A stretch of DNA of 64,000 bases from Nitrososphaerota archaeon. Its GTDB lineage: Archaea > Thermoproteota > Nitrososphaeria > Nitrososphaerales > Gagatemarchaeaceae. The notes under the pieces were generated by a model. That model searched no databases. It saw only the letters and a list, made by a program, of their open reading frames with translations, and was not told where the DNA came from. Below, one piece after another: positions 1 to 64,000 of this stretch (positions within the stretch are counted from its first letter, which is position 1; each line of letters starts with the position of its first letter). The DNA lies in NCBI GenBank assembly GCA_027886825.1, contig JAPCJS010000002.1:355-64354 (forward strand), in the 5' to 3' direction. The position numbers and the translations under genes were made by a program.

Positions 1-603
1 ACGCAGTCGGCCCTCCTCGAGGCGATGCAGGAGCGCCAGGTCACCATCGAGAACACGACCTTCAGGCTGGATGCACCCTTCGTCGTCTTCGCCACTCAGA
101 ACCCCATCGAGTACGAGGGGACCTACCCCCTCCCCGAGGCGCAGCTGGACCGGTTCATCATGAAGGTCGCCATCGGGTACCCGTCCCAGTCCGAAGAGGT
201 GGAGATCCTGGAGAGGCGGACGAGGAGGCAGAGCGACGAGACGAGCCTGGAGGAGGTCGCCTCCAGGGGCGAGCTCCTCGAGATGAGGAGGCTGGTCGAG
301 GGTGTCCACATCGACCCGGAGATCGAGAGGTACATCGTGGAGATCGTGAGCAGGACGCGCGGGCACAGCGCCGTCGAGGTGGGGGCGAGCCCCCGGGGCT
401 CCCTCGCCATCCTCAAGCTCTCGAAGGCGCACGCCTGGCTCCACCGCCGTAGCTACGTGCTGCCCGACGACGTCAAGGCCATGGCGGTACCGGCCCTCTC
501 GCACAGGCTGATACTCACCGCCGACCACTGGATAAGGGGCACGAAACCCGAGTCAATAGTAGAGAGCCTCCTCGAGAAGGTCGACGTCCCGAAGGTCGGC
601 TGA
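1..603 (+). CDS. MoxR-like AAA+ ATPase, C-terminal part (5-prime end lies outside the window)
   Basis: Frame is open from nt 1. ATQNPIEYEGTYPLPEAQLDRF and the lid region are typical of MoxR. A DUF58 gene follows. Paralogous to 24157-25092. Confidence 0.9.
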   Translation, partial: TQSALLEAMQERQVTIENTTFRLDAPFVVFATQNPIEYEGTYPLPEAQLDRFIMKVAIGYPSQSEEVEILERRTRRQSDETSLEEVASRGELLEMRRLVEGVHIDPEIERYIVEIVSRTRGHSAVEVGASPRGSLAILKLSKAHAWLHRRSYVLPDDVKAMAVPALSHRLILTADHWIRGTKPESIVESLLEKVDVPKVG

Positions 604-745
604 ATCCCAAAAGGGGGCCTGGGCAACGCCCGAAGCCAGCAGAGGCGGCGGCGACGACGGCAGCAGGCCAAGCTGGAAGCGGTCGAGGATCAGTACCAGA
701 GCGTACGTACTCGCTTACCTCGCCATCCTCTCGTTCGTCGGCGGC

Positions 746-2008
746 TTGCTGATCTCGCAGCCCCTCATCTTCGTCTCCGTGCCGCTGACGCTCCTGCTCG
801 GGTTCACGGTACTGCGATCGCAGGACCCGCACCCTGACCTCGAGGTCGAGAGAGAGACCGAGAAGGTGCGGATCAGGGAGGGTGAGACCACCAGGGTGAG
901 GTTGAGGGTGAGAAACCTTGGTTCGAGACCCGTCGCGATGCTGCAGATAAGGGACCGAGTACACGCCGAGCTACGCGGGAAGAACACGCACAGCGGGTTT
1001 TCGTCCTCTCTGAAGGGAGGAGAGACAAGGGACTTCTACTACGAGGTATCCGCGAACTCCTTCGGAGTGCACACGCTCGGTCCCGTCCTCCTCCGTGTGC
1101 AGGACTCGACCGGTCTCTTCGAGTCCGAGGCGGAGCTCAGGTCATACTCGGAGCTGATCGTCTTCCCGGAGACGACCGAGAGGCTTGGGCACCTCGCGAT
1201 CAGGCCGCGGCGGACCAAGTCATGGCCGGGCGAGATAGTCGCCAGGCGGGCCGGAACGGGGATGGACTACTACAAGATCAGGAGGTTCATGCCGGGTGAC
1301 CCTGTGAAGCGCATCAACTGGAGGGCCTCCGCGAGAGACGCTGAGGGGTCAGATGAGTTCCTGGTCAACGAATACACCGCCGAGGTCGGCGCGGAGGTCC
1401 TCATCGTCGTCGATGCAGGCCGGGCCAGAGGTGAGGTACCAGGCCGCCACCCCAATGTGGTATACTCGGTCAAGGCGGCCATCTCCATTGCAGAGAGGCT
1501 GCTGCACGACCGAAACCGGGTCGGACTCTTGACCGCCGGGGAGAACCCCCGCAGGATCACCGCAGGATATGGGCGGCGGCAGTTCGACAGGATCGCTCTG
1601 TCGCTCCTGCAGCTCGAGCCCGGGGAATCGGACATCCAGCTGTGGGTAGAACGCAGCATCCACATGTTCTTCCCCAACATCTCCCAGATAATATTCGTCT
1701 CTCCTCTGGTGGATGCCAGCTCGAAGACCGCCGCTGCAGAGCTCACCCGCAACGGCGAGCGCGACGTCATCGTTGTATCACCCAACCCGGTAGGTCTAGC
1801 CAAGCCCGGGTCCGGAGGTCCGAACTCGAGGGAATGGAGAATCGCCCTCAGGCTCGCACAGATTGAACGAGGTATCGACATGGACCTTCTAAGGTCGGCG
1901 AACGCTCTCGTCGTCGACTGGACCACCTCCGCTTCCCTCGAGGAGGTCATGGAGATCCACAGAAGGGCGCTTTCCAAGTACGCCGCGCTCTCGGCGAGGC
2001 ACCGGTGA
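746..2008 (+). CDS. DUF58 (vWA-fold) protein, MoxR partner
   Basis: GMDYYKIRRFMPGDPVKRINWRASAR matches the DUF58 signature. N-terminal TM helices are present. TM-coding sequence (AYVLAYLAILSFVGG) continues upstream of the first ATG/GTG/TTG at 746, so the true start is uncertain. Confidence 0.85.
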   Translation: MLISQPLIFVSVPLTLLLGFTVLRSQDPHPDLEVERETEKVRIREGETTRVRLRVRNLGSRPVAMLQIRDRVHAELRGKNTHSGFSSSLKGGETRDFYYEVSANSFGVHTLGPVLLRVQDSTGLFESEAELRSYSELIVFPETTERLGHLAIRPRRTKSWPGEIVARRAGTGMDYYKIRRFMPGDPVKRINWRASARDAEGSDEFLVNEYTAEVGAEVLIVVDAGRARGEVPGRHPNVVYSVKAAISIAERLLHDRNRVGLLTAGENPRRITAGYGRRQFDRIALSLLQLEPGESDIQLWVERSIHMFFPNISQIIFVSPLVDASSKTAAAELTRNGERDVIVVSPNPVGLAKPGSGGPNSREWRIALRLAQIERGIDMDLLRSANALVVDWTTSASLEEVMEIHRRALSKYAALSARHR

Positions 2009-2158
2009 TGCGCGCTGGGAGATAGCAGCGACGAAGACGTCAGAGAGCTGCCGACGGGGCACCGACGCGCCTCCGCCGCACCGAGGGAACTCGCTGTCTC
2101 GTTCGAAGCGTACTCCTTTGTTCTCTTCTGCGCGCTCGCCCTGTCGGCTATCGCCCTC

Positions 2159-2641
2159 TTGCCTGGTTTCTACGTGATCTTTCTGGTCATCTTGGAGGTC
2201 GACGGGCTCGCGACGCTCGCGAACAGCGACCTCGTCGTATCCGTCGACAGGTCGATCTTCTTCTTGGCGCTCCTCATCCTATCGGTCGCGCAGGGTTCGC
2301 ACGATCTCTTCTTCCTGTTTCTTGAAGTCGTTCTGGTGATCACCGCTCTAGACTTCTCGTTCCTTCTGAGGAGGATCCGTGGTACGATCGTCGACCCTTC
2401 GGTCCTCAGAAGCAGACTGGAATCGTACGCATACACCGCCGTTCCCGCCTTCCTGTTCTCGTATTTTCTTACCTTTCTGTATTCGTTCATATCTGGCGTC
2501 TCTCTCCCTGACCCCCTCGCGCTGCTCGCGGTCTCCTCCACTGGGGCGCTGTTTGCGATCTACGCAGTCTCCCGGTACCTTTCGTCTCGCATCACCACGA
2601 TTCGGCGATGGGTGAGCCTGGAGGCTCGTCCCGATGCGTGA
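2159..2641 (+). CDS. polytopic membrane protein, third gene of the MoxR-DUF58 module
   Basis: Four to five hydrophobic helices. The same frame stays open and hydrophobic upstream, right back to the DUF58 TGA stop. A CTG at 2048 is a possible start. Confidence 0.55.
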   Translation: MPGFYVIFLVILEVDGLATLANSDLVVSVDRSIFFLALLILSVAQGSHDLFFLFLEVVLVITALDFSFLLRRIRGTIVDPSVLRSRLESYAYTAVPAFLFSYFLTFLYSFISGVSLPDPLALLAVSSTGALFAIYAVSRYLSSRITTIRRWVSLEARPDA

Positions 2642-2679
2642 AAGAAAACTTTTTCGTTCAGTGAGACGAGCGGACAGCT

Positions 2680-3399
2680 GTGACCAAGGATTTCTTCGTT
2701 GGGGTCTCCGGCTTCAGTTATCCCGGCTGGAAGGGAAGGTTCTATCCGAAGGACCTGAAGAGCGAGGAGTTTCTCGCATACTACTCTCAGCATCTGCAGA
2801 GCGTGGAGATCAACAGCTCGTTCTACGCGTCCCCGAGCGCCGCCACGGTGAAGAGCTGGTGCGAGAGGACCGGCGAGCGCTTCAGGTTCTCCTTCAAGGC
2901 GCCGCGGCAGGTCACCCACATCCTGAAGCTCGGGAAGGGCTCGGTCGAGGCGGCAGGCCGGTTCTCGAAGGTGCTGGACCTGGGTCCGAGGCGGGGTCCG
3001 ATCCTGTTCCAGCTCCCTCCCTACTCGAAGCTGGACCTCGAGCTGCTCGGCGGGTTTCTGTCAGAGACCTCCGATATCAGGGACAGGGTCTTCGAGTTCA
3101 GGCACCAGTCCTGGTTCCAGGAGCCGACGTACCAGCTGCTCGAGAGGAACGGTGCGGGCTTCTGCATCGCGGAGACCGAGGATCTCAAGCCGACGTTCCG
3201 GGTCACGGGAGGGTTCGCCTACTTCAGATTGAGAATGGAGGCCTACACAGCGAAGGCCATCGACAAGTGGGCTGAGAAGATCGGCGAGACGTCGAAGGGC
3301 CTGCGGGAGAGCTACGTCTACCTCCGGCACGACGAGACGGGGGAGAACGCCGTCCTGGCCCAGAGGCTCTCTGAGAGACTGAAGAGCACGAAAGGCTGA
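2680..3399 (+). CDS. DUF72 (YecE/UPF0759) family protein
   Basis: GxSGFSYPGWKGRFYP, LAYYSQHLQSVEINSSFY and FSFKAP blocks are typical of DUF72. GTG start. Confidence 0.85.
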   Translation: MTKDFFVGVSGFSYPGWKGRFYPKDLKSEEFLAYYSQHLQSVEINSSFYASPSAATVKSWCERTGERFRFSFKAPRQVTHILKLGKGSVEAAGRFSKVLDLGPRRGPILFQLPPYSKLDLELLGGFLSETSDIRDRVFEFRHQSWFQEPTYQLLERNGAGFCIAETEDLKPTFRVTGGFAYFRLRMEAYTAKAIDKWAEKIGETSKGLRESYVYLRHDETGENAVLAQRLSERLKSTKG

Positions 3400-3600
3400 G
3401 CCGGTATCATCATGATGGCGGCAGATCCATCCATTCGCGGATCGTCATCATAGTCGCTACACAGCCCGCCCGTCCCTCATAGGGCCGGGCCTGCTCGAAT
3501 ATTCAGGAACTGGCATCTTGATCTTGACGCTCAGCGCGGCGGAGGTCCTCCAAGCGATTCAAGTGCAGCCGTCCCGCCCCCTGATCGTCAGCCGGCGGAT

Positions 3601-3840
3601 ATGGATCTTAAACGGATAAATATGGCCGAGCTCCTTTTCGGGACGTCCTTGACGACCTATGACTGCTGCGGGCTCAAGTACGAGGACGGAAAGACGCTCA
3701 CAGACCATATGAGGGCTGACCACAGTCTGCCCCAGTTCGCCGTCGCTCTCTCGTGCTGCGGGACCGAGTTCAAAGGGTCCAGGCAGCTGAGCGAGCACAT
3801 GAAGGCGCAACACAAGATCGCGCTGGCGCTCGAGACATAG
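3601..3840 (+). CDS. small tandem C2H2-like (CC-HH variant) zinc-finger protein
   Basis: Two repeats: YDCCGLKYEDGKTLTDHMRADH and LSCCGTEFKGSRQLSEHMKAQH. The start could instead be the Met at 3622. Confidence 0.55.
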   Translation: MDLKRINMAELLFGTSLTTYDCCGLKYEDGKTLTDHMRADHSLPQFAVALSCCGTEFKGSRQLSEHMKAQHKIALALET

Positions 3841-3899
3841 GGCCCTCCTCGCACTCTTGGCTGAACCGATCCGCTGGCGCCGGTAGACCGATCAGCCGG

Positions 3900-4742
3900 T
3901 CATCGCAGTTTCAGGCCCCCGCTCTCTTGGGTTAGGCCCGTCTTCCTACCCGTCGCTTCGAGCTCCGGGTCCGCTGCAGCGAACAGACCCTGAGAGGCGC
4001 CGCTCGGCCTCACCTTTCTCGAGTTCTCCCAGAAGTAGCCGAAGAGGTCGAAGCACCACTTCTGAAACTCCGCGCCGTAGCCGATGAAGCCGCAGCTGAA
4101 ATCGGTCTTGCCGTGCAGGTCGGGGAAGCAGATGCCTGCCATCCTTTCGTTCACCGCCAGGGATACGCTGACCCTGTCGGCGTACCTGACCTGGGCCCTG
4201 GGTCCGAGCATGTTCCTCGCCAGCCCGTAGGCCTTGTTTGGTACGTCCGTCTGGAGGATCAGCTCGATCGACATGTGGTCGGAGAGTGGCTTGTTGATCG
4301 ACCAGGGCAGCGGCTGGTCGATAATCCAGTAGAAATATTCCTGCGCCATCCCGAGGAGGTGCTGGCACTCGGTGAGCACGTTTGTCACGTGATCCACGTA
4401 GCTGTGCTCCGATAGCTCGCCGATCCTTAGCATGAACTCGCGGGGAATCGAGGAGGTGTCGTGCGCCAGGAAATAGTCCCGGTTCCTCGACATGAAGCCG
4501 ATGGATGGGAGCATCTCGGAGACAGCCCTGCCGAACGAGGTCAGCCTGTAGCAGCTATTCGGTCCCCTCTCGATCAGCCCGCCATCGGAGAGGCGCCCGA
4601 GGTGCTTCGACGTCTCCTGCACGGTCACCGACAGTTTTTGGGCGAGGTCGGTCTGTCTGAGGTCTCCGCCCCTGATCTCAGAGAGCAGCTTCAGCCTGTC
4701 GCCACTGGAGAGGAGGAACATGACCTCGGCCATCTCTTCCAT
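3900..4742 (-). CDS. winged-HTH (ArsR-like) transcriptional regulator with DUF1724/FilR1-like C-terminal domain
   Basis: N-terminal wHTH (DLAQKLSVTVQETSKHLGRLSDGGLIE) followed by a roughly 180-aa domain laid out as in archaeal DUF1724 regulators. Divergent from a methyltransferase gene. Confidence 0.75.
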   Translation of the reverse strand: MEEMAEVMFLLSSGDRLKLLSEIRGGDLRQTDLAQKLSVTVQETSKHLGRLSDGGLIERGPNSCYRLTSFGRAVSEMLPSIGFMSRNRDYFLAHDTSSIPREFMLRIGELSEHSYVDHVTNVLTECQHLLGMAQEYFYWIIDQPLPWSINKPLSDHMSIELILQTDVPNKAYGLARNMLGPRAQVRYADRVSVSLAVNERMAGICFPDLHGKTDFSCGFIGYGAEFQKWCFDLFGYFWENSRKVRPSGASQGLFAAADPELEATGRKTGLTQESGGLKLR

Positions 4743-4840
4743 TGTCGGAAGAAGTGGGCCCTCTCGATATCAACCTTCTGGTTGATTTTCAACGTCGCCA
4801 TTGAGGACATGCTATCAATCCAGCGCGGCTCATAATTACC

Positions 4841-5953
4841 ATGGAAAAGCAAGATCAGGTTAGCAACAACAGCAGAGGTTCGGGAGGCCAGCCGGCGACG
4901 GTCGACCACGAGAAGCTGAATCAGTTCCTGGGCAGGTTCGTCGCGGACCTCGGCGCGACGCTCCACGCGCCCACGGTCATAATCGGCGACAAGCTCGGGC
5001 TGTACAGGGCGATGGCGGGGGCAGGCGAGCTCACCTCATCGGAGATCGCGTCCAGGACCGGGACGTCGGAGAGGTACGTAAGGGAGTGGCTGGCTTCTCA
5101 GGCGGCGTCTGGTTACGTGATGTACAATCACCTGTCGAAGAAGTACTGGCTCAGTCCCGAGCAGGCCTTCACGCTCGCTGACGAGGCGAGTCCGGCCTTC
5201 CTGCCGGGAGCGTTCTACATAGCCGCCTCGGTCTTCAAGGACGAACCCCACATCCTGGAGGCGTTCAAGACGGGGAAGGGGCTCGGATGGCACGAGCACG
5301 ACAGCGACCTCTTCACGGGTACCGAGAAGTTCTTCCGCCCAGGCTACGCGGGCAACCTGGTCTCCTCCTGGCTTCCGGCCCTCGACGGGGTCGTGCCGAA
5401 GCTGGAGCGCGGCGGGACGGTCGCGGACGTGGGCTGCGGGCACGGGTCGTCCACGATCATCATGGCGAAGGCCTACCCGAGCTCTAGGTTCGTCGGCTAC
5501 GATATTCACGGTCCATCCATCGAGACGGCAAGAATGGAGGCGGAGAGACAAGGTCTCGGTGATAGGGTCAGGTTCGAGGTCGCAGCGGCTAGCTCCTATC
5601 CTGGAGAGGGGTTCGACCTGGTTACTGTCTTTGACGCTCTGCACGACATGGGCGACCCGGTGGGCGCAGCTTCGCACGTCCTTCACTCTCTGAAGCCTGA
5701 GGGGACGTGGATGCTCGTGGAGCCCTACGCGAACGAGAGACTGGAGGAGAACCTCAACCCCGTCGGCCGGATATTCTACAGCGCATCGACGGCCATCTGC
5801 ACGGGTGCATCCCTGTCCCAGGAGGTAGGCCTCGCGCTCGGCGCGCAGGCCGGCGATTCCAGGCTCCGGGAGGTGGTCACCAGGGGAGGGTTCACACGCT
5901 TCAGGAGAGCCGCCCAGACGCCGTTCAACAGGGTCTTCGAGGCCAGAGCTTAG
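4841..5953 (+). CDS. class I SAM-dependent methyltransferase with N-terminal wHTH (Rv2258c-like)
   Basis: Motif I is VADVGCGHGSSTII, and an acidic motif-II position lies in FVGYDIH. An N-terminal dimerisation/wHTH-like region is present. Confidence 0.85.
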   Translation: MEKQDQVSNNSRGSGGQPATVDHEKLNQFLGRFVADLGATLHAPTVIIGDKLGLYRAMAGAGELTSSEIASRTGTSERYVREWLASQAASGYVMYNHLSKKYWLSPEQAFTLADEASPAFLPGAFYIAASVFKDEPHILEAFKTGKGLGWHEHDSDLFTGTEKFFRPGYAGNLVSSWLPALDGVVPKLERGGTVADVGCGHGSSTIIMAKAYPSSRFVGYDIHGPSIETARMEAERQGLGDRVRFEVAAASSYPGEGFDLVTVFDALHDMGDPVGAASHVLHSLKPEGTWMLVEPYANERLEENLNPVGRIFYSASTAICTGASLSQEVGLALGAQAGDSRLREVVTRGGFTRFRRAAQTPFNRVFEARA

Positions 5954-6170
5954 AGCCGCCCGGGATCGGAGGCGGGTCGTCCCCTCCGAGGGAGGACACT
6001 CCCCACCGGCACGAACCTCCGCAGAGTTCGTCGTCAGGGCAGTGAAAGATCGCCCGAGGCACGGGGCGATTCAGAGCGGCCATGCAGGCCGCTTTCCCCT
6101 GAGGCCGCCTTTCAGCCTTCAATCGGATAAAGGTCCGGACTGTCTAGCTGATCAGCAAAGTCGGCGCCAT

Positions 6171-6656
6171 TCAACTGTTAAGGGCGTCGACTATCCTGTG
6201 ATGCTCCCTCTCCGGGTCTGCAACTTGTATCCCCTCCGATCTGGCACATTCCGCCAACTTCCTATCCGCCGTCAGGATCAGGGTCGATGCCGACTGTCGG
6301 GCGGTCGCCAGTTGCAATGCGTCGGCCTGGTAGATATGATGTTTCACGATAAGTTCCCTGGACTCCTCGAGCGTCTTGCTGCCGATGGGAAGGACGATCA
6401 GCCTCCTCATCGCGACGAACTTCTTGGTCTCCCCGACAAAGAGCCCCACAGCTTCCGCCATCGATCTCTCATCGAGATCTCCTCTCTGCTTCCTCGTATC
6501 GATGGCCCCGAGCACTTCACCGACGTTCCACGCCGAGAAAGCGGCCTGCATGTCACCTTCCTTCTCAAGGCCTGCGTACACAACATCGATGGACTCGGAA
6601 CCCTTCTCCTCGATGTATCGCTTCACGATCGCGCTGCTGTCAAGATAGACGAGCAT
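6171..6656 (-). CDS. vapC: PIN-domain ribonuclease toxin (VapC-like)
   Basis: MLVYLDSSAIVKRY carries the N-terminal acidic PIN motif, and later acidic residues are present. Overlaps the upstream small antitoxin-like ORF. Confidence 0.8.
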   Translation of the reverse strand: MLVYLDSSAIVKRYIEEKGSESIDVVYAGLEKEGDMQAAFSAWNVGEVLGAIDTRKQRGDLDERSMAEAVGLFVGETKKFVAMRRLIVLPIGSKTLEESRELIVKHHIYQADALQLATARQSASTLILTADRKLAECARSEGIQVADPEREHHRIVDALNS

Positions 6657-6912
6657 TTCTATCTCTTCTCTGGCTCGCGATCACCTCAGCTGAAGAGCCG
6701 GTCACCTTCGGTCTTCTGCTCCTTACTTCAGAGAGGGAAGGCAATTCGGATGCGGAGACCTTGCCTGGCAGGTTCGGCACTTTGATCAAGCCCGCGGCAA
6801 GGTACGATTCCAACGCGTCGCTCACGATGTCGCTTATCTTCCTGTTTCCCGATGTCTCCTTTAACAACCGTTTCAGGGATTCATCCACGTAGACTGTGAG
6901 TTTTTCCGTCAT
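6640..6912 (-). CDS. antitoxin-like protein (ribbon-helix-helix style N-terminus), VapB-type partner
   Basis: MTEKLTVYVDESLKRLLKE resembles an RHH-type antitoxin. ATG at 6912 is preferred over the TTG at 6936. It overlaps the vapC start by 17 nt. Confidence 0.6.
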   Translation of the reverse strand: MTEKLTVYVDESLKRLLKETSGNRKISDIVSDALESYLAAGLIKVPNLPGKVSASELPSLSEVRSRRPKVTGSSAEVIASQRRDRNARLS

Positions 6913-7091
6913 GACGTCATATCTCCAATCCGGCAAATTTAACCGTTTCAGAATCGGAGGTCGCCGAGAAGAGAAATTGCAATCGGGAAACTATGAAGAG
7001 CACGTGACGCCCTGGAAGCTCGCCAGGATGAAGCACCAGAGCTACTTGACCACAGCCTGAAGAGTTCACCCGGGCGGCAGAAGGGAAACTG

Positions 7092-7691
7092 TCAGTGGAA
7101 TGCCTCTTCTCTCTCGAACATCTTTATGATCTGGCTGATCTTCGTCTTCCTCGCCGCTTCGCTCTTCGCGTTCTCGAGCCTGAACACGACTGCGTAGACG
7201 TTGGCCTTGTTCAACGTCTTGAAGAAAGCTAGTGCCTTCTCGTTCTTCTTGAGCTGTCTGATGAAGTCTGCAGGCACCTCGGCCTTGCTCGGGGGGCTGT
7301 AGGCGCGCGCCCACCTGCCGTCCCGCTTCGCCTCCTCTATCTGCTTCAGGCCGGCTGGCCTCATCTTCCCCTCCCTGATCAGCCTCTCCGCGTGGCCCAC
7401 GTTGATCTTCGACCAGATGCTCCCTGGCCTGCGCGGGACGAACCTGTTGAGCCATGAGGTCTCGTCATAGGGACGGGCCTGTCCCGTGATCCACCCAAAG
7501 CAGAGCGCCGCGTCAAGTGCCTCGCCGGTGGTGACGGAGGCGACCTCGGAGCCCTTCCTGAAGAAGCGGATCCACGTCCCCTTCGACGAGGAGTGGTTCT
7601 TGGCCAGCCACTCTTCCCACTCCTCCGCCGACCTGAACTCGGCTACTATCTCGTCCACGGCAGAAAAAACGGGGACAGGGCAGATAAGCAT
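7092..7691 (-). CDS. YdeI/OmpD-associated (OmdA) family protein
   Basis: FRSAEEWEEWL, the CFGWITGQARPYDE block, and the C-terminal FFKTLNKANVYAVVFRLENAK block are characteristic of the YdeI family. Confidence 0.8.
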   Translation of the reverse strand: MLICPVPVFSAVDEIVAEFRSAEEWEEWLAKNHSSSKGTWIRFFRKGSEVASVTTGEALDAALCFGWITGQARPYDETSWLNRFVPRRPGSIWSKINVGHAERLIREGKMRPAGLKQIEEAKRDGRWARAYSPPSKAEVPADFIRQLKKNEKALAFFKTLNKANVYAVVFRLENAKSEAARKTKISQIIKMFEREEAFH

Positions 7692-7855
7692 CGTCCCTGA
7701 TCCGCCGGAGCCGCCACCTCAGCAGGACCCATCGACAGGAGCAGCATCACGACCCGTGACAGCGACTCACCGACTCGACCCAATTCCAATGTTTCGAAGA
7801 AGGATGCTCACGCCTCGGCTAGACATATTACGAGCCGCATCATTTCTGGCAGGGT

Positions 7856-8305
7856 ATGGGGCCGCTTCCAGATTCGGTCAAGAAGCTCATCGAGGCAAAG
7901 ACCTACGCGAACGTAGCCACGCTGATCCCTGACGGCTCTCCTCACGTCACGCAGACCTAGGTCGACCACGACGGGGACATTGTCCTGATCAACGTCGTCG
8001 AAGGGAGCCAGAAGCACAGGAATGTGAGCAGAAATCCCAAGATCGCTCTCGACGTCTGCGATCCGACCAGCCCCTTCAACATGGCCGTTATCCGTGGCCG
8101 GGTCAGGGAGGTGACCTTCGATGGGGCAGAAGAGCACATCGACAAGATGGCCAAAAAGTACCTGAGGCAGGACAGGTATCAAATGCGGGTCCCGGGGAAG
8201 AGGCGCGTCCTCATCAAGATCGAGGCAACCCACGCCCTCGCTCCGTTCGAGGATAGCGCCCGCTGGAAGTCCTGGGACGCGCAACGGAAGAAGCAGCGGG
8301 AGTAG
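7856..8305 (+). pseudogene. PPOX-class (F420/FMN-binding split-barrel) protein interrupted by an in-frame TAG
   Basis: ATG at 7856 gives MGPLPDSVKKLIEAKTYANVATLIPDGSPHVTQT. TAG at 7958-7960 follows, then VDHDGDIVLINVVEGSQKHRNVSRNPKIAL continues in the same frame. The TAG sits where this family normally has Trp (TGG). Confidence 0.7.
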
Positions 8306-8523
8306 TCCGATGGACGGACCCCGCGGATAGCGTTCCTTCCCGACTGCGAACCTTGAATCTGGGACACGCTGTAATCAGTCACATCAGATTATGACGCTCT
8401 GATGGCCATTCCGGACAATCCCGTCGAAAGCCCGTTGACTAGGTTCTCATGCGGAGATCGGGTGCGTCGAAACGCTATTTTATGGCGCATGAATCAGGAC
8501 TGCAGATAGCGCGGCCCCAACCT

Positions 8524-9489
8524 ATGAGAATCATGGAACACGATGAACTACCTTCGGGCCTGGAGGCGGACATACAGCTCCTTCGTCTCTCGGTCGGCTG
8601 GGCGCCGAGGGATTTCTACCTGACAGAGCAGGCCAGGAGCGCTGGATTTCCCTCCGCGGATTATTTCGGGCTCTATGCGGTCGAAGGCGACCGGATACTC
8701 TCGATGGTCCGTGTGCTGCGGCTGCCGTACACGTTCCCCGACGGCCACGCCGAGACCATATCGGGTGTCCTCAGCGTGATCACGAGGCAGGACTCCAGGG
8801 GGCGAGGCCTCGCACGACGGCTGCTGGACGAGGTCAACGCGCGGGAGCGCAGGGCAGGCAGCAGGTTCTCCCTTCTGTGGTCCGAATCGATCACGGCGCA
8901 CCGGCTCTATGAGTCGATGGGATACGAGGACGTCTATACGCCCGATATCGCCGCCAAAAGACCGCCCCACCGCGGCACCGCTGACGTCCCGTACGAGCTC
9001 GCGGCGGTCAAGGACGAGGACGTGCCTGCGATCGAGCGACTGCACGACGCCGCGACGCTGGAGAGGATCGGCTTTACGCCCAGGCCCCGAGGACTCCTCG
9101 GCTCCCTCATGACGTTCGGCCTCTTCAAGCCAGATTCTTTCCGGCTGATCCTCAGGAACGGGCGCCCCCTGGGCTACCTGGAGCTCCAGGAGGCACCTGG
9201 CTCGGTGAACGTATCAGAGGTCGTCATGACGGGGGACCCTTCGGACACTGCAGGCCTCCTGTCGGTCCTTGAACGGGCCTCTGCTGGCAGATGGCTGTCG
9301 TTCTGGAACACCTTCGTGCGTGACTCTAAGAAGGCCCTGGAAGGACGCGGCTACTCATTCTCGAATCTCGGGGATTCATTGTTGATGTCGGTGCCCCTGG
9401 ACAAGGTAAAATCGGAGACGCGCAGGCAGACATCTGTGCTCGGCACTGCCGATCAGAGGTTCGTGTGCCAGAGCCTCGACCACTTTTGA
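8524..9489 (+). CDS. GNAT-family N-acetyltransferase with C-terminal extension
   Basis: Acetyl-CoA motif RQDSRGRGLARRLL. Start set at MRIMEHDELP by colinearity with the paralog at 58177-59145. A TATA-like ATTTTAT lies about 40 nt upstream. Confidence 0.8.
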   Translation: MRIMEHDELPSGLEADIQLLRLSVGWAPRDFYLTEQARSAGFPSADYFGLYAVEGDRILSMVRVLRLPYTFPDGHAETISGVLSVITRQDSRGRGLARRLLDEVNARERRAGSRFSLLWSESITAHRLYESMGYEDVYTPDIAAKRPPHRGTADVPYELAAVKDEDVPAIERLHDAATLERIGFTPRPRGLLGSLMTFGLFKPDSFRLILRNGRPLGYLELQEAPGSVNVSEVVMTGDPSDTAGLLSVLERASAGRWLSFWNTFVRDSKKALEGRGYSFSNLGDSLLMSVPLDKVKSETRRQTSVLGTADQRFVCQSLDHF

Positions 9490-9592
9490 GCTCTGGTAAG
9501 ACCCCCGAAGGCGCAGGCCCGAGAGATCAGCGGCTGACGTGTGATGCCTCTTTTTGAACCATTATTAGAGCGATATCGGTCTGGGAGCCAGC

Positions 9593-10456
9593 ATGGAACT
9601 GAAAGGCAAGGTGTGTCTTGTCACGGGCGCTAGTTCTGGGATTGGAGAGGCGACGGCGGAGGGACTGGGCGCTCTCGGGGCTTCCGTGGTCGCGGTCATG
9701 CGCGACAAATCCCCGAAGGCAGAGTCCGCGATGAGGAAGATCGAGGCGGGGAGCAGGGACGGCGGAGGGTCCGTCTCTGCGATGTACGCAGACCTCTCGT
9801 CGCAGTCCTCGATACGCCGGCTCGCGCAGGACTTTGAGAAGAGGTTCGACAGGCTTGACGTGCTGATCAACAACGCCGGGGTGAGCCCCTGGAAGAGGCA
9901 CACGACGACAGACGGGCTCGAGCTGACCTTCGCAGTCAACGTCCTCGCGCCATTCCTGCTCGCTAACCTCCTGTTGGGAAGGCTGAAGGCCAGCGCCCCC
10001 TCGCGGATAGTCAACGTGAGCTCGGCGGCTGCAGGAGGGACCATCGAGTTCGACGACCTCCAGGGAGAGAAAAAGTACAGCATGTTCGCCGCCTATGGCA
10101 AGTCCAAGCTCGCCCTGAACGTGCTGACCGTCGAGCTCGCAAGACGGCTGCAGGGGACGGGTGTGACGGCCAACTTCCTTCACCCGGGGGTGGTGAGGAC
10201 GAACCTGGCCCGCGACATGAACCCGGTGGCCCAGGCCCTCACCTCTCTCGTAAAGCCGTTCATGGCCAGCCCGAAGAAGGGTTCGAGGACATCGATCTAC
10301 GTCGCGACGGCCCCGGAGCTGGAAGGGGTGAGCGGGAAGTACTTCTCGGGCGGCAAGGAGGCCACGGCTCCGAAGGGATCGTACGATGGAGCGGCGGCGA
10401 AGCGGCTCTGGGAGGTCTGCGAGCAGCTGACAGAGAAGCCGGCCTCCGGAGAGTAG
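9593..10456 (+). CDS. short-chain dehydrogenase/reductase (SDR)
   Basis: TGASSGIG cofactor motif, NNAG, and the catalytic YGKSK (Y-x3-K). Confidence 0.9.
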   Translation: MELKGKVCLVTGASSGIGEATAEGLGALGASVVAVMRDKSPKAESAMRKIEAGSRDGGGSVSAMYADLSSQSSIRRLAQDFEKRFDRLDVLINNAGVSPWKRHTTTDGLELTFAVNVLAPFLLANLLLGRLKASAPSRIVNVSSAAAGGTIEFDDLQGEKKYSMFAAYGKSKLALNVLTVELARRLQGTGVTANFLHPGVVRTNLARDMNPVAQALTSLVKPFMASPKKGSRTSIYVATAPELEGVSGKYFSGGKEATAPKGSYDGAAAKRLWEVCEQLTEKPASGE

Positions 10457-10692
10457 AACCGGGAATGGAGGATGTGTCCAGTTTTTCAGCTCGATGCAAT
10501 GCATGCGTCCGTGATGTGAAGCGCGACGGATCAAATCGAGAGACTTCACGGGGATAATCTAGTCGTAATCTACAAAGCTGATGAAAAGAATGTGTACGTC
10601 TCCAGACACGTCTCGCAGGCAGAGCCAAGCAAGACGCAAGCCCGGAAAGTCCGTCTAGCCGACGAAGAATCGCTCCTCGAAGGGGGCGCTGA

Positions 10693-11817
10693 CTAGAGCT
10701 TGGTTACCGAGGTTATCCTCAAGATCGCGGTGAACGTCAACGTCCCACCGGACGGTGCCGTATAGACGCCTGTGGTAGACCTTAGCGGTACAATCGTCGC
10801 TGTAGTTCCTGGGACGGAGCCTGCCTGGATCGAATAGACGCTGAACACATCAGGGGTGCCACCAAACGTGCAGACTGTCATAGGGGAGTTGATCCCATAG
10901 TTGGTGACCAACATGGTGGTTGGCCCTAGCGTCACGGTGGTCTGGTTGATCTTGACCACGCCGGGGAACGACACAGAGGATTGCAGGAATGTAGGGGTCC
11001 CGTACTCGGCCTCCAGCGGGAACGGGTCCGTCAGAGTAGCAGCAGCCGAGTAGGCTGCGGCGCCGGTCAAGTTCTGGCCGGAGATTTCTACGGCGATGAC
11101 AAACCCGGACGTCGTGATCCAAACGATTCCGCTCTCCGGGGGCGCGATGAGCGACTCGGTGAAGTTCACCTTGTAGGTGTCAGAGCCAGACTTGGGGCTG
11201 TACAGCTCCTTGTATGTGGATGTGCCATTGTAGACATACGAAGCCCCAGTTGTGGAGTTGTGCGTGGACCCGGATTCGTATACGGTCATCGCGGAGAAGT
11301 TGCCGAGGAAGAGAGGGAGCGGGTACAGGGTCGGAGGTGCGGTCGTGGTCGAAGAAGTAGTGGTGGTGGATGTGGTCGTAGAGGACGAAGTGGTGCTCGC
11401 CGTGCAGCTAAGGGAGGTCGACACGCTGGATGTCGTGGTGGTGGAGGACGAACTGGTGCTTGAACTGCTGGTGGTGCTCGTGGATGTCGTGGTCGTAGGA
11501 CTGGATGTCGTGGTGGATGTGGTGGTAGTAGGGGAAGTGCTAGTAGTGCTTGTCGAGGTGATATGGGAAGTGGTGGTGCTGGACGTGGATGTCGGAAGAG
11601 TGCTGGTACTGGTTGAGGTGATATGGGAAGTGGTGGTGCTGGACGTGGATGTCGGGATAATTGTCGATGACGAAGAGGTATGCGTGGAACTCGAAGAAGT
11701 ACTTGACGAGGAGCCGGATCCTAGCGCAAGATATCCGCCGACTCCCACAATCGCAACGATCACTATAATCCCGGCGACCAAAATGGTCCGGGCAATGCCG
11801 GCTCGCTTTACAAACAT
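10693..11817 (-). CDS. membrane-anchored Ser/Thr-rich surface protein
   Basis: N-terminal TM (ILVAGIIVIVAIVGVGGYLAL), about 130 aa of S/T low complexity with internal repeats, then a roughly 200-aa globular domain with N-x-S/T sequons. Confidence 0.65.
   Translation of the reverse strand: MFVKRAGIARTILVAGIIVIVAIVGVGGYLALGSGSSSSTSSSSTHTSSSSTIIPTSTSSTTTSHITSTSTSTLPTSTSSTTTSHITSTSTTSTSPTTTTSTTTSSPTTTTSTSTTSSSSTSSSSTTTTSSVSTSLSCTASTTSSSTTTSTTTTSSTTTAPPTLYPLPLFLGNFSAMTVYESGSTHNSTTGASYVYNGTSTYKELYSPKSGSDTYKVNFTESLIAPPESGIVWITTSGFVIAVEISGQNLTGAAAYSAAATLTDPFPLEAEYGTPTFLQSSVSFPGVVKINQTTVTLGPTTMLVTNYGINSPMTVCTFGGTPDVFSVYSIQAGSVPGTTATIVPLRSTTGVYTAPSGGTLTFTAILRITSVTKL
11555..11655. repeat. 60-bp-period tandem repeat inside the Ser/Thr-rich gene
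   Basis: The 41-bp block gaggtgatatgggaagtggtggtgctggacgtggatgtcgg occurs identically at 11555-11595 and 11615-11655. It encodes PTSTSSTTTSHITS twice. Confidence 0.85.
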
Positions 11818-11884
11818 AGGAATCTTAACGCCTCTTTGGGGCAGTATTTAAGCGCGATATAACTGCAAGAAACAGCAGAAAAGA

Positions 11885-12441
11885 GTGCAAAAAATGGAAA
11901 ATTTGACGGCGCTCTTGATCGTCGATGCGCAGGTGGACATGTTCTCTCCCGGCTCGTCGGTACACGCGGGCGAGACGATGCTCAGCACGCTGAGCTCGCT
12001 CATCGCACGGGCACGAGACGCTGGCGTTCCCGTAGTCTACATACAGAACAACGGAGGGGAGGGCGACCCCGACCAGCCCGATACTCCGGGATGGAGATCC
12101 ATCCAGATATCTTCCCTCACAGGGGCGACCTGGTCTTTCAAAAGTCGTATCCCGACGCCTTCAACCAGACAGGACTGCGTGAGGAACTCGCCCGGCGTGG
12201 CATCGGCCGTGTGATCGTCGCCGGAATGCAGACGGAGTACTGCATCGACGCCACCTGCCGGGGGGCTTCGGCGTTGGGCTACCAGGTCACGCTGGTAAGA
12301 GACGGACACAGCACGTACGACGCCGACAACCTTCCTGCAGCGGAGGTGATAGCGCGCCATAATGTCAGCATCGGCACGTTTGCCGCGGTGATTGAATCTG
12401 ACGCGATCGATTTCCGTCAGGGATCGTGCAGGAGAAGCTAG
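11885..12441 (+). pseudogene. isochorismatase-family cysteine hydrolase split by a 1-nt frameshift
   Basis: Track ORFs 11885-12214 and 12091-12441 together form one family member. The homology reads DTPGW then EIHPDIFP across tggag at 12092-12096, where tgggag is expected. The catalytic Cys context TEYCIDAT lies in the second part. Confidence 0.75.
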
Positions 12442-12822
12442 CTAGTCGCAGCTGCTTTGGCGTGGAGACTCGCGGAAGCGGTCTTCGTCACCTCGCGTGC
12501 TATGTTTGTCGTATTAGCCTTCCGTGCCGCCGCGACCTTCGATCTGCGCGACAAAGAACTAAACGCAAGATTCGTCGCAAGATGGGTGTTTAGATTGAAA
12601 GCGCCATCAATCCCTTCGTGAGTTTCTTGGACCGAACAGCAGCAGGTCCAGGAATCTTCTCTGGCGGAACCGTCACCGTCAGGAGCAGAACGACAGAGAG
12701 AGCCAGCCTCCAGGACCGATGGAGAGAAGAGGGGACGCCAGGTCTTCGGCCACGACGGGATCCGGGTGGCCGCGCGAGAGAAAGGGCTCATCGATAGGCA
12801 GGCGGTGGGGAGCCTCTCGTTC

Positions 12823-13146
12823 TCAAGACTTGCTGGCTGCAACCCTCGAGGAGGAGTTCTTCGCAGGCTTGGCTCTCGCGACCATCTTGCTCGCAGGCTT
12901 GGTCGTTTTCGTGGTCGGCTTTGTTGTCTTGTTCGCCTCCTCCTTCCTTGACCTCTGTCTCAGGAGCCTGCTGCCTATGACGCCTGCGACGGCTGCGGCC
13001 CCGATCCCGATAGCCGCTGCAGCGAGCGGATGTTCTTCGACAGGATTCTTTTTCTTATGCCCCAGGGAGCGAGCTCTCGTCACGACCGTGTCGGCAGCAT
13101 CTCCCACCGCGCCTCCCAAAGTCGATACCATCTTGTTCCGTTTCAC
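12823..13146 (-). CDS. small single-TM protein with a Lys/Thr-rich basic tail
   Basis: Central TM (AAAAIGIGAAAVAGVIG) flanked by charged segments. No recognisable family. Confidence 0.4.
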   Translation of the reverse strand: MKRNKMVSTLGGAVGDAADTVVTRARSLGHKKKNPVEEHPLAAAAIGIGAAAVAGVIGSRLLRQRSRKEEANKTTKPTTKTTKPASKMVARAKPAKNSSSRVAASKS

Positions 13147-13279
13147 TGTTAGTCGGGGAGGCCTACACCCGCGTATTTAATGAAGGAGCGCGAGAATCTT
13201 CCTTCGAGTCTTCCAGTGGACTTTTCCTCCGCGTGACCGATGCTCCGAGCAGACGGCTGCCTGACGGGCGCGACGTACG

Positions 13280-14029
13280 TCAGTCCAAGCTCTGATACAT
13301 GGACCCCATCAGGCTCGAGAGGTCAGCCTCCAGCTGTGAGAACGGCGCGGTTGAGGAGAGGTGTGCCTGAAGGAAGACGTTTCCGTCGGTGCAGATCCCG
13401 TTGGCGACGGCTATTCCGTCAACGTCCTCGCCGTACCCATAGCACTTCCCATACTGTTCATAGCCGTTGAGGACCGGCGTGATGTTCGTGTACCCCGGCA
13501 GTCCCACAACGTGCGAAGCGAAGAGGTCGTAGTAGGATTGGCTGGAGTTGGTCGTGCCGAACACGATCACGGTCATGTTTGCCAATGACTGTGACTCGTT
13601 CAAGATCGCATAGGCTGCGCTCTGTGCCCCCGGATGAGAGGAGTTCACCGCCCTCAGGGTCGTGGCGGTGTATCCCGCCGGACCCTGCTGCACGGCTGCC
13701 TGAATCACGGCGGTCGCAGATATGCTGTAGGTGGTGCTCGTCGTCTGGTCGTAGGTGGGACCGGGAGACGATCCGAACCCGCCGAAAGCGTAGATCGCAA
13801 GGAGCGCGACGAGGGCCACGGCGACCGCCCAGACGATATTGCTCTTCCTGCGGTAGCCCCTGGCTCTCGGCTTGCGGTCTGATGGTTCGGCGCCCGACAC
13901 TGGCGGAGCGGGCGTTGGCTGGGACGTGCCTTCCTCGTCGGACGGGGCCGCAGTCTGCCTCCGAGGGTGCCCGATGTCTCGAGCGGGGCCGTGGGTCGTC
14001 GTTGAAGGTACGCTGCCCACCAAGGTCAA
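13280..14029 (-). CDS. type II membrane-anchored extracellular protein, uncharacterised
   Basis: Pro-rich N-terminus, a TM (IVWAVAVALVALLAIYAFGGF), and an extracellular domain with several N-x-S/T sequons and Cys residues. Confidence 0.55.
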   Translation of the reverse strand: MTLVGSVPSTTTHGPARDIGHPRRQTAAPSDEEGTSQPTPAPPVSGAEPSDRKPRARGYRRKSNIVWAVAVALVALLAIYAFGGFGSSPGPTYDQTTSTTYSISATAVIQAAVQQGPAGYTATTLRAVNSSHPGAQSAAYAILNESQSLANMTVIVFGTTNSSQSYYDLFASHVVGLPGYTNITPVLNGYEQYGKCYGYGEDVDGIAVANGICTDGNVFLQAHLSSTAPFSQLEADLSSLMGSMYQSLD

Positions 14030-14190
14030 CTGGGCGAGGCCGTTCCGCGTTTCTATTTGAGCGTTGGTACAACCGATTCCTCTGCTCTCACGGGATGCCG
14101 ATGACAGGGCTGCCCCGTCGCGGCCGGAGCGTCCAACCGCCGCGCGTGTCTCGATTTATATATCCCGAGCTCCCAGATTGGACGATAGCC

Positions 14191-14598
14191 ATGGTAGTAA
14201 GGACAGTCGTGCACTTCGAAATCCCTGCGGATAACGTGGAAGGCCTGAGCAAGTTCTACAAGGATGTCTTCGGGTGGAAGTTCAGCAAGGCTCCGTTGCC
14301 AGACATGGAGTACTGGCTGATCTCGACCGGACCTGCCGGGAAGAGCGTCCCTGGTGGGATCTACAAGAAGACTAGGGCGCAGGACGGCCCGCGCAACTTC
14401 ATCCAAGTCGCAAAGATCGATGAAGTGATCGAGGCCTTCAAGGGGGCAGGAGGAAGGGAGATGATGGGCAAGCAGGAGGTACCAAACGTCGGGTTCACCT
14501 TCATTGGAATGGACCCTGAAGGCAACATGATCGGGCTGCACGAGCCATCTCGGAAGTCGAGGCGCGCACCGGCGAAGCCTAAGAAATCTCGCAGGTAG
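14191..14598 (+). CDS. VOC (glyoxalase/bleomycin-resistance fold) protein with a basic C-terminal tail
   Basis: Homology begins at MVVRTVVHFEIPADNVEGLSKFYKDVFGW. The long track ORF from 13579 is an upstream artefact. Confidence 0.8.
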   Translation: MVVRTVVHFEIPADNVEGLSKFYKDVFGWKFSKAPLPDMEYWLISTGPAGKSVPGGIYKKTRAQDGPRNFIQVAKIDEVIEAFKGAGGREMMGKQEVPNVGFTFIGMDPEGNMIGLHEPSRKSRRAPAKPKKSRR

Positions 14599-14699
14599 TC
14601 CACATCCAGCCAGGCCCGGTCCGTCGACCCATGTACGTCCGCACGATCAACGCCGTCGATGATCGGCTCCTGCCTCTAGAAGCGGGGTGATCGTGCGCA

Positions 14700-15296
14700 A
14701 TGAACCGGCTGGGGCCGGAGGACTACCAGAGCAACAGGCACATACGGAAGATACTCCGCCTCGCCGGAGCGACCAGGCAGGACGTCTTCTATGATCTCGG
14801 GTGCGGAAAGGGTCAGCTCTGCGTCGTCGCGGTGACCGAGTTCGGGGTGAGGAAGGCCGTGGGCATCGAGCTGCACAGGGGCCGCGCTGCAAAGGCGGCC
14901 GAGTACGTCAGGGAGCTTGGGCTGTCCGACAGGATCGAGATATGGAACGAGGACTACATGGAGTCGGACCTCGGAGAGGCGACTATCGCCTACTGCGGGC
15001 ACACCGAGACGGAGGAGGACGTCCCTCACTTCGAGGAGCAGCTCGGAGCCAGGAGCAGGTTCGTCTCCCTCTTCCTCCCCTTCGTAGGGGTCGTGCCGAC
15101 CGCCGTGGACTATCCGTTCTATCTGATGAAGCTCCCCTTCAAGAAGACGGACGACGCATCCCTCTGGATATCGGAGGTGCTCTCCAAGAAGGCCACCCTC
15201 GAGGAGCTCTACGAGGAGCTGGACAGCGACAGGGAGTACCGCTACGACAGACGGCTCTTCAGTCGGCTCTTGAGGGAGAGGTTTCCGGGCCTGTGA
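14700..15296 (+). CDS. class I SAM-dependent methyltransferase
   Basis: Motif I is VFYDLGCGKGQL, with an acidic residue in GIELH. Confidence 0.75.
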   Translation: MNRLGPEDYQSNRHIRKILRLAGATRQDVFYDLGCGKGQLCVVAVTEFGVRKAVGIELHRGRAAKAAEYVRELGLSDRIEIWNEDYMESDLGEATIAYCGHTETEEDVPHFEEQLGARSRFVSLFLPFVGVVPTAVDYPFYLMKLPFKKTDDASLWISEVLSKKATLEELYEELDSDREYRYDRRLFSRLLRERFPGL

Positions 15297-15370
15297 GCCC
15301 CGCGTGCGCTGACGGATGAGGAGGGCAGATCGTCTGGAAGCGCAGCCTTCTACGGTGAGGGCGTGCGGCG

Positions 15371-16033
15371 CTAAGCCGAGAGAGATCCCGGGAGCTGAGA
15401 GAGCCACCGCCGTGCTCCCTCGATATCGGCCTCTGTGAGCTGGTGTCCCGCCTCCTGCAAGAGAAGGGTTACCTCGGCCTTGCCGCGGCGGAAGAGGTCT
15501 GCGAGCGCCTCTGGTTGCCCTCGCGGGACCATGATGTCGCCGGTCCCTGCCTCGATCAGGATTCTCGTACCCGAGAGGTCGGGCACGTTCTGCATGGTAA
15601 ATGGGACCATCGGCCGGAACAGGACCGCGCCGCTGAGCAGGCCCGGGTGCAGCAGGAGCAGGCTTGCGGCGATGTTCGCGCCGTTCGAGTAGCCCACCGC
15701 GATCATCTTCCCCAGGCCGTATCTGGCGGATGCCTTCTCGATGAACCGGGCTAGCTCCTCTGCCCTGTTGACAAGGTCGTTGATGTCGAAGACCCCTTCG
15801 GCGAGCCTCCGGAAGAAGCGCGGCGCCCCGTTCTCGAGCACCTTCCCGCGGGGGCTGAGGAGCGCGGCGCCCGGAAGGAGCTGACTCCCCAGACCCAGGA
15901 GGTCGTTCTCGTTCCCACCCGTCCCGTGGAGGAGCAGGAGCGTGATTGGGCTCCCCTTCTCCGGGGGCACGAACCGATGGACGAAACCGAGCGAGCCGGA
16001 CTCTGTGCTGGACAAGCCGACCCTCGCGCTCAT
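15371..16033 (-). CDS. phospholipase/carboxylesterase-family alpha/beta hydrolase (MhqD-like)
   Basis: LLLHGTGGNENDL and the nucleophile elbow GYSNGAN. Start set at MSARVGL, whose ATG overlaps the upstream stop as ATGA. Confidence 0.8.
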   Translation of the reverse strand: MSARVGLSSTESGSLGFVHRFVPPEKGSPITLLLLHGTGGNENDLLGLGSQLLPGAALLSPRGKVLENGAPRFFRRLAEGVFDINDLVNRAEELARFIEKASARYGLGKMIAVGYSNGANIAASLLLLHPGLLSGAVLFRPMVPFTMQNVPDLSGTRILIEAGTGDIMVPRGQPEALADLFRRGKAEVTLLLQEAGHQLTEADIEGARRWLSQLPGSLSA

Positions 16034-17103
16034 CTCGTTTGCGTTAAGGCTTCCGGCATGGCCGGGGTGACCGGATATCTGGGCGGCCATCCGACAGGGT
16101 TCCCCTCGTCCGTCTTCTTGAGGAAGGCCTCGATCTCTGCCCTCCTCGGCTCGACCCACTTCGGGAGGACCAGACGCGATCCGAGCGTCTCCGGCGATTC
16201 GTCCGTGGCGTATCCAGGTCCCTTCGTGGCTATCTCCAGCAGGTTGCCCTCGGGGTCGCGGAAGTAGAGCGAGTGGAACCAGAACCTGTCGATTATCCCG
16301 GAGTTCTGGACCCCGACGTCGTCCAGGTGCCGCTTGATCTTCAGCTGGTCTCGGTCATCCTCCACAGCCATCGCGATGTGATGGACGCTGCCCCTGCCTA
16401 CGAGGCCCTCGCTGGCCCTCTCCGAGGCGAGATAGCGGATGAAGTCGGGCATCGCGCCGTTCCCGATGCCGAGGATCGTCGTGTCCCTCTCGTCGGGGTC
16501 CGGGAGGGAGAAGCTGTCCTTCAGGCCCAGGAACTTCTCGAAGAAGCGGGCGGTCAGCTTGGGGTCGGAGGTAATCGGGCTGGCGTGGTCGAACGTCGTC
16601 AACCTCATCTCCTTGGTGATCGCCGTGACACGCGGGAGGTCTCTCCCGAGCTCGGCGACGTCGGCCGCCGTGAGCTTCTGGTCGTTGACCGCCGTGAGCT
16701 CTATGCTGACGCCGTCCGGGTCCCTGAGGTAGAGCGAGACCCTCCCACCATCCCGGGGCAGGGGACCCACCACGTGCACTCCTGCGGCCCTGAGCCAGGA
16801 GGCCCAGGCCGGAAGGGCGTCAAGGCGTGGGACCCTGTAGGAGAGATGGTGGGGGGAGCCCAGCCCCGCGATCCCCTGAGGCAGGTCCGGCCACTCGAAG
16901 AACGTTATGGCGCTTCCCGTCGTGCCCTTCTCGTCGGCATAGAATAGATGCCTGTGGAGGATGTCGTCCTGGTTGACCGTGAGCTTGACCCTCCGGAGTC
17001 CCAGGACCTCGGTGTAGAACCTGCGGTTGACCTCCTGGTTCGAGGTGACCAGGGTTATGTGATGAAGGCCCTTCACCAGCCCGTCTAAAGATTGAACCGA
17101 CAT
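16030..17103 (-). CDS. ring-cleaving dioxygenase of the VOC superfamily (MhqA/MhqO-like)
   Basis: Two VOC modules. HHITLV and HHIAMAV are metal-ligand motifs. The FYTEVLGL and FFEWPD blocks are also present. Confidence 0.85.
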   Translation of the reverse strand: MSVQSLDGLVKGLHHITLVTSNQEVNRRFYTEVLGLRRVKLTVNQDDILHRHLFYADEKGTTGSAITFFEWPDLPQGIAGLGSPHHLSYRVPRLDALPAWASWLRAAGVHVVGPLPRDGGRVSLYLRDPDGVSIELTAVNDQKLTAADVAELGRDLPRVTAITKEMRLTTFDHASPITSDPKLTARFFEKFLGLKDSFSLPDPDERDTTILGIGNGAMPDFIRYLASERASEGLVGRGSVHHIAMAVEDDRDQLKIKRHLDDVGVQNSGIIDRFWFHSLYFRDPEGNLLEIATKGPGYATDESPETLGSRLVLPKWVEPRRAEIEAFLKKTDEGNPVGWPPRYPVTPAMPEALTQTR

Positions 17104-17234
17104 ACCGGGAGAGGGAGGCGCTCTTCCATTTATGCGTGGTAGTAAAGCGCTGCTGATTACCTAAGCGTCCCACCACCAGGTCAGCCGGGGGCGACCGGTC
17201 CACCTAGGGTTGTGCCGGGGCGCAGACGCTCCAA

Positions 17235-17507
17235 ATGTTGAATAGCTCGACGGTGCTCACTGCTGCGGCGTCCATAATGGTATCCGACGACCGTGAATTC
17301 CAGAAGAGAAAGGCAGAGCTTGAGGAACGGCTGGAGGAGCTCGAGAGCGAGAGAGTCTCTCTGCTATCCGAGGTGGAGTCGCTGAGACAGAAGCGCACCC
17401 TGCTCCATCTTGGTAAGAAGGGAGCGAGCCTGCAGGCCACCGTGGACATGCTGAAGGAACAGAAGGCAGACCTGGAAGCCCGGATCGCCTCGATCGAAGA
17501 CAGATAG
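17235..17507 (+). CDS. small coiled-coil protein, uncharacterised
   Basis: Heptad-rich (KRKAELEERLEELESERVSLLSEVESLRQK). Convergent with the next gene. Start uncertain. Confidence 0.45.
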   Translation: MLNSSTVLTAAASIMVSDDREFQKRKAELEERLEELESERVSLLSEVESLRQKRTLLHLGKKGASLQATVDMLKEQKADLEARIASIEDR

Positions 17508-17527
17508 CGGATTACGGCGGTTCTTGT

Positions 17528-17977
17528 CTAGGGGACTGCGACCTCGTGCTGCAGACGGTCGCGCTCCTCGCGCAGGTGCTCGACGTGTTTCTCCAGCTGC
17601 CCGAGCTCTGACTCGAGGCCGGCTATCACCTTGTCCCGCAGCTGCTGTGTCAGGGCCTCCTCGCGCTCGAGCTTCTCCTTGCGGAGGGCCTCGACAGTCA
17701 CGTCTAGGTCGGCTGCCTTGGCCTTGTTCTCCTCCGCCTCCTTCTTCAGGCGCTTGAACTCTGTATCGGGGACGAGAAGATAGTGGACGCGGCCGAGCAC
17801 CCGGGGAAACGTCGCGTCGCACCGCGGGCATCTGAACATCCCGACGTCCCTCTGGACGACACCGCGCTCGCCCTGCTCCGGCTCGACCACGACCTTGTAG
17901 ACCCTGTCTGGCGAGGATACGGGGGCTTTGCAGGTGGGGCAGGCGGGCATCATCAACCTCTCGGCTCGAGCAGGCAT
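17528..17977 (-). CDS. zinc-ribbon plus coiled-coil protein, uncharacterised
   Basis: CPTC-x38-CPRC four-Cys ribbon, followed by about 85 aa of heptad-rich helix. Confidence 0.6.
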   Translation of the reverse strand: MPARAERLMMPACPTCKAPVSSPDRVYKVVVEPEQGERGVVQRDVGMFRCPRCDATFPRVLGRVHYLLVPDTEFKRLKKEAEENKAKAADLDVTVEALRKEKLEREEALTQQLRDKVIAGLESELGQLEKHVEHLREERDRLQHEVAVP

Positions 17978-18084
17978 TTATGCGTGACGCGCGGAAGAGT
18001 TCAGACCGCGTGTGAGGTCTGGCCGTGGGGTCTGCCGGCACTCGAGACCGGGGGCAGGCTGGATCGGGGAGCCGATACCAGCCA

Positions 18085-18378
18085 TCATCTTGGTCTGATA
18101 GTGTTCATACAGTCCTTCAGGCTGCTTCCGGGGACAGGTTCGATGCCCGCTTCCCGATAGAGCGCATCTATCACTTCCCTCAGCATCAGCTCTGCCCCCG
18201 AGCCGAGGACGGCTTGCAGCATCCTGGTGTACTCCGTCGGGTTCTCGAGGGCGACATGAGGGTCGGCGAAGAAGTCCATCCCCGCCAGAGAGACTTCGCC
18301 GAGGCTGCGTGCCATGGATGTGTGCATCGCCTGCAGGATCTGATCGTTCGACAGCTTGGTGCTGGGCATCCCGATCAC
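18085..18378 (-). CDS. small soluble protein, uncharacterised (third gene of a three-gene operon)
   Basis: 4-nt overlap with the upstream gene. Host-like G/C-ending codon usage. Confidence 0.5.
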   Translation of the reverse strand: MIGMPSTKLSNDQILQAMHTSMARSLGEVSLAGMDFFADPHVALENPTEYTRMLQAVLGSGAELMLREVIDALYREAGIEPVPGSSLKDCMNTIRPR

Positions 18379-18677
18379 TTCCTCTTCAGGAACCCTAGTA
18401 CCCTGAAAGCGACGAATCCCGCCAGGATGACCATGGAGACGCTATGCAGGGCCAGCCCGGCCGCCTCGAAGGACGAGACGTTGATCAGACCCAGGGTCGA
18501 GAAGATGTGCGGGCTCTCGGCGGCGAAGAGGACGACCGCGAAGACGAACATCTCGACCTGAAAGCTCCTGAGCACCCTGATCCTTCTTGCGGCGAGCGCG
18601 AGCACGATGAAGGACGCGGTGATGAGCAGCAGCGAGGCGATCCCTCCTGCATCCGTGAGTGTCCCGAGGTCGAACAC
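18375..18677 (-). CDS. three-TM miniprotein, uncharacterised
   Basis: Three hydrophobic helices. Same architecture as the adjacent 95-aa ORF. Confidence 0.55.
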   Translation of the reverse strand: MFDLGTLTDAGGIASLLLITASFIVLALAARRIRVLRSFQVEMFVFAVVLFAAESPHIFSTLGLINVSSFEAAGLALHSVSMVILAGFVAFRVLGFLKRK

Positions 18678-18679
18678 GA

Positions 18680-18967
18680 CTAGATCGCTCCCAGCCGGTA
18701 CAGCATGACGGCGAAGAACAGAAACACGGCAAAGCTCAGCGGCTCGATGAGTCCGTCCGAGAGGAAGCCAAAGACGGCCCCTCCGTATGTCTCGCTGACG
18801 ACCGCAGAGAGATGGGAGATGCTGTGGATGACAAGAAAGGACGCGAGAAAGATCGAGAGGAGCCTCAGCTTCGGCAGGGTGATCTTGCTGGCGACGTAGA
18901 CCGTCGGGACCGCTATCACAAGGATTATCACTCCATCAAATACATTGAGTTCTGTAATGACATCCAT
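18680..18967 (-). CDS. three-TM miniprotein, uncharacterised
   Basis: Three hydrophobic helices with a His-containing segment after TM2. Lies 2 nt upstream of its look-alike neighbour. Confidence 0.55.
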   Translation of the reverse strand: MDVITELNVFDGVIILVIAVPTVYVASKITLPKLRLLSIFLASFLVIHSISHLSAVVSETYGGAVFGFLSDGLIEPLSFAVFLFFAVMLYRLGAI

Positions 18968-19097
18968 GCTGTCGCTATCACCTTAGAGTTTCCATGGATT
19001 ATCATGCCTATATGTAGTTTGAGTTCTGACAATAGGTCAGAGCTCCGTGGCCGCGCAGGGGAGTCAGGCTTAAAGCACCGCTGCTGGGTCTCGCCCG

Positions 19098-19682
19098 GTG
19101 ATGGCAAGTCTCGGTGTCGAGTCCGACAGCGGAAGGCAGTTCTCCGGCGGCGACGAGCTGATAGGCGTCATCTCGTCCTGGGACCTGAGCAGGACAGGCG
19201 AGACAGGGTACGCGCTCGTGGTCACCAGGGGCAGGGTGATCGGAGCCAGAAGAGCCGAGGCGGATGTCGAGTTCATCGTCTATCTCGGCCCAGGGAGCAC
19301 GGCGACGGCGAGCGACCGCGAGAGGGCGGTCGCGGCTGCGGCGCGCCTCCTCGAGACCAGGCAGTTCGTCCTTGCGAAGGACGACATCGCGCAGATCCTT
19401 TTCAGACGGCCCGGCCTCTTCTCTGGCGGATACGCTGTCTTCAAGACCAGGCTCCAGGCATACAAGGTCGAGATCGCTGTGGTCTCCGGCTGGAACGGGG
19501 GCCCGCTCCTAGCGTCAAGGACCCTGATGGAATCACTGAGGACGTTCTCGCCGGATAGGCTGTACGACGGAAAGACGGGCGCCATCTACATCGAGGAGCT
19601 CCTCAGGAGGGATCAGGCCGGCTCCGACGGATTGATGGGAGATAGCCTGCTGCTGCTTGACCGCAACAATCCGACAAAGTAG
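19098..19682 (+). CDS. hypothetical protein
   Basis: Host-like codon usage. Divergent from the miniprotein operon. No recognisable motif. Confidence 0.5.
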   Translation: MMASLGVESDSGRQFSGGDELIGVISSWDLSRTGETGYALVVTRGRVIGARRAEADVEFIVYLGPGSTATASDRERAVAAAARLLETRQFVLAKDDIAQILFRRPGLFSGGYAVFKTRLQAYKVEIAVVSGWNGGPLLASRTLMESLRTFSPDRLYDGKTGAIYIEELLRRDQAGSDGLMGDSLLLLDRNNPTK

Positions 19683-19720
19683 ATTTTAACCGACTCCCAG
19701 GCGGTGGGGATCATCCAACG

Positions 19721-20632
19721 GTGTCGAAGATAGTAGACCTGAATCCGCCGCGTTCCCAGTCGAGGGCCAGGGCGTATGTCATCCTCTTTTCACTTAGCGT
19801 CATCTGGGGCCTCGCGTTCGTCGCCATAAGGGCCGCCGGCTATGAGCTCTCGCCGCCGTCTCTCTCGCTGGTGAGATGGCTGATCGCGAGCGCGGTCTTC
19901 GCGGCGCTTCTTCCGTTCGCGAGGTCGAGGATGAGATTCGAGAGGAGGGACGTCCCGCGCCTGGTGGTGGTCGGGCTGATGAACGTTGTGCTCTATGGTC
20001 TGACCCTGAACTACGCCGAGACCACGATCTCCGCGGGGCTGGCGGGCCTCCTAGTCTCTCTGGGCCCCGTCTTCATGGTCGTCTTCTCTGTCCTGACCCT
20101 GAAAGAGGCGGTGGGCAGGAGGCTGATCTATGCTCTCCTCCTCGCAGTTCTCGGGTCGGTCCTCCTCTCCGTGAGCGAGCTCAACGTCAGAGGGGACTCG
20201 GTGACGGGCTCGCTGGAAGCGATATTTGCTGCTCTCATGTACGCCGGCTTCACGATCCTCGCAAAGCCCCTGATCGAGAAGTACGGGGCCCTGCCTGTCA
20301 CGATCTGGTCCTCCATCGCCGGGACCGTCTTTCTTCTGCCGTTCCTGTCGGCCGAGTTCTTCCGGCAGGTCACCGCGCTCTCCTACCAGGGCTGGTTCTC
20401 GGTCCTCTACCTCTCTGTCTTCAGCACCGTGGTAGGCTACTCCCTGTTCTACACCCTCGTCGGTAAGGGGGCGGTCTCGACGCTCTCCGTCCAGCTCTAC
20501 CTCGTGCCCATAGTGGGCGTGGTCGGAGGGATCCTGATACTCCAGGAACAGCTCACGATCTTTACGATACTGGGCGGCGCCGCGACGCTCGCCGCGGTGG
20601 GGCTCGCACGGACGACGGCGAAGAGGCGGTAG
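19721..20632 (+). CDS. EamA/DMT-family transporter
   Basis: About ten TM helices in two EamA-like halves. GTG start. Confidence 0.85.
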   Translation: MSKIVDLNPPRSQSRARAYVILFSLSVIWGLAFVAIRAAGYELSPPSLSLVRWLIASAVFAALLPFARSRMRFERRDVPRLVVVGLMNVVLYGLTLNYAETTISAGLAGLLVSLGPVFMVVFSVLTLKEAVGRRLIYALLLAVLGSVLLSVSELNVRGDSVTGSLEAIFAALMYAGFTILAKPLIEKYGALPVTIWSSIAGTVFLLPFLSAEFFRQVTALSYQGWFSVLYLSVFSTVVGYSLFYTLVGKGAVSTLSVQLYLVPIVGVVGGILILQEQLTIFTILGGAATLAAVGLARTTAKRR

Positions 20633-20674
20633 GTAGGTAGATATCGGACGCCTGGCGGAGGCCGATCAGGGCGA

Positions 20675-22288
20675 TCATCGCCTGTCGCGGTAGACCTTGA
20701 TCCAGACGAGCGCGCTCGCCGCCGCGCCGAGGGCGGCGGTCGCTAGCAGCACGTAGAGGTACCCCTGGCTCGACTGGGTCACAAAGTCGAACCTGAGGAC
20801 CGAGGCCCTGCCTGTCTGGGAGATCAGCGCCGAGACCTGTGTGGCGTTCCCAAGCGCGGCCTTGACGGTGTAGTTCCCCTCGGGGAGATAGAAGACTGAG
20901 GCGCTCCCGGCTCTGCTGACCGCGTGCGCTATGGTCCCGCCATCGCCGAGGATGGTGATGGACGCCCCGGAGACGGGGGCGCCGTCGAGGTAGGCCGAGA
21001 CGCTCAGTTTGCTGGAGTTTACCTGCACCTGGGTCAGAGAGAAGGGCCGTTCTATGAGGACGGTCTGCGGCGACAGGCCACCGAGCCCTGAGATCCCGAC
21101 CTGGACCGGATAGCTCGTGGCCACGAGATAGAGAGCCCCTCCCCCGGACGCGGCCTCGTCAACGCCCGGGCCAGGGGTGAAGGTGAGGCGAGAGTCGGTC
21201 AGGGCGGTCCCCCACGGGGTTGCGACCACGCTTAGGACCGCAGGCATGAGACCGAGGGACGTCTCGGAGACCATCTCCACCCCCTCTGACTCGTACATGG
21301 TATAGACGGCCGTGGGCCATCTGGTGCTGGCCTCGGCGGCGAGCGAGGCCGAGAGGGAGAATGTCGTAGACCCTACCCGTGCGGTCGCGCTGCATCCCGG
21401 CAGGGATATCCACGTGTCGTTGTCGGGTGCAAGGACCCGTGCCTCTGCGACCGAGATCCCCGTCGGAGTGTCGAAGAAGGCGCGCAGTGTGAACCTCCCG
21501 TCGCGCACCTGGGCGTAGTCGACGAAGGTGGCATTGGCCGCGGTCTCGCCCGATGCCATCGTTATCGTCCCCGTCGCAGCGACCCTGACGTCCCGGGATG
21601 CGACCGTCGACGGCCCGCCCAGCGAGTAGGAGTAGTTCTGGTGCAGCTCCACCCAGAACTCGAAGGGAGCGAGTATCTGGCCCCCGGTCGAGATCTCGAG
21701 CTGGCTCCCGTTCCTCCCGAGGAGGAGCGCGCCCGTACCGACACTCCCGGGGATCGGGATGGAGGCGGTCTCCGGAGGGACGACGCCCACGGCGCAGGCC
21801 TGTATGTCGTACTGCGCGACCGCCGGAACGCTGAAGTTCATCTGGAGCTGCCCGCTTCCGGAGAGCGCGTATCCGGTGAGGCTCGCCGGAGCCAGGTCGT
21901 CCTGCGTGAACGCGAAGGAGATCGTATTTTCGGGGAGGGTCTCGGACGAGCCGAGGACTGTCACCGACCAGGACCCCGCAGCGTCTGAACTCGAGAACGA
22001 ATAGACGAGGACCGGGTCCATCGGGGAGAGGTTCACGCCGGCGACCACCGTCCCACCGGGCGTCGCGACGTTGACCGCCATCGAGATCGGGGACATCAGC
22101 CAGAGCTGATCCCCCGTCGTGTATACCGGGACCCCCTGGCCTACCGGACTCAGTGTGCTCGGGCTGAAGCCCATGGAGAGGGGATACTGGGGCGCAAGGC
22201 CGGCCGCCCCGGCCGCCCCCGGTTGGAACGGGACGGCGGCCGCGGCGAGGGAGAGCAGAAGAAGAAGAAGGAGGAGGCTAGTCCGCAT
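20675..22288 (-). CDS. large secreted protein with C-terminal TM anchor (last gene of the MoxR operon)
   Basis: Signal peptide MRTSLLLLLLLLSLAAAAVP. Beta-rich body with a CarboxypepD_reg-like segment (ASITILGDGG...YLPEGNYTVKA). C-terminal TM plus YRDRR. Confidence 0.65.
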   Translation of the reverse strand: MRTSLLLLLLLLSLAAAAVPFQPGAAGAAGLAPQYPLSMGFSPSTLSPVGQGVPVYTTGDQLWLMSPISMAVNVATPGGTVVAGVNLSPMDPVLVYSFSSSDAAGSWSVTVLGSSETLPENTISFAFTQDDLAPASLTGYALSGSGQLQMNFSVPAVAQYDIQACAVGVVPPETASIPIPGSVGTGALLLGRNGSQLEISTGGQILAPFEFWVELHQNYSYSLGGPSTVASRDVRVAATGTITMASGETAANATFVDYAQVRDGRFTLRAFFDTPTGISVAEARVLAPDNDTWISLPGCSATARVGSTTFSLSASLAAEASTRWPTAVYTMYESEGVEMVSETSLGLMPAVLSVVATPWGTALTDSRLTFTPGPGVDEAASGGGALYLVATSYPVQVGISGLGGLSPQTVLIERPFSLTQVQVNSSKLSVSAYLDGAPVSGASITILGDGGTIAHAVSRAGSASVFYLPEGNYTVKAALGNATQVSALISQTGRASVLRFDFVTQSSQGYLYVLLATAALGAAASALVWIKVYRDRR

Positions 22289-23051
22289 GGGTCCCCAACC
22301 ACAGTATTGCGACGAGCGCGAACGAAGGTACACCAAAGATCAGGAAGGTGTCCATGGTCACCCGGGTGGCCGTGAGCCCCCATATGACAGCAGATGCGGT
22401 TCCGAGGACAGGGAAGACGAGGAGCAGGTCACGCCCCTTCGGGGCGTCCCTGCCGCCCATCGTGGCGTAGACGACCAGGCCGAGGTAGAGCAGGATCCCC
22501 GCTGATGAGACCCCGGGCGCGGCGACCGCGCCGTGCGTTAGGACTGCGATCACGAGCGTTGTCATCCCGGCCAGTCCCACGCCTGTGGCGCTCTGCGTCG
22601 TGGCAGAGAGCACGAAGGCGAGGATCGCGAAGACGCTGGTCGCGGACGGGATCAGGATCGCGAGCGGGGCGTCTCCCCTGATCATCGCGCCCACCTTGTA
22701 GATGCCGAACGCGGGGAAGACGAGGAGGAACGCAGAGCCCCAGACCATCAGCACGTCTCCCGCCAGAGGCAGGAACGTCCTGTCGCCTAGGATAAACGCG
22801 ACGAGAAGGAGTGGGATCACGAGGATCTCGGCGGCGAAGATGTCGATCGCTACGATCCCATTCCTCCGAAGACGCTTGACGGAGAGCAGGACGACCAGCC
22901 TGATCACCTGGCTGCCGAGAAGGGCGAGCTCGAAGCTGTCCGCGGGTAGGAAGACCGGGTTCTCGAACAGCCAGAGGAGAACCGCGCCGTAGAGGGATAT
23001 CAGCGAGAGCATGACGATCGCGACGACGGTCCAGGTGATGCGCGTGCTCAT
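22278..23051 (-). CDS. polytopic membrane protein (MoxR operon)
   Basis: About eight TM helices. 4-nt overlap with the DUF58 gene and 11-nt overlap with the downstream gene. Confidence 0.6.
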   Translation of the reverse strand: MSTRITWTVVAIVMLSLISLYGAVLLWLFENPVFLPADSFELALLGSQVIRLVVLLSVKRLRRNGIVAIDIFAAEILVIPLLLVAFILGDRTFLPLAGDVLMVWGSAFLLVFPAFGIYKVGAMIRGDAPLAILIPSATSVFAILAFVLSATTQSATGVGLAGMTTLVIAVLTHGAVAAPGVSSAGILLYLGLVVYATMGGRDAPKGRDLLLVFPVLGTASAVIWGLTATRVTMDTFLIFGVPSFALVAILWLGTHAD

Positions 23052-24130
23052 CCTGCGATCACCGCCGAGGTGACGGGCGTCAGGTCCTCGAGTCCCGTGA
23101 AGACCGAGGCACCCCGGGGAAGGTACGGAGGCGGGAGGCCGTCCGTGATGACGAGCATGTAGCGGAACCGCGGGAGCGCTGCCAGACCGGTTATCCCTGA
23201 CTCTTCCGGGCCCGTGATCAGGAGGTCGAAGGAGCCGGCGGCGGCCGACGGCATCGGAAGATCCAGATCGTCGCCTGTCCAGGCCAGAGAGGCAGCGTCG
23301 GCGAGCTCGCCGAGGTCAGAGGCCAGGACCCTCCTGGCGCCATCCGGCGACGGGGAGGTTATCTCCAGGGTCGTGCCTATGAGGAAGAGCTGCACCCCTA
23401 TCTGCGCTATCGCCTCCGCGATCATGTCGCCCCTCCTCGCCCTTTCGTCCTCGGAGCGAGACCCGACCTTGATCCCGATCGAGACGACCTTCCTCACGTT
23501 GGCCTCGCGTACCCGGATCGGTATGGTCTCGTCGGTCATCCCCGCAGCCCTCTTCCACATTATGTCCCGCGGATCGAGCCCCGGCTGGTACTCGCTCACC
23601 GCATAGAGCTCCTGTCCGGACCCGCTCCGTCCAGCGGGGTTCTCGCCGAAGCTGAGCGGAGAGATCACCAGAGGGAGCGGGGGCCTCTTGAGCGCCAGTG
23701 GCAGCGACTCGAGGACGAACTTGAAGGTCACGGTGCGCTGCTTCGTGAAGAGCCCGAGCAGGTCGCCCGCCCTGAGGGTAACCCTGAGACCTTCCGACCT
23801 TCCTGCGAAGCTAGGCCTGAGCACCAGCTCCGAGCTCCCGGACCCGATCTCGTTGATCCCTCCCTCGAGCCCGGGTCGGCCCTCGAACGTCACCGAGGTC
23901 AGCGCCAACCACCTCAGACCGCCAGCCCGGACCTGGAGGGGGACCGCGCTGGTCTCGTTCTTGAAGACCCTGAGCCGCTCCGCCTTCATCGAGACGTCGG
24001 TCCTCCGGAACTGGAACCAGAAGAGGACGAAGGTCGTCGCCGCCACGATGGCGAGCGAGAGGCCGAGCGCCGCGGCGATGGGAGGCCCCGTAAAACCGAG
24101 GATCAGGCTGGTCAGGGCGGCCGCCTTCAG
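23048..24130 (-). CDS. DUF58 (vWA-fold) protein, MoxR partner
   Basis: YAVSEYQPGLDPRDIMWKRAAG DUF58 signature, with two N-terminal TM helices. The track ORF runs up to 24343, which would overlap MoxR by 187 nt. The end shown assumes the CTG at 24130. The next canonical start is GTG at 24046, inside TM2. Confidence 0.75.
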   Translation of the reverse strand: MKAAALTSLILGFTGPPIAAALGLSLAIVAATTFVLFWFQFRRTDVSMKAERLRVFKNETSAVPLQVRAGGLRWLALTSVTFEGRPGLEGGINEIGSGSSELVLRPSFAGRSEGLRVTLRAGDLLGLFTKQRTVTFKFVLESLPLALKRPPLPLVISPLSFGENPAGRSGSGQELYAVSEYQPGLDPRDIMWKRAAGMTDETIPIRVREANVRKVVSIGIKVGSRSEDERARRGDMIAEAIAQIGVQLFLIGTTLEITSPSPDGARRVLASDLGELADAASLAWTGDDLDLPMPSAAAGSFDLLITGPEESGITGLAALPRFRYMLVITDGLPPPYLPRGASVFTGLEDLTPVTSAVIAG

Positions 24131-24156
24131 GTAGTCCCTCCCCCGTCGTGTGAGGC

Positions 24157-25092
24157 CTACCGTGGCGGTTCCACCCCGTCTACTATCTCCCGGATCACCG
24201 ACGCGACCGTGACCCCTTCCCCGCTGACCTCGACCGACTGCCGCAGCCTCATCCGGTGGGAGAGCGACTCGACGGAGAGCTCCTTGATGTCGTCCGGTGT
24301 CACGTAACCGCGCCCGGCGAGGTAGGCCCTGGCCTTGGCGCATCTGGCGAGCTGCCCGATCGCCCGGGGGCTCGCGCCAAGGCCGACCCTTGCGTCAGTC
24401 CTCGTCGCGAGGGCGAGGGTCGCGAGGTACCGGACGACCTCGTCCGAGACCTTCACCGCTCCGACCTCCTCGAGGCATCTGGCCAGCTCCGACCTCGACA
24501 GGACGCCGTGGATCTCGACCTCCGCCCCCGAGATGTTACGCCTGATCACCTCCGCCTCGTTCTCGAGGGAGGGGTATCCGAGGGTGACCTTGAGCATGAA
24601 CCTGTCGAGCTGCCCCTCCGGGAGGGGATAGACGCCCTGGAACTCGATCGGGTTCTGCGTCGCGATCACCATGTGCGGAGACGGGAGCAACTCGGTGTGG
24701 CCCTCGATCGTAACCTGCTGCTCCTGCATCGCCTCCAGGAGCGCGCTCTGTACCTTGGGTGGCGCCCTGTTGATCTCGTCGGCCAGGAGGATGTTGGTGA
24801 ATATGGCTCCCTTTCTGAACTCGAACTCCCTGTCCTTCATGTTGAAGATGAAGCCCCCCACTCTGTCCAGAGGAAGTATGTCCGGGGTGAACTGGACGCG
24901 GCGGAAGTCCAGCTCCAGGCACCTGGAGAAGGACTTTGTCAGCAGGGTCTTGGAGACGCCTGGCACGCCTTCGAGGAGGACGTGCCCCCTCGCAAGAAGC
25001 GCGGCGAGGAGCAGCTCTGTCTCCCTTTCCTTGTTCACGATGATCTTTCCGACCTCGCGGACCACCCTCTCCCTCAGACCCGCGCCCATCAT
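24157..25092 (-). CDS. MoxR-like AAA+ ATPase
   Basis: Walker A GVPGVSKT, Walker B LLADEINR, and ATQNPIEFQGVYPLPEGQLDRF. Confidence 0.92.
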   Translation of the reverse strand: MMGAGLRERVVREVGKIIVNKERETELLLAALLARGHVLLEGVPGVSKTLLTKSFSRCLELDFRRVQFTPDILPLDRVGGFIFNMKDREFEFRKGAIFTNILLADEINRAPPKVQSALLEAMQEQQVTIEGHTELLPSPHMVIATQNPIEFQGVYPLPEGQLDRFMLKVTLGYPSLENEAEVIRRNISGAEVEIHGVLSRSELARCLEEVGAVKVSDEVVRYLATLALATRTDARVGLGASPRAIGQLARCAKARAYLAGRGYVTPDDIKELSVESLSHRMRLRQSVEVSGEGVTVASVIREIVDGVEPPR

Positions 25093-25439
25093 CCCCGCCT
25101 CCAGAGAGCCCTCACGAGCCTCATGATCTCCGGCTGCGGAAGGCTTGGAGCCCCTTCCTCCCCGAACCTGTACGCCTCATAGTCCGCGACGGTACGGTCG
25201 ATCTCGTCCCAGCTCAGGTCGAGACCCGCGAGCCTCGCCCTCGAGAGCCCCTCTCTAAGCGTGAACCCTTGCGGCAGATCGGGGAACGCCCTCTTCAACC
25301 CGACCTCGAGGAGACGGAACGCCCCCGGTGCATCGGCAGGCTTTGGCGTCCTCTGCCTGCCCCACTGAACCACCGCCGCGGCGAGCGAGAGATAGACAGC
25401 CGCGTTCAGGACGACGGCGCCGATCGTCTCAGCGTCCAT
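25089..25439 (-). CDS. small membrane protein, DUF4129-like
   Basis: N-terminal TM and a C-terminal ADYEAYRFGE segment resembling the DUF4129 motif that accompanies MoxR/DUF58 genes. Confidence 0.5.
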   Translation of the reverse strand: MDAETIGAVVLNAAVYLSLAAAVVQWGRQRTPKPADAPGAFRLLEVGLKRAFPDLPQGFTLREGLSRARLAGLDLSWDEIDRTVADYEAYRFGEEGAPSLPQPEIMRLVRALWRRG

Positions 25440-26208
25440 GGAAGGTTATCCCCGTCGAGGCGGTATAGGTCACGACCGCGAAGACCGTCAGGCCTCCCTG
25501 CAGCGGGAGGAACGTCCCCGGATGCATGGTGAGCCAGAGGAGGCCCGAGCTCCCCGACCCCCGAACCTGTGAAGCGACGATCGTCACGGGGACCTGTCCG
25601 GATCTGTCCGGTCCGGCGAGGAGCGCTTCGCCCTGCGGGGGGGAGAGATAGAGGAGGAAGACGCTGCTGTTCGCTATCCGCGACGACGCGTCGACGGCCA
25701 GGACTATGCTCTGCCATGGTGCCACGTATCCCGAAGAGTCCACGTCGGAGAGGTCTGCGAAGAGGACCTGATTCGAGATCATGCGGACCGCGACGTCGGC
25801 CTCGGTGGTCGCGTTAGAATAGACCCTGACGTCCGCGGCCGAGCTGAAGAAGGGCGAGGACACGGTCAGCGTGTAGTTCCCAACGTCGATCTGTGCCTGC
25901 GCCTCGCCGCTCGAGTTTGTCTCGAGGAGAAGCGGGAGGAACCCCTTTGCGTCCAGGACTATCTTTACGGTCGCGTTCGCGACAGGGGAGACGCCCAGCA
26001 CACCTTCGTAGAGAGAGGCTTTCACGAGGATGGCGCCCGTCTCTATCGTCTCCGTGTGCGTGGACGCCACCAGGGACGCTATGTGCGGGAGGCCCTGTTC
26101 AAGCTGGTAGAGCGGCGCGGAGAGCCCGGCGTTCACGCTGCCGAGGAGAAGAGCCAGGACTCCGAGGCAGACAATGAGTGCGGCGGTCCGCGCGTTCGTC
26201 CGTTTCAA
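25429..26208 (-). CDS. secreted or N-terminally anchored beta-rich protein (first gene of the MoxR operon)
   Basis: Signal/anchor MKRTNARTAALIVCLGVLALLLGSVNAG. No recognisable family. Confidence 0.55.
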   Translation of the reverse strand: MKRTNARTAALIVCLGVLALLLGSVNAGLSAPLYQLEQGLPHIASLVASTHTETIETGAILVKASLYEGVLGVSPVANATVKIVLDAKGFLPLLLETNSSGEAQAQIDVGNYTLTVSSPFFSSAADVRVYSNATTEADVAVRMISNQVLFADLSDVDSSGYVAPWQSIVLAVDASSRIANSSVFLLYLSPPQGEALLAGPDRSGQVPVTIVASQVRGSGSSGLLWLTMHPGTFLPLQGGLTVFAVVTYTASTGITFHGR

Positions 26209-26349
26209 ATTGTTGCGAGATTTCGCCGATATCCGAGTTCTAAAGTCTTTTCAGCTTATTCGCGATTCAGAAAAACGGCTCGATCCTAGGGGCGGGTGCC
26301 GGGGCCGCCCTTCGGGACAGTTCAAATAACGTCTCGGCCACCTCGTGCC

Positions 26350-26847
26350 ATGAAGAAGAGTCTGCCCCGCACCGAACCCTCGCCGGCCTCGGGGCTTGAA
26401 GGCATACGGAGAGCGATGGCCCAGGGGTGGAGGCCTCCGGTCGCGGACCTTGTCGGTTTCCGGCTTACCGAGATCAAGAAGGGGAGGGCCAAGGTCGAGC
26501 TCGAAGCGGGGCAAAGGCACGAGAACCCGATGGGCACGACCCACGGAGGGATCATCTGCGACATCGCAGACGCGGCGATGGGGATGTCGTATGCGAGTCT
26601 TCTCCTCCCGGACGAGTCGTTCACCACGGTCGAGCTGAAGGTCAATTTTCTCCGCCCGTTCTGGAGGGGCCGCCTCATCGCGAGCGGGAAGGTGATCAAG
26701 AAGGGGCGGCTGATGGGGCTCGTGGAGTGTCGGGTGACGGACGAGAGGCTGAGGCTCGTGGCCTACGCCACGAGCACCTGCCTGGCCCTTCAGGGGGTGC
26801 AGGGACAGGGACTGGTCAGGCCGAAGCGCGATGCTTCGCCCGGGTGA
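26350..26847 (+). CDS. PaaI-family hotdog-fold thioesterase
   Basis: NPMGTTHGGIICDIADAAMG and TVELKVNFLRP blocks. ATG at 26350 is preferred over the upstream alternative start. Confidence 0.85.
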   Translation: MKKSLPRTEPSPASGLEGIRRAMAQGWRPPVADLVGFRLTEIKKGRAKVELEAGQRHENPMGTTHGGIICDIADAAMGMSYASLLLPDESFTTVELKVNFLRPFWRGRLIASGKVIKKGRLMGLVECRVTDERLRLVAYATSTCLALQGVQGQGLVRPKRDASPG

Positions 26848-27012
26848 GGACTGTGGATCTGGATCGATCGCGGTGCAAAAAAGATATGCGGAGCTGGATG
26901 CGGACTTTCCTGAAGCACGCCCTGGAGGAGCCCTGACACAGTAAGGGGCCGGGCGCCGACATGGGGGGGTGCACGCGTGCATGCACGCATGTCCCAAATA
27001 ATTGCTAGAGCC

Positions 27013-27020
27013 TTTTATCT
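27013..27020 (+). promoter_or_regulatory. TATA-like box upstream of cdc48
   Basis: TTTTATCT is centred about 26 nt upstream of the ATG at 27042. This implies a leaderless or very short-leader mRNA. Confidence 0.35.
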
Positions 27021-27041
27021 TGCTTCCAATTCTCACCGGTT

Positions 27042-29186
27042 ATGGAAAAGAACGTGACTCTTCGTGTTGCTGAGACGATCTCCAGGCTCGTCGGACGCGG
27101 AATTGCGCTTATCGATCCGAAGATAACCGAACAGCTGGGATTGACCGGCGGCGAGGTCATCGAGATCTCCGGCAAGAAGAAGAAGAGTTACGCACTTCTC
27201 CTGGCCGGGTACCCTGACGACTATGGGCTCGGGCTGATAAGGATCGACGGCTACACACGGAACAACATAGGCGTGGGCCTCGACGACACCGTCACGATAG
27301 CCAGGACCGAGGCACACAGGGCCCAGGAGGTCGTACTGGCCCCGACCGAGCCGTTGAACATCACGGGGCTGGAGGAATATCTCCCCGAGCTTCTCGAGAA
27401 TCGGGTGGTCACCAAGGGCGACTCGGTCCCCGTGAACATCATGGGGAACAAGATAGACTTCCTTGTGGACAGCGCGACGCCGACGGGAGCGGCGGTGATC
27501 GGGGAGGAGACCCGGTTCCGTCTCGGCACGGTTCGCAAGCTTCCGAACACGGGCGTCCCAAGGATAACGTACGAAGATATCGGAGGCCTCACCAACGAGG
27601 TACAGAAGATCCGGGAGATGATAGAGCTCCCGCTCAGGCACCCGGAGATCTTCGAGAGGGTCGGGATAGAGGCACCCAAGGGAGTCCTGCTGTACGGACC
27701 CCCCGGGACGGGGAAGACACTGCTGGCCAAGGCTGTGGCCAACGAGACGAACGCGAACTTCTACTCGATCGGGGGCCCGGAGATAATGAGCAAGTTCTAC
27801 GGGGAGAGCGAGGAGAGACTGAGGCAGATCTTCAAGGAGGCCCAGGAGAACGCGCCCAGCATCATTTTCATCGATGAGATCGACTCGATCGCGCCGAAGA
27901 GGGAGGAGGTCTCCGGCGAGATGGAGAAGAGGATCGTCTCCCAGCTGCTCACCCTGATGGACGGGCTGGAGGCGCGCGGGAAGATAGTCGTCATCGGGGC
28001 CACCAACAGGCCCGACGCGCTGGACCCGGCGCTGCGACGCCCGGGACGGTTCGACAGGGAGATCGAGATCGGCATCCCCGACGAGAAGAGCCGGCTCGAC
28101 ATCCTGCACATACACACGAGAGGCATGCCGCTCGAGCCCGACGTGAAGCTCGAGGAGATAGCGAGGGTCACGCACGGGTTCGTGGGTGCGGACCTCCAGG
28201 CGCTCGCGAAGGAGGCCGCGATACTGGCGGTGAGGAGGGTGCTCCCGGAGATTAACATGGAGCAGAACAAGGTCCCCGCCAAGACTCTCAACAAGATCAA
28301 GGTGAGGATGCAGGACTTCCAGGACGCCCTGAGGGACGTGCAGCCCTCGGCCATGCGGGAGGTCCTGGTGCAGGTGCCCAACGTCAAGTGGGAGGACATC
28401 GGAGGCCTCACAGGGGTCAAGGAGGAGCTGACCGAGGCGGTCGAGTGGCCCCTCAAGTACGCCAAGCTCTTCGAGAAGGGAGACGTCAGACCCCCGACCG
28501 GGATCCTCCTCTACGGTCCTCCGGGGACCGGGAAGACCCTGATAGCCAAGGCGGTGGCCAACGAGAGCGAGGCGAACTTCATCAGCATCAAGGGTCCCGA
28601 GCTGATCTCAAAGTGGGTGGGTGAGTCCGAGAAGGGCGTGCGCGAGGTGTTCAGGAAGGCGCGCGCAGCCGCACCCTGCGTGATCTTCTTCGACGAGATC
28701 GACGCCATCGCCCCGCGCCGCAAGTCCGGAGACAACGACAGCCAGGTGACCGAGCGGGTCGTGAGCCAGCTCCTGACCGAGATGGACGGGCTCGAGGAGC
28801 TGAAGGGCGTCGTCGTACTCGGTGCAACGAACAGGGCGGACATCATAGATGAGGCGCTCCTGCGGCCCGGCAGGTTCGACAGGATACTGCAGGTCCCGCC
28901 CCCGGACAAGGAGGGCAGGATACAGATCCTCAAGATACACACGAAGAAGAAGCCGCTCGCGAAGGACGTCGACCTGGTCAAGCTCGCCGACATGACGGAG
29001 GGCTACACCGGTGCGGACCTCGCAGCTGTCGCGAACGCCGCTGTTTTAGGCGCGATCAAGCAGTACGTGAAGGTGAACGGGAAGGCGTCGTCGGAAGGGG
29101 AGACGGCCGGCCTCACGGTGACCATGAAGGACTTTGAAGACGCGATCGAGAAGCTCAAGCGCAAAAAGTCGGGAGACTTTGCCTGA
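27042..29186 (+). CDS. cdc48: CDC48/VCP-type AAA+ ATPase
   Basis: N-domain plus two AAA modules, each with GPPGTGKT and DEID Walker motifs. Second region of homology is present. Confidence 0.95.
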
Positions 29187-29199
29187 TGAGGGAGGAAGG

Positions 29200-29685
29200 T
29201 CAGGGCTTTTCTGAGGACCGCTGCGCGAGGGAAGAGAGCCTCTCCGCGAGCTCCTTCATCTTCTGCGAGTAGGCCGCGGTCTTGGCGCTGTCGGTCTTGC
29301 TCGTCTCCTCGAGGTAGGAGACGAAGCCGCTGATCTCGTTGACCATCTCGTCGATGGATGGCCGCTTCCTGAACGAGGGGCCGAAGGACCACTCCATCTC
29401 CTCGCTCGCCTTCTCAGTGAGCTCGTACCTTCCATCGTCCCTCTTCCTGATCATCCCTTCGCTAGTCAGCTGCTCGAGGAGCGGGTAGACCGAGCCGGGA
29501 GAAGGCCTCCACCAGCCCTGGGTCATCTTCTCCATCTCGTCCATCAGCTCCACGCCGTTCTTGGGCGAGCTCGAGAGCATCGAGACGACCGCCATTCGGA
29601 GCCCGCGCTTCCTGTGCATCATCCATCGGAAAGGCCACATCTCGCTTGCGTGAATATCGAAATACCGACTTTTTATCTGTTTCAC
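29200..29685 (-). CDS. PadR-family transcriptional regulator
   Basis: NGVELMDEMEKMTQGWWRPSPGSVYPLLEQLTSEGMI is a typical PadR wHTH. The start may be one of the downstream Met codons. Confidence 0.85.
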   Translation of the reverse strand: MKQIKSRYFDIHASEMWPFRWMMHRKRGLRMAVVSMLSSSPKNGVELMDEMEKMTQGWWRPSPGSVYPLLEQLTSEGMIRKRDDGRYELTEKASEEMEWSFGPSFRKRPSIDEMVNEISGFVSYLEETSKTDSAKTAAYSQKMKELAERLSSLAQRSSEKP

Positions 29686-29686
29686 G

Positions 29687-29712
29687 AAAATCGGTTATCC
29701 GATATCGGTTTT
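29687..29712. promoter_or_regulatory. candidate operator in the PadR/SHOCT divergent region
   Basis: aaaATCGGttatCCGATATCGGtttt: overlapping inverted repeats, including the perfect 10-bp palindrome CCGATATCGG. Confidence 0.3.
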
Positions 29713-29764
29713 CCAATATAGTTAATAACCTCTTTGAGGAGCCTGAAGACCGGAAAATGAAAGA

Positions 29765-30166
29765 ATGACAAGCGAAGAGAGCTCGATCCTGAGCATCGGT
29801 CCCCGGAGAAGAGGCTTCGTGAGATGGATATTCGGCGGAGTCCTGATCCTGCTGCTCATAGGCATCTTTGTGGTACCCTTGATCTTCTTCAGGGGGCTCG
29901 CGCGAGGCTATCCCGTACCGGGCCCGTACGGCTATGCAGGTCCGTACTTCTTCCTCCCGTTCGGCTTCCTGTTCTTCATCCTGATCGCGTTCTTCGTCGT
30001 CCGCTCGCTCTTCTGGGGATGGGGATGGAGACGCGGCGGCGGCTACCGTGGCAACTGGGGCTACGGCGAGGACGCCAAGGAGATACTGAAGCGCAGGTAT
30101 GCCCGCGGCGAGATAACCAAGGAACAGTTCGACCAGATGAAGAAGGACATAGACGAGCAGACCTAG
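29765..30166 (+). CDS. membrane protein with C-terminal SHOCT domain
   Basis: Two TM helices, a Gly/Arg/Trp-rich linker, then AKEILKRRYARGEITKEQFDQMKKDI (SHOCT). Confidence 0.75.
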   Translation: MTSEESSILSIGPRRRGFVRWIFGGVLILLLIGIFVVPLIFFRGLARGYPVPGPYGYAGPYFFLPFGFLFFILIAFFVVRSLFWGWGWRRGGGYRGNWGYGEDAKEILKRRYARGEITKEQFDQMKKDIDEQT

Positions 30167-30231
30167 CCCAGGGGGGCCGCCGGGGGATCATGTGCTAATC
30201 TTATAGCGACCCCGGTGACGAGAGGCCACCC

Positions 30232-31296
30232 TTGAAAGCGATGAGGCTGGAGAGCTACGGCGCTCCGCTTCGGCTCGAGGAGATCGAGAGACCGGAGACG
30301 GGCCGGGGCGTCCTCGTGAGAGTCGAGGCCGCGGGTGTCTGCCACACCGACATTCACATCGTCTCGGGCTCGTACGACCTCGGGGACGGCAACCTGCTCA
30401 GGATGGCCGAGAGGGGCATACAGCTTCCGATCACTCCGGGCCACGAGATGGCGGGAAGGCTGGCCGACCTGGGCGGCTTCACCGAGGCCTCTCTCAGGGA
30501 GGGAGATCCTGTTGTCGTCTACCCCTGGCTGGGCTGCGGGACGTGCAGGAAGTGCACCGCCGGGTACGAGAACCTCTGCGAGGGCAAGCCGGCCAGCCTC
30601 GGCATCTTCCGCGACGGAGGTTACGCCGAGTATGTCTGGGTCCCTCACCCGCGCTACCTCGTCCCGAGGGGCAACCTGGAGGTCGCACGCTCCGCTCCTC
30701 TGGCGTGCTCGGGCCTGACCTCGTTCAGCGCTCTCAAGAAGTGTGCCCTGAACGGCGACGACCTGCTGGTCATAGTGGGAGCGGGCGGTCTCGGGACCAT
30801 CGCAGTGCAGCTGGCGAAGAGGACGACCGGTGCGAAGGTGCTCGTCCTGGACGTGAGCCCCTCGAAGCTCGAGCTCGCCTCGGAGCTCGGTGCGGATCAG
30901 ACGATCGATACCTCGGGGCGCGCGCGGAGAGACGTGATCTCAGAGATAAAGCAGGCGAACGGCGGAAGAGGTGCTGATGCGGTCCTCGACTTTGTCGGTA
31001 ACCCCTCCACGAGCACGATGGGATTCGAGATGCTGACCAAGCAGGGACGGCTCGTGCTGGTGGGGCTCTTCGGCGGCGCTGCCTCGTTCCCCCTGCCCCT
31101 CTTCCCCCTGAGGGGGGCGCAGATCCTCGGGAGCTTCACCGGAACACTCACCGAGCTCTCTGAGCTCGTCGGGGTGGCAGCGACAGGCGCCGTGACGACC
31201 TTCGTCTCTGCAGAGTACCCGCTCGAGGATGCGAACGATGTCCTGCGGAGGCTGGAGAGGGGCGAGGTGATGGGCAGAGCAGTCCTGAGGCCCTAG
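30232..31296 (+). CDS. zinc-dependent alcohol dehydrogenase (MDR family)
   Basis: GVCHTDIH catalytic zinc motif, structural-zinc Cys cluster (CGTCRKCTAGYENLC), and GAGGLG Rossmann motif. Confidence 0.9.
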   Translation: MKAMRLESYGAPLRLEEIERPETGRGVLVRVEAAGVCHTDIHIVSGSYDLGDGNLLRMAERGIQLPITPGHEMAGRLADLGGFTEASLREGDPVVVYPWLGCGTCRKCTAGYENLCEGKPASLGIFRDGGYAEYVWVPHPRYLVPRGNLEVARSAPLACSGLTSFSALKKCALNGDDLLVIVGAGGLGTIAVQLAKRTTGAKVLVLDVSPSKLELASELGADQTIDTSGRARRDVISEIKQANGGRGADAVLDFVGNPSTSTMGFEMLTKQGRLVLVGLFGGAASFPLPLFPLRGAQILGSFTGTLTELSELVGVAATGAVTTFVSAEYPLEDANDVLRRLERGEVMGRAVLRP

Positions 31297-31342
31297 AGCT
31301 CGGGCGGTGGAGTGGTTTGGGGTAGTTAGGTCCTCGGGGTCC

Positions 31343-31576
31343 TTAGCTTCCGGTGACGATGATCGTGTTGGTGGCCAGGACGTTCTTCAGCTTTCGCATG
31401 TCGGAGTTCACCGTCTCCTTGAGCTCCTCCATGCTGCTCACCTGGACCTCCGCGACTATGTCGTAGACCCCGTAGACCTCGTAGACGCGGTCGACGTACC
31501 TGAAGGTCTTGAGCTCGCTGACCACTTCTCTGTCGGTGCCCACTTTGACGTTTATCATGACGAATGCTTTCGGCAT
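31343..31576 (-). CDS. stand-alone Lrp/AsnC-type ligand-binding (RAM) domain protein
   Basis: MPKAFVMINVKVGTDREVVSELK...VYEVYGVYDIVAEV pattern, with no HTH. Confidence 0.7.
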   Translation of the reverse strand: MPKAFVMINVKVGTDREVVSELKTFRYVDRVYEVYGVYDIVAEVQVSSMEELKETVNSDMRKLKNVLATNTIIVTGS

Positions 31577-31625
31577 TTGCGGCTTCGGACCCACCGGGAG
31601 TCACGCTCCCATGCTATATACGGTT

Positions 31626-33164
31626 CTAGCCACCCGCCTTCTCCAGCTCGGTCGGAAGTCCAGTACCGTCGGTGGACGCGGCCGGCCCGGGCTCTCCACC
31701 GGAGCCATTCCTCTTCGCACGGACGAGAGAGCTGAAGACACCGATCGCGCAGAGCAAGGCGGCGAGGAGGAACGCAGCGTGCATCCCCGTGATGAAAAGC
31801 TGCGTGGTGGCCCCCGAGGCGACCGACCCTCCGCTGAGCGCCGCGAAGGCACCCGAGGGCATGCTGGCCGCGACGACCCCTCCCAGGACAGTCACCCCGA
31901 CGGACTGTCCGATCGCCCTCACCGTCCCCAGCGTCCCGGAAGCCAGCCCTATCTGTTCGCGCGGGACAGAGCTCATCACGGAGTTGGAGTTGGGAGAGGA
32001 AAAGAGCGCGTGCCCGAACCCGATGAGCATGAGCGGCAGCCAGATCGACTCGCTCGACGAAGAGACCCCCAGGAAGGAGAGCGAGACGAATGCGATGACC
32101 TTGGCCAGCATGCCGATCGCGCTCAGGATGCCCGGGCTGATCCTGTCGGAGAGCGATCCCGCGACGGGGGCCGTCAGGACCATGATGGCGGGCTGCGCTA
32201 GGAGTATCAGGCCCGCCGCCACGGGCGAGTATCCCAGTACGTCTTGCAGGTACAGCGAGAGCACCAGCACCGCTCCCGAAGCGGTGGTGTAGTTCATCAG
32301 CGCCGTCACGTTGCCCGCTGCGAAGACCCTGTTCTGGGTGAAGAGTCGCAGGTCGATCAGGGGAGCTATGCCCTCTCTCCTCTCGAGAAACACGAAGCTG
32401 ACGAACGAGGCGAAGCAGGCGAGCACAAGCGAGGTCAGCTCCCACCGATTGATCTCCAGCCCGCTGAGCGCCAGCAGAAGCGTGACGAGGAAAGAAGTTA
32501 GCGTGATGGCCCCCGGGAAGTCGAACAGGGCGCTCGTCCGAGGTATCTTCTCGCTTCTGAGATAGACGAACGACAGGAGGACGGTCGCGACCCCGATCGG
32601 CACGTTGACGTAGAAGATCGACCGCCAGCCTAGGAGCTGGACAAGCACCCCTCCGACCGCCGGTCCAGCGGTCAGACCCGCGTAGGCGGCCGAGAGGGTG
32701 ATCCCGAGGATCCTGCCGCGCTCCGCCAGGGGGAACTCCCTGGCCACCAGGGCTCCGGAGATCGCGCTCATCACCGCCGAGCCCACCCCCTGGACGATCC
32801 TAAAGGCGATCATCTGGCCCACTCCCCCCGAGAGGCCGGCGAGGAAGGAGCCGCTGGTGAAGACGACGAGACCGAGGATGAAGACCTCCTTCATGCCGCG
32901 CCGGTCTCCGAGCCTGCCGAAGGTCGTCTGCAGGGATGCGATGACGACCAGGTAGGCGGTCGTGATGAGTATTATGTCGGAGAACGTGGCATCGAAGGCC
33001 TTGGCGATCGATGGGAGCGCGAGGTTGACGACGTTGCTGTCGAACGTCGCCATGAACGACGCGATAGAGGCGATGAGGAGTACCATCCATCTGTTCGAGG
33101 TTATTCCGAAGACCCGAATCAGGGCTCGATATATTGATTGAGCCGGATGAGGGGATGGGCGCAA
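31626..33164 (-). CDS. MFS transporter, DHA2/EmrB-like (14 TM)
   Basis: FMATFDSNVVNLALPSI and GRLGDRRGMK motifs. About 14 helices. Confidence 0.85.
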   Translation of the reverse strand: MRPSPHPAQSIYRALIRVFGITSNRWMVLLIASIASFMATFDSNVVNLALPSIAKAFDATFSDIILITTAYLVVIASLQTTFGRLGDRRGMKEVFILGLVVFTSGSFLAGLSGGVGQMIAFRIVQGVGSAVMSAISGALVAREFPLAERGRILGITLSAAYAGLTAGPAVGGVLVQLLGWRSIFYVNVPIGVATVLLSFVYLRSEKIPRTSALFDFPGAITLTSFLVTLLLALSGLEINRWELTSLVLACFASFVSFVFLERREGIAPLIDLRLFTQNRVFAAGNVTALMNYTTASGAVLVLSLYLQDVLGYSPVAAGLILLAQPAIMVLTAPVAGSLSDRISPGILSAIGMLAKVIAFVSLSFLGVSSSSESIWLPLMLIGFGHALFSSPNSNSVMSSVPREQIGLASGTLGTVRAIGQSVGVTVLGGVVAASMPSGAFAALSGGSVASGATTQLFITGMHAAFLLAALLCAIGVFSSLVRAKRNGSGGEPGPAASTDGTGLPTELEKAGG

Positions 33165-33204
33165 AGACTCTTACAGAGGCCCGTCACACCAGGCAAAGGG
33201 AGAG

Positions 33205-34473
33205 ATGGAAGAGGTGAGCGACGAAGACCCCTATGACAACGCTCTCGCCCAGCTCGCATCGGTCGCGGAGATCGTCCAGGTCGAGCCGGAGTACCTGGAG
33301 ATCCTGAAGCATCCCAGGAGGGAGATCGTCGTCTATCTCTCGCTCAAGCGCCTGAGCGGCGAGACCGTGACGTACATGGGTTACAGGGTCCAGCACAACA
33401 ACGCCAGGGGACCGTACAAGGGCGGCCTCAGGTACCACCCTGATGCAAGGCTGAACGAGGTCAGGGCGCTCGCGATGTGGATGACCTGGAAGACCGCGGT
33501 GATCGACATCCCCTACGGCGGTGCCAAGGGCGGGATAACCATGAACCCGTCCGATCTGGTCACCGACGACCTCGAGCGCCTCACCCGCAAGTACGTGGAC
33601 GCCATAGAGCGCAACATAGGACCCGAGATCGACATCATGGCTCCCGACGTGAACACCAATCCCCAGACGATGGCCTGGATAATGAACGAGTACTCGAAGC
33701 TGACGACGCACCAGGTCCCGGCCGTGGTCACGGGCAAGCCCCTGGAACTGGGAGGCTCCGAGGGAAGGATCGCGGCGACGGGCAGGGGCGTCTCGATCTG
33801 CGCGAGGCAGGCGGTACAGACATTCCTGCACAAGGACATCAAGGACGTCACGGTGGCCGTCCAGGGGTTCGGGAACGTCGGCAGTCACACCGTCTCGACC
33901 CTGATGGAGATGGGGGCAAAGGTGGTCGCCGTGAGCGATGTCACGGGCGGAGCCCTGGCGCGCGGAGGACGGGGCTTCGAGATACCCTTCGACGCGATCA
34001 GCGAGATCGCCCAGAGAGACGGGTCTGTGAGCAGGATCCCGGGGGTCGAGCAGATCTCCAACGAGGAGCTCCTGGAACTGGAGGTCGACGTCCTGATCCC
34101 GGCAGCCCTGGAGAACCAGATAACCGAGAAGAACGCAGGATCGGTCAGGGCCAAGCTTGTGGTGGAGGCGGCCAACGGTCCCACGACCCCTCACGCCGAC
34201 AAGATACTGACGCGAAACGGGATCACGATAGTGCCGGACATACTGGCCAACTCAGGCGGCGTCCTGGTGTCATACTTCGAGTGGGTCCAGAACCTGAACA
34301 GGGACCACTGGACGGAGGAGGCGATCAACGCGAGGCTCGAGTTCAAGATGACAAAGGCGTTCAACGACGTCCTCAGGTACTCGGTCACGAGCGACCTCGA
34401 CATGAGGAAGGCCGCGCTTGCCATAGCGGTGCAGAAGGTCGCCTCGGCGATGCGCCTCGGCGGCTGGCACTGA
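33205..34473 (+). CDS. gdhA: glutamate dehydrogenase
   Basis: PYKGGLRYHP, the GGAKGG catalytic Lys region, and the GFGNVG dinucleotide motif. Confidence 0.95.
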   Translation: MEEVSDEDPYDNALAQLASVAEIVQVEPEYLEILKHPRREIVVYLSLKRLSGETVTYMGYRVQHNNARGPYKGGLRYHPDARLNEVRALAMWMTWKTAVIDIPYGGAKGGITMNPSDLVTDDLERLTRKYVDAIERNIGPEIDIMAPDVNTNPQTMAWIMNEYSKLTTHQVPAVVTGKPLELGGSEGRIAATGRGVSICARQAVQTFLHKDIKDVTVAVQGFGNVGSHTVSTLMEMGAKVVAVSDVTGGALARGGRGFEIPFDAISEIAQRDGSVSRIPGVEQISNEELLELEVDVLIPAALENQITEKNAGSVRAKLVVEAANGPTTPHADKILTRNGITIVPDILANSGGVLVSYFEWVQNLNRDHWTEEAINARLEFKMTKAFNDVLRYSVTSDLDMRKAALAIAVQKVASAMRLGGWH

Positions 34474-34690
34474 GCCATTCGCCGGGCCAGTACCGCCTTC
34501 GGGAAGGAGTACCTCGACAGTTCTGCGGCGCGTTCTGGAGCGGAGCCCGGCCCTGACCGGCTGCTTTCGAACCATCACGGGCCCGAGGCAGGTCTGCGCG
34601 TCGTGGCCACGCCGCAGAGAGTTTCTGTGAGGTTGTCCTAGGCGCCGCGCAAGAGCTAAAACCCGCTGGGAGGCGTTTCTATCGAACTGT

Positions 34691-35512
34691 TTGACAGACG
34701 GTATTCACACCAGGAGGTACATCGTAGAGCCAGGAGGCAAGCTCAGGCTGGAAGACAGGGACCCGGCAGATACATCCGGTTTCGACGGAGGCGAGGACTA
34801 TGCCCTCGATCTCTCGAAGCAGCTGGACCAGAGGCTCGACCGGCTGCAGGAGAAGCTCTACGCGGAGCACAAGCACAAGGTGCTGATCGTGCTGCAGGCG
34901 ATGGACACCGGCGGCAAGGACGGGACGATCCGGCGCATATTCGACGGCGTCAACCCTTCGGGGGTACGCGTCGCCCACTTCAAGGAGCCGACGCAGCAGG
35001 AACTTGATCACGATTTTCTCTGGAGGGCGCATGCCCAGGTTCCCGCGACGGGGGAGATCGTGATCTTCAACCGGAGCCACTACGAGGGAGTGCTGGTCGA
35101 GCGCGTCCACGGTCTCGTCTCGAAGGACGTCTGGAAGCGGCGATACAGGCAGATCAAGGACTTTGAGAGGCTGCTCTCCGAGGAGGACACGACCATACTG
35201 AAGTTCTTCCTCCACATCAGCAAGGAAGAGCAGAAGCGAAGGCTGCAGGAGCGGCTCTCCGACCCCGGCAAGCAGTGGAAGTTCAACATCGACGACCTCG
35301 CCGAGAGAAAACTGTGGCCGCAGTACATGAAGGCCTACCAGCAGGCGCTGGAGAGCACCAGCACCAAACATGCGCCGTGGTACGTCATCCCGGCGGACAA
35401 GAACTGGATCAGGGATCTGCTCGTCTCGGAGATCATCGTCGGTGCGCTCGAGGAGCTCCACATGGAGTACCCTCCCCTCGCGCCGGAGCTAAAGTCCACG
35501 GTGATACGGTGA
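34691..35512 (+). CDS. ppk2: polyphosphate kinase 2 family protein
   Basis: Walker A-like QAMDTGGKDGTI, FNRSHYE, and FLHISKEEQKRRL lid blocks. TTG start. Confidence 0.9.
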   Translation: MTDGIHTRRYIVEPGGKLRLEDRDPADTSGFDGGEDYALDLSKQLDQRLDRLQEKLYAEHKHKVLIVLQAMDTGGKDGTIRRIFDGVNPSGVRVAHFKEPTQQELDHDFLWRAHAQVPATGEIVIFNRSHYEGVLVERVHGLVSKDVWKRRYRQIKDFERLLSEEDTTILKFFLHISKEEQKRRLQERLSDPGKQWKFNIDDLAERKLWPQYMKAYQQALESTSTKHAPWYVIPADKNWIRDLLVSEIIVGALEELHMEYPPLAPELKSTVIR

Positions 35513-35554
35513 GGAGAGGGGCGTGGGACGCCTGCGGCGGAGGGTTCGGCTTCA

Positions 35555-36154
35555 TTGAACTATGACAACAGGTCGATCTCCTTTGGATCCGTCCATCTCG
35601 GCTACCGCGTCGAGGGCGAGGGCGCCAGGAAGATAGTGCTCCTGCACGGCCTCAACTCCCACTCGGGGACGTGGAGGAAGAACATCTCGGCGCTGGCGCG
35701 GGACTCCACCGTCGTAGCCCCGAGCCTGCCCCCGAACAGGAGCGGGGAGGCCACCTCAGAGCTCGCAGGACTGTATGCGGACCATGTCTCCGCCGTCTGC
35801 GCGGACGCGGGGATAGAGGGGGCGGCGGTGGTGGGGAACTCGATGGGAGGCTGGGTCGCGATGCGGCTCCTCTCGGTTCACAGGGAGCTCGTCTCCCGCG
35901 TCGTGCTGGAAGACACGGCGGGGTCGGGCTCCGACGACGTACGGGTGCTCGAGGCCTCCGCCATCCCCGTGCTGATAGTATGGGGCGGGTCGGACCTGTT
36001 GCTCCCTGTCAGCGCGGGATTGGAGCTGCATTCGAGGCTGTCCGGGAGCGAGCTGCGCGTCATACCGAACGCCGGTCACGTCCCACACTGGGAGACGCCG
36101 GAAGAGTTCAACGGCGCCGTCGGGACGTTCCTTCGCCAAAGGGTCGTTCGCTAG
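35555..36154 (+). CDS. alpha/beta hydrolase
   Basis: LLHGLNSH, nucleophile elbow GNSMGG, and a C-terminal GHVPHWE His motif. Confidence 0.8.
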   Translation: MNYDNRSISFGSVHLGYRVEGEGARKIVLLHGLNSHSGTWRKNISALARDSTVVAPSLPPNRSGEATSELAGLYADHVSAVCADAGIEGAAVVGNSMGGWVAMRLLSVHRELVSRVVLEDTAGSGSDDVRVLEASAIPVLIVWGGSDLLLPVSAGLELHSRLSGSELRVIPNAGHVPHWETPEEFNGAVGTFLRQRVVR

Positions 36155-36159
36155 TTCGT

Positions 36160-36357
36160 TCAGGCGTCGATCTCATTTATCGCGACCCACTCCTTCAGCG
36201 GACCCTCGACAGACCGCAGCTGGAAGATGGTGACCTCGTCGTACTCTCCGGTCTGCTCGAGAAAGTCCCTGATGTTGATCGCGCCCTGGAACGAGCTCTG
36301 CTCGAACCTGTTGAGCTTGGAGCTGCCCTTTGCTACCACGAGAAGAGGCTGACTCAT
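36160..36357 (-). CDS. hypothetical small protein downstream of the antiporter
   Basis: 65-aa ORF with host-like codon usage. No motif recognised. Confidence 0.35.
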   Translation of the reverse strand: MSQPLLVVAKGSSKLNRFEQSSFQGAINIRDFLEQTGEYDEVTIFQLRSVEGPLKEWVAINEIDA

Positions 36358-36443
36358 AGGCTCTTGCTGATATTCCTATTATATATAATTCGTTGAGCGA
36401 TTTATTCCTGGGTGCATCACACTCCGCCCGGAGCGCACCTAGG

Positions 36444-37658
36444 TCAGCTGTCCCTGTCTGGCTTGAACGGGTGCTGGGAGGGCGAGGCGTTTCGGTCGCT
36501 GAGCCGCTGGAGGAGCGGCCCTGTCATGGCCGTGACAAGCACGGTCAGGCCAAGGATCGAGAAGGTCGAGAGGTCGATCAGACCTGCGGCCAGCGCTGCC
36601 TGCCCGATGATGAAGGAGAACTCCCCCCTCGGCACGAGCCAGGAACCGATCATCGCGGGGTCCGTCTCTCTCAGGGGGTCTCTTGCGCTCATTATCCTCC
36701 CGATGATCACCCCACCCCCGAACTTTGCCGCTATGAGCAGCACTGCGACGAGGAGGAAGGCCGGCCAGATCTGGAGCGCTGGGAAGGGGTTTATCGAGCT
36801 CCCCATGTAGGCGAAGAAGATGAAGACGAGAAGCCCCTTGATCGGGGCCACCTTTCCGGAGAGGAACTTCGAGTGCTTGCCCCTCATCGCTAGCCCGATT
36901 ATGAAGGCGCCCACCCCTGGGGAGTATCCCAGGTAGGCGCCCAGGACACCGAACCCGAAACCCAGGCCGAGCGCGAAGAGAAACGGGAGCTCCTCGAACT
37001 CTCCCTCGTAGTGGCTGAGGAAGTTTATCGCTGGCGGGGCGACGTACCTGGCCACGAGGAAACCGATCGCCAAGAGCGCGAACCCCCCGAGTGCGGTGGC
37101 GAGGATCGTAAGCAGCCCGAGAGACGCGGAGATCACGCCGCCGAAGGGGAGCGAGGAGATCACAATCAGGAAGCCCACCGCGGCGATGTCCTCGATCACG
37201 AGCACGCCGACAAGGAGACGGGCGGTCTGGTCGCGCAGGCCGCGCCCGAGCAGGACCTGACCCACTATGGCTGTGCTCGTGGCGCTTCCCGCCATCGCGA
37301 AGACGAGCGTCTCGCCGAGGTTCAGCCCGAGGAAGTAGGCGCAGAGGAGGCCGACCAGGAAGGTGAGACCCATCTCGATCGCGGTGAGGAACCCCGCCCT
37401 TCCGAACATCCTCGCGAACTTTACGGGGTCCAGCTCGAGCCCGATCACGAAGAGCAGGACCACGATCCCGACGTTCGCGATGTCGCCGATCACGGTCGTG
37501 TCGGAGACCCAGCCCAGGACGTAGGGCCCCACCAGCATCCCGGCGAGTATCTCGGCCGCTATTACCGAGGTGCGGAGCCTCGCAAAGAGGAGTCCGAGCA
37601 GGAGGGCGACGCCGGATAGGATGCCGAGGCTCAGGAGGAAGCCGACGTCTTCTACCAT
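36444..37658 (-). CDS. cation:proton antiporter (CPA2/Kef-NapA type)
   Basis: About 12 TM helices. The AAEILAGMLVGPYVLG N-terminal motif is typical of the Na_H_Exchanger family. Confidence 0.85.
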   Translation of the reverse strand: MVEDVGFLLSLGILSGVALLLGLLFARLRTSVIAAEILAGMLVGPYVLGWVSDTTVIGDIANVGIVVLLFVIGLELDPVKFARMFGRAGFLTAIEMGLTFLVGLLCAYFLGLNLGETLVFAMAGSATSTAIVGQVLLGRGLRDQTARLLVGVLVIEDIAAVGFLIVISSLPFGGVISASLGLLTILATALGGFALLAIGFLVARYVAPPAINFLSHYEGEFEELPFLFALGLGFGFGVLGAYLGYSPGVGAFIIGLAMRGKHSKFLSGKVAPIKGLLVFIFFAYMGSSINPFPALQIWPAFLLVAVLLIAAKFGGGVIIGRIMSARDPLRETDPAMIGSWLVPRGEFSFIIGQAALAAGLIDLSTFSILGLTVLVTAMTGPLLQRLSDRNASPSQHPFKPDRDS

Positions 37659-37730
37659 TTGTGTGTGTGCTTGTTTTGCGTAACCCTTCCAGAAAACCCT
37701 TTCGGTCCTCGACCGGACGGCAGGGGGAAA

Positions 37731-37740
37731 TTTTTATCAT
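37731..37740 (+). promoter_or_regulatory. TATA-like box upstream of the 37761 gene
   Basis: TTTTTATCAT is centred about 26 nt upstream of the ATG. Same spacing as at cdc48. Confidence 0.35.
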
Positions 37741-37760
37741 AAGGGCCCGAGCGCGGCCCG

Positions 37761-38543
37761 ATGCAGAACATCGACCCTGTCCTGCTCGTTCAGCCGGTGA
37801 TCTTCATCGCAATCAGCGCCGGGCTGATAGTCTACTGGAGGCTCAGGAGGAGGTTCGCGGCCATCGTCCTGCTCTTCTCGTTCGTCGCGTACGCAGGAGC
37901 CATCGCACTGAAGGAGCTGGTCCAGGTGTACACGTACGGCGATGTGACAGCTGTATTCGGCTCCGTGAGCTGGCAGACGGGCCTCTATCTGGGGGCCCAG
38001 ACCTCGGTCTTCGAGGTAGGCCTCGCGTACCTGGTGGCCAGGTACGCTGTCTCCGGGAGGGCGATGGAGGGAGCCGACGGCGAGGCTTACGGGATCTCCC
38101 TGGCGTTCTGGGAGAACGGGATCCTGCTAGGCGCGCTGGCCCTCGTGAACCTCGCCACGACCTATCTCCTGATCGCTGACGGGCTGATGCCTGCCTCGGT
38201 CTACCAGACGCTGGCCTCGTCCAACCCTTCGCTGTTCGATGCTCCCCGGCAGCTCGCGATCCCCCTGGCGCTGGGTGTCCTGGAGCGGGTCTCGTCGCTG
38301 CTCTCCCACTTCGCGTGGGGATACCTGTGCGTCCTCGCGGCCTACATGCACAGGAGGGTCTATTTCCTCATCGCCCTCCCGATGGGTCTGCTCGACGCGC
38401 TCGTCCCATTCGCCCGGGAGTTCCCCCTCTGGGAGTTCGAGGGGCTCCTCTTCCTCATCTCGCTCGGGTCGTTCCTCGTCGCGTGGAAGGTCACGGAGAA
38501 GGACAGGCGGTCCGGATACGGTCGCGGACCACCAAAGAATTAA
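37761..38543 (+). CDS. polytopic membrane protein, possibly a YhfC-like intramembrane metalloprotease
   Basis: Seven to eight TM helices. FWENG and LERVSSLLSHFAWGY resemble the Glu/His motifs of YhfC (DUF2324). Assignment is tentative. Confidence 0.5.
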   Translation: MQNIDPVLLVQPVIFIAISAGLIVYWRLRRRFAAIVLLFSFVAYAGAIALKELVQVYTYGDVTAVFGSVSWQTGLYLGAQTSVFEVGLAYLVARYAVSGRAMEGADGEAYGISLAFWENGILLGALALVNLATTYLLIADGLMPASVYQTLASSNPSLFDAPRQLAIPLALGVLERVSSLLSHFAWGYLCVLAAYMHRRVYFLIALPMGLLDALVPFAREFPLWEFEGLLFLISLGSFLVAWKVTEKDRRSGYGRGPPKN

Positions 38544-38567
38544 GAGACGGACAGGGGACGATCGCGC

Positions 38568-39113
38568 ATGAAAAGGGTCGCAGCCTCGAGGGTGTACCGG
38601 CTCCTCTACCCGGCCGTCCCCGTGGTCGTCGCCGCGTCCTTCGGGGGGAGAGTCTCGGCGATGCCCGCCGTGTCGGTCATCTCGCTCTCGGACGACCCCG
38701 CGCTGGTCGGGATCTCGTCCTCCCCGTCTCACGCCACCCACGAGACTATAGTGCGGGCGGGCAGCCTTTCGGTGTCCTGGCTGGGCAGGGAGTACACGGA
38801 GATAGTCGAGGTGCTGGGCAGCACCTCAGGCGCCAAGATCAGGGACAAGCTCGAGGCGGCTGGCCTGCACCACTCCCTGAAGGGTCCGCTGAAGGTCCCC
38901 GTAATCAGGGAGGCGTCTGCCTATCTCGAGTGCGCGCTGGCGGGCGTGCACCGCTTTGGCGACCACGACCTGCTCGTGGCCGAGGTGAAGGAGGCGAGGG
39001 CGATCGCAGATTTCAAGGACTACTGGACGTTCGAGGCATACCACCCCATCCTCTACTCGGGGATGGGAAGGCCCCCGCTAGCGCCGGCTGACGGGTCGGT
39101 CAGACGACCTTGA
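38568..39113 (+). CDS. flavin reductase-like (FMN-binding split-barrel) protein
   Basis: VVVAASFGGRVSAMPAVSVISLSDDPALVGISSSPSHATHE and GDHDLLVAEV blocks are typical of the family. Confidence 0.8.
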   Translation: MKRVAASRVYRLLYPAVPVVVAASFGGRVSAMPAVSVISLSDDPALVGISSSPSHATHETIVRAGSLSVSWLGREYTEIVEVLGSTSGAKIRDKLEAAGLHHSLKGPLKVPVIREASAYLECALAGVHRFGDHDLLVAEVKEARAIADFKDYWTFEAYHPILYSGMGRPPLAPADGSVRRP

Positions 39114-39735
39114 TCGAGGGAGACTTGATCTTGTTCAGCTTCCCGACGTTGAGGAGGCTCGGCGTGATGCCCTCGACCATCCTGGAGTTCCTCAGCGGTC
39201 CGGCGTAGAGGGGGCGCAGACTGGCGATGCTCGAGACGATCTCGGCGGCCTCGGCATAGACCTCCCGCGTCTCCGCGGTCACGAGCACGTCATAGTCCAG
39301 CTCTCTGCCCACCTCGAGCAGACGGGCTGCGGGGACCGTATGGAAGGCCCCTGCGACCCTCGTCCCCAGCAGGGAGGCGACCCTCTCGGCCGCCGACCCT
39401 GACTCGAGCGACGGCGAGAAGAGGCCATCGCGGAACTCCATCGGCACGATGGGAGACAGGACCAGCTTCCCGGCCAGGTCTGGCTTCAGCGAAATCAGCA
39501 CGTCGTCCGAGGGCAGGTTCGGGATTGCGAGAACCGATACATCCGAGCTGCGGGCGGCGGCCCCGTTCTCCTCCCCGATGACCCTGATACCGGAGAGGTC
39601 GGAGACCTTCGAGGCAGCCTCGGCCGCCCTCGACGCGTCGCGCGAGCCTATTGTCACCTCGTATGACCGGGCCAGCCTGGCGGCGAGGCCGAGCCCCAGG
39701 TCCCCCGTGCCTCCGATGACTGCTATTCTCTTCAT
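39100..39735 (-). CDS. npdG: NADPH-dependent F420 reductase
   Basis: IAVIGGTGDLGLGLA Rossmann motif. Length and C-terminal blocks are NpdG-like. Confidence 0.8.
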   Translation of the reverse strand: MKRIAVIGGTGDLGLGLAARLARSYEVTIGSRDASRAAEAASKVSDLSGIRVIGEENGAAARSSDVSVLAIPNLPSDDVLISLKPDLAGKLVLSPIVPMEFRDGLFSPSLESGSAAERVASLLGTRVAGAFHTVPAARLLEVGRELDYDVLVTAETREVYAEAAEIVSSIASLRPLYAGPLRNSRMVEGITPSLLNVGKLNKIKSPSIKVV

Positions 39736-40418
39736 TCCAGCTTCTCCTGCCGCGGCGCTCCATCCTTCGGTGTCATATACGTCGCGTCCAGCATGTGGGC
39801 GATCCTGGCTGCCCTCTTGTTCCCGAGTCCCTGGACCATCGCGAGCTGGGACTCTGTGAGGCTCATTACCTTCCGGGGCGTACCGTACATCGAGAGCATC
39901 CTCCGGGCCAGCTTCGTGCCCACACCGGGCAGGGACGAGACGAGGTAGAGCTGCTGCTGGGGCTCGTCCCTCGCCTTGGGGGGCGCTGCCATGATGCCCA
40001 CCGGGACGGGCCTGGCGTGGCTGTGCTGTATCAGCGCGGCTATCGCGGCCGCGGTCTGCGCGGCGTCTGCCGTGTGGATGACACGCAGGTCATAGGCGAG
40101 GGTGACCGAGGCGACCGCCCCATAGTAGGAGTTGATGTTCTTGGTGAGGTTTGTCAGCTCCTTGATATCACCCTCGACGATCAGGTACGGCTTCCTGTAC
40201 GAGCTCGAGATCGCAGAGGCCTGTACGAAGAGCCTGCCGTCGTAGACCGAGGAGACAAAGTCCGGGAGCGCCTTCCTCTCGACAGCGATCTCGGGGCTTA
40301 TCACATAGTCGGCGACCGGCAGCCGGCTGAAGTACACCCTGACGTTGAGTTTCGAGAGCTGCTCTGGGACCCCACAGCTCCTCTCCCTCTCGTCCACAAC
40401 CACCCTCGGCGGAATCAT
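39732..40418 (-). CDS. short-form XPF/ERCC4 nuclease with tandem HhH
   Basis: The VDERE...GDYV-type motif (VADYVIS) and IAVERKALPDF form the ERCC4 signature. C-terminal LPGVGTKLARRML and GLGNKRAARI form (HhH)2. Start at MIPPRVVV. The upstream part of the track ORF overlaps ecfT. Confidence 0.85.
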   Translation of the reverse strand: MIPPRVVVDERERSCGVPEQLSKLNVRVYFSRLPVADYVISPEIAVERKALPDFVSSVYDGRLFVQASAISSSYRKPYLIVEGDIKELTNLTKNINSYYGAVASVTLAYDLRVIHTADAAQTAAAIAALIQHSHARPVPVGIMAAPPKARDEPQQQLYLVSSLPGVGTKLARRMLSMYGTPRKVMSLTESQLAMVQGLGNKRAARIAHMLDATYMTPKDGAPRQEKLE

Positions 40419-41158
40419 CAGAAGGGAAAATGATAGAAGTGGTAGATATACAGTGCTACGCCGAAGACCGCCACGCTCACGACCAGGACGGTCCAGTCGT
40501 ACCACTTCAGCCTCATCCTGTAGAGCGAGGTCGGGTGGGGCGTGGAGCCGTATCCCCTCGACTCCATGGCCTCGGCCAGCTCGCCGCTCCTGATGACGGA
40601 GTTCACCACGAGCGGGATGAGTATCGGGACCATGTTGCGGACGCGCCTGACTAGGTTGCCCTTCTCCAGCTCCAGCCCCCTCGACTTTTGCGCGTCCATT
40701 ATCTGGAACGTGTCGAGCATCACGACGGGGATGAACCTGACCGCGGTGACGAAGGCGAAGACCACGTCGCGCGGCACCTTCAGCCACTTCATTATCTGCT
40801 CGAGCTCGTCGGGGGAGGTCGTGACGAAGAAGACGCTCGTCGAGCTGATTATCGCCAGGAACCGCAGGGCGTAGGTGAACGCCTTCAGGAGACCGAACCC
40901 GAAGAGGAGGTTGATGCCGAAGATGAAGGCGGCGAAGACGAGCGAGAAGGCCATCGTCCTGCCTATCCTCTTCAGCGATCGAGCAAGGACGGCGACGGCG
41001 AGGATCGAGAGCAGCACCGTGGCGATCGCGATTATGGAGGACGCGGCCAGCGAGAGTGCGAAGAACTCGACCGAGATGGTGAGCTTGACCCGCGGGTCGA
41101 GCTTGTGGAATGGAGAGACCACGCGGCGGAAGAGGAACCCGCCCGCTATCCAGTACAC
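40418..41158 (-). CDS. ecfT: ECF transporter transmembrane (T) component
   Basis: CbiQ/EcfT layout with the conserved Arg-containing coupling helices (ARSLKRIG, AQKSRGLE). Confidence 0.85.
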   Translation of the reverse strand: MYWIAGGFLFRRVVSPFHKLDPRVKLTISVEFFALSLAASSIIAIATVLLSILAVAVLARSLKRIGRTMAFSLVFAAFIFGINLLFGFGLLKAFTYALRFLAIISSTSVFFVTTSPDELEQIMKWLKVPRDVVFAFVTAVRFIPVVMLDTFQIMDAQKSRGLELEKGNLVRRVRNMVPILIPLVVNSVIRSGELAEAMESRGYGSTPHPTSLYRMRLKWYDWTVLVVSVAVFGVALYIYHFYHFPF

Positions 41159-41974
41159 CTAGGTCGCCCCCTTCTCTATCCAGCTCCGGGCCGCCGAGAG
41201 GTCAAGGAAGGGCTGGTCGGGTCTCGTCCGCAGTTCGTCGTACAGCTGGACGAGCTGGGGCTGCGACACCCTCGCGCCCTCCAGGAGAGGCCTGTCGTGC
41301 ATCACCGTGGCGCAGGGCCCGTCGCCCACGACCCCTCCCTGCTTCATCACCAGGATCCGGGGCTGCAGGGTCCACAGGAACTCGACGTCGTGGGAGACTA
41401 TGATGATCGTCTTGCCCGTTGAGTGGAGCAGTCTGACGATCTCGCCCAGCTTCTCTTTCTGGATCGCGTCCTGGCCGACCGTGGGCTCGTCGAGGACGAC
41501 CACGTCGGGGTCCCACGCCAGGATGGAGGCCAGCGTCAGGCGCTTCTTCTCTCCCCCGCTCAGTATGAGGGGCGAGGACTTGCGATACTCCTCGAGCCCG
41601 AAGAAGCCCAGCGCCCACCTGATCCTCTGCTCGATCAGCGCGCCCTCGAAACCGAAGTTCTTCAGGGCGAAGGTTATCTCGTTCTCGACGCTGTCCGAGA
41701 AGAGCTGGTGGTCGGGGTTCTGGAACGCGATGCCCACGTTGCGCGCGAGGCGTGCCGTGCTAACGTCCCGGGTGTTGTTCCCGTCGATGGTCACCGAACC
41801 TCTGGTCGGCTTCAGCAGCCCGTTGATGTGCTTCACGAGCGTCGTCTTGCCCGCGCCGTTCTCCCCCACGATGCCAACCAGCTCCTGCTTCTCGACGGAG
41901 AGGCTGACGTCGTCCAGGGCCTTGACCCCGTTCTGATGGACGAATGTCACATCCCTGAACTCGATGAGGCTCAA
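41159..41974 (-). CDS. ecfA2: ECF transporter ATPase component A2
   Basis: Walker A GENGAGKTT, signature LSGGEKKR, Walker B VVVLDEPT. Confidence 0.9.
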   Translation of the reverse strand: MSLIEFRDVTFVHQNGVKALDDVSLSVEKQELVGIVGENGAGKTTLVKHINGLLKPTRGSVTIDGNNTRDVSTARLARNVGIAFQNPDHQLFSDSVENEITFALKNFGFEGALIEQRIRWALGFFGLEEYRKSSPLILSGGEKKRLTLASILAWDPDVVVLDEPTVGQDAIQKEKLGEIVRLLHSTGKTIIIVSHDVEFLWTLQPRILVMKQGGVVGDGPCATVMHDRPLLEGARVSQPQLVQLYDELRTRPDQPFLDLSAARSWIEKGAT

Positions 41975-42855
41975 CGCCCGTTGACCTCCTCTGCGAGCTC
42001 GCGAGGTGTGGTCGGGACCCTGCCGAGGTCGAGGCCGTCCCTCTTGAGTTCAGAGTAAAGCCTCGAGACGGGTGGGACGGCGATCCCGTAGCCTGATGCC
42101 CGCGGGTCCGTGAGGACCTCGGCGGGATTACCCTCCATCACCTTGCGGCCTCGGTCCATGACGAAGATCCTGTCAGCGATCGGGGTGAGGAGCTCGAGCC
42201 GGTGCTCGACGATGACGAATGTGATCCCGAGGTCCCTGTTGAGGTCGCGCACGAGGCTCACGAGCTCGGAGGCGGTCTGCGGGTCGAGCAGAGAGGTGGG
42301 TTCGTCGAGGATGATCAGCCTCGGCCTCATGGCGATCACCCCCGCGAGGGCCACCCTCTGCTTCTGCCCGTCGGAGAGCTCGTGAGGGGCCCGCAGGGCT
42401 AGGGAGGTGATGCCGAGCATGCGCATGACCTCGTCGATCCTCTTCCTCATCTCGTCTCTGGGGAGCCCCAGGTTCTCCAGCCCGAACGCGATGTCCCTCT
42501 CGACCGAGAACATGAAGATCTGGTTCTCGGGGTTCTGGAAGAGGAGCCCGACCTTCTGGGCGAGCTCCCCCATCTTCGTCTTGTCCACGGCCTCCCCGTC
42601 CATGGTTATGCTTCCCTTGTAATCGCCAGGATACATGTGCGGGATGAGCCCGTTCATGCACCTGAGGAGAGTCGACTTGCCGCACCCGCTCTGCCCGGCG
42701 AGGACGGTGATGGACCCTTCCTCGATCTCCATGCTGACGTCGTCGAGCGCCCACCTCTCCGTATCGATGTAGCGGAACGACAGGTTCTCGACGCGGAGCA
42801 GTGTACTGGTCAATCTTATCACTGGGTCAGGTGCGGCTTGGAGCGCGACGGGCAC
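41971..42855 (-). CDS. ecfA1: ECF transporter ATPase component A1
   Basis: Walker A GQSGCGKST, signature LSDGQKQR, Walker B LIILDEPT. The N-terminal start is uncertain. Confidence 0.9.
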   Translation of the reverse strand: MPVALQAAPDPVIRLTSTLLRVENLSFRYIDTERWALDDVSMEIEEGSITVLAGQSGCGKSTLLRCMNGLIPHMYPGDYKGSITMDGEAVDKTKMGELAQKVGLLFQNPENQIFMFSVERDIAFGLENLGLPRDEMRKRIDEVMRMLGITSLALRAPHELSDGQKQRVALAGVIAMRPRLIILDEPTSLLDPQTASELVSLVRDLNRDLGITFVIVEHRLELLTPIADRIFVMDRGRKVMEGNPAEVLTDPRASGYGIAVPPVSRLYSELKRDGLDLGRVPTTPRELAEEVNGR

Positions 42856-42931
42856 GGCGCAGACGGAAGCAAGATAACCCTTTGGAGGTCTTCAAGTCGC
42901 TCTCGATTGCCCACGGAGGGGTGTTACTAAG

Positions 42932-42949
42932 TATTTGGTTGTTACCAAA
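42932..42949. promoter_or_regulatory. inverted repeat in the ECF divergent intergenic region
   Basis: ATTTGGT-tgtt-ACCAAAT is a perfect 7-4-7 inverted repeat about 35 nt upstream of the S-component start. Confidence 0.3.
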
Positions 42950-42982
42950 TTCTTATTAGACTGATGAGGACGGGGCACGGGC

Positions 42983-43672
42983 GTGTCGGGACATAGACGG
43001 GCAGGACTGGACAGCAGGTCGCTGGCGGGTGTGGCGGTCTTTGGCGCGCTCTCGGTGGTGCTGACGTTGATCTCTCAGGCGCTGGGTCTCAACTTCCCCA
43101 TCGTGCCCTACCTGCAGTTCGACCTGGGGGAGGTCGCCATCCTTCTAGCCTTCTTCATCTTCGGTCCCGTGCCGGCGCTGATCGCGGCCTTCATCGAGTT
43201 CGCGACGCTCCTGGTCTTGGGTGTGAACGCGGCTTTCTTCGGCCCCGAGCTCAAGCTGATCGCCGTGCTCTCTTCGCTGCTGGGGGTCTGGATCGGCGTT
43301 GTGGCCGTCCGCAGGATGAGAGATCCGACGATCAAGAAGGCGGTGGGGCTCGGGTCGGTCCTCGGTATGGCCATCAGAGCCGCAGCGATGACGGTGCCCA
43401 ACTACCTCCTGATCGTCTTCCTCTACACCATCTCGGGGATACTCGGATACGTCGCAGGGTCGTTCAAGCTGGTCGGGATAACCCTGACAGACTCGAACGT
43501 GCTCGTCCTGGTCCTGATCATGACGGCCGTCTTCAACGCGCTCCAGTTCGCGTTCGTCTCGATCGTCTCGTACGGGATAGTTAGCCTGCCGCAGGTCCAG
43601 AGCACGAGGGCCGCGGGCAGGAAGCCCTGGATAGCAAGCTACCTCCAGAAGAAAGACCCCAGGGTCACTTGA
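42983..43672 (+). CDS. ECF transporter substrate-specific (S) component, RibU-like
   Basis: Six TM helices. YLQFDLGEVAILLAFFIFGP resembles ECF S components. Divergent from ecfA1A2T. Confidence 0.65.
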   Translation: MSGHRRAGLDSRSLAGVAVFGALSVVLTLISQALGLNFPIVPYLQFDLGEVAILLAFFIFGPVPALIAAFIEFATLLVLGVNAAFFGPELKLIAVLSSLLGVWIGVVAVRRMRDPTIKKAVGLGSVLGMAIRAAAMTVPNYLLIVFLYTISGILGYVAGSFKLVGITLTDSNVLVLVLIMTAVFNALQFAFVSIVSYGIVSLPQVQSTRAAGRKPWIASYLQKKDPRVT

Positions 43673-44645
43673 CTTCCACAGGGGCGTCGTGCAGGAGTCC
43701 GCCCATCAGGGCGAGGAAATCCTTGATCACATCCTCGGCTCCGGCAGAGCACGTGAACGACGCCGCCGTCGGATGACCGCCCCCATAACCCCTGCCCTTG
43801 GAGAGGACCTCCGCCACGTCGGTCCCAAGATGGATGTTCGTCTCGGCGCTGAAGCGATGGTTGGAGCGCAGGCTCCCCCGCAGCTCGCCGTCAAAGTCCC
43901 CGACGACTAGCGAGACGTCCGCCCCGAGGTGGGTGAACGCCCTGGCGACGTTCGCCTGGAAGGAGCCGATGGTGCTCGTGACGATCACGCGCCCCGCCGC
44001 GCGGTAGATTCGGCACCGCTTGGCCGCCTTGAGCTTCGCTATCACCTCCCCATAGTCAGGAGGGGAACGGAGGAGCGCCCTCGCCTCGTCGAGCCTGGCC
44101 CCGTGTTCGGTGAGGTCGAGGACGGCCCTGAGCGCCCCGACCCCCGCTATCGACAGGTGCTGGGAATCGAAGAGTATGGCGATCAGGAGGGCCTGGGAGA
44201 CGCTGGCGTCCGGCTCGACGCTGAGCTCCTTGAAGAGCCGGTGGACGAGCTCGGCAGCCGAGGAGGCGGTCGTGTCGACCATCAGCTGGTCGTACGGCGT
44301 CCCCTCCTGAAGGGGATGGTGATCGATCAGGACCTTGGTACCGCGGCTGTTCCGGAGCTTCTCGCTCCAGTCCTTCAGGAGCTCCATGTGACCGATGTCG
44401 ACCGCCAGGATGAGGTCGTAGTCCGGGCTCTCCTCGTGCTTATCGTAGGGAAACGTCTCGGCGAGCCGCTGCGTCAGCGCGCTCATCCCGTCGGGTATGA
44501 TTATCGAGGCCTCCGCTCCGGGCATGAGCTTCCCGACCATGAAGGAGAGGGCGTAGGCGGAGAGGTATGTGTCTGCGTCTGCGTGCCGGTGGCAGAGTAT
44601 CGCGACCTTCTTGACGTTCTCTGGTGCAGGCAGGAGCAAGCCCAT
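43665..44645 (-). CDS. DHH/DHHA1-family phosphoesterase (NrnA-like)
   Basis: HRHADADT, DIGH, IDHH, and the GGGHPTAASF DHHA1 motif. Confidence 0.85.
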   Translation of the reverse strand: MGLLLPAPENVKKVAILCHRHADADTYLSAYALSFMVGKLMPGAEASIIIPDGMSALTQRLAETFPYDKHEESPDYDLILAVDIGHMELLKDWSEKLRNSRGTKVLIDHHPLQEGTPYDQLMVDTTASSAAELVHRLFKELSVEPDASVSQALLIAILFDSQHLSIAGVGALRAVLDLTEHGARLDEARALLRSPPDYGEVIAKLKAAKRCRIYRAAGRVIVTSTIGSFQANVARAFTHLGADVSLVVGDFDGELRGSLRSNHRFSAETNIHLGTDVAEVLSKGRGYGGGHPTAASFTCSAGAEDVIKDFLALMGGLLHDAPVEVK

Positions 44646-44714
44646 ACTCTCACCAGGCAGTAGCTGCCCCGCAGGGGACGGGCCCTTGAGGATTGAGGAC
44701 GGAGGACACCCGCT

Positions 44715-45086
44715 CTAGGAGCCCTGCGTTGGCCCCTGAGTGCGGGCCTTGATCATCTCGTCGATCTTTGTCTGGAGCTCCTTTATGTTCTCCTTCAGCC
44801 TGGACTCCTGCTTGTTGAGGACGAGGGTGCGCGTGTTGGAGATGTCCTTCCTCTCCTCCAGGTCCTTGGTGATCGCCTCCTTGGTGACCTTTACGAGCAG
44901 GCTTCCGACGTACTTGTAGATCTGCTCTTCGGGTGTTACGTTCTTCAGCTCTTCGAGCGTCTTCTCGGCGTCGGCGAGCTCTGCATCGACCTGCTGCCTC
45001 TGCATCGCGACGGATTGAAGGTTCTGCTGCAGATTGTCGAGCCTGGTGAGCTGTTCTCTCAGCCAAGGCGGTATCTCTTGACTCAA
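44715..45086 (-). CDS. pfdB: prefoldin beta subunit
   Basis: Coiled-coil, beta-hairpin, coiled-coil layout (YKYVGSLLVKV). Conserved position at the end of the exosome superoperon. Confidence 0.85.
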   Translation of the reverse strand: MSQEIPPWLREQLTRLDNLQQNLQSVAMQRQQVDAELADAEKTLEELKNVTPEEQIYKYVGSLLVKVTKEAITKDLEERKDISNTRTLVLNKQESRLKENIKELQTKIDEMIKARTQGPTQGS

Positions 45087-45109
45087 ACTCGTCCACCGAA
45101 TCTCTGAGA

Positions 45110-45346
45110 CTACTTAAAGTCTTTTGGGGCGTCCTTCGCCCCTTTCGTCGCCTCTCTGAACCGCTCCATCTCCTCGATGGCCTCCGCGGGGCCGTTCGTC
45201 CGCGAGACGATGACGAGCCCGTCTGCCGAGAGCTTGGAACTCTTCATGGTCTTGCTGGCGCGGGCCATGGAGGGTCCTTCATCCTCCAGAGCGATCTTCA
45301 GCGTGATCTTCTCGATGGGCCTAGCCGGTTCTCGTCTGGGAGACAT
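45110..45346 (-). CDS. small conserved-position ORF between rpl37ae and pfdB (possibly Pcc1-like)
   Basis: Sits where Pcc1 or Brix genes lie in other archaeal superoperons. Only a weak Pcc1-like pattern is visible (ITLKIALEDE, GLVIVSR). Overlaps the rpl37ae 3-prime end by 26 nt. Confidence 0.35.
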   Translation of the reverse strand: MSPRREPARPIEKITLKIALEDEGPSMARASKTMKSSKLSADGLVIVSRTNGPAEAIEEMERFREATKGAKDAPKDFK

Positions 45347-45542
45347 CGTAGGCTCCTCCCGCGATCGTGAACCCGCAGCTCTTGCAGCTCCAGATTCCCG
45401 AGGAGACCCTCCTCAGCTTCAGGCTCGAGCAGGACGGACAAGGCTTCTTCGCCTTGAGGAGACGGTGGACGTTCGAGTACCGCTTCCTGACCGTCCCTCC
45501 GTACTTGGCTCCGAGGCCCCTCAGAGACTTGGACCTAGGCAT
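45321..45542 (-). CDS. rpl37ae: 50S ribosomal protein L37Ae (eL43)
   Basis: GAKYGGTVRKRY and the CPSC...CKSC zinc ribbon. Confidence 0.9.
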   Translation of the reverse strand: MPRSKSLRGLGAKYGGTVRKRYSNVHRLLKAKKPCPSCSSLKLRRVSSGIWSCKSCGFTIAGGAYDVSQTRTG

Positions 45543-46350
45543 GCTGCGTCGCCTCTCTGATCTTGGCCCTGATCTCCTTCCCTCTGGAGATCGCCCACTC
45601 GGCTGCGGTGAGTATCTGCTCCTGCGTGAGGGAACCTGGTTCGCCCTTCTGGCCGGCGCAGATGTAACCCTCGTCGTCGGTGGTCAGGGTGATCCTGGCG
45701 TCCATCACCGCTTCCTCTTCGGATGTGGGGTCCGCTATGAGCGTGTTGCTTATGCTCGCCATGGTGAGAGAGACTGGGACCTTGCTCACGGGGACCGGGA
45801 CCTTCTCGCCCGTGTTCTTTACAGCGTCTCCGTCGAGCACGAACTTTGGCATGCGGGCCGTAAGCAGGGCGGAGACGACGGCGTAGCTCGTCGCATCGAA
45901 GAGGTTGCCGTCCACGTTGAGGACGTTCACGTCCACGAAGACGGCGTAGACGAACTTGCCCTCCTTGATCACGAGGCTGCTGACGTCTATCATCTCGGAC
46001 TCTCTGATGCCTCTGTCCACCACCCTCGCAAGCTCGATCGCGCTCTCGTCGGGAGGACCTGCCTCGACGTAGGATGCAGCGAGGGGGAGCACCTCGGCGC
46101 CGACGATGAGCAGCCCCTTGTCGGGCGTGTCGGGGAACGGGGTCCCCTTGTCGACCATAACACCGGCGATCACCTGAGTGTTACCCAGGCTGACCATCGC
46201 GGAGCCGTTGGCCTTCTCTATGAGGCCGGTCTGGATCTCGAGCTTCCTGACCTCGTTCAGGGATCTGCCGTCGAGCCTGGTTCCCTTGGAGAGCAGCTCG
46301 AGGAGCTGTGCCTTCCTCAGGGTCTCGACCACGTATGACTTTTGGGGCAT
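45535..46350 (-). CDS. rrp42: exosome complex component Rrp42
   Basis: RNase PH-like inactive subunit (RLDGRSLNEVR). Synteny with rrp41. Confidence 0.9.
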   Translation of the reverse strand: MPQKSYVVETLRKAQLLELLSKGTRLDGRSLNEVRKLEIQTGLIEKANGSAMVSLGNTQVIAGVMVDKGTPFPDTPDKGLLIVGAEVLPLAASYVEAGPPDESAIELARVVDRGIRESEMIDVSSLVIKEGKFVYAVFVDVNVLNVDGNLFDATSYAVVSALLTARMPKFVLDGDAVKNTGEKVPVPVSKVPVSLTMASISNTLIADPTSEEEAVMDARITLTTDDEGYICAGQKGEPGSLTQEQILTAAEWAISRGKEIRAKIREATQHA

Positions 46351-46352
46351 CT

Positions 46353-47105
46353 CTACTCGCCTACCTCCTCTGTGGTCGTCTCTACGGTTGCACCGGCGAA
46401 GTACTTTCTCAGGAGCGCCTCACGCTGGAGTTCGTAGACCTTCCTCGCGCCCTGGTTGGCCATCTCAAGAGCTTGCTTGAACTCCTCGATGGTGAAGAGA
46501 CCGTCGAGCTGAAGGAGGGTGACCTGGTTCAGGTTTGGCATGAAGGCATAGGGCATGTCGCCGGAGCCCTCCTTGTCCTCGGTGTCGTTCAGGTCCAGCA
46601 CGATCTTGCCGTCGACCTTGCCGACGGCGCATCCGACTACGAGATCGCGCATGTTGATCCCTGCGTCCGCGAGTGCCAGGGAGGCCGCCGTGATCCCGGC
46701 TACCCTGGAGCCTCCGTCGGACTGGAGCACCTCGACGTAGATCTGTATGGCCGTGCGCGGGTAGTCCTCTAGGATCAGCGCGGGCTGTATCGCCTCCCTG
46801 ATCACCTTCGATATCTCGATCTCCCTGCGCGAGGGGGCCGGGTTCTTGCGCTGGTCGACGGAGAAGGGTGCCATGTGGTATCTGCACTTTAGCACGGCCC
46901 TGTCCGCGAGCAGCATGTGCTTCGGGTGCATCTCTTTCGGGCCGTAGACCGCTGCTACTATCTTGTTCTTCCCGAACTCGATGTACGCCGACCCGTCCGC
47001 GTTCTGCAGAGTACCCACCTCAATCTTGATGGGCCTTAGTTCATCCCATCTGCGACCATCGGTGCGCAGACCGTTCTCATCGATCAGTTTCCTCTTTTCT
47101 TCCAA
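46353..47105 (-). CDS. rrp41: exosome complex exonuclease Rrp41
   Basis: [25 protein letters not shown], and RNase PH catalytic blocks. Confidence 0.95.
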
Positions 47106-47107
47106 TT

Positions 47108-47836
47108 CTATTCACCACTATTGGGCGCGCTGGGCGGAGTAGCCTGGCTGGGCTGGCCAGTCTGGTTCGACTGGGTCAGGAAAGCCTCCACCTTCTGAGT
47201 CAGGTCGGCCATGTGCGCCTCCTGTTCGATCAGGTGCACAGCCTGCACAGCCTTCACCACGCCCTCCGGGGGACCGTCAAGGACCACGAGCCCGTTCTGA
47301 CCGACCCTGATGTCGCAGTGGGTCAGGTTGCCGATCATCTTGATCATGTATCCCTTCTTGCCTATCAGCCGGGGGACCTTCGTCGGAGATATCCTCACGA
47401 GCTCGCCGTGCGGGATGAGCCCGAACCCGGGGCCCCGGATCGAGAGCTGGGGGTCCCTCGAGCGGTCGTAGGCCTCGATCTTCGCCAGCAGCATGTCCCC
47501 CACCCTGAACCTCGAGCTGAGGTCGTGAGTCGCAGGCGAGAAGTCGCGGCCGAAGACGAACTGGGCGGGTAGATACCCCAGGAAGCACGAGCCGATGTCT
47601 ATCTCCCATCCGTAACCCGTCATGTTTGAGACCTTCCCTACAACCAGGTCCTCCACGCGCGGGATGTAGGAACCTGAGAGCGGGATGACCTTCACGTCGC
47701 TCCTGACGATCTCGGCGAGACCAATGCGCAGAGCGATAAGGTCGTCACCCCTTCGCTCGACAAAGCTGCCTGGTCTATAGTCCCCACTGACGATTACGTC
47801 TCCGGGGATTACCTGTTTTCTGACTATTTCTGGCAA
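47108..47836 (-). CDS. rrp4: exosome RNA-binding subunit Rrp4 (S1 + KH)
   Basis: S1 domain ([18 protein letters not shown]) and KH domain ([15 protein letters not shown]). Confidence 0.9.
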
Positions 47837-47837
47837 T

Positions 47838-48527
47838 TCATTTCACCAATGTTACCTGCGCCGACCCCTTCGTCACAGCGCCCAGCCTTTCGAGAAGGTT
47901 GGGTTGGGATGCAGCCGGTACTTCTAACACTACGGACAGTCCACCGTCCTGACCCCACTCCTCTTTAAGTATCTCGCCGAAACCCTTCAGGACGCCTATG
48001 GCCTGCCCGGCGTACTGCGCGGGTGTCCTGACGGTGAGTTTGACCCTCTCCGACTTTAGCGGGATTATCGGCCTTATCTTGTCCAGTATCTCCTTGGTCT
48101 GTTCGCTCGCGTCCTTGAAGGGGTCGATGGTGACCCTCGCATCCTGCATCGCCTGCTCTATCCTCACGGGTGGGTGCGGGAGGCTAGTTCGTGGGTCGAC
48201 GTAGCTCTTCGCTATGATCATCACGACCTGCTTCCTCTTCTCTTCTGTGAGCCTCATCCTCTGCTCCTGGGTGAGCTGGAGCTCGCCGCGCCTCAGCACC
48301 TCGAGCGCGGCCTTGGCGTGGTCCTCGGTCTTGAAGTGCTTCTTCAGCTTGTCGGCTGAGGCCCTCAGGCCCCTGGAGGAGTCGAAATAGACCTCGTCGA
48401 TCGCGAGCACCGCGGCGGGGTCCACCTGTTTGCCCATCTTGTAGTTCAGGGCGGGGTCCGGATAGACCAGTATCTCATAGTGGTCGCCGTCTATAGTCAT
48501 GCGCACGCTGGTGAACTTGTTGCTCAT
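47838..48527 (-). CDS. SBDS/Sdo1 ribosome maturation protein
   Basis: FEILVYPD-type N-terminal FYSH domain (YEILVYPDPALNYK). Conserved superoperon position. Confidence 0.9.
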   Translation of the reverse strand: MSNKFTSVRMTIDGDHYEILVYPDPALNYKMGKQVDPAAVLAIDEVYFDSSRGLRASADKLKKHFKTEDHAKAALEVLRRGELQLTQEQRMRLTEEKRKQVVMIIAKSYVDPRTSLPHPPVRIEQAMQDARVTIDPFKDASEQTKEILDKIRPIIPLKSERVKLTVRTPAQYAGQAIGVLKGFGEILKEEWGQDGGLSVVLEVPAASQPNLLERLGAVTKGSAQVTLVK

Positions 48528-48544
48528 GACCTTGCATCGGGCGG

Positions 48545-49294
48545 CTATGCGCCCTTGTTCGCTGGCTTGTCGCTTCGTGTCTTCGCGCTGGCGGCACTCT
48601 TTGCGATCTCATCCTCTGAGAGCTTTCTCATCATCTTTGATTCGGCCTCCACAACGGCCGTCTTTATGTGGGCCGTGCCCGCCTTGTCCTCGCTCACCAG
48701 ATAGATGCACTCGATCGCCAGCCTTATGCCCTCGTCGAGACTGATACCCTTGTCATAGTTCTTCTCGAGGTACTCGTTGACCTGGTCGCTCCCTGCGCCG
48801 ATCGCTATGGCGTCGAAGCTGAGATATGCGCCCGTCGGGTCTGTCAGGTAGACCACAGGTCCCCTGTTCTCGTCCACACCAGCGATTATCAGAGAGACGC
48901 CGAAAGGCCTCACTCCGGCATACTGCGTGTACTGCTGGTTGAGGTCTGCGATCCTCTTCGCCACCGTCTCGATATCGACCGGCTCCTCGTAGACCAGCTT
49001 GTTGCTCTGGGCGATGACCCTAGCGTTGTCGACCTGTATGCGAGCGTCAGGGATGTAGCCTGCGCCGACCGCGCCGATGTGGTCGTCGATCTGGAACATC
49101 TTGACGACCGAATAACCGCTCTGAAGCTTTCTCCCTCTCTCCTCAACGGCCAGGACGACGCCTTCGTTCGTCCTTACTCCTACAGCCAGGCTCCCTCTCC
49201 TTACGGTCTCAAGAGCGTACTCGACTTGGTATAGTCTGCCATCGGGCGAAAATATGGTAATCGCCCGGTCGTAACCTGCGGAAGGTGCGAACAT
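48545..49294 (-). CDS. psmA: proteasome alpha subunit
   Basis: YDRAITIFSPDGRLYQVEYA N-terminal signature. Confidence 0.95.
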   Translation of the reverse strand: MFAPSAGYDRAITIFSPDGRLYQVEYALETVRRGSLAVGVRTNEGVVLAVEERGRKLQSGYSVVKMFQIDDHIGAVGAGYIPDARIQVDNARVIAQSNKLVYEEPVDIETVAKRIADLNQQYTQYAGVRPFGVSLIIAGVDENRGPVVYLTDPTGAYLSFDAIAIGAGSDQVNEYLEKNYDKGISLDEGIRLAIECIYLVSEDKAGTAHIKTAVVEAESKMMRKLSEDEIAKSAASAKTRSDKPANKGA

Positions 49295-49462
49295 GTTCTC
49301 TAATCTCCCTAGATAGCGAGGAGGCTTTTAGGGTCGTTTTAAAGGATTCTGTCGAGCCGGAACACGACCAGGAGGCTGCGTGCCCGCCATCGGGGAGCCC
49401 AAACATTTTATCCTGAACAAGGACGCAGGCCGTGTACTGCTTTGCCGGTCCGCAGCGTCACT

Positions 49463-49843
49463 ATGCTAAGGGTGGTCGTCGACAGCGTTCTCACCTACTC
49501 GCGCAGCGCCTACCCGAGGGAGGGGATACTCCTCCTCAGGGGGAGCAGCAAGAAGGGCGACGTGCGCGTCGAGAGCGTCGTCATACCCCCCATGGCCACC
49601 CACGGGGAGGGGTTCTCGAGCTTCAGCTGGAACCTGATGCCGATCGACCTGACCTTCATCGGTGTGGCCCACTCGCATCCATCGGGCTACGCGGTGCCTT
49701 CCCACCAGGACCTCCTGCACATGATGGGGAAGATAATGGTGATCGCGGGCTACCCATACAGCGACGAGAGCTGCATCAAGGTCTACGACATACACGGCAA
49801 GCCCCTCACCTTCCAGGTCAGCGAAGAGCCGCAGCAATCTTAA
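49463..49843 (+). CDS. JAMM/MPN+ metalloprotease
   Basis: An upstream Glu (YPREGILLL) plus HSHPSGYAVPSHQD (H-x-H-x7-S-x2-D). ATG at 49463 is preferred over the TTG at 49442. Confidence 0.8.
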   Translation: MLRVVVDSVLTYSRSAYPREGILLLRGSSKKGDVRVESVVIPPMATHGEGFSSFSWNLMPIDLTFIGVAHSHPSGYAVPSHQDLLHMMGKIMVIAGYPYSDESCIKVYDIHGKPLTFQVSEEPQQS

Positions 49844-49882
49844 ATACGAAAAACCGGCATCGGCCCAGCCAGTGTAATCTCA

Positions 49883-50059
49883 GTGTCACATACGACGGGT
49901 CAGACCTGGGCGGCTCTGAAGAAATCGTGGAAGGCATACAAGATTGCAAAGGTCAAGGACGAGAAGGAGAACATGGTGGAGTACGCCAAGAGGATCCGGT
50001 CGCTCCAGAAGGAGCTCGGTGTCACGCAGTCGAGTTTCCCCGACCTGGGCCTCGTCTAG
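49883..50059 (+). CDS. unlisted 58-aa ORF (below the track length cutoff)
   Basis: GTG-start ORF VSHTTGQTWAALKKSWKAYKIAKVKDEKENMVEYAKRIRSLQKELGVTQSSFPDLGLV. G/C-ending codon usage like neighbouring genes. Fills an otherwise empty 230-bp gap. Confidence 0.4.
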   Translation: MSHTTGQTWAALKKSWKAYKIAKVKDEKENMVEYAKRIRSLQKELGVTQSSFPDLGLV

Positions 50060-50072
50060 GCGAGTACTTCTT

Positions 50073-50462
50073 CTATCTCGTCCGTTCTGGTATCATTCCG
50101 GTGGTGTAGATCGTCAGCACAGTCTCACGGAGGTTCGCGACCTGATGGAGGTCGAAGTCAGGTTCCGTCGAGATCAGCATGAAGTTCACTCCAAGATTGA
50201 AGGTGAGCATGTTCACCTTCTCCCTCTTCACGAAGGTGTACTGTATCGTCCCGAAGTACCGGTCCCACGTCTTGTCGGTTCCGATCTGGATGGTCAGGTT
50301 GGCCATCAGCCTCAGGTCCTCGCTCACCGGTTCCAGCGAGCTTATCCCCTTCCGCATGCCCCCCGCGATTACCCTTCCGGTATCGTCAAGGACGCTAGCG
50401 TAACGGATCCTTCTGTCATACTTGAATGTCTGAACACATAATTTGTCAAGTGGATACGTCAT
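50073..50462 (-). CDS. hypothetical protein with a Roadblock/LC7-like sequence pattern
   Basis: Start set at MTYPLDKL. The ASVLDDTGRVIAGG and NMLTFNLGVNFMLISTEPD pattern resembles Roadblock folds. TTTTATAT lies about 38 nt upstream on the minus strand. Confidence 0.5.
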   Translation of the reverse strand: MTYPLDKLCVQTFKYDRRIRYASVLDDTGRVIAGGMRKGISSLEPVSEDLRLMANLTIQIGTDKTWDRYFGTIQYTFVKREKVNMLTFNLGVNFMLISTEPDFDLHQVANLRETVLTIYTTGMIPERTR

Positions 50463-50727
50463 AATAGAGCCGAAGTGATGGTATGGGATGGAAGATGATA
50501 TAAAAGTTGTTGGTGCGGCCCTCTGACGCGTCCTAAAGTAGATTCGCACCTCTTCCAACGTGGTGGCGGATCGATCAGACTGCAAACTCCATCGGCTCTT
50601 TCTGCTGAGCATTGTCTTTTCTATCAGGACGCGTGGGCGTGGGAGATCCTTGTCGGTTCTGATCCTTACCAGCTGAGACTTTGCCAAAGCTGATATACAG
50701 AACGAGCGCGGAACTCCAGGCATCAAG

Positions 50728-51456
50728 ATGACCTCGAAGATTTCCAGCGGAATTGCGGGGTTGGACTCCATCCTGAAGGGCGGCATGCCCGAGGGTCGGG
50801 TCGTACTCGTTCTCGGCGAACCGGGCGCCGGAAAGACGATCCTTTGTTCCCAGTTCTTGCATCATGCTGCCGCCGGTGGCAAAGAGAGCGTCGCCTTCGT
50901 GGGGATGAACGAACCGAAGGCGCGCTTCATGACGGAGATGGCGGAGTTCGGAATGGACTTTGCCCAGCTGGAATCAGCGGGTTCCTTCTCATACCTTGAC
51001 GCTACTGCGATCAGGCGAATACCTGAGCAGGCCATGGTGGGCCGGATCCCCGTTGGAGGCAAGGAACTTGGGCTGGTCAACCTCATCGATATGATCCAGG
51101 AGACTGTCGAGAGGATGAAGCCCAAGCGGATCGTCGTGGACTCGATCTCAGATCTGATCTTCCGCTTCCCACTCATCGAAGAGCGTAGGCCGGTGGTCCT
51201 CGATCTGATCGAGACGCTGCAGTCTTCGGGTGCGACGACACTTCTTACAAGTGAGCTTCTGTCGACCGGCGATGATCGTTCTTTGCAGCCCGAGGAGTAT
51301 CTCGCAGAAGGTGTGATCCTGCTCCGCACCCTGAGGAAGGGTGTCAGGGTTCTCCAGGTCCTAAAGATGAGGGGCTCGGAGGTCGACACCGTCCAGAGAC
51401 CCTATGCGATCAAGGGCAGCGGGATAGAGGTCTACGCGACGGAAGAGATATACTAG
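50728..51456 (+). CDS. single-domain KaiC/RadA-like ATPase
   Basis: ISSGIAGLDSILKGGMPEGRVVLVLGEPGAGKT (Walker A), Walker B IVVDSIS, and the KMRGS motif. Confidence 0.85.
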   Translation: MTSKISSGIAGLDSILKGGMPEGRVVLVLGEPGAGKTILCSQFLHHAAAGGKESVAFVGMNEPKARFMTEMAEFGMDFAQLESAGSFSYLDATAIRRIPEQAMVGRIPVGGKELGLVNLIDMIQETVERMKPKRIVVDSISDLIFRFPLIEERRPVVLDLIETLQSSGATTLLTSELLSTGDDRSLQPEEYLAEGVILLRTLRKGVRVLQVLKMRGSEVDTVQRPYAIKGSGIEVYATEEIY

Positions 51457-51476
51457 GATTCGGCGCGCAGTTATGT

Positions 51477-52277
51477 GTGGCAGCCCGCGAAAAGCAGTCC
51501 GAGATCCCCGGGAAGGTCATGGACCTCCTCAAGACATCGAGGATAGGTTACCTCTCGGTCAAGTCGGAGAAGGGCGACCTCTACGCCTATCCGGTCGCTT
51601 TCTACTTCGCAGGGATGCAGGTCTATTTCATGACTCCGACGAGCGCGGCGAAGCTCCGGTTCATGAGGGCCAATCCGGACGTCTCGTTCCTCGTCGATAA
51701 CCGCGACCTCACGCTTGGCGCCTCGGGCGTGATGATGCAGGGACGGGTCAAGATCTTTAGCATAGCGAAGACAGTCGCATCGATCCTGTCGGTGGGCCCA
51801 AAGATGGCCAAGTTCTCCCGGAAATATCCGGGTATGTTCACGTTCTATGCAAAGGGAAGGGGACTGCCGGACGAGAGGAAGCTCTACAAGTACAGGCTCA
51901 TCAGGATTGAGCCGACCAAGGTCCTGTACTGGCTAGGTTACAAGTTCGGACGATACTCCACTGCGAAGGGCGAGAAGGACGACGCGCTCGCGCGCTCATC
52001 CGATGAAGAGAAGATGGAGGCGTTTGCCACTCTTCTCAGGGGAGCCGACGAGGAGTTCCCGGCTGGCAAGGCCCCGGCCCTTGGTGACGAATGGGAGAGC
52101 GAGGTCGACGCGGCGGTCGAGAAAGGGATCATCTCCGAGGAAGAGCACAGGGCCATCAGCTCGTTCAGAGACTTCCTGCGGCAGGCCGTCGAAGAGAACA
52201 AGCTCGGACCCCAGGTCACCGCCGGCGAGAAACTCCTCCTGAAGAAGTGGAAAAAATCGTCTTCGGTTGATGCATAG
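51477..52277 (+). CDS. PPOX-like split-barrel domain protein with an acidic 110-aa C-terminal extension
   Basis: IGYLSVKSEKGDLYAYPVAFYF...NPDVSFLVDN resembles the pyridoxamine 5-phosphate oxidase fold. The C-terminal half has no recognised family. Confidence 0.65.
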   Translation: MAAREKQSEIPGKVMDLLKTSRIGYLSVKSEKGDLYAYPVAFYFAGMQVYFMTPTSAAKLRFMRANPDVSFLVDNRDLTLGASGVMMQGRVKIFSIAKTVASILSVGPKMAKFSRKYPGMFTFYAKGRGLPDERKLYKYRLIRIEPTKVLYWLGYKFGRYSTAKGEKDDALARSSDEEKMEAFATLLRGADEEFPAGKAPALGDEWESEVDAAVEKGIISEEEHRAISSFRDFLRQAVEENKLGPQVTAGEKLLLKKWKKSSSVDA

Positions 52278-52513
52278 CCGAGATCTCACACGACGCGGCA
52301 AGAAATCACTCGGGATGCCGCAACGGGGCTCAAAAAATCGTTGTGCTGATTCGACAAGCGCATTCGCTCGGTGAAGGGACTGATAGGCTCCACTGGGCTT
52401 CCCAGCCGGCGAGCGAGCCAGGACCCGTCTGCGGTATTGAGGCGATTGTGTAATACCTTTGACTCGTCATTAGAAGACATGATATCGCGTAGAAGGATAC
52501 AGGTGGATAGAAA

Positions 52514-52993
52514 ATGGTGTTAGAACAGGTGCTCACCATCATCTTCGCCGCAGGCGTAGGCGCTGCAGTCATTGGGTACGCAGTAAGGCCCAGGAACAGA
52601 GGCGCATCTATCTCGGTCGGCCCTTCAGCAGGTCCCTCGGGGATCGGCTCCTTCTCACCGGCCGAGATAGTAGTGCAAGCAGCACCAATGCCACAGACAG
52701 CAGCAGTCGAGACACCAGTGGTCGAGACCTCATCTCCGGAAGTGCAGTCACTTCCGTCAGTCTCCGAGGTCGTTCCAGTGGTGGCAGAAGTAGCCGCAGC
52801 GGGACCCGTGGAGGTCGCGTCGGTCGCGATCCAGACGGTCAGCCCATCCTCTGCAGCACCGGTCTCGATCGCTGAGACTGTGGAAGCTCCCGCGACCGTC
52901 GCGGCGAGTGTGCCAAAGGCGCAGAGGAAGAGGAGCACTTCGACCAAGCCTCGTGCCAAGTCTACACGAAAGGCCAAGACGACGACGAGTTAG
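52514..52993 (+). CDS. N-terminally anchored protein with a Pro/Ala/Val/Ser-rich linker and basic tail
   Basis: TM (VLTIIFAAGVGAAVIGYAV), a low-complexity region, then KAQRKRSTSTKPRAKSTRKAK. Preferred over the antisense ORF at 52330-52977. Confidence 0.45.
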   Translation: MVLEQVLTIIFAAGVGAAVIGYAVRPRNRGASISVGPSAGPSGIGSFSPAEIVVQAAPMPQTAAVETPVVETSSPEVQSLPSVSEVVPVVAEVAAAGPVEVASVAIQTVSPSSAAPVSIAETVEAPATVAASVPKAQRKRSTSTKPRAKSTRKAKTTTS

Positions 52994-53053
52994 ACTCGGC
53001 CGCAGGACAGTGGTGGGTGGGGCGACAAGCCTTAAACCCACATCCTTTCTATT

Positions 53054-53911
53054 TTGTCCGTGAGAGAACCTCTCATAGGTTTCCATGTATCCATAGCGGG
53101 CTCGATCGACATGGCCGTCGACAGGGCACTCGAGGCGGACTGCACGGCCTTCCAGCTGTTCACGCGCAACCCCCGAGGCTGGAAGTTCAATCCTCTCCGT
53201 GACGAGGAGATCCGGGCGTTCAACGATAAGAGGTCCCGGGCGGGCTTCAAGAGGGTGGTGGTCCACATGCCCTATCTTCCCAACCTCGCGTCTCCGATCG
53301 CGTCCGTCATCAAGCAGAGCAGGGCCTCGCTGACCGCCGAGGTTGGCAGGTGCGGCGCGCTGGGCGTCGACTATGTGGTGGCGCACATCGGGTCCCACAT
53401 GGGGAAGGGATCGCTGGTCGGCGTAAGGAACGTGATAGACGCCTGCAACGAGGCGCTCGACTCGAACCCGAACTCGACCTCTATCCTGATCGAGAACACG
53501 GCAGGTCAGAAGAACAGCGTAGGGGCGAGGTTCGAGGAGCTCCGGATGATCCTCGACGGGGTAAACCAGGCGGGCAGGATCGGGGTCTGTCTCGATACGT
53601 GCCACGCCTTCGCCGCGGGGTTCGACATCTCCACCCCGACGGGGGTCGACGAGATGCTTGCGCTCTTCGAATCGAACGTTGGGCTGAGAAGGCTCAAGGT
53701 CGTCCATCTGAACGACTCGAAGGGGGTCCTCGGGTCAAACCTCGACAGGCACGAGCACATCGGCATGGGGCGGATAGGCGAGAAGGGGTTCAGGGCACTC
53801 CTGCGCCACGACAGGATTGCGCAGCTCCCTCTCCTGATGGAGACCCCCCAGGACGAGAGGAGGTCGGACGCAGAAGAGCTCGTCTACGTCAGGGCCCTCA
53901 TCACGGGCTAA
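53054..53911 (+). CDS. nfo: endonuclease IV (AP endonuclease, TIM barrel)
   Basis: GFHVS, HMPYLPNLASP, AHIGSH, IENTAGQ, CLDTCHAFAAG and HLNDS metal-ligand blocks. Confidence 0.9.
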   Translation: MSVREPLIGFHVSIAGSIDMAVDRALEADCTAFQLFTRNPRGWKFNPLRDEEIRAFNDKRSRAGFKRVVVHMPYLPNLASPIASVIKQSRASLTAEVGRCGALGVDYVVAHIGSHMGKGSLVGVRNVIDACNEALDSNPNSTSILIENTAGQKNSVGARFEELRMILDGVNQAGRIGVCLDTCHAFAAGFDISTPTGVDEMLALFESNVGLRRLKVVHLNDSKGVLGSNLDRHEHIGMGRIGEKGFRALLRHDRIAQLPLLMETPQDERRSDAEELVYVRALITG

Positions 53912-53923
53912 GATCAGCCATAC

Positions 53924-55480
53924 CTAGTCCGGCTGTTTCACGACGACCGGCTGTTCATCCTGCGGGGTCCAGGCCTTCTTGGACTTTGCGACCCAGGAGA
54001 ACCTCCTCTGGAGGGAGGTGGTGTAGAGCTTGTTCCAGTCCAGGCCCGCGTAGTCGCACCATGACTTGTAGACCCGGGGGTCGATGTAGTTCTTGAGAGA
54101 GGTGTTGAGGTTGTAGTCCTTGGTCTTCTTGGTGAACTCCACATCCAGCGACATCTTCCTGGCCATGCCCTCCTTCCCCTTTGCTCTGTACTCGGCAAGC
54201 TTCTCCTCCTTCTTCTTCAGGGTCTGCTCCCATGTCTTGGGCGGGGTCCGCTTGTGGTTGCAGAAGATCGCGGCTGAGAGGTTGGCCTCCTTCGCAAAGT
54301 AGCGCTTCTCCAGCTCGTCAGCGTCGCGAACGTCTTTACTACTGAGGCTCTTCTTTGTCTCGAGGGTCGCGTGGTACGTCCTGAAGACCTTCGCCGTCAG
54401 GCCTGGGATGATCTCGGAGAGGAATCGGTTGACCATGCTAGAGGTGACCACATCGAAGATCTCGTCGCTCGGCTTCTTCTTGGCCGTGAAGCGGCGCAGG
54501 TTCTGGACCAGGATCGGCTCGGGGTTGGAGAGAGTCTTGACCCATCTTACACTGTCCTTTCCGAGGAAATCGAACTCTATCCTCGCGTCATCAATCTTGA
54601 CGTGCTCCACCCTCAGCGTGGTTGCGCCGACGGTGTCGGCCTCGTCCTCGTCCTTCTCGTCGCCCACCCTCATTCCCAGCTTGTCGATGAGGTAGCTGAC
54701 CGTGGCGATCTTCCTCTTCTTTTCGTCTCTCGAGGCCATGGCCTCCAGGGTCTTCCGGCGCAGCTTGCCGAGTTGCCCCTCTATCCGAAGGGCCTTGTCG
54801 TACTTGTCCTTGCTCCTCGACTGCTGGATCTCGGAGCTCTCGTGGGGCCAGACGTACTTCTCCCTCCCGGTGAGCGCGTCTATCCACTTGGCGATCCAGA
54901 TCGACTCATGGTCGTGCACGATGGCGCCCCAGGCGCCAGGGGGGACCGGGGAGGACTCATCCAGATTGAGGGTGACGTGCCTCTGCTCCACCCTTGGCTT
55001 CCAGCTGCCCCGGAGCGGGTGCGCTCCCCGTCCCATGAACAGGCCAGGGGGTTCGACCAGCCAGTTGGCTATCTCGATCTCGTTCTCGTCTATCGCCGCC
55101 TTTCCGTACTTCTCCTTCAGCTTCTCCCGGAGCTCCTTCCGGGAGACGGCCTGGCCCTTCTTCTCCTCCTTGCCCATCGCCTCCTTGGTGTGCTTCTCGG
55201 CATCGGCGAGCCTGTAGAACTGGGAAAAGTCGATCTCAGAGAAACTTGCGCCCCTGAACGCCTCAGGGAGCTCCCTGCTGAAGTGCTTCATGAAGTTCGC
55301 GACGAAGACAGGGTCCTGCACGTAGGGGGTGTCCTTCTTCTTGGCGAAGTTGTAGGCCATCTCCTCTGCCATGGGAGACAGACTCACAGGCTCGCCCCTG
55401 ATCGCCACCGTCAGACCCTTCGGTATGTAGGGGTCGGGAAACGCAACCCCGTTGTGTCGCAGGATCTTCCAGACTGGCAT
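53924..55480 (-). CDS. eukaryotic-type DNA topoisomerase IB
   Basis: GNEK-like VGDEKDEDEADTVGATTLRVEHV, AKVFRTYHAT, AIFCNHKR, and the active-site TSLKNYIDPRVY. All match canonical Topo IB blocks. Confidence 0.9.
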   Translation of the reverse strand: MPVWKILRHNGVAFPDPYIPKGLTVAIRGEPVSLSPMAEEMAYNFAKKKDTPYVQDPVFVANFMKHFSRELPEAFRGASFSEIDFSQFYRLADAEKHTKEAMGKEEKKGQAVSRKELREKLKEKYGKAAIDENEIEIANWLVEPPGLFMGRGAHPLRGSWKPRVEQRHVTLNLDESSPVPPGAWGAIVHDHESIWIAKWIDALTGREKYVWPHESSEIQQSRSKDKYDKALRIEGQLGKLRRKTLEAMASRDEKKRKIATVSYLIDKLGMRVGDEKDEDEADTVGATTLRVEHVKIDDARIEFDFLGKDSVRWVKTLSNPEPILVQNLRRFTAKKKPSDEIFDVVTSSMVNRFLSEIIPGLTAKVFRTYHATLETKKSLSSKDVRDADELEKRYFAKEANLSAAIFCNHKRTPPKTWEQTLKKKEEKLAEYRAKGKEGMARKMSLDVEFTKKTKDYNLNTSLKNYIDPRVYKSWCDYAGLDWNKLYTTSLQRRFSWVAKSKKAWTPQDEQPVVVKQPD

Positions 55481-55565
55481 CTCGCCCGAGTTGAAGTGGG
55501 ATGTTTAAAAATGAAACCATCCTAGGGCCTACTTTGGAGTTCCGGCAGCGAACAGTTGACGAGCT

Positions 55566-56774
55566 TTGGCCTACCAGATAATCATACAGGTCTTGATCGT
55601 CCTCGCCGCCGCGATCCTGACGGGGGAGGTCTTTGAGCAGTTCAGGCTCCCGTCTGTGGCGGGCGAGCTGCTGAGTGGGATAGTCCTCGGCCCCACGGTC
55701 TTCAACCTCATCTCGACGAACGACCAGATACAGGCGATCTCCTCGATCGCGCTCTTCTTCGTGATCTTTCTCATCGGGTTCGAGATGAACACTGACATCC
55801 TGAAGAAGCACATCCGGCACGGGCTGGTCCTCTCACTGAGCTCATTCATACTGCCGATGCTCCTGGTCTTCGGTATCGCCCTGTTCATCTTTCCGTTCGG
55901 CCCTATCCCTGATCTCGTCACAGCGCTTGCGATCGCCGTGCCGTCCATCTCGATAATCTCCGTATTGGTCATGCAGTACAAGCTGCTCGAGAAGGAGTCC
56001 GGCATGATAATCCTCTCGTCGGTCGCGATCGCCGACATCATCGCGTTCATGATCCTGGTCGCTGTCTCTACTCCTGTCCTCAACACCATAACCGTGATAG
56101 CCTACACGGCGATCTTTGTGGCCGCGTTCATAGCGATAGACCTGCTCCTGAACCTCCAACCGAAGGCGTTCAGGCAGGTGCTCGGAAAGGCGGGGACACT
56201 CGTCAGGAGGGAGGATATGTCGTACGCCGTGCTGATACTGGTCGGCCTCCTAATCGCGGCCATCTTCCAGGCGATCGGGCTCAGCTACATCATCGGGGCG
56301 TTCTTCGCTGGGCTGATAATGCGCGAGGGCCTGCTGGGAAGGAAGGCTTTCCAGGAGGTCTCGGCCACCTTCACGAGGATGAACAGGGCGTTCTTCATCC
56401 CTCTCTTCTTCGGGGCGGCCGGTCTGCAGGCGGACCTCTCCGCGTCAGGTTACTACCTGCTACCGGACCTCGGCGTCGTCATCGCTTCGACCCTTCTCAT
56501 CTCGGTCGCGATAACATACTACGCCGGCAGGTCCATCCTGAGGCTGAAGGACCAGGACGCCAAGCAGGTCGCCGTGATCCTCGGAGGCAGGGGCGCGGTG
56601 GGCATAGTGATAGCATCCGTTGCGCTCACAAGCGGGGTCATCACAGACCTAACCTATTCTCTCATAGTGGTGGCTACGCTCGTGATCTCCCTGGCGGTCC
56701 CGGTGCTCCTGGGACGGAAGGCTGTCGTCAAGCGGCTGACGCGTCCGAACGAACCGGCCTGGCACAGTGAATGA
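55566..56774 (+). CDS. cation:proton antiporter (CPA2 type), second copy
   Basis: LPSVAGELLSGIVLGPTVF N-terminal motif and about 12 TM helices. Paralog of 36444-37658. TTG start. Confidence 0.85.
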   Translation: MAYQIIIQVLIVLAAAILTGEVFEQFRLPSVAGELLSGIVLGPTVFNLISTNDQIQAISSIALFFVIFLIGFEMNTDILKKHIRHGLVLSLSSFILPMLLVFGIALFIFPFGPIPDLVTALAIAVPSISIISVLVMQYKLLEKESGMIILSSVAIADIIAFMILVAVSTPVLNTITVIAYTAIFVAAFIAIDLLLNLQPKAFRQVLGKAGTLVRREDMSYAVLILVGLLIAAIFQAIGLSYIIGAFFAGLIMREGLLGRKAFQEVSATFTRMNRAFFIPLFFGAAGLQADLSASGYYLLPDLGVVIASTLLISVAITYYAGRSILRLKDQDAKQVAVILGGRGAVGIVIASVALTSGVITDLTYSLIVVATLVISLAVPVLLGRKAVVKRLTRPNEPAWHSE

Positions 56775-56828
56775 GCTTACTCCATCCACGAATGTAGTAA
56801 AATACCCTTGTCGTCAAACGTGCGTGGC

Positions 56829-56942
56829 GGGCCCGTAGCTTAGTTCCCGGATGGGAGAGAAATCAGGTAGAGCATCGGGCTTTTAACCCGAGGGTCAGGA
56901 CGACCGAAACCCCCTAAACGGGTTCGATTCCCGTCGGGCCCG
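56829..56942 (+). tRNA. tRNA-Lys (anticodon UUU) carrying two non-canonical insertions (putative introns)
   Basis: Removing 56846-56865 and 56897-56917 leaves a 73-nt cloverleaf. Acceptor GGGCCCG/CGGGCCC; D-arm GCTT-AGTTGGTA-GAGC; anticodon arm TCGGG-CTTTTAA-CCCGA; variable loop GGGTC; T-arm ACGGG-TTCGATT-CCCGT; discriminator G. Confidence 0.75.
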
Positions 56943-56952
56943 CTCCAAATCC
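56923..56952. repeat. direct repeat copy 1 (tRNA-Lys T-loop to 10 nt past the 3-prime end), att-like
   Basis: ttcgattcccgtcgggcccgctccaaatcc is identical to 57915-57944. Confidence 0.9.
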
Positions 56953-57914
56953 AGTTTCATTAGTTCGTAGAGAGCAAATTGAGCTGTTTCGGCACGAAGG
57001 ATACCGCAGACCTTGTGAAACGGATAATACGCAGCTCATGGGCTCGCGAATTGAGTAAAGTGCCAGACTATTCCCTGAGGGTAAGCGAATCTGAGGTAAG
57101 GCGGTATCTCTTCATGGCTGAACAGGCTCAGAAGCTTGAAGGAGACCTATGGGCCCTTGCAGGGATTGCTCCCGGGGCGGTAATCGCCGACGTAGGGTGC
57201 GGTCCGGCTGCCGTAGCGGTGGTGATGAGCCGAATCGTCGGGCCGAAGGGAAGAGTGATTGGAGTCGACAGAGACGAGAGTGCACTCGCGGCGGCCCGTC
57301 AGGTGACGAAGGAAGCAGGAGCGGCAAACCTCCAGCTACGACTGGGGACGGCAACTTCGACCGGGTTGGAGCCCTCGAGCCTCGACGTCGCGGTGTTGCG
57401 CCACGTTCTTGCTCATAATGGGGGTAAAGAACAGGAGATCGTCAGACACATGGCATCCCTCGTTCGGCCAAAGGGCGCCGTCTACTTAGTGGACATCGAC
57501 CTTACTGCTGCACGGACGCTCGATGATGACCCAGAACTCTTGGACCTTGGGGAAAGGTACAACGACTTTCACCGAGGATTGGGAAATGACACCTCGGTTG
57601 GTCTCCGATTGGGTAAGTTGGTTGTTGGAGCGGGACTTGAGTTGGATCGACACGTCGGTGTCTATCAGATTGTAAGTTTGGTGCCAGGTATTCGACCTCC
57701 CGCTTGGGCTGCTAGGGAAGCAATGCTGGCCGCAGGAGGCATTACGCCTCAAGACGTCTCAAGGTGGCAAGCAGCTTTCGAGCGCTTGGACAAACGAGCC
57801 CTGCGCCCAACCTTGTTCATCCCCCTCTTTATCGCAATCGGACGGCGTAGGACCGAGCAGAGCATCTGACATGCGTCCGGTTGTTTCGATACCAATTCCG
57901 GCTGCGTTTTTCGC
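56953..57914. mobile_element. putative integrated-element remnant bounded by 30-bp tRNA-derived direct repeats
   Basis: A 962-bp segment between the perfect repeats carries only one methyltransferase gene. No integrase is visible. Codon third positions look more A/T-rich than in flanking core genes. Confidence 0.4.
56979..57869 (+). CDS. class I SAM-dependent methyltransferase (cargo between the direct repeats)
   Basis: Motif I is VIADVGCGPAAVAVV, followed by the acidic VIGVDRDE. TTG start, or a later ATG. Confidence 0.8.
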   Translation: MSCFGTKDTADLVKRIIRSSWARELSKVPDYSLRVSESEVRRYLFMAEQAQKLEGDLWALAGIAPGAVIADVGCGPAAVAVVMSRIVGPKGRVIGVDRDESALAAARQVTKEAGAANLQLRLGTATSTGLEPSSLDVAVLRHVLAHNGGKEQEIVRHMASLVRPKGAVYLVDIDLTAARTLDDDPELLDLGERYNDFHRGLGNDTSVGLRLGKLVVGAGLELDRHVGVYQIVSLVPGIRPPAWAAREAMLAAGGITPQDVSRWQAAFERLDKRALRPTLFIPLFIAIGRRRTEQSI

Positions 57915-57944
57915 TTCGATTCCCGTCGGGCCCGCTCCAAATCC
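57915..57944. repeat. direct repeat copy 2, att-like
   Basis: Perfect 30-bp copy of the tRNA-Lys 3-prime end, with no 5-prime tRNA half upstream. Confidence 0.9.
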
Positions 57945-58176
57945 GGTTCGATACCCAGATTCCTTCTTCGAACTGGGTTCCATTGTAGCAAGGAGTAACT
58001 GACATAGGGGATAAAGGGACCACTGAACTCCTGCGCGTAAGCCGCACAAATTGTTAGCGCAGGTCTTGAGCGGCGAGGACGTGGCATAGTCTGCCCTCTC
58101 GATCGAGAGACCTTACCCCACCCATCAGCATGACCTACGAGAGCAATAATAAGCGCTCATTCCATATCAGATCTCT

Positions 58177-59145
58177 TTGCGAATACTGACGCATGACGAA
58201 CTCCCTGCAGAATGGGAGGACCGAGTCCAGCTCATGGACGCCTCAACCAACTGGATGCCCGTCGCCTTCAAGAGGCTGAGGGAAGTGATTAGACTTGGTT
58301 ATCCCGCAGCCGACTATTGGGCAGTCTACGCTGTCGAGAATGACCAGGTACTCTCCGGCGTTCGCGTGGTACGCATCCCATACACGATGAGGAACGGCAG
58401 AACAGAGATCGTGTCAGGGATTCAAGGTGTTGTAACTAGGAGGGAATTCTCCCGAAGGGGGCTCGCAAGGACGCTCTTGGCTGAAGTGCACCGGAGAGAA
58501 GCAGAGGCCGGGAGCAGGCTCTCGATTCTTGTGACCGATTTCAGCTACATCGCGCACAACCTCTACCTATCGATGGGATACGTCGACGTACACTCCGGCA
58601 GGCTCGCCATGAAGAGGCTTGATTCAAGCGGGGAAAAGAACAAGCGGCCTGGTGATTTCAGGGTCGTTCCCGCCAAGGCGAATGATGCAGAGACGATAGA
58701 GAGAATTCACTCCGAAGCGACGAAGGGGCGCGTAGGGTTCACGCCCCGGCCGAAAGGTTACCTGAGGGCGTTGCTCAAGCTGGGTCAGGTCGAGCACAAC
58801 TCATTCCGTTTGATTCTCAGTGAGGGCAAGCCTGTGGCCTATTTTCATTTCAGAAAGGGGAGCGGTTGGTTCAACCCCAATGAAGTGGTGATGAAGCCGG
58901 GGATAGATCCTGCAACTGTCCTTGCGGTCCTTGAACGCGAGGCTTCGAACGGCTGGCTGGTCCTTTACGGAACATTTGTGAACGACACTATGGCATTGCT
59001 GAAGAAGCGCAACTATCTCTTCACGGACCACTCGTACTCGGGAGTCCTCGCCAAGCCACTTGGGGACGAGAGGCGTCGAGATGTCAGGAAAGAGATGGGC
59101 ATCGATGATGACTCGTTTACGTGTCAGTTTCTTGACTACTTCTAA
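58177..59145 (+). CDS. GNAT-family N-acetyltransferase, diverged paralog of 8524-9489
   Basis: Colinear with the 8.5-kb copy from MRI..HDELP to the C-terminal F.CQ.LD.F. Acetyl-CoA motif RREFSRRGLARTLL. TTG start. Confidence 0.8.
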   Translation: MRILTHDELPAEWEDRVQLMDASTNWMPVAFKRLREVIRLGYPAADYWAVYAVENDQVLSGVRVVRIPYTMRNGRTEIVSGIQGVVTRREFSRRGLARTLLAEVHRREAEAGSRLSILVTDFSYIAHNLYLSMGYVDVHSGRLAMKRLDSSGEKNKRPGDFRVVPAKANDAETIERIHSEATKGRVGFTPRPKGYLRALLKLGQVEHNSFRLILSEGKPVAYFHFRKGSGWFNPNEVVMKPGIDPATVLAVLEREASNGWLVLYGTFVNDTMALLKKRNYLFTDHSYSGVLAKPLGDERRRDVRKEMGIDDDSFTCQFLDYF

Positions 59146-59195
59146 GCCATTGGAGGAAATGCGCCTCCGCGAGAGCAATCGGATGAAGTGGGTCG

Positions 59196-59918
59196 TTAAG
59201 AGCGGGGCGCAGTTCTCCGGTTGTCGCCGGATGTCTCTCGACTACCAGTAACCTCTTCCTTCGGACTTCTAAAGAACATCGCGTTGACGATGATCGTCCC
59301 TATCAGTGGGATCCACCACAGGGCGAACCGGAGGGGGACCTGGTCGAAGGACCAGTCCCAGGCCTGCGGCAGGGCGGTGAACAGGAACAGTGCGGCAAAG
59401 AATGCGTTCGCTTTCGCCGCGAACCTCGCCTTGCGCAGGTACCCTCGCGGGATGAGGTGCTTCTCTTCGATTGACAAGTTGTAGCTGAAGAAGGCGAGTA
59501 TCCCCGTGACCCCGGTCAGGACAAGCCCGTAGAGCTGCGAAGAATAGGCGCCCAGCGGAGTGTCGGCGGGGATCGGGAGCGGCGGGCTCACGAATTTCAC
59601 CCCGTTGATCAGGTAGGACATCAGGATTATCAGAAGGAGCAGGAAAGCGTTCGCTAAGACCATCCTGCCCGTCTCCACGGGCATCCTGGACATGACCATC
59701 GTGTACTGGAGCCAGACCGCGATGAGGACGACGAAGTTGAAGATGAAGGCGATCAGGCGCGGGGTGAGCTCGTCCGGCGTCGTGGGGGGCTGGGCGATCA
59801 GGGCCAGCGCGCCGACAGACAGTGCGAGCCCGAACATCAGGTCGGAGAGCGACTCGATGCGTCTTCTAGAGATAGGACCCGACCTTTCCTCGGCCCGACC
59901 CTCGTCATCAACCGGCAT
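59196..59918 (-). CDS. TMEM175/DUF1211-family membrane protein (putative K+ channel)
   Basis: RRIESLSDLMFGLALSVGAL resembles the RxExFSDGVFAIAITL helix-1 signature. About six TM helices. Confidence 0.6.
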   Translation of the reverse strand: MPVDDEGRAEERSGPISRRRIESLSDLMFGLALSVGALALIAQPPTTPDELTPRLIAFIFNFVVLIAVWLQYTMVMSRMPVETGRMVLANAFLLLLIILMSYLINGVKFVSPPLPIPADTPLGAYSSQLYGLVLTGVTGILAFFSYNLSIEEKHLIPRGYLRKARFAAKANAFFAALFLFTALPQAWDWSFDQVPLRFALWWIPLIGTIIVNAMFFRSPKEEVTGSRETSGDNRRTAPRS

Positions 59919-60494
59919 GCGTGCGGAAGCGGTCCGGCCGGTAGATTAGTTTATGTCGCCGGGTTGGAGCTGATGCAGGACCCTCAGCGAGCCGGGGTTG
60001 CTCGATTCCTCCACTCTTGATAATCAGGGACCCCAGTTTCCTTGATCCCGTGCTAGTGTGGTCAATGATGAGACGGAGCCAGGGTGGACTTGTGACTCGG
60101 GTCCCGGTATCGGCTGGATGCGGACCTCTTCGCCGTTCTCGAAGAGTGCACAGCCGCATCCTGCAGCGTGGCCGCCGCGCTACCGCCGATGGTTCCGGCG
60201 GATCGGCTTCATATTTTCTTCGGCGAGTAGGTTCTCCTTCGAAGGATGAAAATCACCAGGACCGTCGCCACGATGAGCAGACCAAGGCCGGCCAGCAACT
60301 CGGGCACCGGCGCAAGAGGACAGGGCGTGACCGTTATTGTGTTCGTCACGTCGAAGACCACCAGCTGAGCCACGTGGCGCCAAGGTCTTACATTTCGCGG
60401 ATGCGCTCCCCTTCGACTGTATCGGTATCGAGGGTCGTTCGGAGCCCGGGTTCACCGGTCGACCTAAATATTCGCGCAGCCCAGTCACTGCGTA

Positions 60495-62018
60495 ATGAGC
60501 AGGCGGCCCACGTTGATCGGACTCGTACTATGTCTCCTGCTCAGTCTCAGTCCGTTCACGGCCCACGCATACTCCAACGGCCAGACCGCCTCCATCGCGC
60601 TGGGACAGCCGAACTTGACGGGCGACTACTCCGCCACGAGCCAAACCGGGTTGACCTCGAACGGGTATGCTGACCCACAGTACAGTGGGGTCGCAGTCGA
60701 CACATCAGGGGACATCTGGGTCGCCGATTCCGGCAACAACAGGGTCCTCGAGTTCGCCTCCCCGTGGTCGAACGGAGAAAAGGCCTCCCTCGTGCTCGGC
60801 CAGCCGGACTTCAAGAGCAGTTCCGCTGCTACGACCGCGTCCGGCATGAATGACCCGCGGGGCGTCTTTGTCGACAAGGGTGGTAACGTTTGGGTCGCGG
60901 ACTCTGGCAACAACAGGGTCCTGGAGTTTCTGTGGGCGAGAATCCTGCCTTTACCGGGACCTTTAGTGAAAAGCATCGTCGCCATTGGTTTCACAAACGG
61001 TCAGGCCGCTTCGCTCCTGGTCGGCCAGCAGGACTTCAAGAGCAGTTCCGCTGCTACGACCCAGACCGGTCTGAACTTCCCCACGGGCGTGGCGATCGGT
61101 CCGGCGGGTAACCTCTGGGTGGCCGACAACAAGAACAACAGGGTCCTCCAGTTTACACACCCGTTCTCGAACGGAGAAAAGGCCTCACTGGCGCTCGGCC
61201 AGGACGGCTACAAGAGCAGCGCAGAAAGCACGGACCAGTATGGTCTCTGGCATCCGTATGGAATCGCAGTCGACTCCCATGGCAACGTCTGGGTCGCCGA
61301 CTCCGGCAACAGCAGGGTAGTCGAGTTCGATTCAAACCACGTTCAGAACCAGGTGGAAAACATCGTGCTCGGCCAGCCCAGTTTCTCATACGATAGCCCT
61401 GTCACATCAAAGACCGGCATGTCCAGTCCGCTCGGCGTGACGGTCGACGCGCACGGCAACGTCTGGGTAGCGGACTCTGGCAACAACAGGGTCCTGGAGT
61501 TCCTGAAGGGAAAGGGCTTCACCGACGCTCAGGCCGGCTACCTCGTGCTGGGCCAGTCCGGCTTCACGAGCAGCACACTTGCCTATACTGCCTTTGGCCC
61601 AACTGACACGAGCTCCACGGGATTGGGGCACCCAACCGGTGTCGCAGTCGACTCGCGCGGCAACATCTGGGTGGCCGATTCGGACAACGACAGGGTGCTC
61701 CAGTTCCGTTCGGCGACGACCACCAAAGTCAGCTGCGTCCCCGATACCGTTCACACCGGTAATTCCAGCTGCACCTTCACGGTCAGCAACACAGGAAAAG
61801 TGACGGTGAGTCCGTCGGGAACGGTCATGGTAACATCAACGGGACCGGTCAAGGCATCTGGCTCCTGCACCATCTCGTGGAGCGGCTCCTCGGCAAGTTG
61901 CACCCTGTCGATTAACACCGACATTGTTGGGACATACTCGGTTGCGGCGACATACGGGGGAGATGGGAGACACCTGGGGAGCACGGGTACGGCCACAGTC
62001 ACCGTCTCGATAGGCTAG
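60495..62018 (+). CDS. secreted six-bladed NHL-repeat protein with C-terminal Ig-like domain
   Basis: Signal peptide, six copies of G(N/D)(V/I/L)WVADSGNNRVLEF, and a C-terminal beta-rich, Cys-containing region of about 100 aa. Confidence 0.85.
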   Translation: MSRRPTLIGLVLCLLLSLSPFTAHAYSNGQTASIALGQPNLTGDYSATSQTGLTSNGYADPQYSGVAVDTSGDIWVADSGNNRVLEFASPWSNGEKASLVLGQPDFKSSSAATTASGMNDPRGVFVDKGGNVWVADSGNNRVLEFLWARILPLPGPLVKSIVAIGFTNGQAASLLVGQQDFKSSSAATTQTGLNFPTGVAIGPAGNLWVADNKNNRVLQFTHPFSNGEKASLALGQDGYKSSAESTDQYGLWHPYGIAVDSHGNVWVADSGNSRVVEFDSNHVQNQVENIVLGQPSFSYDSPVTSKTGMSSPLGVTVDAHGNVWVADSGNNRVLEFLKGKGFTDAQAGYLVLGQSGFTSSTLAYTAFGPTDTSSTGLGHPTGVAVDSRGNIWVADSDNDRVLQFRSATTTKVSCVPDTVHTGNSSCTFTVSNTGKVTVSPSGTVMVTSTGPVKASGSCTISWSGSSASCTLSINTDIVGTYSVAATYGGDGRHLGSTGTATVTVSIG

Positions 62019-62118
62019 GTCAGCTTCGAACTTCGATAAGACGCTCCCCGGGGTCACAGCGGTAGAGCGTTTTTTCAGAAGTCTTAAATCGAGAATCTCC
62101 CAGTCAAGAGCGAAGAAC

Positions 62119-63300
62119 GTGTCGTCAACCTATCAGGGGCCCGCCGAGAGGATGGTTCCTTTGCTTCTTCTTGCCCTTTTGGTTCTCGCCTGTGCTTCGA
62201 GCGTTCCTCCGGCCAGAGCACAGGTAGTCAAAGCAACAGTGACAGTCGGAATGACCCCCTACGGCGTTGCCTACGACTCCGGAAAGGGCGAGGTCTTCGT
62301 CGCAAACAGGGACTCGGACAACGTCTCGGTCATCTCAGATAGCACCAATTCCGTTGTGTCGATGGTGTCAGTGCCCGTCGAACCCTTTGGCTTGGCCTAC
62401 GACCCTGCAAAGAACGAGGTCTTCGTCGCGTGTAGCAGCTCCGACGTCGTCTCAGTGATTTCTGACGCCACCAACTCGATTGTGGCTAACGTGACCTTGC
62501 CGGCGGGGTCGGGACCGCAGGGCCTCGTCTACGACCCGTCCAAGGGCGAGGTTTTCGTGACAGATTTTGTCTCGGCCCAGGTCTCGGTGATATCGGATAC
62601 CAGCAACAAAGTAATCGCGACCGTCGGCGTGGGAGGCGGACCCTACGAAGCAGCGTACGACTCCGCCAAGGGCGAAGTGTTCGTGGCTGATGGGTATGGT
62701 TCGAACAATGTCTCGGTGATCTCAGACACCACGAACACAATCGTCACGAACGTGACCGTAGGAGACATGCCCTTCGGCGCGGCCTATGACCCGTCCAAGG
62801 GCGAGGTCTTTGTCGCAGACGGCGCGGACAGCAATGTCTCCGTAATCTCGGATGCAAACAACCAGGTTGTCTCGACGATAATAGGGATCGGCTTCTATGA
62901 CGTCCTCTATGACCCGACCACGAATGAGGTGTACGTGGCAAACGGTGGAAGCGGCGGGGTCTCGGTGGTCTCCGACGCTAACAACTCCGTCGTCTCGACC
63001 TTGAACGTAGACGGCGGTGTCGGCGAGGCATACGACTCCGCGAGGGGCGAGGTATTCGTCGCCAACTCTGACAATGGCACGGTCTCCGTGATATCAGATG
63101 CACCCGCTTCGGTGTCTACCAGCGCTGCGACAAGCACGACCGGTACATCAACGACGACAGCATCGAGTTCGACTGGCGGAGGGGGAGGAGTGCCGGTGTT
63201 CCCCTATGCGATCGCCACGGCAATAGTCTTTACGGTCATCCTGTCGGCATCTTACCTGCTGGTCAGGCGTCGCGTTACTATCAAGGGGCCCTCTGAATAG
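62119..63300 (+). CDS. YVTN-type seven-bladed beta-propeller surface protein with C-terminal TM anchor
   Basis: Signal peptide, seven roughly 40-aa repeats (P.G.AYD..KGEVFVA....NVSVISD..N.VV), an S/T linker, then TM plus RRR. Confidence 0.85.
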   Translation: MSSTYQGPAERMVPLLLLALLVLACASSVPPARAQVVKATVTVGMTPYGVAYDSGKGEVFVANRDSDNVSVISDSTNSVVSMVSVPVEPFGLAYDPAKNEVFVACSSSDVVSVISDATNSIVANVTLPAGSGPQGLVYDPSKGEVFVTDFVSAQVSVISDTSNKVIATVGVGGGPYEAAYDSAKGEVFVADGYGSNNVSVISDTTNTIVTNVTVGDMPFGAAYDPSKGEVFVADGADSNVSVISDANNQVVSTIIGIGFYDVLYDPTTNEVYVANGGSGGVSVVSDANNSVVSTLNVDGGVGEAYDSARGEVFVANSDNGTVSVISDAPASVSTSAATSTTGTSTTTASSSTGGGGGVPVFPYAIATAIVFTVILSASYLLVRRRVTIKGPSE

Positions 63301-63660
63301 GACGGCCGATTTACCGTCAATAGGTCCCGCCTCTCGAAGTCGCGGGAGTGGTACACGCGGCTCTTTGGAAAAGGGCCCGACCTGGAACACTTTCCCGGAA
63401 ATGTCGAGTACAGGATCGGCGGTGTTTGGGTGCAGATCGTGAGCGGTAAGGTGCATGCCTCGAGCTGGACCCTCCTGATCGAAGTCCGAGACCTGACCCG
63501 TGTGAGAGAGCGGGTGCGTGAAAGCGGGATTACAGCCACCGAGATCGAGACAGTTCCTAGTGTAATCAGTTACTTCGATCTTAGCGACCCCGATGGTAAT
63601 GCCATGAGGTGGTTCCAGGTTCTGACGTCCGATCCCAGGGTCACAGGTATTCGCGATTAG
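63301..63660 (+). CDS. VOC/glyoxalase-fold ORF lacking a canonical start at its N-terminus
   Basis: Homology-like sequence (SREWYTRLFGKGPD...YFDLSDPDGNAMRWFQ) starts immediately after the YVTN TAG stop, in the same frame. The first ATG/GTG/TTG is at 63430, mid-domain. Confidence 0.5.
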   Translation, partial: DGRFTVNRSRLSKSREWYTRLFGKGPDLEHFPGNVEYRIGGVWVQIVSGKVHASSWTLLIEVRDLTRVRERVRESGITATEIETVPSVISYFDLSDPDGNAMRWFQVLTSDPRVTGIRD

Positions 63661-63720
63661 GGTACGGACAAGGAAGACTCACGAGAGGTGTCCCATACCG
63701 CCACCCGAAGACGATGGTTC

Positions 63721-63999
63721 CTAGGGACGACGCTTCAGACAAGCGTGCCATCTGCGATATGAGGGGGCGGTCAAGATGAGCGCAGCTGTGACCCGGCCGC
63801 CATCAAGAGAGTGCGATTCCTGCCTGGGATGCCCCCGGGAGTAGTTTCGTGACAGATTGAGCAGTTCCTCCACCGACCAGTGGTCGTCTAGGCGCTTGCC
63901 ATACTTGGCCGCGACGACCCTGCCAGCGGGGCTGATGAGGAATTCCGCCGGCAGGCCAGAATGATTCTCGCCCTTGCCTTTGGCTCCGTGCAGACGGTT
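63721..63999 (-). CDS. thioredoxin-fold AhpC/TSA-like protein, C-terminal part (5-prime end outside the window)
   Basis: Not in the ORF track. The minus-strand frame from 63999 reads GLPAEFLISPAGRVVAAKYGKRLDDHWSVEELL, typical of peroxiredoxin-like proteins. Stop at 63721-63723. Confidence 0.45.
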   Translation of the reverse strand, partial: NRLHGAKGKGENHSGLPAEFLISPAGRVVAAKYGKRLDDHWSVEELLNLSRNYSRGHPRQESHSLDGGRVTAALILTAPSYRRWHACLKRRP

Positions 64000-64000
64000 G

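Follow-up and report, generated by a model that had tools for sequence, protein, structure and literature searches.

A predicted two-intron tRNA-Lys(UUU) gene in a Gagatemarchaeum-like archaeon

The window, by which we mean the whole 64-kb stretch of DNA analysed, carries a tRNA-Lys(UUU) gene of 114 nt at 56829-56942 (+). The gene contains two short insertions, has G as discriminator and does not encode CCA. Its assignment draws on the sequence itself, on ARAGORN applied to the spliced form and on orthologues. It reads GGGCCCG UA GCUU AG[UUCCCGGAUGGGAGAGAAA]UCAGGUA GAGC A UCGGG CUUUUAA CCCGA GGGUC[AGGACGACCGAAACCCCCUAA]ACGGG UUCGAUU CCCGU CGGGCCC G, with the predicted introns in brackets. Exon 1 (56829-56843, 15 nt) provides the 5' strand of the acceptor stem, U8 and A9, the D-stem 5' strand GCUU, and A14 and G15. 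Intron 1 (56844-56862, 19 nt) interrupts the D-loop at position 15/16 and is placed there by intron-less orthologues and by the geometry of a relaxed bulge-helix-bulge (BHB) motif. Exon 2 (56863-56896, 34 nt) holds the D-loop remainder UCAGGUA, the D-stem 3' strand, the anticodon arm and the variable loop GGGUC. It is separated by intron 2 (56897-56917, 21 nt, position 48/49) from exon 3 (56918-56942, 25 nt), which comprises the T arm ACGGG UUCGAUU CCCGU, the acceptor 3' strand and the discriminator G. Intron 2 shows a full BHB motif, assigned from a hand-built model, a constrained fold and the orthologue L080. All these elements lie on the + strand, as does a TATA-like box, GTAAAATA, at 56797-56804, the centre of which precedes the tRNA 5' end by about 28 nt. 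The anticodon UUU occupies 56882-56884. The anticodon loop CTTTTAA is uninterrupted, so that the canonical 37/38 site carries no intron, just as the preliminary description of this locus had stated. The predicted mature tRNA is 74 nt long and has the D-loop AGUCAGGUA.

Standard tools do not see this gene. ARAGORN makes no call on the raw gene and finds no tRNA anywhere in the 64-kb window, and Rfam at gathering threshold reports no tRNA in the raw window. A permissive Rfam scan in e-value mode returns T-arm fragments only, matched to tmRNA and mascRNA models. These misses are caused by the insertions and are hence no argument against a tRNA. With both insertions deleted, ARAGORN calls a clean tRNA-Lys(ttt) cloverleaf, with the boundaries first proposed as well as with the corrected ones given below. 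Deletion of insertion 1 alone yields a tRNA-Lys with a 26-nt variable region. The earlier claim of a tRNA-Lys(UUU) that folds after removal of two pieces thus holds, as the cloverleaf is called only with pieces deleted. We confirm the gene as genuine, together with the two insertions that it holds.

The assembly is an archaeal MAG of 2.4 Mb with 59.5% GC in 204 contigs and 90.8% completeness. The organism falls within the genus of Ca. Gagatemarchaeum in the Nitrososphaerota (formerly Thaumarchaeota). A relative of the same genus, G001 (PLUF01000102.1), is Candidatus Gagatemarchaeum stordalenia, which NCBI places in Nitrososphaerota, family Gagatemarchaeaceae. A TACK archaeon had been anticipated from the insertions, and the host indeed belongs to the T of TACK, in a thaumarchaeal lineage and not in the Thermoproteales. 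It is probably a mesophile from peat or soil. Adjoining the tRNA gene is a full-length eukaryote-type topoisomerase IB (53924-55480, - strand; PF02919, PF01028, PF14370), an enzyme that we take to be a marker of Thaumarchaeota.

For comparison, orthologues were collected by an exact-pattern scan for the anticodon arm and variable loop, which returned 108 stretches, mostly from Nitrososphaerota MAGs. After deduplication and parsing, 64 distinct orthologues remained. The full-length interrupted gene occurs in 18 related genomes, including the single-contig or few-contig assemblies G006 and G009. Insertion 1 is present in 59 and insertion 2 in 63 of the 64 distinct orthologues, each at the same site, which is more than chance would give. 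Intron lengths range from 16 to 22 nt for intron 1 and from 14 to 21 nt for intron 2; this variation is confined to the loops, and the spacing of helices and bulges is constant. Exons do not change across the orthologues, with exon 2 partly fixed by the search pattern, and stems are altered only by compensation. In the 64-sequence alignment, 94.8% of the cells of the BHB structure and acceptor stem are paired, a value that drops to 28-62% once the partners are displaced by 1-3 columns. Changes on both sides are found at 7 pairs, a number reached by 0 of 500 shuffles, although kinship among the orthologues makes these shuffle statistics overstate independence. All 4 pairs of the intron 1 hairpin covary with changes on both sides. 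For the inner pair of the intron 2 helix (columns 75-87), CG is found in 31 and GC in 27 sequences, so that GG/CC is swapped for GC/GC. Two pairs of the acceptor stem are compensated, C4-G by U-A in 3 sequences and G7-C by U-A in 1. Removal of the introns restores a cloverleaf that matches the intron-less orthologues, in the 74-nt ARAGORN call, in the D-loops of L070 and L083 and in the junction of L080.

The canonical motif has a central helix of 4 bp, which includes the first two bases of the anticodon, and carries its splice sites in the two adjoining 3-nt bulges (PMC4090602). With the 5' cut after position 37, each strand is cut after the second base of its bulge, a rule that we applied to both insertions. 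For intron 2, the motif was drawn by hand from the sequence and then folded under constraint. Its outer helix pairs AACCCG (56885-56890) with CGGGUU (56919-56924) over 6 bp and its central helix pairs AGGG (56891-56894) with CCCU (56912-56915) over 4 bp. The bulges UC|A (56895-56897) and AA|A (56916-56918) lie on opposite strands, and the intron closes its own 2-bp helix, GG (56898-56899) with CC (56910-56911). Intron 2 therefore shows the strict motif of a 4-bp central helix and two 3-nt bulges, and this geometry is kept in 63 sequences. Outer and central helices are invariant across the data set and give no covariation support, partly because the search fixed the exon sequence; the first central-helix pair is an A.G or A.C mismatch in 15 of 63 sequences. 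L080 lacks intron 2 with the exact junction GGGTC|ACGGG. Together, this junction and the motif define the second insertion to the base, at 56897-56917 and position 48/49, where the preliminary description had placed it. No convincing BHB motif had been recognized there at either junction; this no longer stands, given a full motif for intron 2 and a relaxed one for intron 1.

In the constrained fold, the BHB conformer has an energy of -42.2 kcal/mol compared to -44.1 kcal/mol for the MFE structure, a gap of less than 2 kcal/mol, and in the ensemble both the outer and the central helix of intron 2 reach a probability of about 0.25. The BHB fold of intron 2 is not a cloverleaf. In it, the anticodon stem gives its 3' strand (CCCG) and the T stem its 5' strand (CGGG) to a joint helix, so that the precursor becomes a long hairpin. 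As both stems are CGGG/CCCG, this strand swap is cheap. If the shared stem identity were selected, it would make splicing at 48/49 a folding switch or checkpoint, with the cloverleaf committed only after excision, and the stem identity would have co-evolved with intron 2. We regard such a switch as conceivable, though rather unlikely.

Both insertions could instead be retained, as a long class-II-like variable arm and an expanded D-loop hairpin in a functional tRNA of 95 or 114 nt. The MFE fold agrees with this, being a cloverleaf with two extra hairpins, as does the 26-nt variable region that ARAGORN accepts once insertion 1 alone is deleted. The relatives, however, argue for excision. The pairing of GGGT with ACCC, proposed earlier near the second insertion, is present in the MFE fold, but it is broken in relatives, which keep the AGGG/CCCT register of the BHB motif instead. 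In the GGGU/ACCC register, the third pair (columns 70-87) does not form in 33 of 63 sequences, nor does the fourth (columns 71-85) in 17 of 63; by these comparative counts we ruled out the variable-arm pairing of the MFE fold. Lysine tRNAs belong to class I. A conserved stem-loop in the variable region, as class II would have it, is not what the orthologues contain, with the helix so often unpaired and the segment absent in L080. Close relatives lack one or the other insertion precisely, leaving a 5-nt variable loop or a 9-10-nt D-loop, and 3-nt bulges with 4-bp spacing serve no purpose in a variable arm. Retention of the insertions is thus very improbable, and we continue with excision of both.

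The boundaries of intron 1 are given by the orthologues that lack it, which are five of the 64 (L020, L045, L070, L083 and L121). The D-loops of L070 and L083 read AGTCAGGTA, and overall the five loci read AGTCAGGTA or AGCCAGG(A)TA. As these insertion-less D-loops carry CAGG, CAGG belongs to the exon and intron 1 spans 56844-56862 with 19 nt; 56845-56863 is equivalent because of a repeated T. The shift of the boundary changes the length of the mature tRNA to 74 nt, in place of the 73 nt first given.

In its relaxed motif, the D-stem 5' strand GCUU (56838-56841) pairs with the intronic GAGA (56857-56860) in a central helix of 3 bp plus a G.A mismatch. The 5' bulge AG|U (56842-56844) is closed by a hairpin of UCCC (56845-56848) and GGGA (56853-56856) with the loop GGAU. 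The 3' splice site is AA|U (56861-56863). At this site, we found no outer helix between exons, with UA before G10 facing CAGG past the cut, and the motif is classed as relaxed for this reason. Intron 1 does not show the strict motif of a 4-bp central helix with two 3-nt bulges. Among relatives, the central helix has 4 bp in 18 of 59 (with GAGC, GGGU, GGGC or AAGC) and 3 bp in 41 of 59, and in the window sequence it reaches an ensemble probability of only about 0.05, which makes it a weak motif here. The parse 56844-56862 has identical geometry in all 59 sequences with intron 1. With this arrangement, the motif fits the relaxed HBh'/hBH class, in which one bulge is disrupted (PMC4090602, PMC5829648).

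The preliminary description had placed the first insertion at 56846-56865, between positions 17 and 18, with a length of 20 nt, which would leave a 73-nt tRNA with the 8-nt D-loop AGUUGGUA. The existence of the insertion stands, whereas its boundaries move by 2 nt at the 5' and by 3 nt at the 3' end, slightly beyond the 1-2 nt of ambiguity allowed for them. Not only does ARAGORN accept this spliced form as tRNA-Lys(ttt), but bacterial tRNA-Lys genes with the same anticodon arm (L064, L037) have the D-loops AGTTGGTA and AGTCGGTA. Archaeal orthologues without the insertion, however, keep CAGG as exon, and TTAG pairs nowhere with AAAT, so that a central helix at the required distance from both cuts is missing, while the 56844-56862 parse gives one geometry in 59/59 sequences. 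A hand check for a strict BHB, with the original boundaries or with shifts of 1-2 nt, gave no 4-bp central helix at the required spacing. We therefore hold the 17/18 boundaries to be highly unlikely and use 56844-56862 throughout.

Introns at such positions had been said to require a splicing endonuclease of broad specificity, and the search of the genome for a heterotetrameric EndA found two paralogues, one of them with the loop lysine linked to broad specificity. The two EndA-family ORFs encode 185 and 181 aa (PF01974 and PF02778 profile matches). The pair is located on contigs C175 and C25. For the 185-aa protein, the best matches are the catalytic subunits of the Aeropyrum, Sulfolobus and Pyrobaculum heterotetramers (E = 7e-40 to 4e-38). 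In the alignment to A. pernix 3p1z_B it keeps the motifs YEHG...DHAPFIV...VRKQF, which by homology would carry the catalytic Tyr, His and Lys. Its specific loop (CSL/L1), IPKPKDFEFDAP, aligns without gaps to VEKPRGADFEGP of A. pernix, with Lys40 opposite K44, the residue of the A. pernix specific loop that is reported to confer broad specificity (PMC5829648). In the alignment to M. jannaschii 1a79, Ala takes the place of the catalytic His in the 181-aa paralogue, as would be expected of a structural subunit. One presumably catalytic paralogue and one without the catalytic His are what would be expected of the heterotetrameric type, and published surveys assign an (alpha-beta)2 EndA to Thaumarchaeota (PMC4090602, PMC5829648). 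An RtcB ligase is also encoded (562 bits). The genome thus appears to encode a broad-specificity heterotetrameric EndA.

Several observations bear on whether the gene is used. The box GT[A/C]AAATA is found equally far upstream in nearly every orthologue, within flanks that diverge, which suggests that it acts as the promoter. An intact second tRNA-Lys(UUU) would have cast doubt on this copy, but the search of the 90.8%-complete assembly for a further UUU anticodon arm with a T-loop downstream found none. A decaying or unexpressed pseudogene, with the working tRNA-Lys(UUU) in the unassembled ~9% of the genome, is the least credible of the alternatives: the 204 contigs leave room for it, and a 30-nt copy of the 3' end 1 kb downstream, together with a partial copy on contig C151, shows that the locus has been rearranged, yet the interrupted gene is the tRNA-Lys(UUU) match in the 18 related genomes, G006 and G009 among them, with invariant exons, stems changed by compensation and a conserved promoter box.

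The BHB motifs, the exact intron-less alleles and the genes for EndA and RtcB agree with the earlier proposal of two protein-spliced, non-canonical introns. We consider it very probable that this is a functional tRNA-Lys(UUU) gene of a Gagatemarchaeum-like archaeon whose two introns would be spliced by EndA and RtcB. A precursor of about 114 nt would be transcribed from the promoter with the TATA box about 28 nt upstream. Intron 2 would be displayed in a complete BHB through the strand swap between anticodon stem and T stem. In the D-arm, the intronic GAGA would act as a decoy copy of the D-stem 3' strand and pair with the real D-stem 5' strand as the central helix of intron 1, and this relaxed HBh'-like motif would need the broad-specificity heterotetrameric EndA. 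EndA is predicted to excise both introns at the bonds given above, in whatever order, and RtcB to join the exons. The 74-nt product would then receive CCA.

The lysine tRNA is not the only interrupted gene of this genome. Rfam finds 25 tRNA matches, most of them over-long; its match list carries no anticodons. From the Rfam alignments (loci L142-L161), D-loop inserts are seen in tRNA-Arg UCG and tRNA-Gly GCC and variable-region inserts in tRNA-Arg CCG and tRNA-Arg CCU. Anticodon-loop inserts are seen as well, and several genes have two inserts. For the variable-region insert of tRNA-Arg(CCG) (L142), no BHB parse was reached by hand. Across the whole genome, ARAGORN reports no Lys CUU, Glu, Gln, Asn, Cys, Phe, Ile or Met anticodons, among others, and these tRNAs are probably interrupted as well. 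We discarded the intron mode of ARAGORN for the whole genome: it forces insertions into the anticodon loop and produces implausible calls such as Tyr(ata), Asp(atc) and Thr(agt), and is thus unusable for intron positions.

Multi-intron tRNAs are already documented in the phylum, and this gene is one more well-supported case of a feature known from archaea; the finding leaves the known splicing mechanism unchanged. Multiple non-canonical tRNA introns have been described for Thaumarchaeota, for which a clade-specific BHB covariance model was built in tRNAscan-SE 2.0 (PMC8450103). In three Nitrososphaerales genomes, 141 tRNA genes contain 53 non-canonical introns, with 22 genes that have two introns (PMC8450103, Supplementary Table S7). 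The gene described here shares with that catalogue the phylum, short non-canonical BHB introns, two introns per gene and the failure of standard finders. It differs in scope, as the survey covers 11 Thaumarchaeota genomes and splits them by order only (PMC8450103). In a literature search, we found no report of the intron pair 15/16 and 48/49 in tRNA-Lys(UUU).

In Thermoproteales, tRNA-Pro(UGG) of Pyrobaculum islandicum is listed with introns at 25/26, 37/38 and 56/57 (Sugahara et al. 2007/2008, as cited in PMC4090602). As far as that account of the Thermoproteales goes, the likeness consists in several short non-canonical introns, some of them of the relaxed hBH/HBh' type, which are processed there by a loop-bearing heterotetrameric EndA. 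By the same account, those hosts are hyperthermophiles of another phylum, whereas our host is probably a mesophile, lacks the 37/38 intron in this gene and has its introns at other positions. A parallel for intron 1 may be drawn to pre-tRNA-Glu(UUC) of Methanopyrus kandleri, which has a D-loop intron at 20b/21 with a relaxed HBh' motif. Efficient removal of this intron was shown experimentally to require a loop-bearing (alpha-beta)2 EndA (PMC5829648). Both cases share a short D-loop intron and a relaxed motif, with a proper bulge missing at one of the splice sites. The position differs, 15/16 here and 20b/21 there, and in M. kandleri the partner intron is canonical. Moreover, M. kandleri's own EndA has no specific loop, in contrast to the EndA of the genome studied here.

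The gene adds the non-ammonia-oxidising Gagatemarchaeaceae to the lineages with catalogued multi-intron tRNAs. It appears to be the assembly's only tRNA that can read AAA codons, and it is invisible to ARAGORN and the Rfam tRNA model. Annotations of these peat and soil archaea would wrongly lack a lysine tRNA if made without an intron-aware archaeal finder.

The presence of each intron varies among relatives. Within the same genus, G011 (L020) lacks intron 1, while the nearest relatives L012-L018 retain it. In L080, intron 2 is absent and intron 1 is present. L020 and L080 are clean cases, in which the intron was either lost recently or already absent in the ancestor. Other lineages interrupt the same tRNA-Lys(UUU) elsewhere. 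Records of ammonia-oxidiser type (L039, L061, L072 and others) have an intron of about 13 nt at about 22/23 in the D-stem 3' strand, and one other Nitrososphaerota family (L022 = G040, L023 = G033) has a T-loop insertion of about 20 nt. Such turnover of intron positions across lineages is typical of these introns. The intron-less alleles of the same genus and of related records, together with introns at other positions, form a natural series for intron gain and loss.

The 3' end of the gene is also part of a direct repeat. Positions 56923-56956 recur at 57915-57948, with 30 nt perfect (34 nt at 97%), from the T-loop to 10 nt past the tRNA 3' end. The pair flanks a segment of 962 bp, the sole ORF of which (56979-57869) encodes a class I SAM methyltransferase; no integrase was found in this repeat-flanked segment. 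Past the second copy of the repeat, the sequence (CCGGTTCGATACCCAG) corresponds to what natively follows the tRNA in the relatives L029, L065 and L044. Owing to this match, the 962-bp segment appears to have inserted at an att-like site. Orphan 3' ends of tRNA-Lys, GGTCGATTCCCGTCGGGCCCGC, without a tRNA body upstream are found on contig C151 (6264-6290) and in G001, G009, G002, G004 and G015, which suggests that the 3' exon of tRNA-Lys may be a recurrent integration target. With the 48/49 intron close by on its upstream side, the repeated segment itself stays uninterrupted.

Follow-up and report, generated by a model that had tools for sequence, protein, structure and literature searches.

The DNA that follows the tRNA-Lys(UUU) gene in the window, by which we mean the whole 64-kb stretch of sequence that was analysed, carries one methyltransferase gene and no integrase, and is reasonably likely to be a satellite cassette with att boundaries that derives from integrase-bearing elements, or depends on them, and is moved in trans. 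It appears to belong to an undescribed population of tiny integrase-less cassettes that are stacked and exchanged at tRNA-Lys in related archaea. The features of the locus on which this reading is based are collected in Table 1.

Table 1. Features of the tRNA-Lys locus and its surroundings, in window coordinates.
Feature	Coordinates	Strand	Remarks
tRNA-Lys(UUU) gene	56829..56942	+	Predicted target of integration, intact after insertion
Two non-canonical insertions in tRNA-Lys	~56845-56864; ~56897-56917		In the D-loop; before the T-stem
attL core, repeat copy 1	56923..56952	+	T-loop, T-stem 3' strand, acceptor 3' strand, discriminator and 10 nt of trailer
Inserted cassette	56953..57914	+	962 bp (992 bp with one core), no integrase
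Class I SAM-dependent methyltransferase	57060..57869	+	269 aa from GTG; longest ORF from TTG 56979
Element-end arm	57870..57914	+	45 nt, from the methyltransferase stop to the attR core
Mini inverted repeat in the arm	57904-57906; 57912-57914		GCG, TTTTT, CGC
attR core, repeat copy 2	57915..57944	+	Without tRNA 5' half
Right flank	57945..58032	+	Common to cassette-free and differently occupied sites
Probable older island material	58033..64000	.	GNAT, TMEM175-like, NHL and YVTN propeller proteins; system membership uncertain

The preliminary description of this DNA had reported a perfect 30-bp duplication of the 3' end of tRNA-Lys, and this is indeed what the window contains: TTCGATTCCCGTCGGGCCCGCTCCAAATCC occurs as an exact 30-mer in two copies, both on the + strand, at the coordinates then given, with no third copy in the 64 kb when up to 3 mismatches are allowed and no such repeat in 100 dinucleotide shuffles. 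The two copies are bordered by different bases (left g/c, right a/g), which fixes the length of the repeat at exactly 30 bp. The first copy was correctly described as running from the T-loop to the acceptor 3' strand plus 10 nt, since it matches the 3' end and trailer of tRNA-Lys(UUU), and inspection of the sequence bears out that no tRNA 5' half precedes the second. ARAGORN and Rfam report no tRNA in the raw window, which results from the two non-canonical insertions within the gene: upon removal of both, ARAGORN calls a tRNA-Lys(ttt), and a tRNA-Lys with the same architecture is found in about 50 Nitrososphaerales loci. The second copy was also considered as the 3' half of a split tRNA; this was rejected, as it begins in the T-loop, lacks the T-stem 5' strand and lies 1 kb downstream of an intact tRNA-Lys.

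The interpretation of the two copies as attL and attR, until now a matter of geometry, gains substance from the comparison with related loci, all of which are MAG or metagenome contigs, mostly in the form of 8-kb excerpts. Cassette-free sites are known from L063 and L004, other inserts, including integrases, occupy the site in L084, L024 and L064 (and, in decayed form, in L005), a conserved element-end motif lies to the left of copy 2, and the cargo stands out as foreign by its codon composition; there is thus good support for site-specific integration into tRNA-Lys. The predicted empty site, with the tRNA core running straight into the DNA from 57945 onward, is seen in two versions. Locus L063, from a species-representative MAG, comprises a complete tRNA, the antiporter-tRNA synteny and a core (1 mismatch in the trailer) leading into the 57945+ flank, and L004, obtained from a metagenome scan with the 30-mer, comprises the tRNA 3' exon and the 30-mer, directly followed by a homologue of 57945-58032. 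In fact, deleting 56953-57944 from the window recreates the arrangement of these two loci. The exact 30-mer had 0 matches in genome representatives and viral contigs, as had the 20-mer core in viral contigs.

Differently occupied sites complete this comparison. L003 and L005 have an identical 30-mer and right flank with different DNA on the left, which in L005 includes a decayed tyrosine integrase (C-terminal half, with an internal stop) about 220 nt to the left of the 30-mer. In L084, which has the endoIV-topoIB-antiporter-tRNA synteny at 73-78% identity, the core leads into an inverted arm and then an integrase of 423 aa, and L024 and L064 similarly have a tyrosine integrase after the tRNA core, the one in L064 having an in-frame stop upstream as judged by eye. 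None of the comparative loci yielded an element complete at both ends.

The preliminary description had also recommended looking for tyrosine integrases that target tRNA-Lys, and two families were found to adjoin the same tRNA core in relatives, which makes the 3' end of tRNA-Lys an integration hot spot in Nitrososphaerales. Family A gives weak but consistent tyrosine-recombinase signals (PF00589, E=0.007; XerA/XerC, 2e-5), its translations contain the motifs SGIRIGA, HSIRKF and GHS..SYY by eye, and among its 1909 homologues some have PF00589 and several are annotated as site-specific integrase. Family B integrases, of 440-445 aa, begin 73 nt after the start of the core in L023, L066, L067 and L077, and are truncated in L047, L076, L022 and L050/L011. 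Intact related integrases begin 50-75 nt past the core. A regular-expression screen for tyrosine-recombinase motifs in 1637 ORFs returned false positives only.

The 962 bp enclosed by the two cores were said to code for a class I SAM methyltransferase alone, and our results agree: the methyltransferase is the one real gene, confirmed by Pfam (Methyltransf_31/25/11, E from 1e-17 to 5e-12), and no integrase was detected in the cassette by Pfam or by tblastn with families A and B, neither of which tblastn finds anywhere in the 64-kb window. The protein is also matched by NCBIfam, with likeness to ArsM, UbiE and CouO, and its PDB relatives are CouO/NovO and ArsM-type enzymes. It is predicted to be a small-molecule methyltransferase and not a DNA methyltransferase; a restriction-modification role was considered and rejected in view of these Pfam and PDB relatives. 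The GTG at 57060 is its likely start, as judged from 265-aa homologues and from the ATG of the copy in L001.

Regarding its origin, the top homologue is P0001 (92%, in L001), followed by a handful of matches at 64-71%, including P0002 at 71% (L079). The other homologues listed have 57-63% identity and those with an organism name are from Actinobacteria; contigs bearing homologues of 61-68% have 67% GC. The possibility that the homologues would sit on viruses or plasmids was not borne out, as the methyltransferase is not viral or plasmid-like and its nearest homologues outside archaea are actinobacterial. The GC3 of the methyltransferase gene, 0.59 versus 0.83-0.87 in topoIB, antiporter and endoIV, indicates that it is foreign to the host genome, and the dN/dS of 0.25 between the window and L001 copies indicates that it is under purifying selection.

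The interval between the methyltransferase stop and the attR core is a conserved arm, homologues of which lie directly 5' of core copies in L008, L010, L029, L031, L035, L036, L041, L048, L072 and L073. The stretch 57876-57942 of the window matches an arm+core HMM with E=1.7e-14, a value which is partly circular since the profile was made from 14 sites with the window's own included; independent support comes from the homology of the window arm to sequences 5' of tRNA-Lys 3' fragments elsewhere. This profile has no other match in the window except the tRNA's own core. In L024 and L084 the arm is found in inverted orientation, with the tRNA core on one side and the start of the integrase on the other, and this links it to family A. 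A 4-bp inverted repeat, looped by a run of A or T, is also part of the arm, and compensatory changes are noted in 3 of its 4 pairs (13 sites); pairing in this mini-hairpin is 86.5% versus 67.5% in shuffles, and 0 of 500 shuffles reach the observed value, a covariation that we take as a lead only, given the small sample of related sequences.

The two ends of the cassette are not equivalent. The right one consists of arm and core, as with family-A integrases, and the left one of core alone: the inverted arm present beside the integrase of L024 and L084 was not detected there by the profile, so that the cassette may lack half of a full attP. Comparing the left end with the DNA downstream of the L014 tRNA-Lys gave a score of 27, equal to the maximum of 300 shuffles, and with the integrase promoter region of L024 a score of 19, which is not significant.

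Analysis of the surroundings allows the cassette to be placed with respect to the host chromosome. To the left of the tRNA are genes for endonuclease IV, a eukaryote-type topoisomerase IB and a Na+/H+ antiporter, a block that is also present, syntenic and with 73-83% nucleotide identity, in Ca. Gagatemarchaeum stordalenia (L024) and in further MAGs of Nitrososphaerales. This synteny points to a group I.1c-like thaumarchaeon, and the host, a soil archaeon, is Gagatemarchaeaceae-like. To the right, 57945-57986 is 95-100% identical to L004, L063, L003 and L005, with the similarity to L004 reaching 58032, and the first 14 nt of this flank (GGTTCGATACCCAG) also open the post-core DNA of family-B integrase elements in other genomes. 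Between 58033 and 64000 there is no synteny with the relatives that share the left side, the genes have lower GC3 (0.67-0.76), and cargo types akin to their proteins are found in cassette arrays elsewhere. As the arm+core profile finds no further arm or core in 57945-64000, a tandem array is not demonstrable there. The DNA to the right of attR is probably older island material, the methyltransferase cassette being the newest, tRNA-proximal addition. The suggestion that the repeat might mark one boundary of nested insertions is therefore right in part: the cassette is tRNA-proximal and the DNA beyond it looks older, but copy 2 adjoins, on its right, the flank that is also seen in cassette-free sites, and so is the cassette's own attR.

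The cassette was also encountered in other contexts. Positions 8465-9409 of L001, an 11-kb archaeal-looking contig (54.6% GC, with a thermopsin gene), match window 56960-57910 at 89.5% identity in otherwise unrelated DNA, the homology starting 7 nt past the attL core and stopping 4 nt before the attR core; the arm has a 7-nt deletion. No tRNA, Rfam match or core was found in L001, and its flanks are not more similar to the att region than shuffles are, which indicates that this copy did not arise by simple tRNA-Lys integration. A 7-nt repeat (CAGAAAC) seen by eye near both L001 junctions is too short to count. In L079 (56.7% GC), a degenerate core with a typical tRNA-Lys trailer lies about 190 nt after the stop of the 71%-identical methyltransferase. 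The L001 and L079 copies suggest that this methyltransferase lineage travels as cargo in these archaea.

A wider picture resulted from the search for arrays, carried out with GATTCCCGTCGGGCCCG and up to 3 mismatches in 73 Nitrososphaerales loci, for which about 5 chance matches are expected overall. Around 15 of the 73 loci have 2-5 tRNA-Lys 3' fragments on one strand downstream of tRNA-Lys, with an arm before each. The units so delimited span 0.6-3.4 kb, have 1-2 genes each and no integrase, and their cargo is varied: PIN and RelE-like toxins, two other class I methyltransferases, NUDIX, rhomboid, OsmC, DUF4256, adenylate cyclase, NHL and TMEM175-like proteins, and small unknown proteins. Distal cores of these arrays have 1-3 mismatches in 17 nt, whereas the attR core of the window is intact at 30/30 positions.

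Sequence identities within the arrays give clear signs that sister units have been exchanged horizontally between genomes. Between L008 and L072, a 982-bp unit and both its cores are 99.4% identical versus 92.9% over 2.3 kb of host flank, and the two loci have this distal unit in common while their first (tRNA-proximal) units are unrelated. Between L014 and L048, a 1.8-kb unit ending at the core is 95.0% identical versus 75.1% for the topoIB DNA, and L029 and L041 contain the same toxin-antitoxin unit at different array positions. Recombination through the repeated cores could be an alternative source of such high-identity sharing.

On these grounds, the cassette would consist of a promoter region, the methyltransferase gene and the 45-nt conserved arm, bounded by att sites. 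A tyrosine integrase may have recombined an element-borne tRNA-Lys 3' end (arm and core) with the chromosomal tRNA-Lys(UUU), an event that would have restored the tRNA and placed a copy of the 30-bp core at either end of the insert. The cassette would then be a satellite or remnant of the tRNA-Lys-targeting integrative elements common in Nitrososphaerales, and its movement, past or present, would most likely have taken place in trans, via the integrase of a full-length element recognising the same arm and core. We infer that an integrase catalysed the insertion in the window, that the cognate enzyme would belong to family A and that the cassette may still be mobilisable.

A unit without recombinase has either lost one or never had one, and the first case leads to a different account, namely that a multi-kb element at tRNA-Lys lost its integrase and most of its genes by internal deletion, leaving an immobile fossil. 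We consider such a dead remnant possible but rather doubtful. Plain decay is clearly common at this site, as indicated by the many truncated or frameshifted integrases in relatives (L005, L047, L076, L022, L050/L011); also, the window cassette lacks the inverted arm seen on the integrase side of intact elements, and the described thaumarchaeal integrated elements, of 2.6-98 kb, all have an integrase (PMC6563490). However, random deletion fails to explain why the limits of the copy in L001 lie only a few nt from those set by the two cores, or why core-bounded sister cassettes are 95-99% identical in genomes otherwise 75-93% identical, and a fossil would agree poorly with an attR core that is fully preserved when distal array cores are not, or with the purifying selection on the methyltransferase gene. 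It is the boundary match of L001 and the exchange of sister units that favour a unit moved in trans over an inert fossil. The two accounts in part overlap, as a remnant may still be movable in trans. Thus, among the three options first offered for this cassette, a minimal integrase-less cassette mobilised in trans is the one favoured by these two observations, and it is compatible with a decayed element.

A broader proposal is that soil Nitrososphaerales have a cassette-exchange system on tRNA-Lys, in which integrases from other loci would capture single-gene units, stack them and swap them between species, each unit bearing a module of about 65 nt made up of the arm, with its mini-hairpin, and the tRNA-derived core. 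We regard this as unlikely on present evidence; if true, it would be a functional analogue of the integron built from different parts, with the methyltransferase unit as a fresh and intact member.

An integron-like capture platform, to which we attach a low probability, would have the tRNA-Lys core as its fixed insertion site, with arm+core modules acting in the manner of attC and a dedicated integrase shuffling single-gene cassettes. Arrays of up to five units, each closed by the conserved module of about 65 nt, would fit such a platform, as would the different tRNA-proximal and common distal units of L008 and L072, the compensatory changes in the small arm hairpin, and a cargo typical of cassette pools (PIN and RelE toxins, methyltransferases, small unknown proteins). 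Nevertheless, no integrase lies beside any array within the 8-kb loci and, where present, the integrase directly follows the tRNA with no cassettes in between; the core is common to at least 4 different arm types, pointing to several element families rather than a single platform, the cassette genes are in both orientations, and tandem accretion followed by decay accounts for the arrays without a dedicated system. Finally, that the second 30-mer reflects a chimeric assembly join or a non-mobile local duplication of the tRNA end is hardly credible, given that independent metagenome contigs share the 30-mer, the attR-like junction and the right flank (L003, L005) or the cassette-free form (L004), that the arm beside copy 2 is a family-wide motif, and that metagenome assemblies commonly employ k-mers of up to more than 30 bp, the length of the repeat.

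Returning to the att-bounded cassette moved in trans, its relevance lies in that little is understood of how genes enter non-ammonia-oxidising soil Thaumarchaeota, and that mobile-element searches in these organisms begin from integrase genes. This locus exposes integrase-less units of sub-kb to 3-kb size at one tRNA gene, which bring in cargo of bacterial origin and are far closer between species than the surrounding chromosome. If moved in trans, they would offer a simple and testable route to single-gene acquisition in archaea, and the arm+core module provides a sequence handle for finding them. We have found no description of a recurrent arm+core module closing stacked, interspecies-exchanged integrase-less archaeal units, though no dedicated literature search was made.

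Among known systems, the cis-mobilisable elements (CIMEs) of Streptococcus, like other integrase-less att-flanked satellites, have the attL and attR of an integrase family at their ends and no recombination or transfer genes. CIMEs are bacterial and usually of several kb, and their mobilisation has been shown experimentally; they appear to move with or via a co-resident full element, and accretion at a single site can create or enlarge them. The window cassette resembles them in being devoid of recombination and transfer modules and in having a core at each end, with the family-A arm seen at the right end only, and differs in its archaeal host, in that the units often contain a single gene, and in that mobility is deduced from comparative data. 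With integron cassettes it shares the arrays of small, mostly single-gene units, the hairpin-like conserved end module and the sharing and reordering among genomes, but there is no IntI-type integrase, attC architecture or platform promoter, the repeat is tRNA-derived and gene orientation is mixed. No integrase adjoins the cassette or the arrays, as an IntI beside its attI would, and in place of an attC with paired R and L boxes the arm has only a 4-bp mini-hairpin, the rest of the module being tRNA-derived core.

Other tRNA-associated systems offer further parallels. SSV-type 'suicidal' integrases of Crenarchaeota and Thermococcales have the att site inside the integrase gene, fragments of which flank the element (PMC7253208); the tRNA 3'-end targets and the decay of trapped elements into captured genes are alike, but a split-integrase origin was rejected as the cassette ends contain no integrase-like coding sequence and the related integrases are whole and start after the core. 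The tycheposon islands of Prochlorococcus are tRNA-anchored, with older material pushed outward, scattered partial tRNAs and degenerated integrases, and adaptive cargo (bioRxiv 10.1101/2020.12.28.424599). Unlike the window cassette, tycheposons carry integrase and replication modules, and an arm-plus-core module closing integrase-less units of sub-kb to 3 kb is not among their reported features (same source). A further comparison is with the cryptic integrated elements of Thaumarchaeota and other tRNA-targeting integrative elements of archaea, which were defined by their integrase and have a median att of 17 bp within the size range given above (Krupovic et al. 2019, PMC6563490). Integration into tRNA 3' ends, including those of intron-containing tRNAs, direct att repeats, reuse of the site and the tyrosine integrases of related occupants of the same tRNA-Lys are common to both. 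The cassette, at 0.96 kb, with a 30-bp att and no integrase, stands apart from these elements and, having no integrase, is of a kind that integrase-anchored searches miss.

The tRNA-Lys(UUU) gene carries two non-canonical insertions, a layout that is kept in about 50 Nitrososphaerales loci, and it was not reported by standard tRNA finders or Rfam. To its left lies a eukaryote-type topoisomerase IB gene, which is a marker of Thaumarchaeota. A 1.9-kb segment (window 50514-52433) encoding a KaiC/RecA-like ATPase and a PNPOx-like protein is missing in the otherwise syntenic loci L024, L074 and L084.

Features of the window and of related loci
Feature	Sequence	Position	Remarks
Topoisomerase IB	window	53924-55480 (-)	Topoisom_I_N, Topoisom_I, Topo_C_assoc
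tRNA-Lys(UUU)	window	56829-56942	insertions at about 56845-56864 and about 56897-56917
4-bp inverted repeat	window	57904-57914; alignment A2 columns 35-47	A- or T-run loop; immediately 5' of core, type-1 arms
GNAT, TMEM175-like, NHL+Big_3_5 and YVTN propeller genes	window	58177-63300	right of cassette
Second-family integrase, 440-445 aa	L023; also L077, L066, L067	244-1581 (L023)	start 73 nt past tRNA-Lys core start
Three-unit array	L041	5246-7570	behind tRNA-Lys; minus orientation
Transposase-like ORF	L005	1470-2492	about 160 nt right of shared flank; IS110-family by eye

Within the type-1 form of the arm, the conserved motif preceding the tRNA-derived core, compensatory changes are found in three of the four pairs of the inverted repeat, and the observed pairing was reached by none of 500 shuffles; this element may form a hairpin, act as a terminator or serve as a palindromic protein-binding site. 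An arm is also present in L048 of Ca. Gagatemarchaeum stordalenia (1-345, minus orientation), with a degenerate Lys core and then T-arm-like fragments similar to other tRNAs (ggttcaaatccctc, ggttcgaatcccca), all within 170 nt, so that remnants of att sites seem to have piled up here. As to the array of L041, one unit encodes another class I methyltransferase, on the opposite strand, and the next an RHH antitoxin and RelE-like toxin pair, which was annotated by eye, the 98-aa ORF having no family match in Pfam. The insertion point of the transposase-like ORF of L005 is where L003 and L005 part.

In L047, L076, L022 and L050/L011 the second-family integrase is truncated. At tRNA-Lys the gene of this family is preceded by CTCCNAATCC GGTTCGATACCCAG CGTTAAATGCG, and the first 14 nt of the post-core DNA are also present in the post-attR flank of the window. 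Family A, the other tyrosine integrase found at this tRNA, is not confined to it, since in L082 (8416-11275) a back-to-back pair of integrase genes, one PF00589 and one family A, adjoins a different tRNA with the 3' end AATTCCCGGCGGGCCCG; ThiF/JAB and DUF87 genes come after the pair.

To the right of the cassette, the genes have a GC3 of 0.67-0.76, below that of core genes, and show no synteny with relatives; cargo types related to them are present in cassette arrays elsewhere. This stretch is probably older island DNA.
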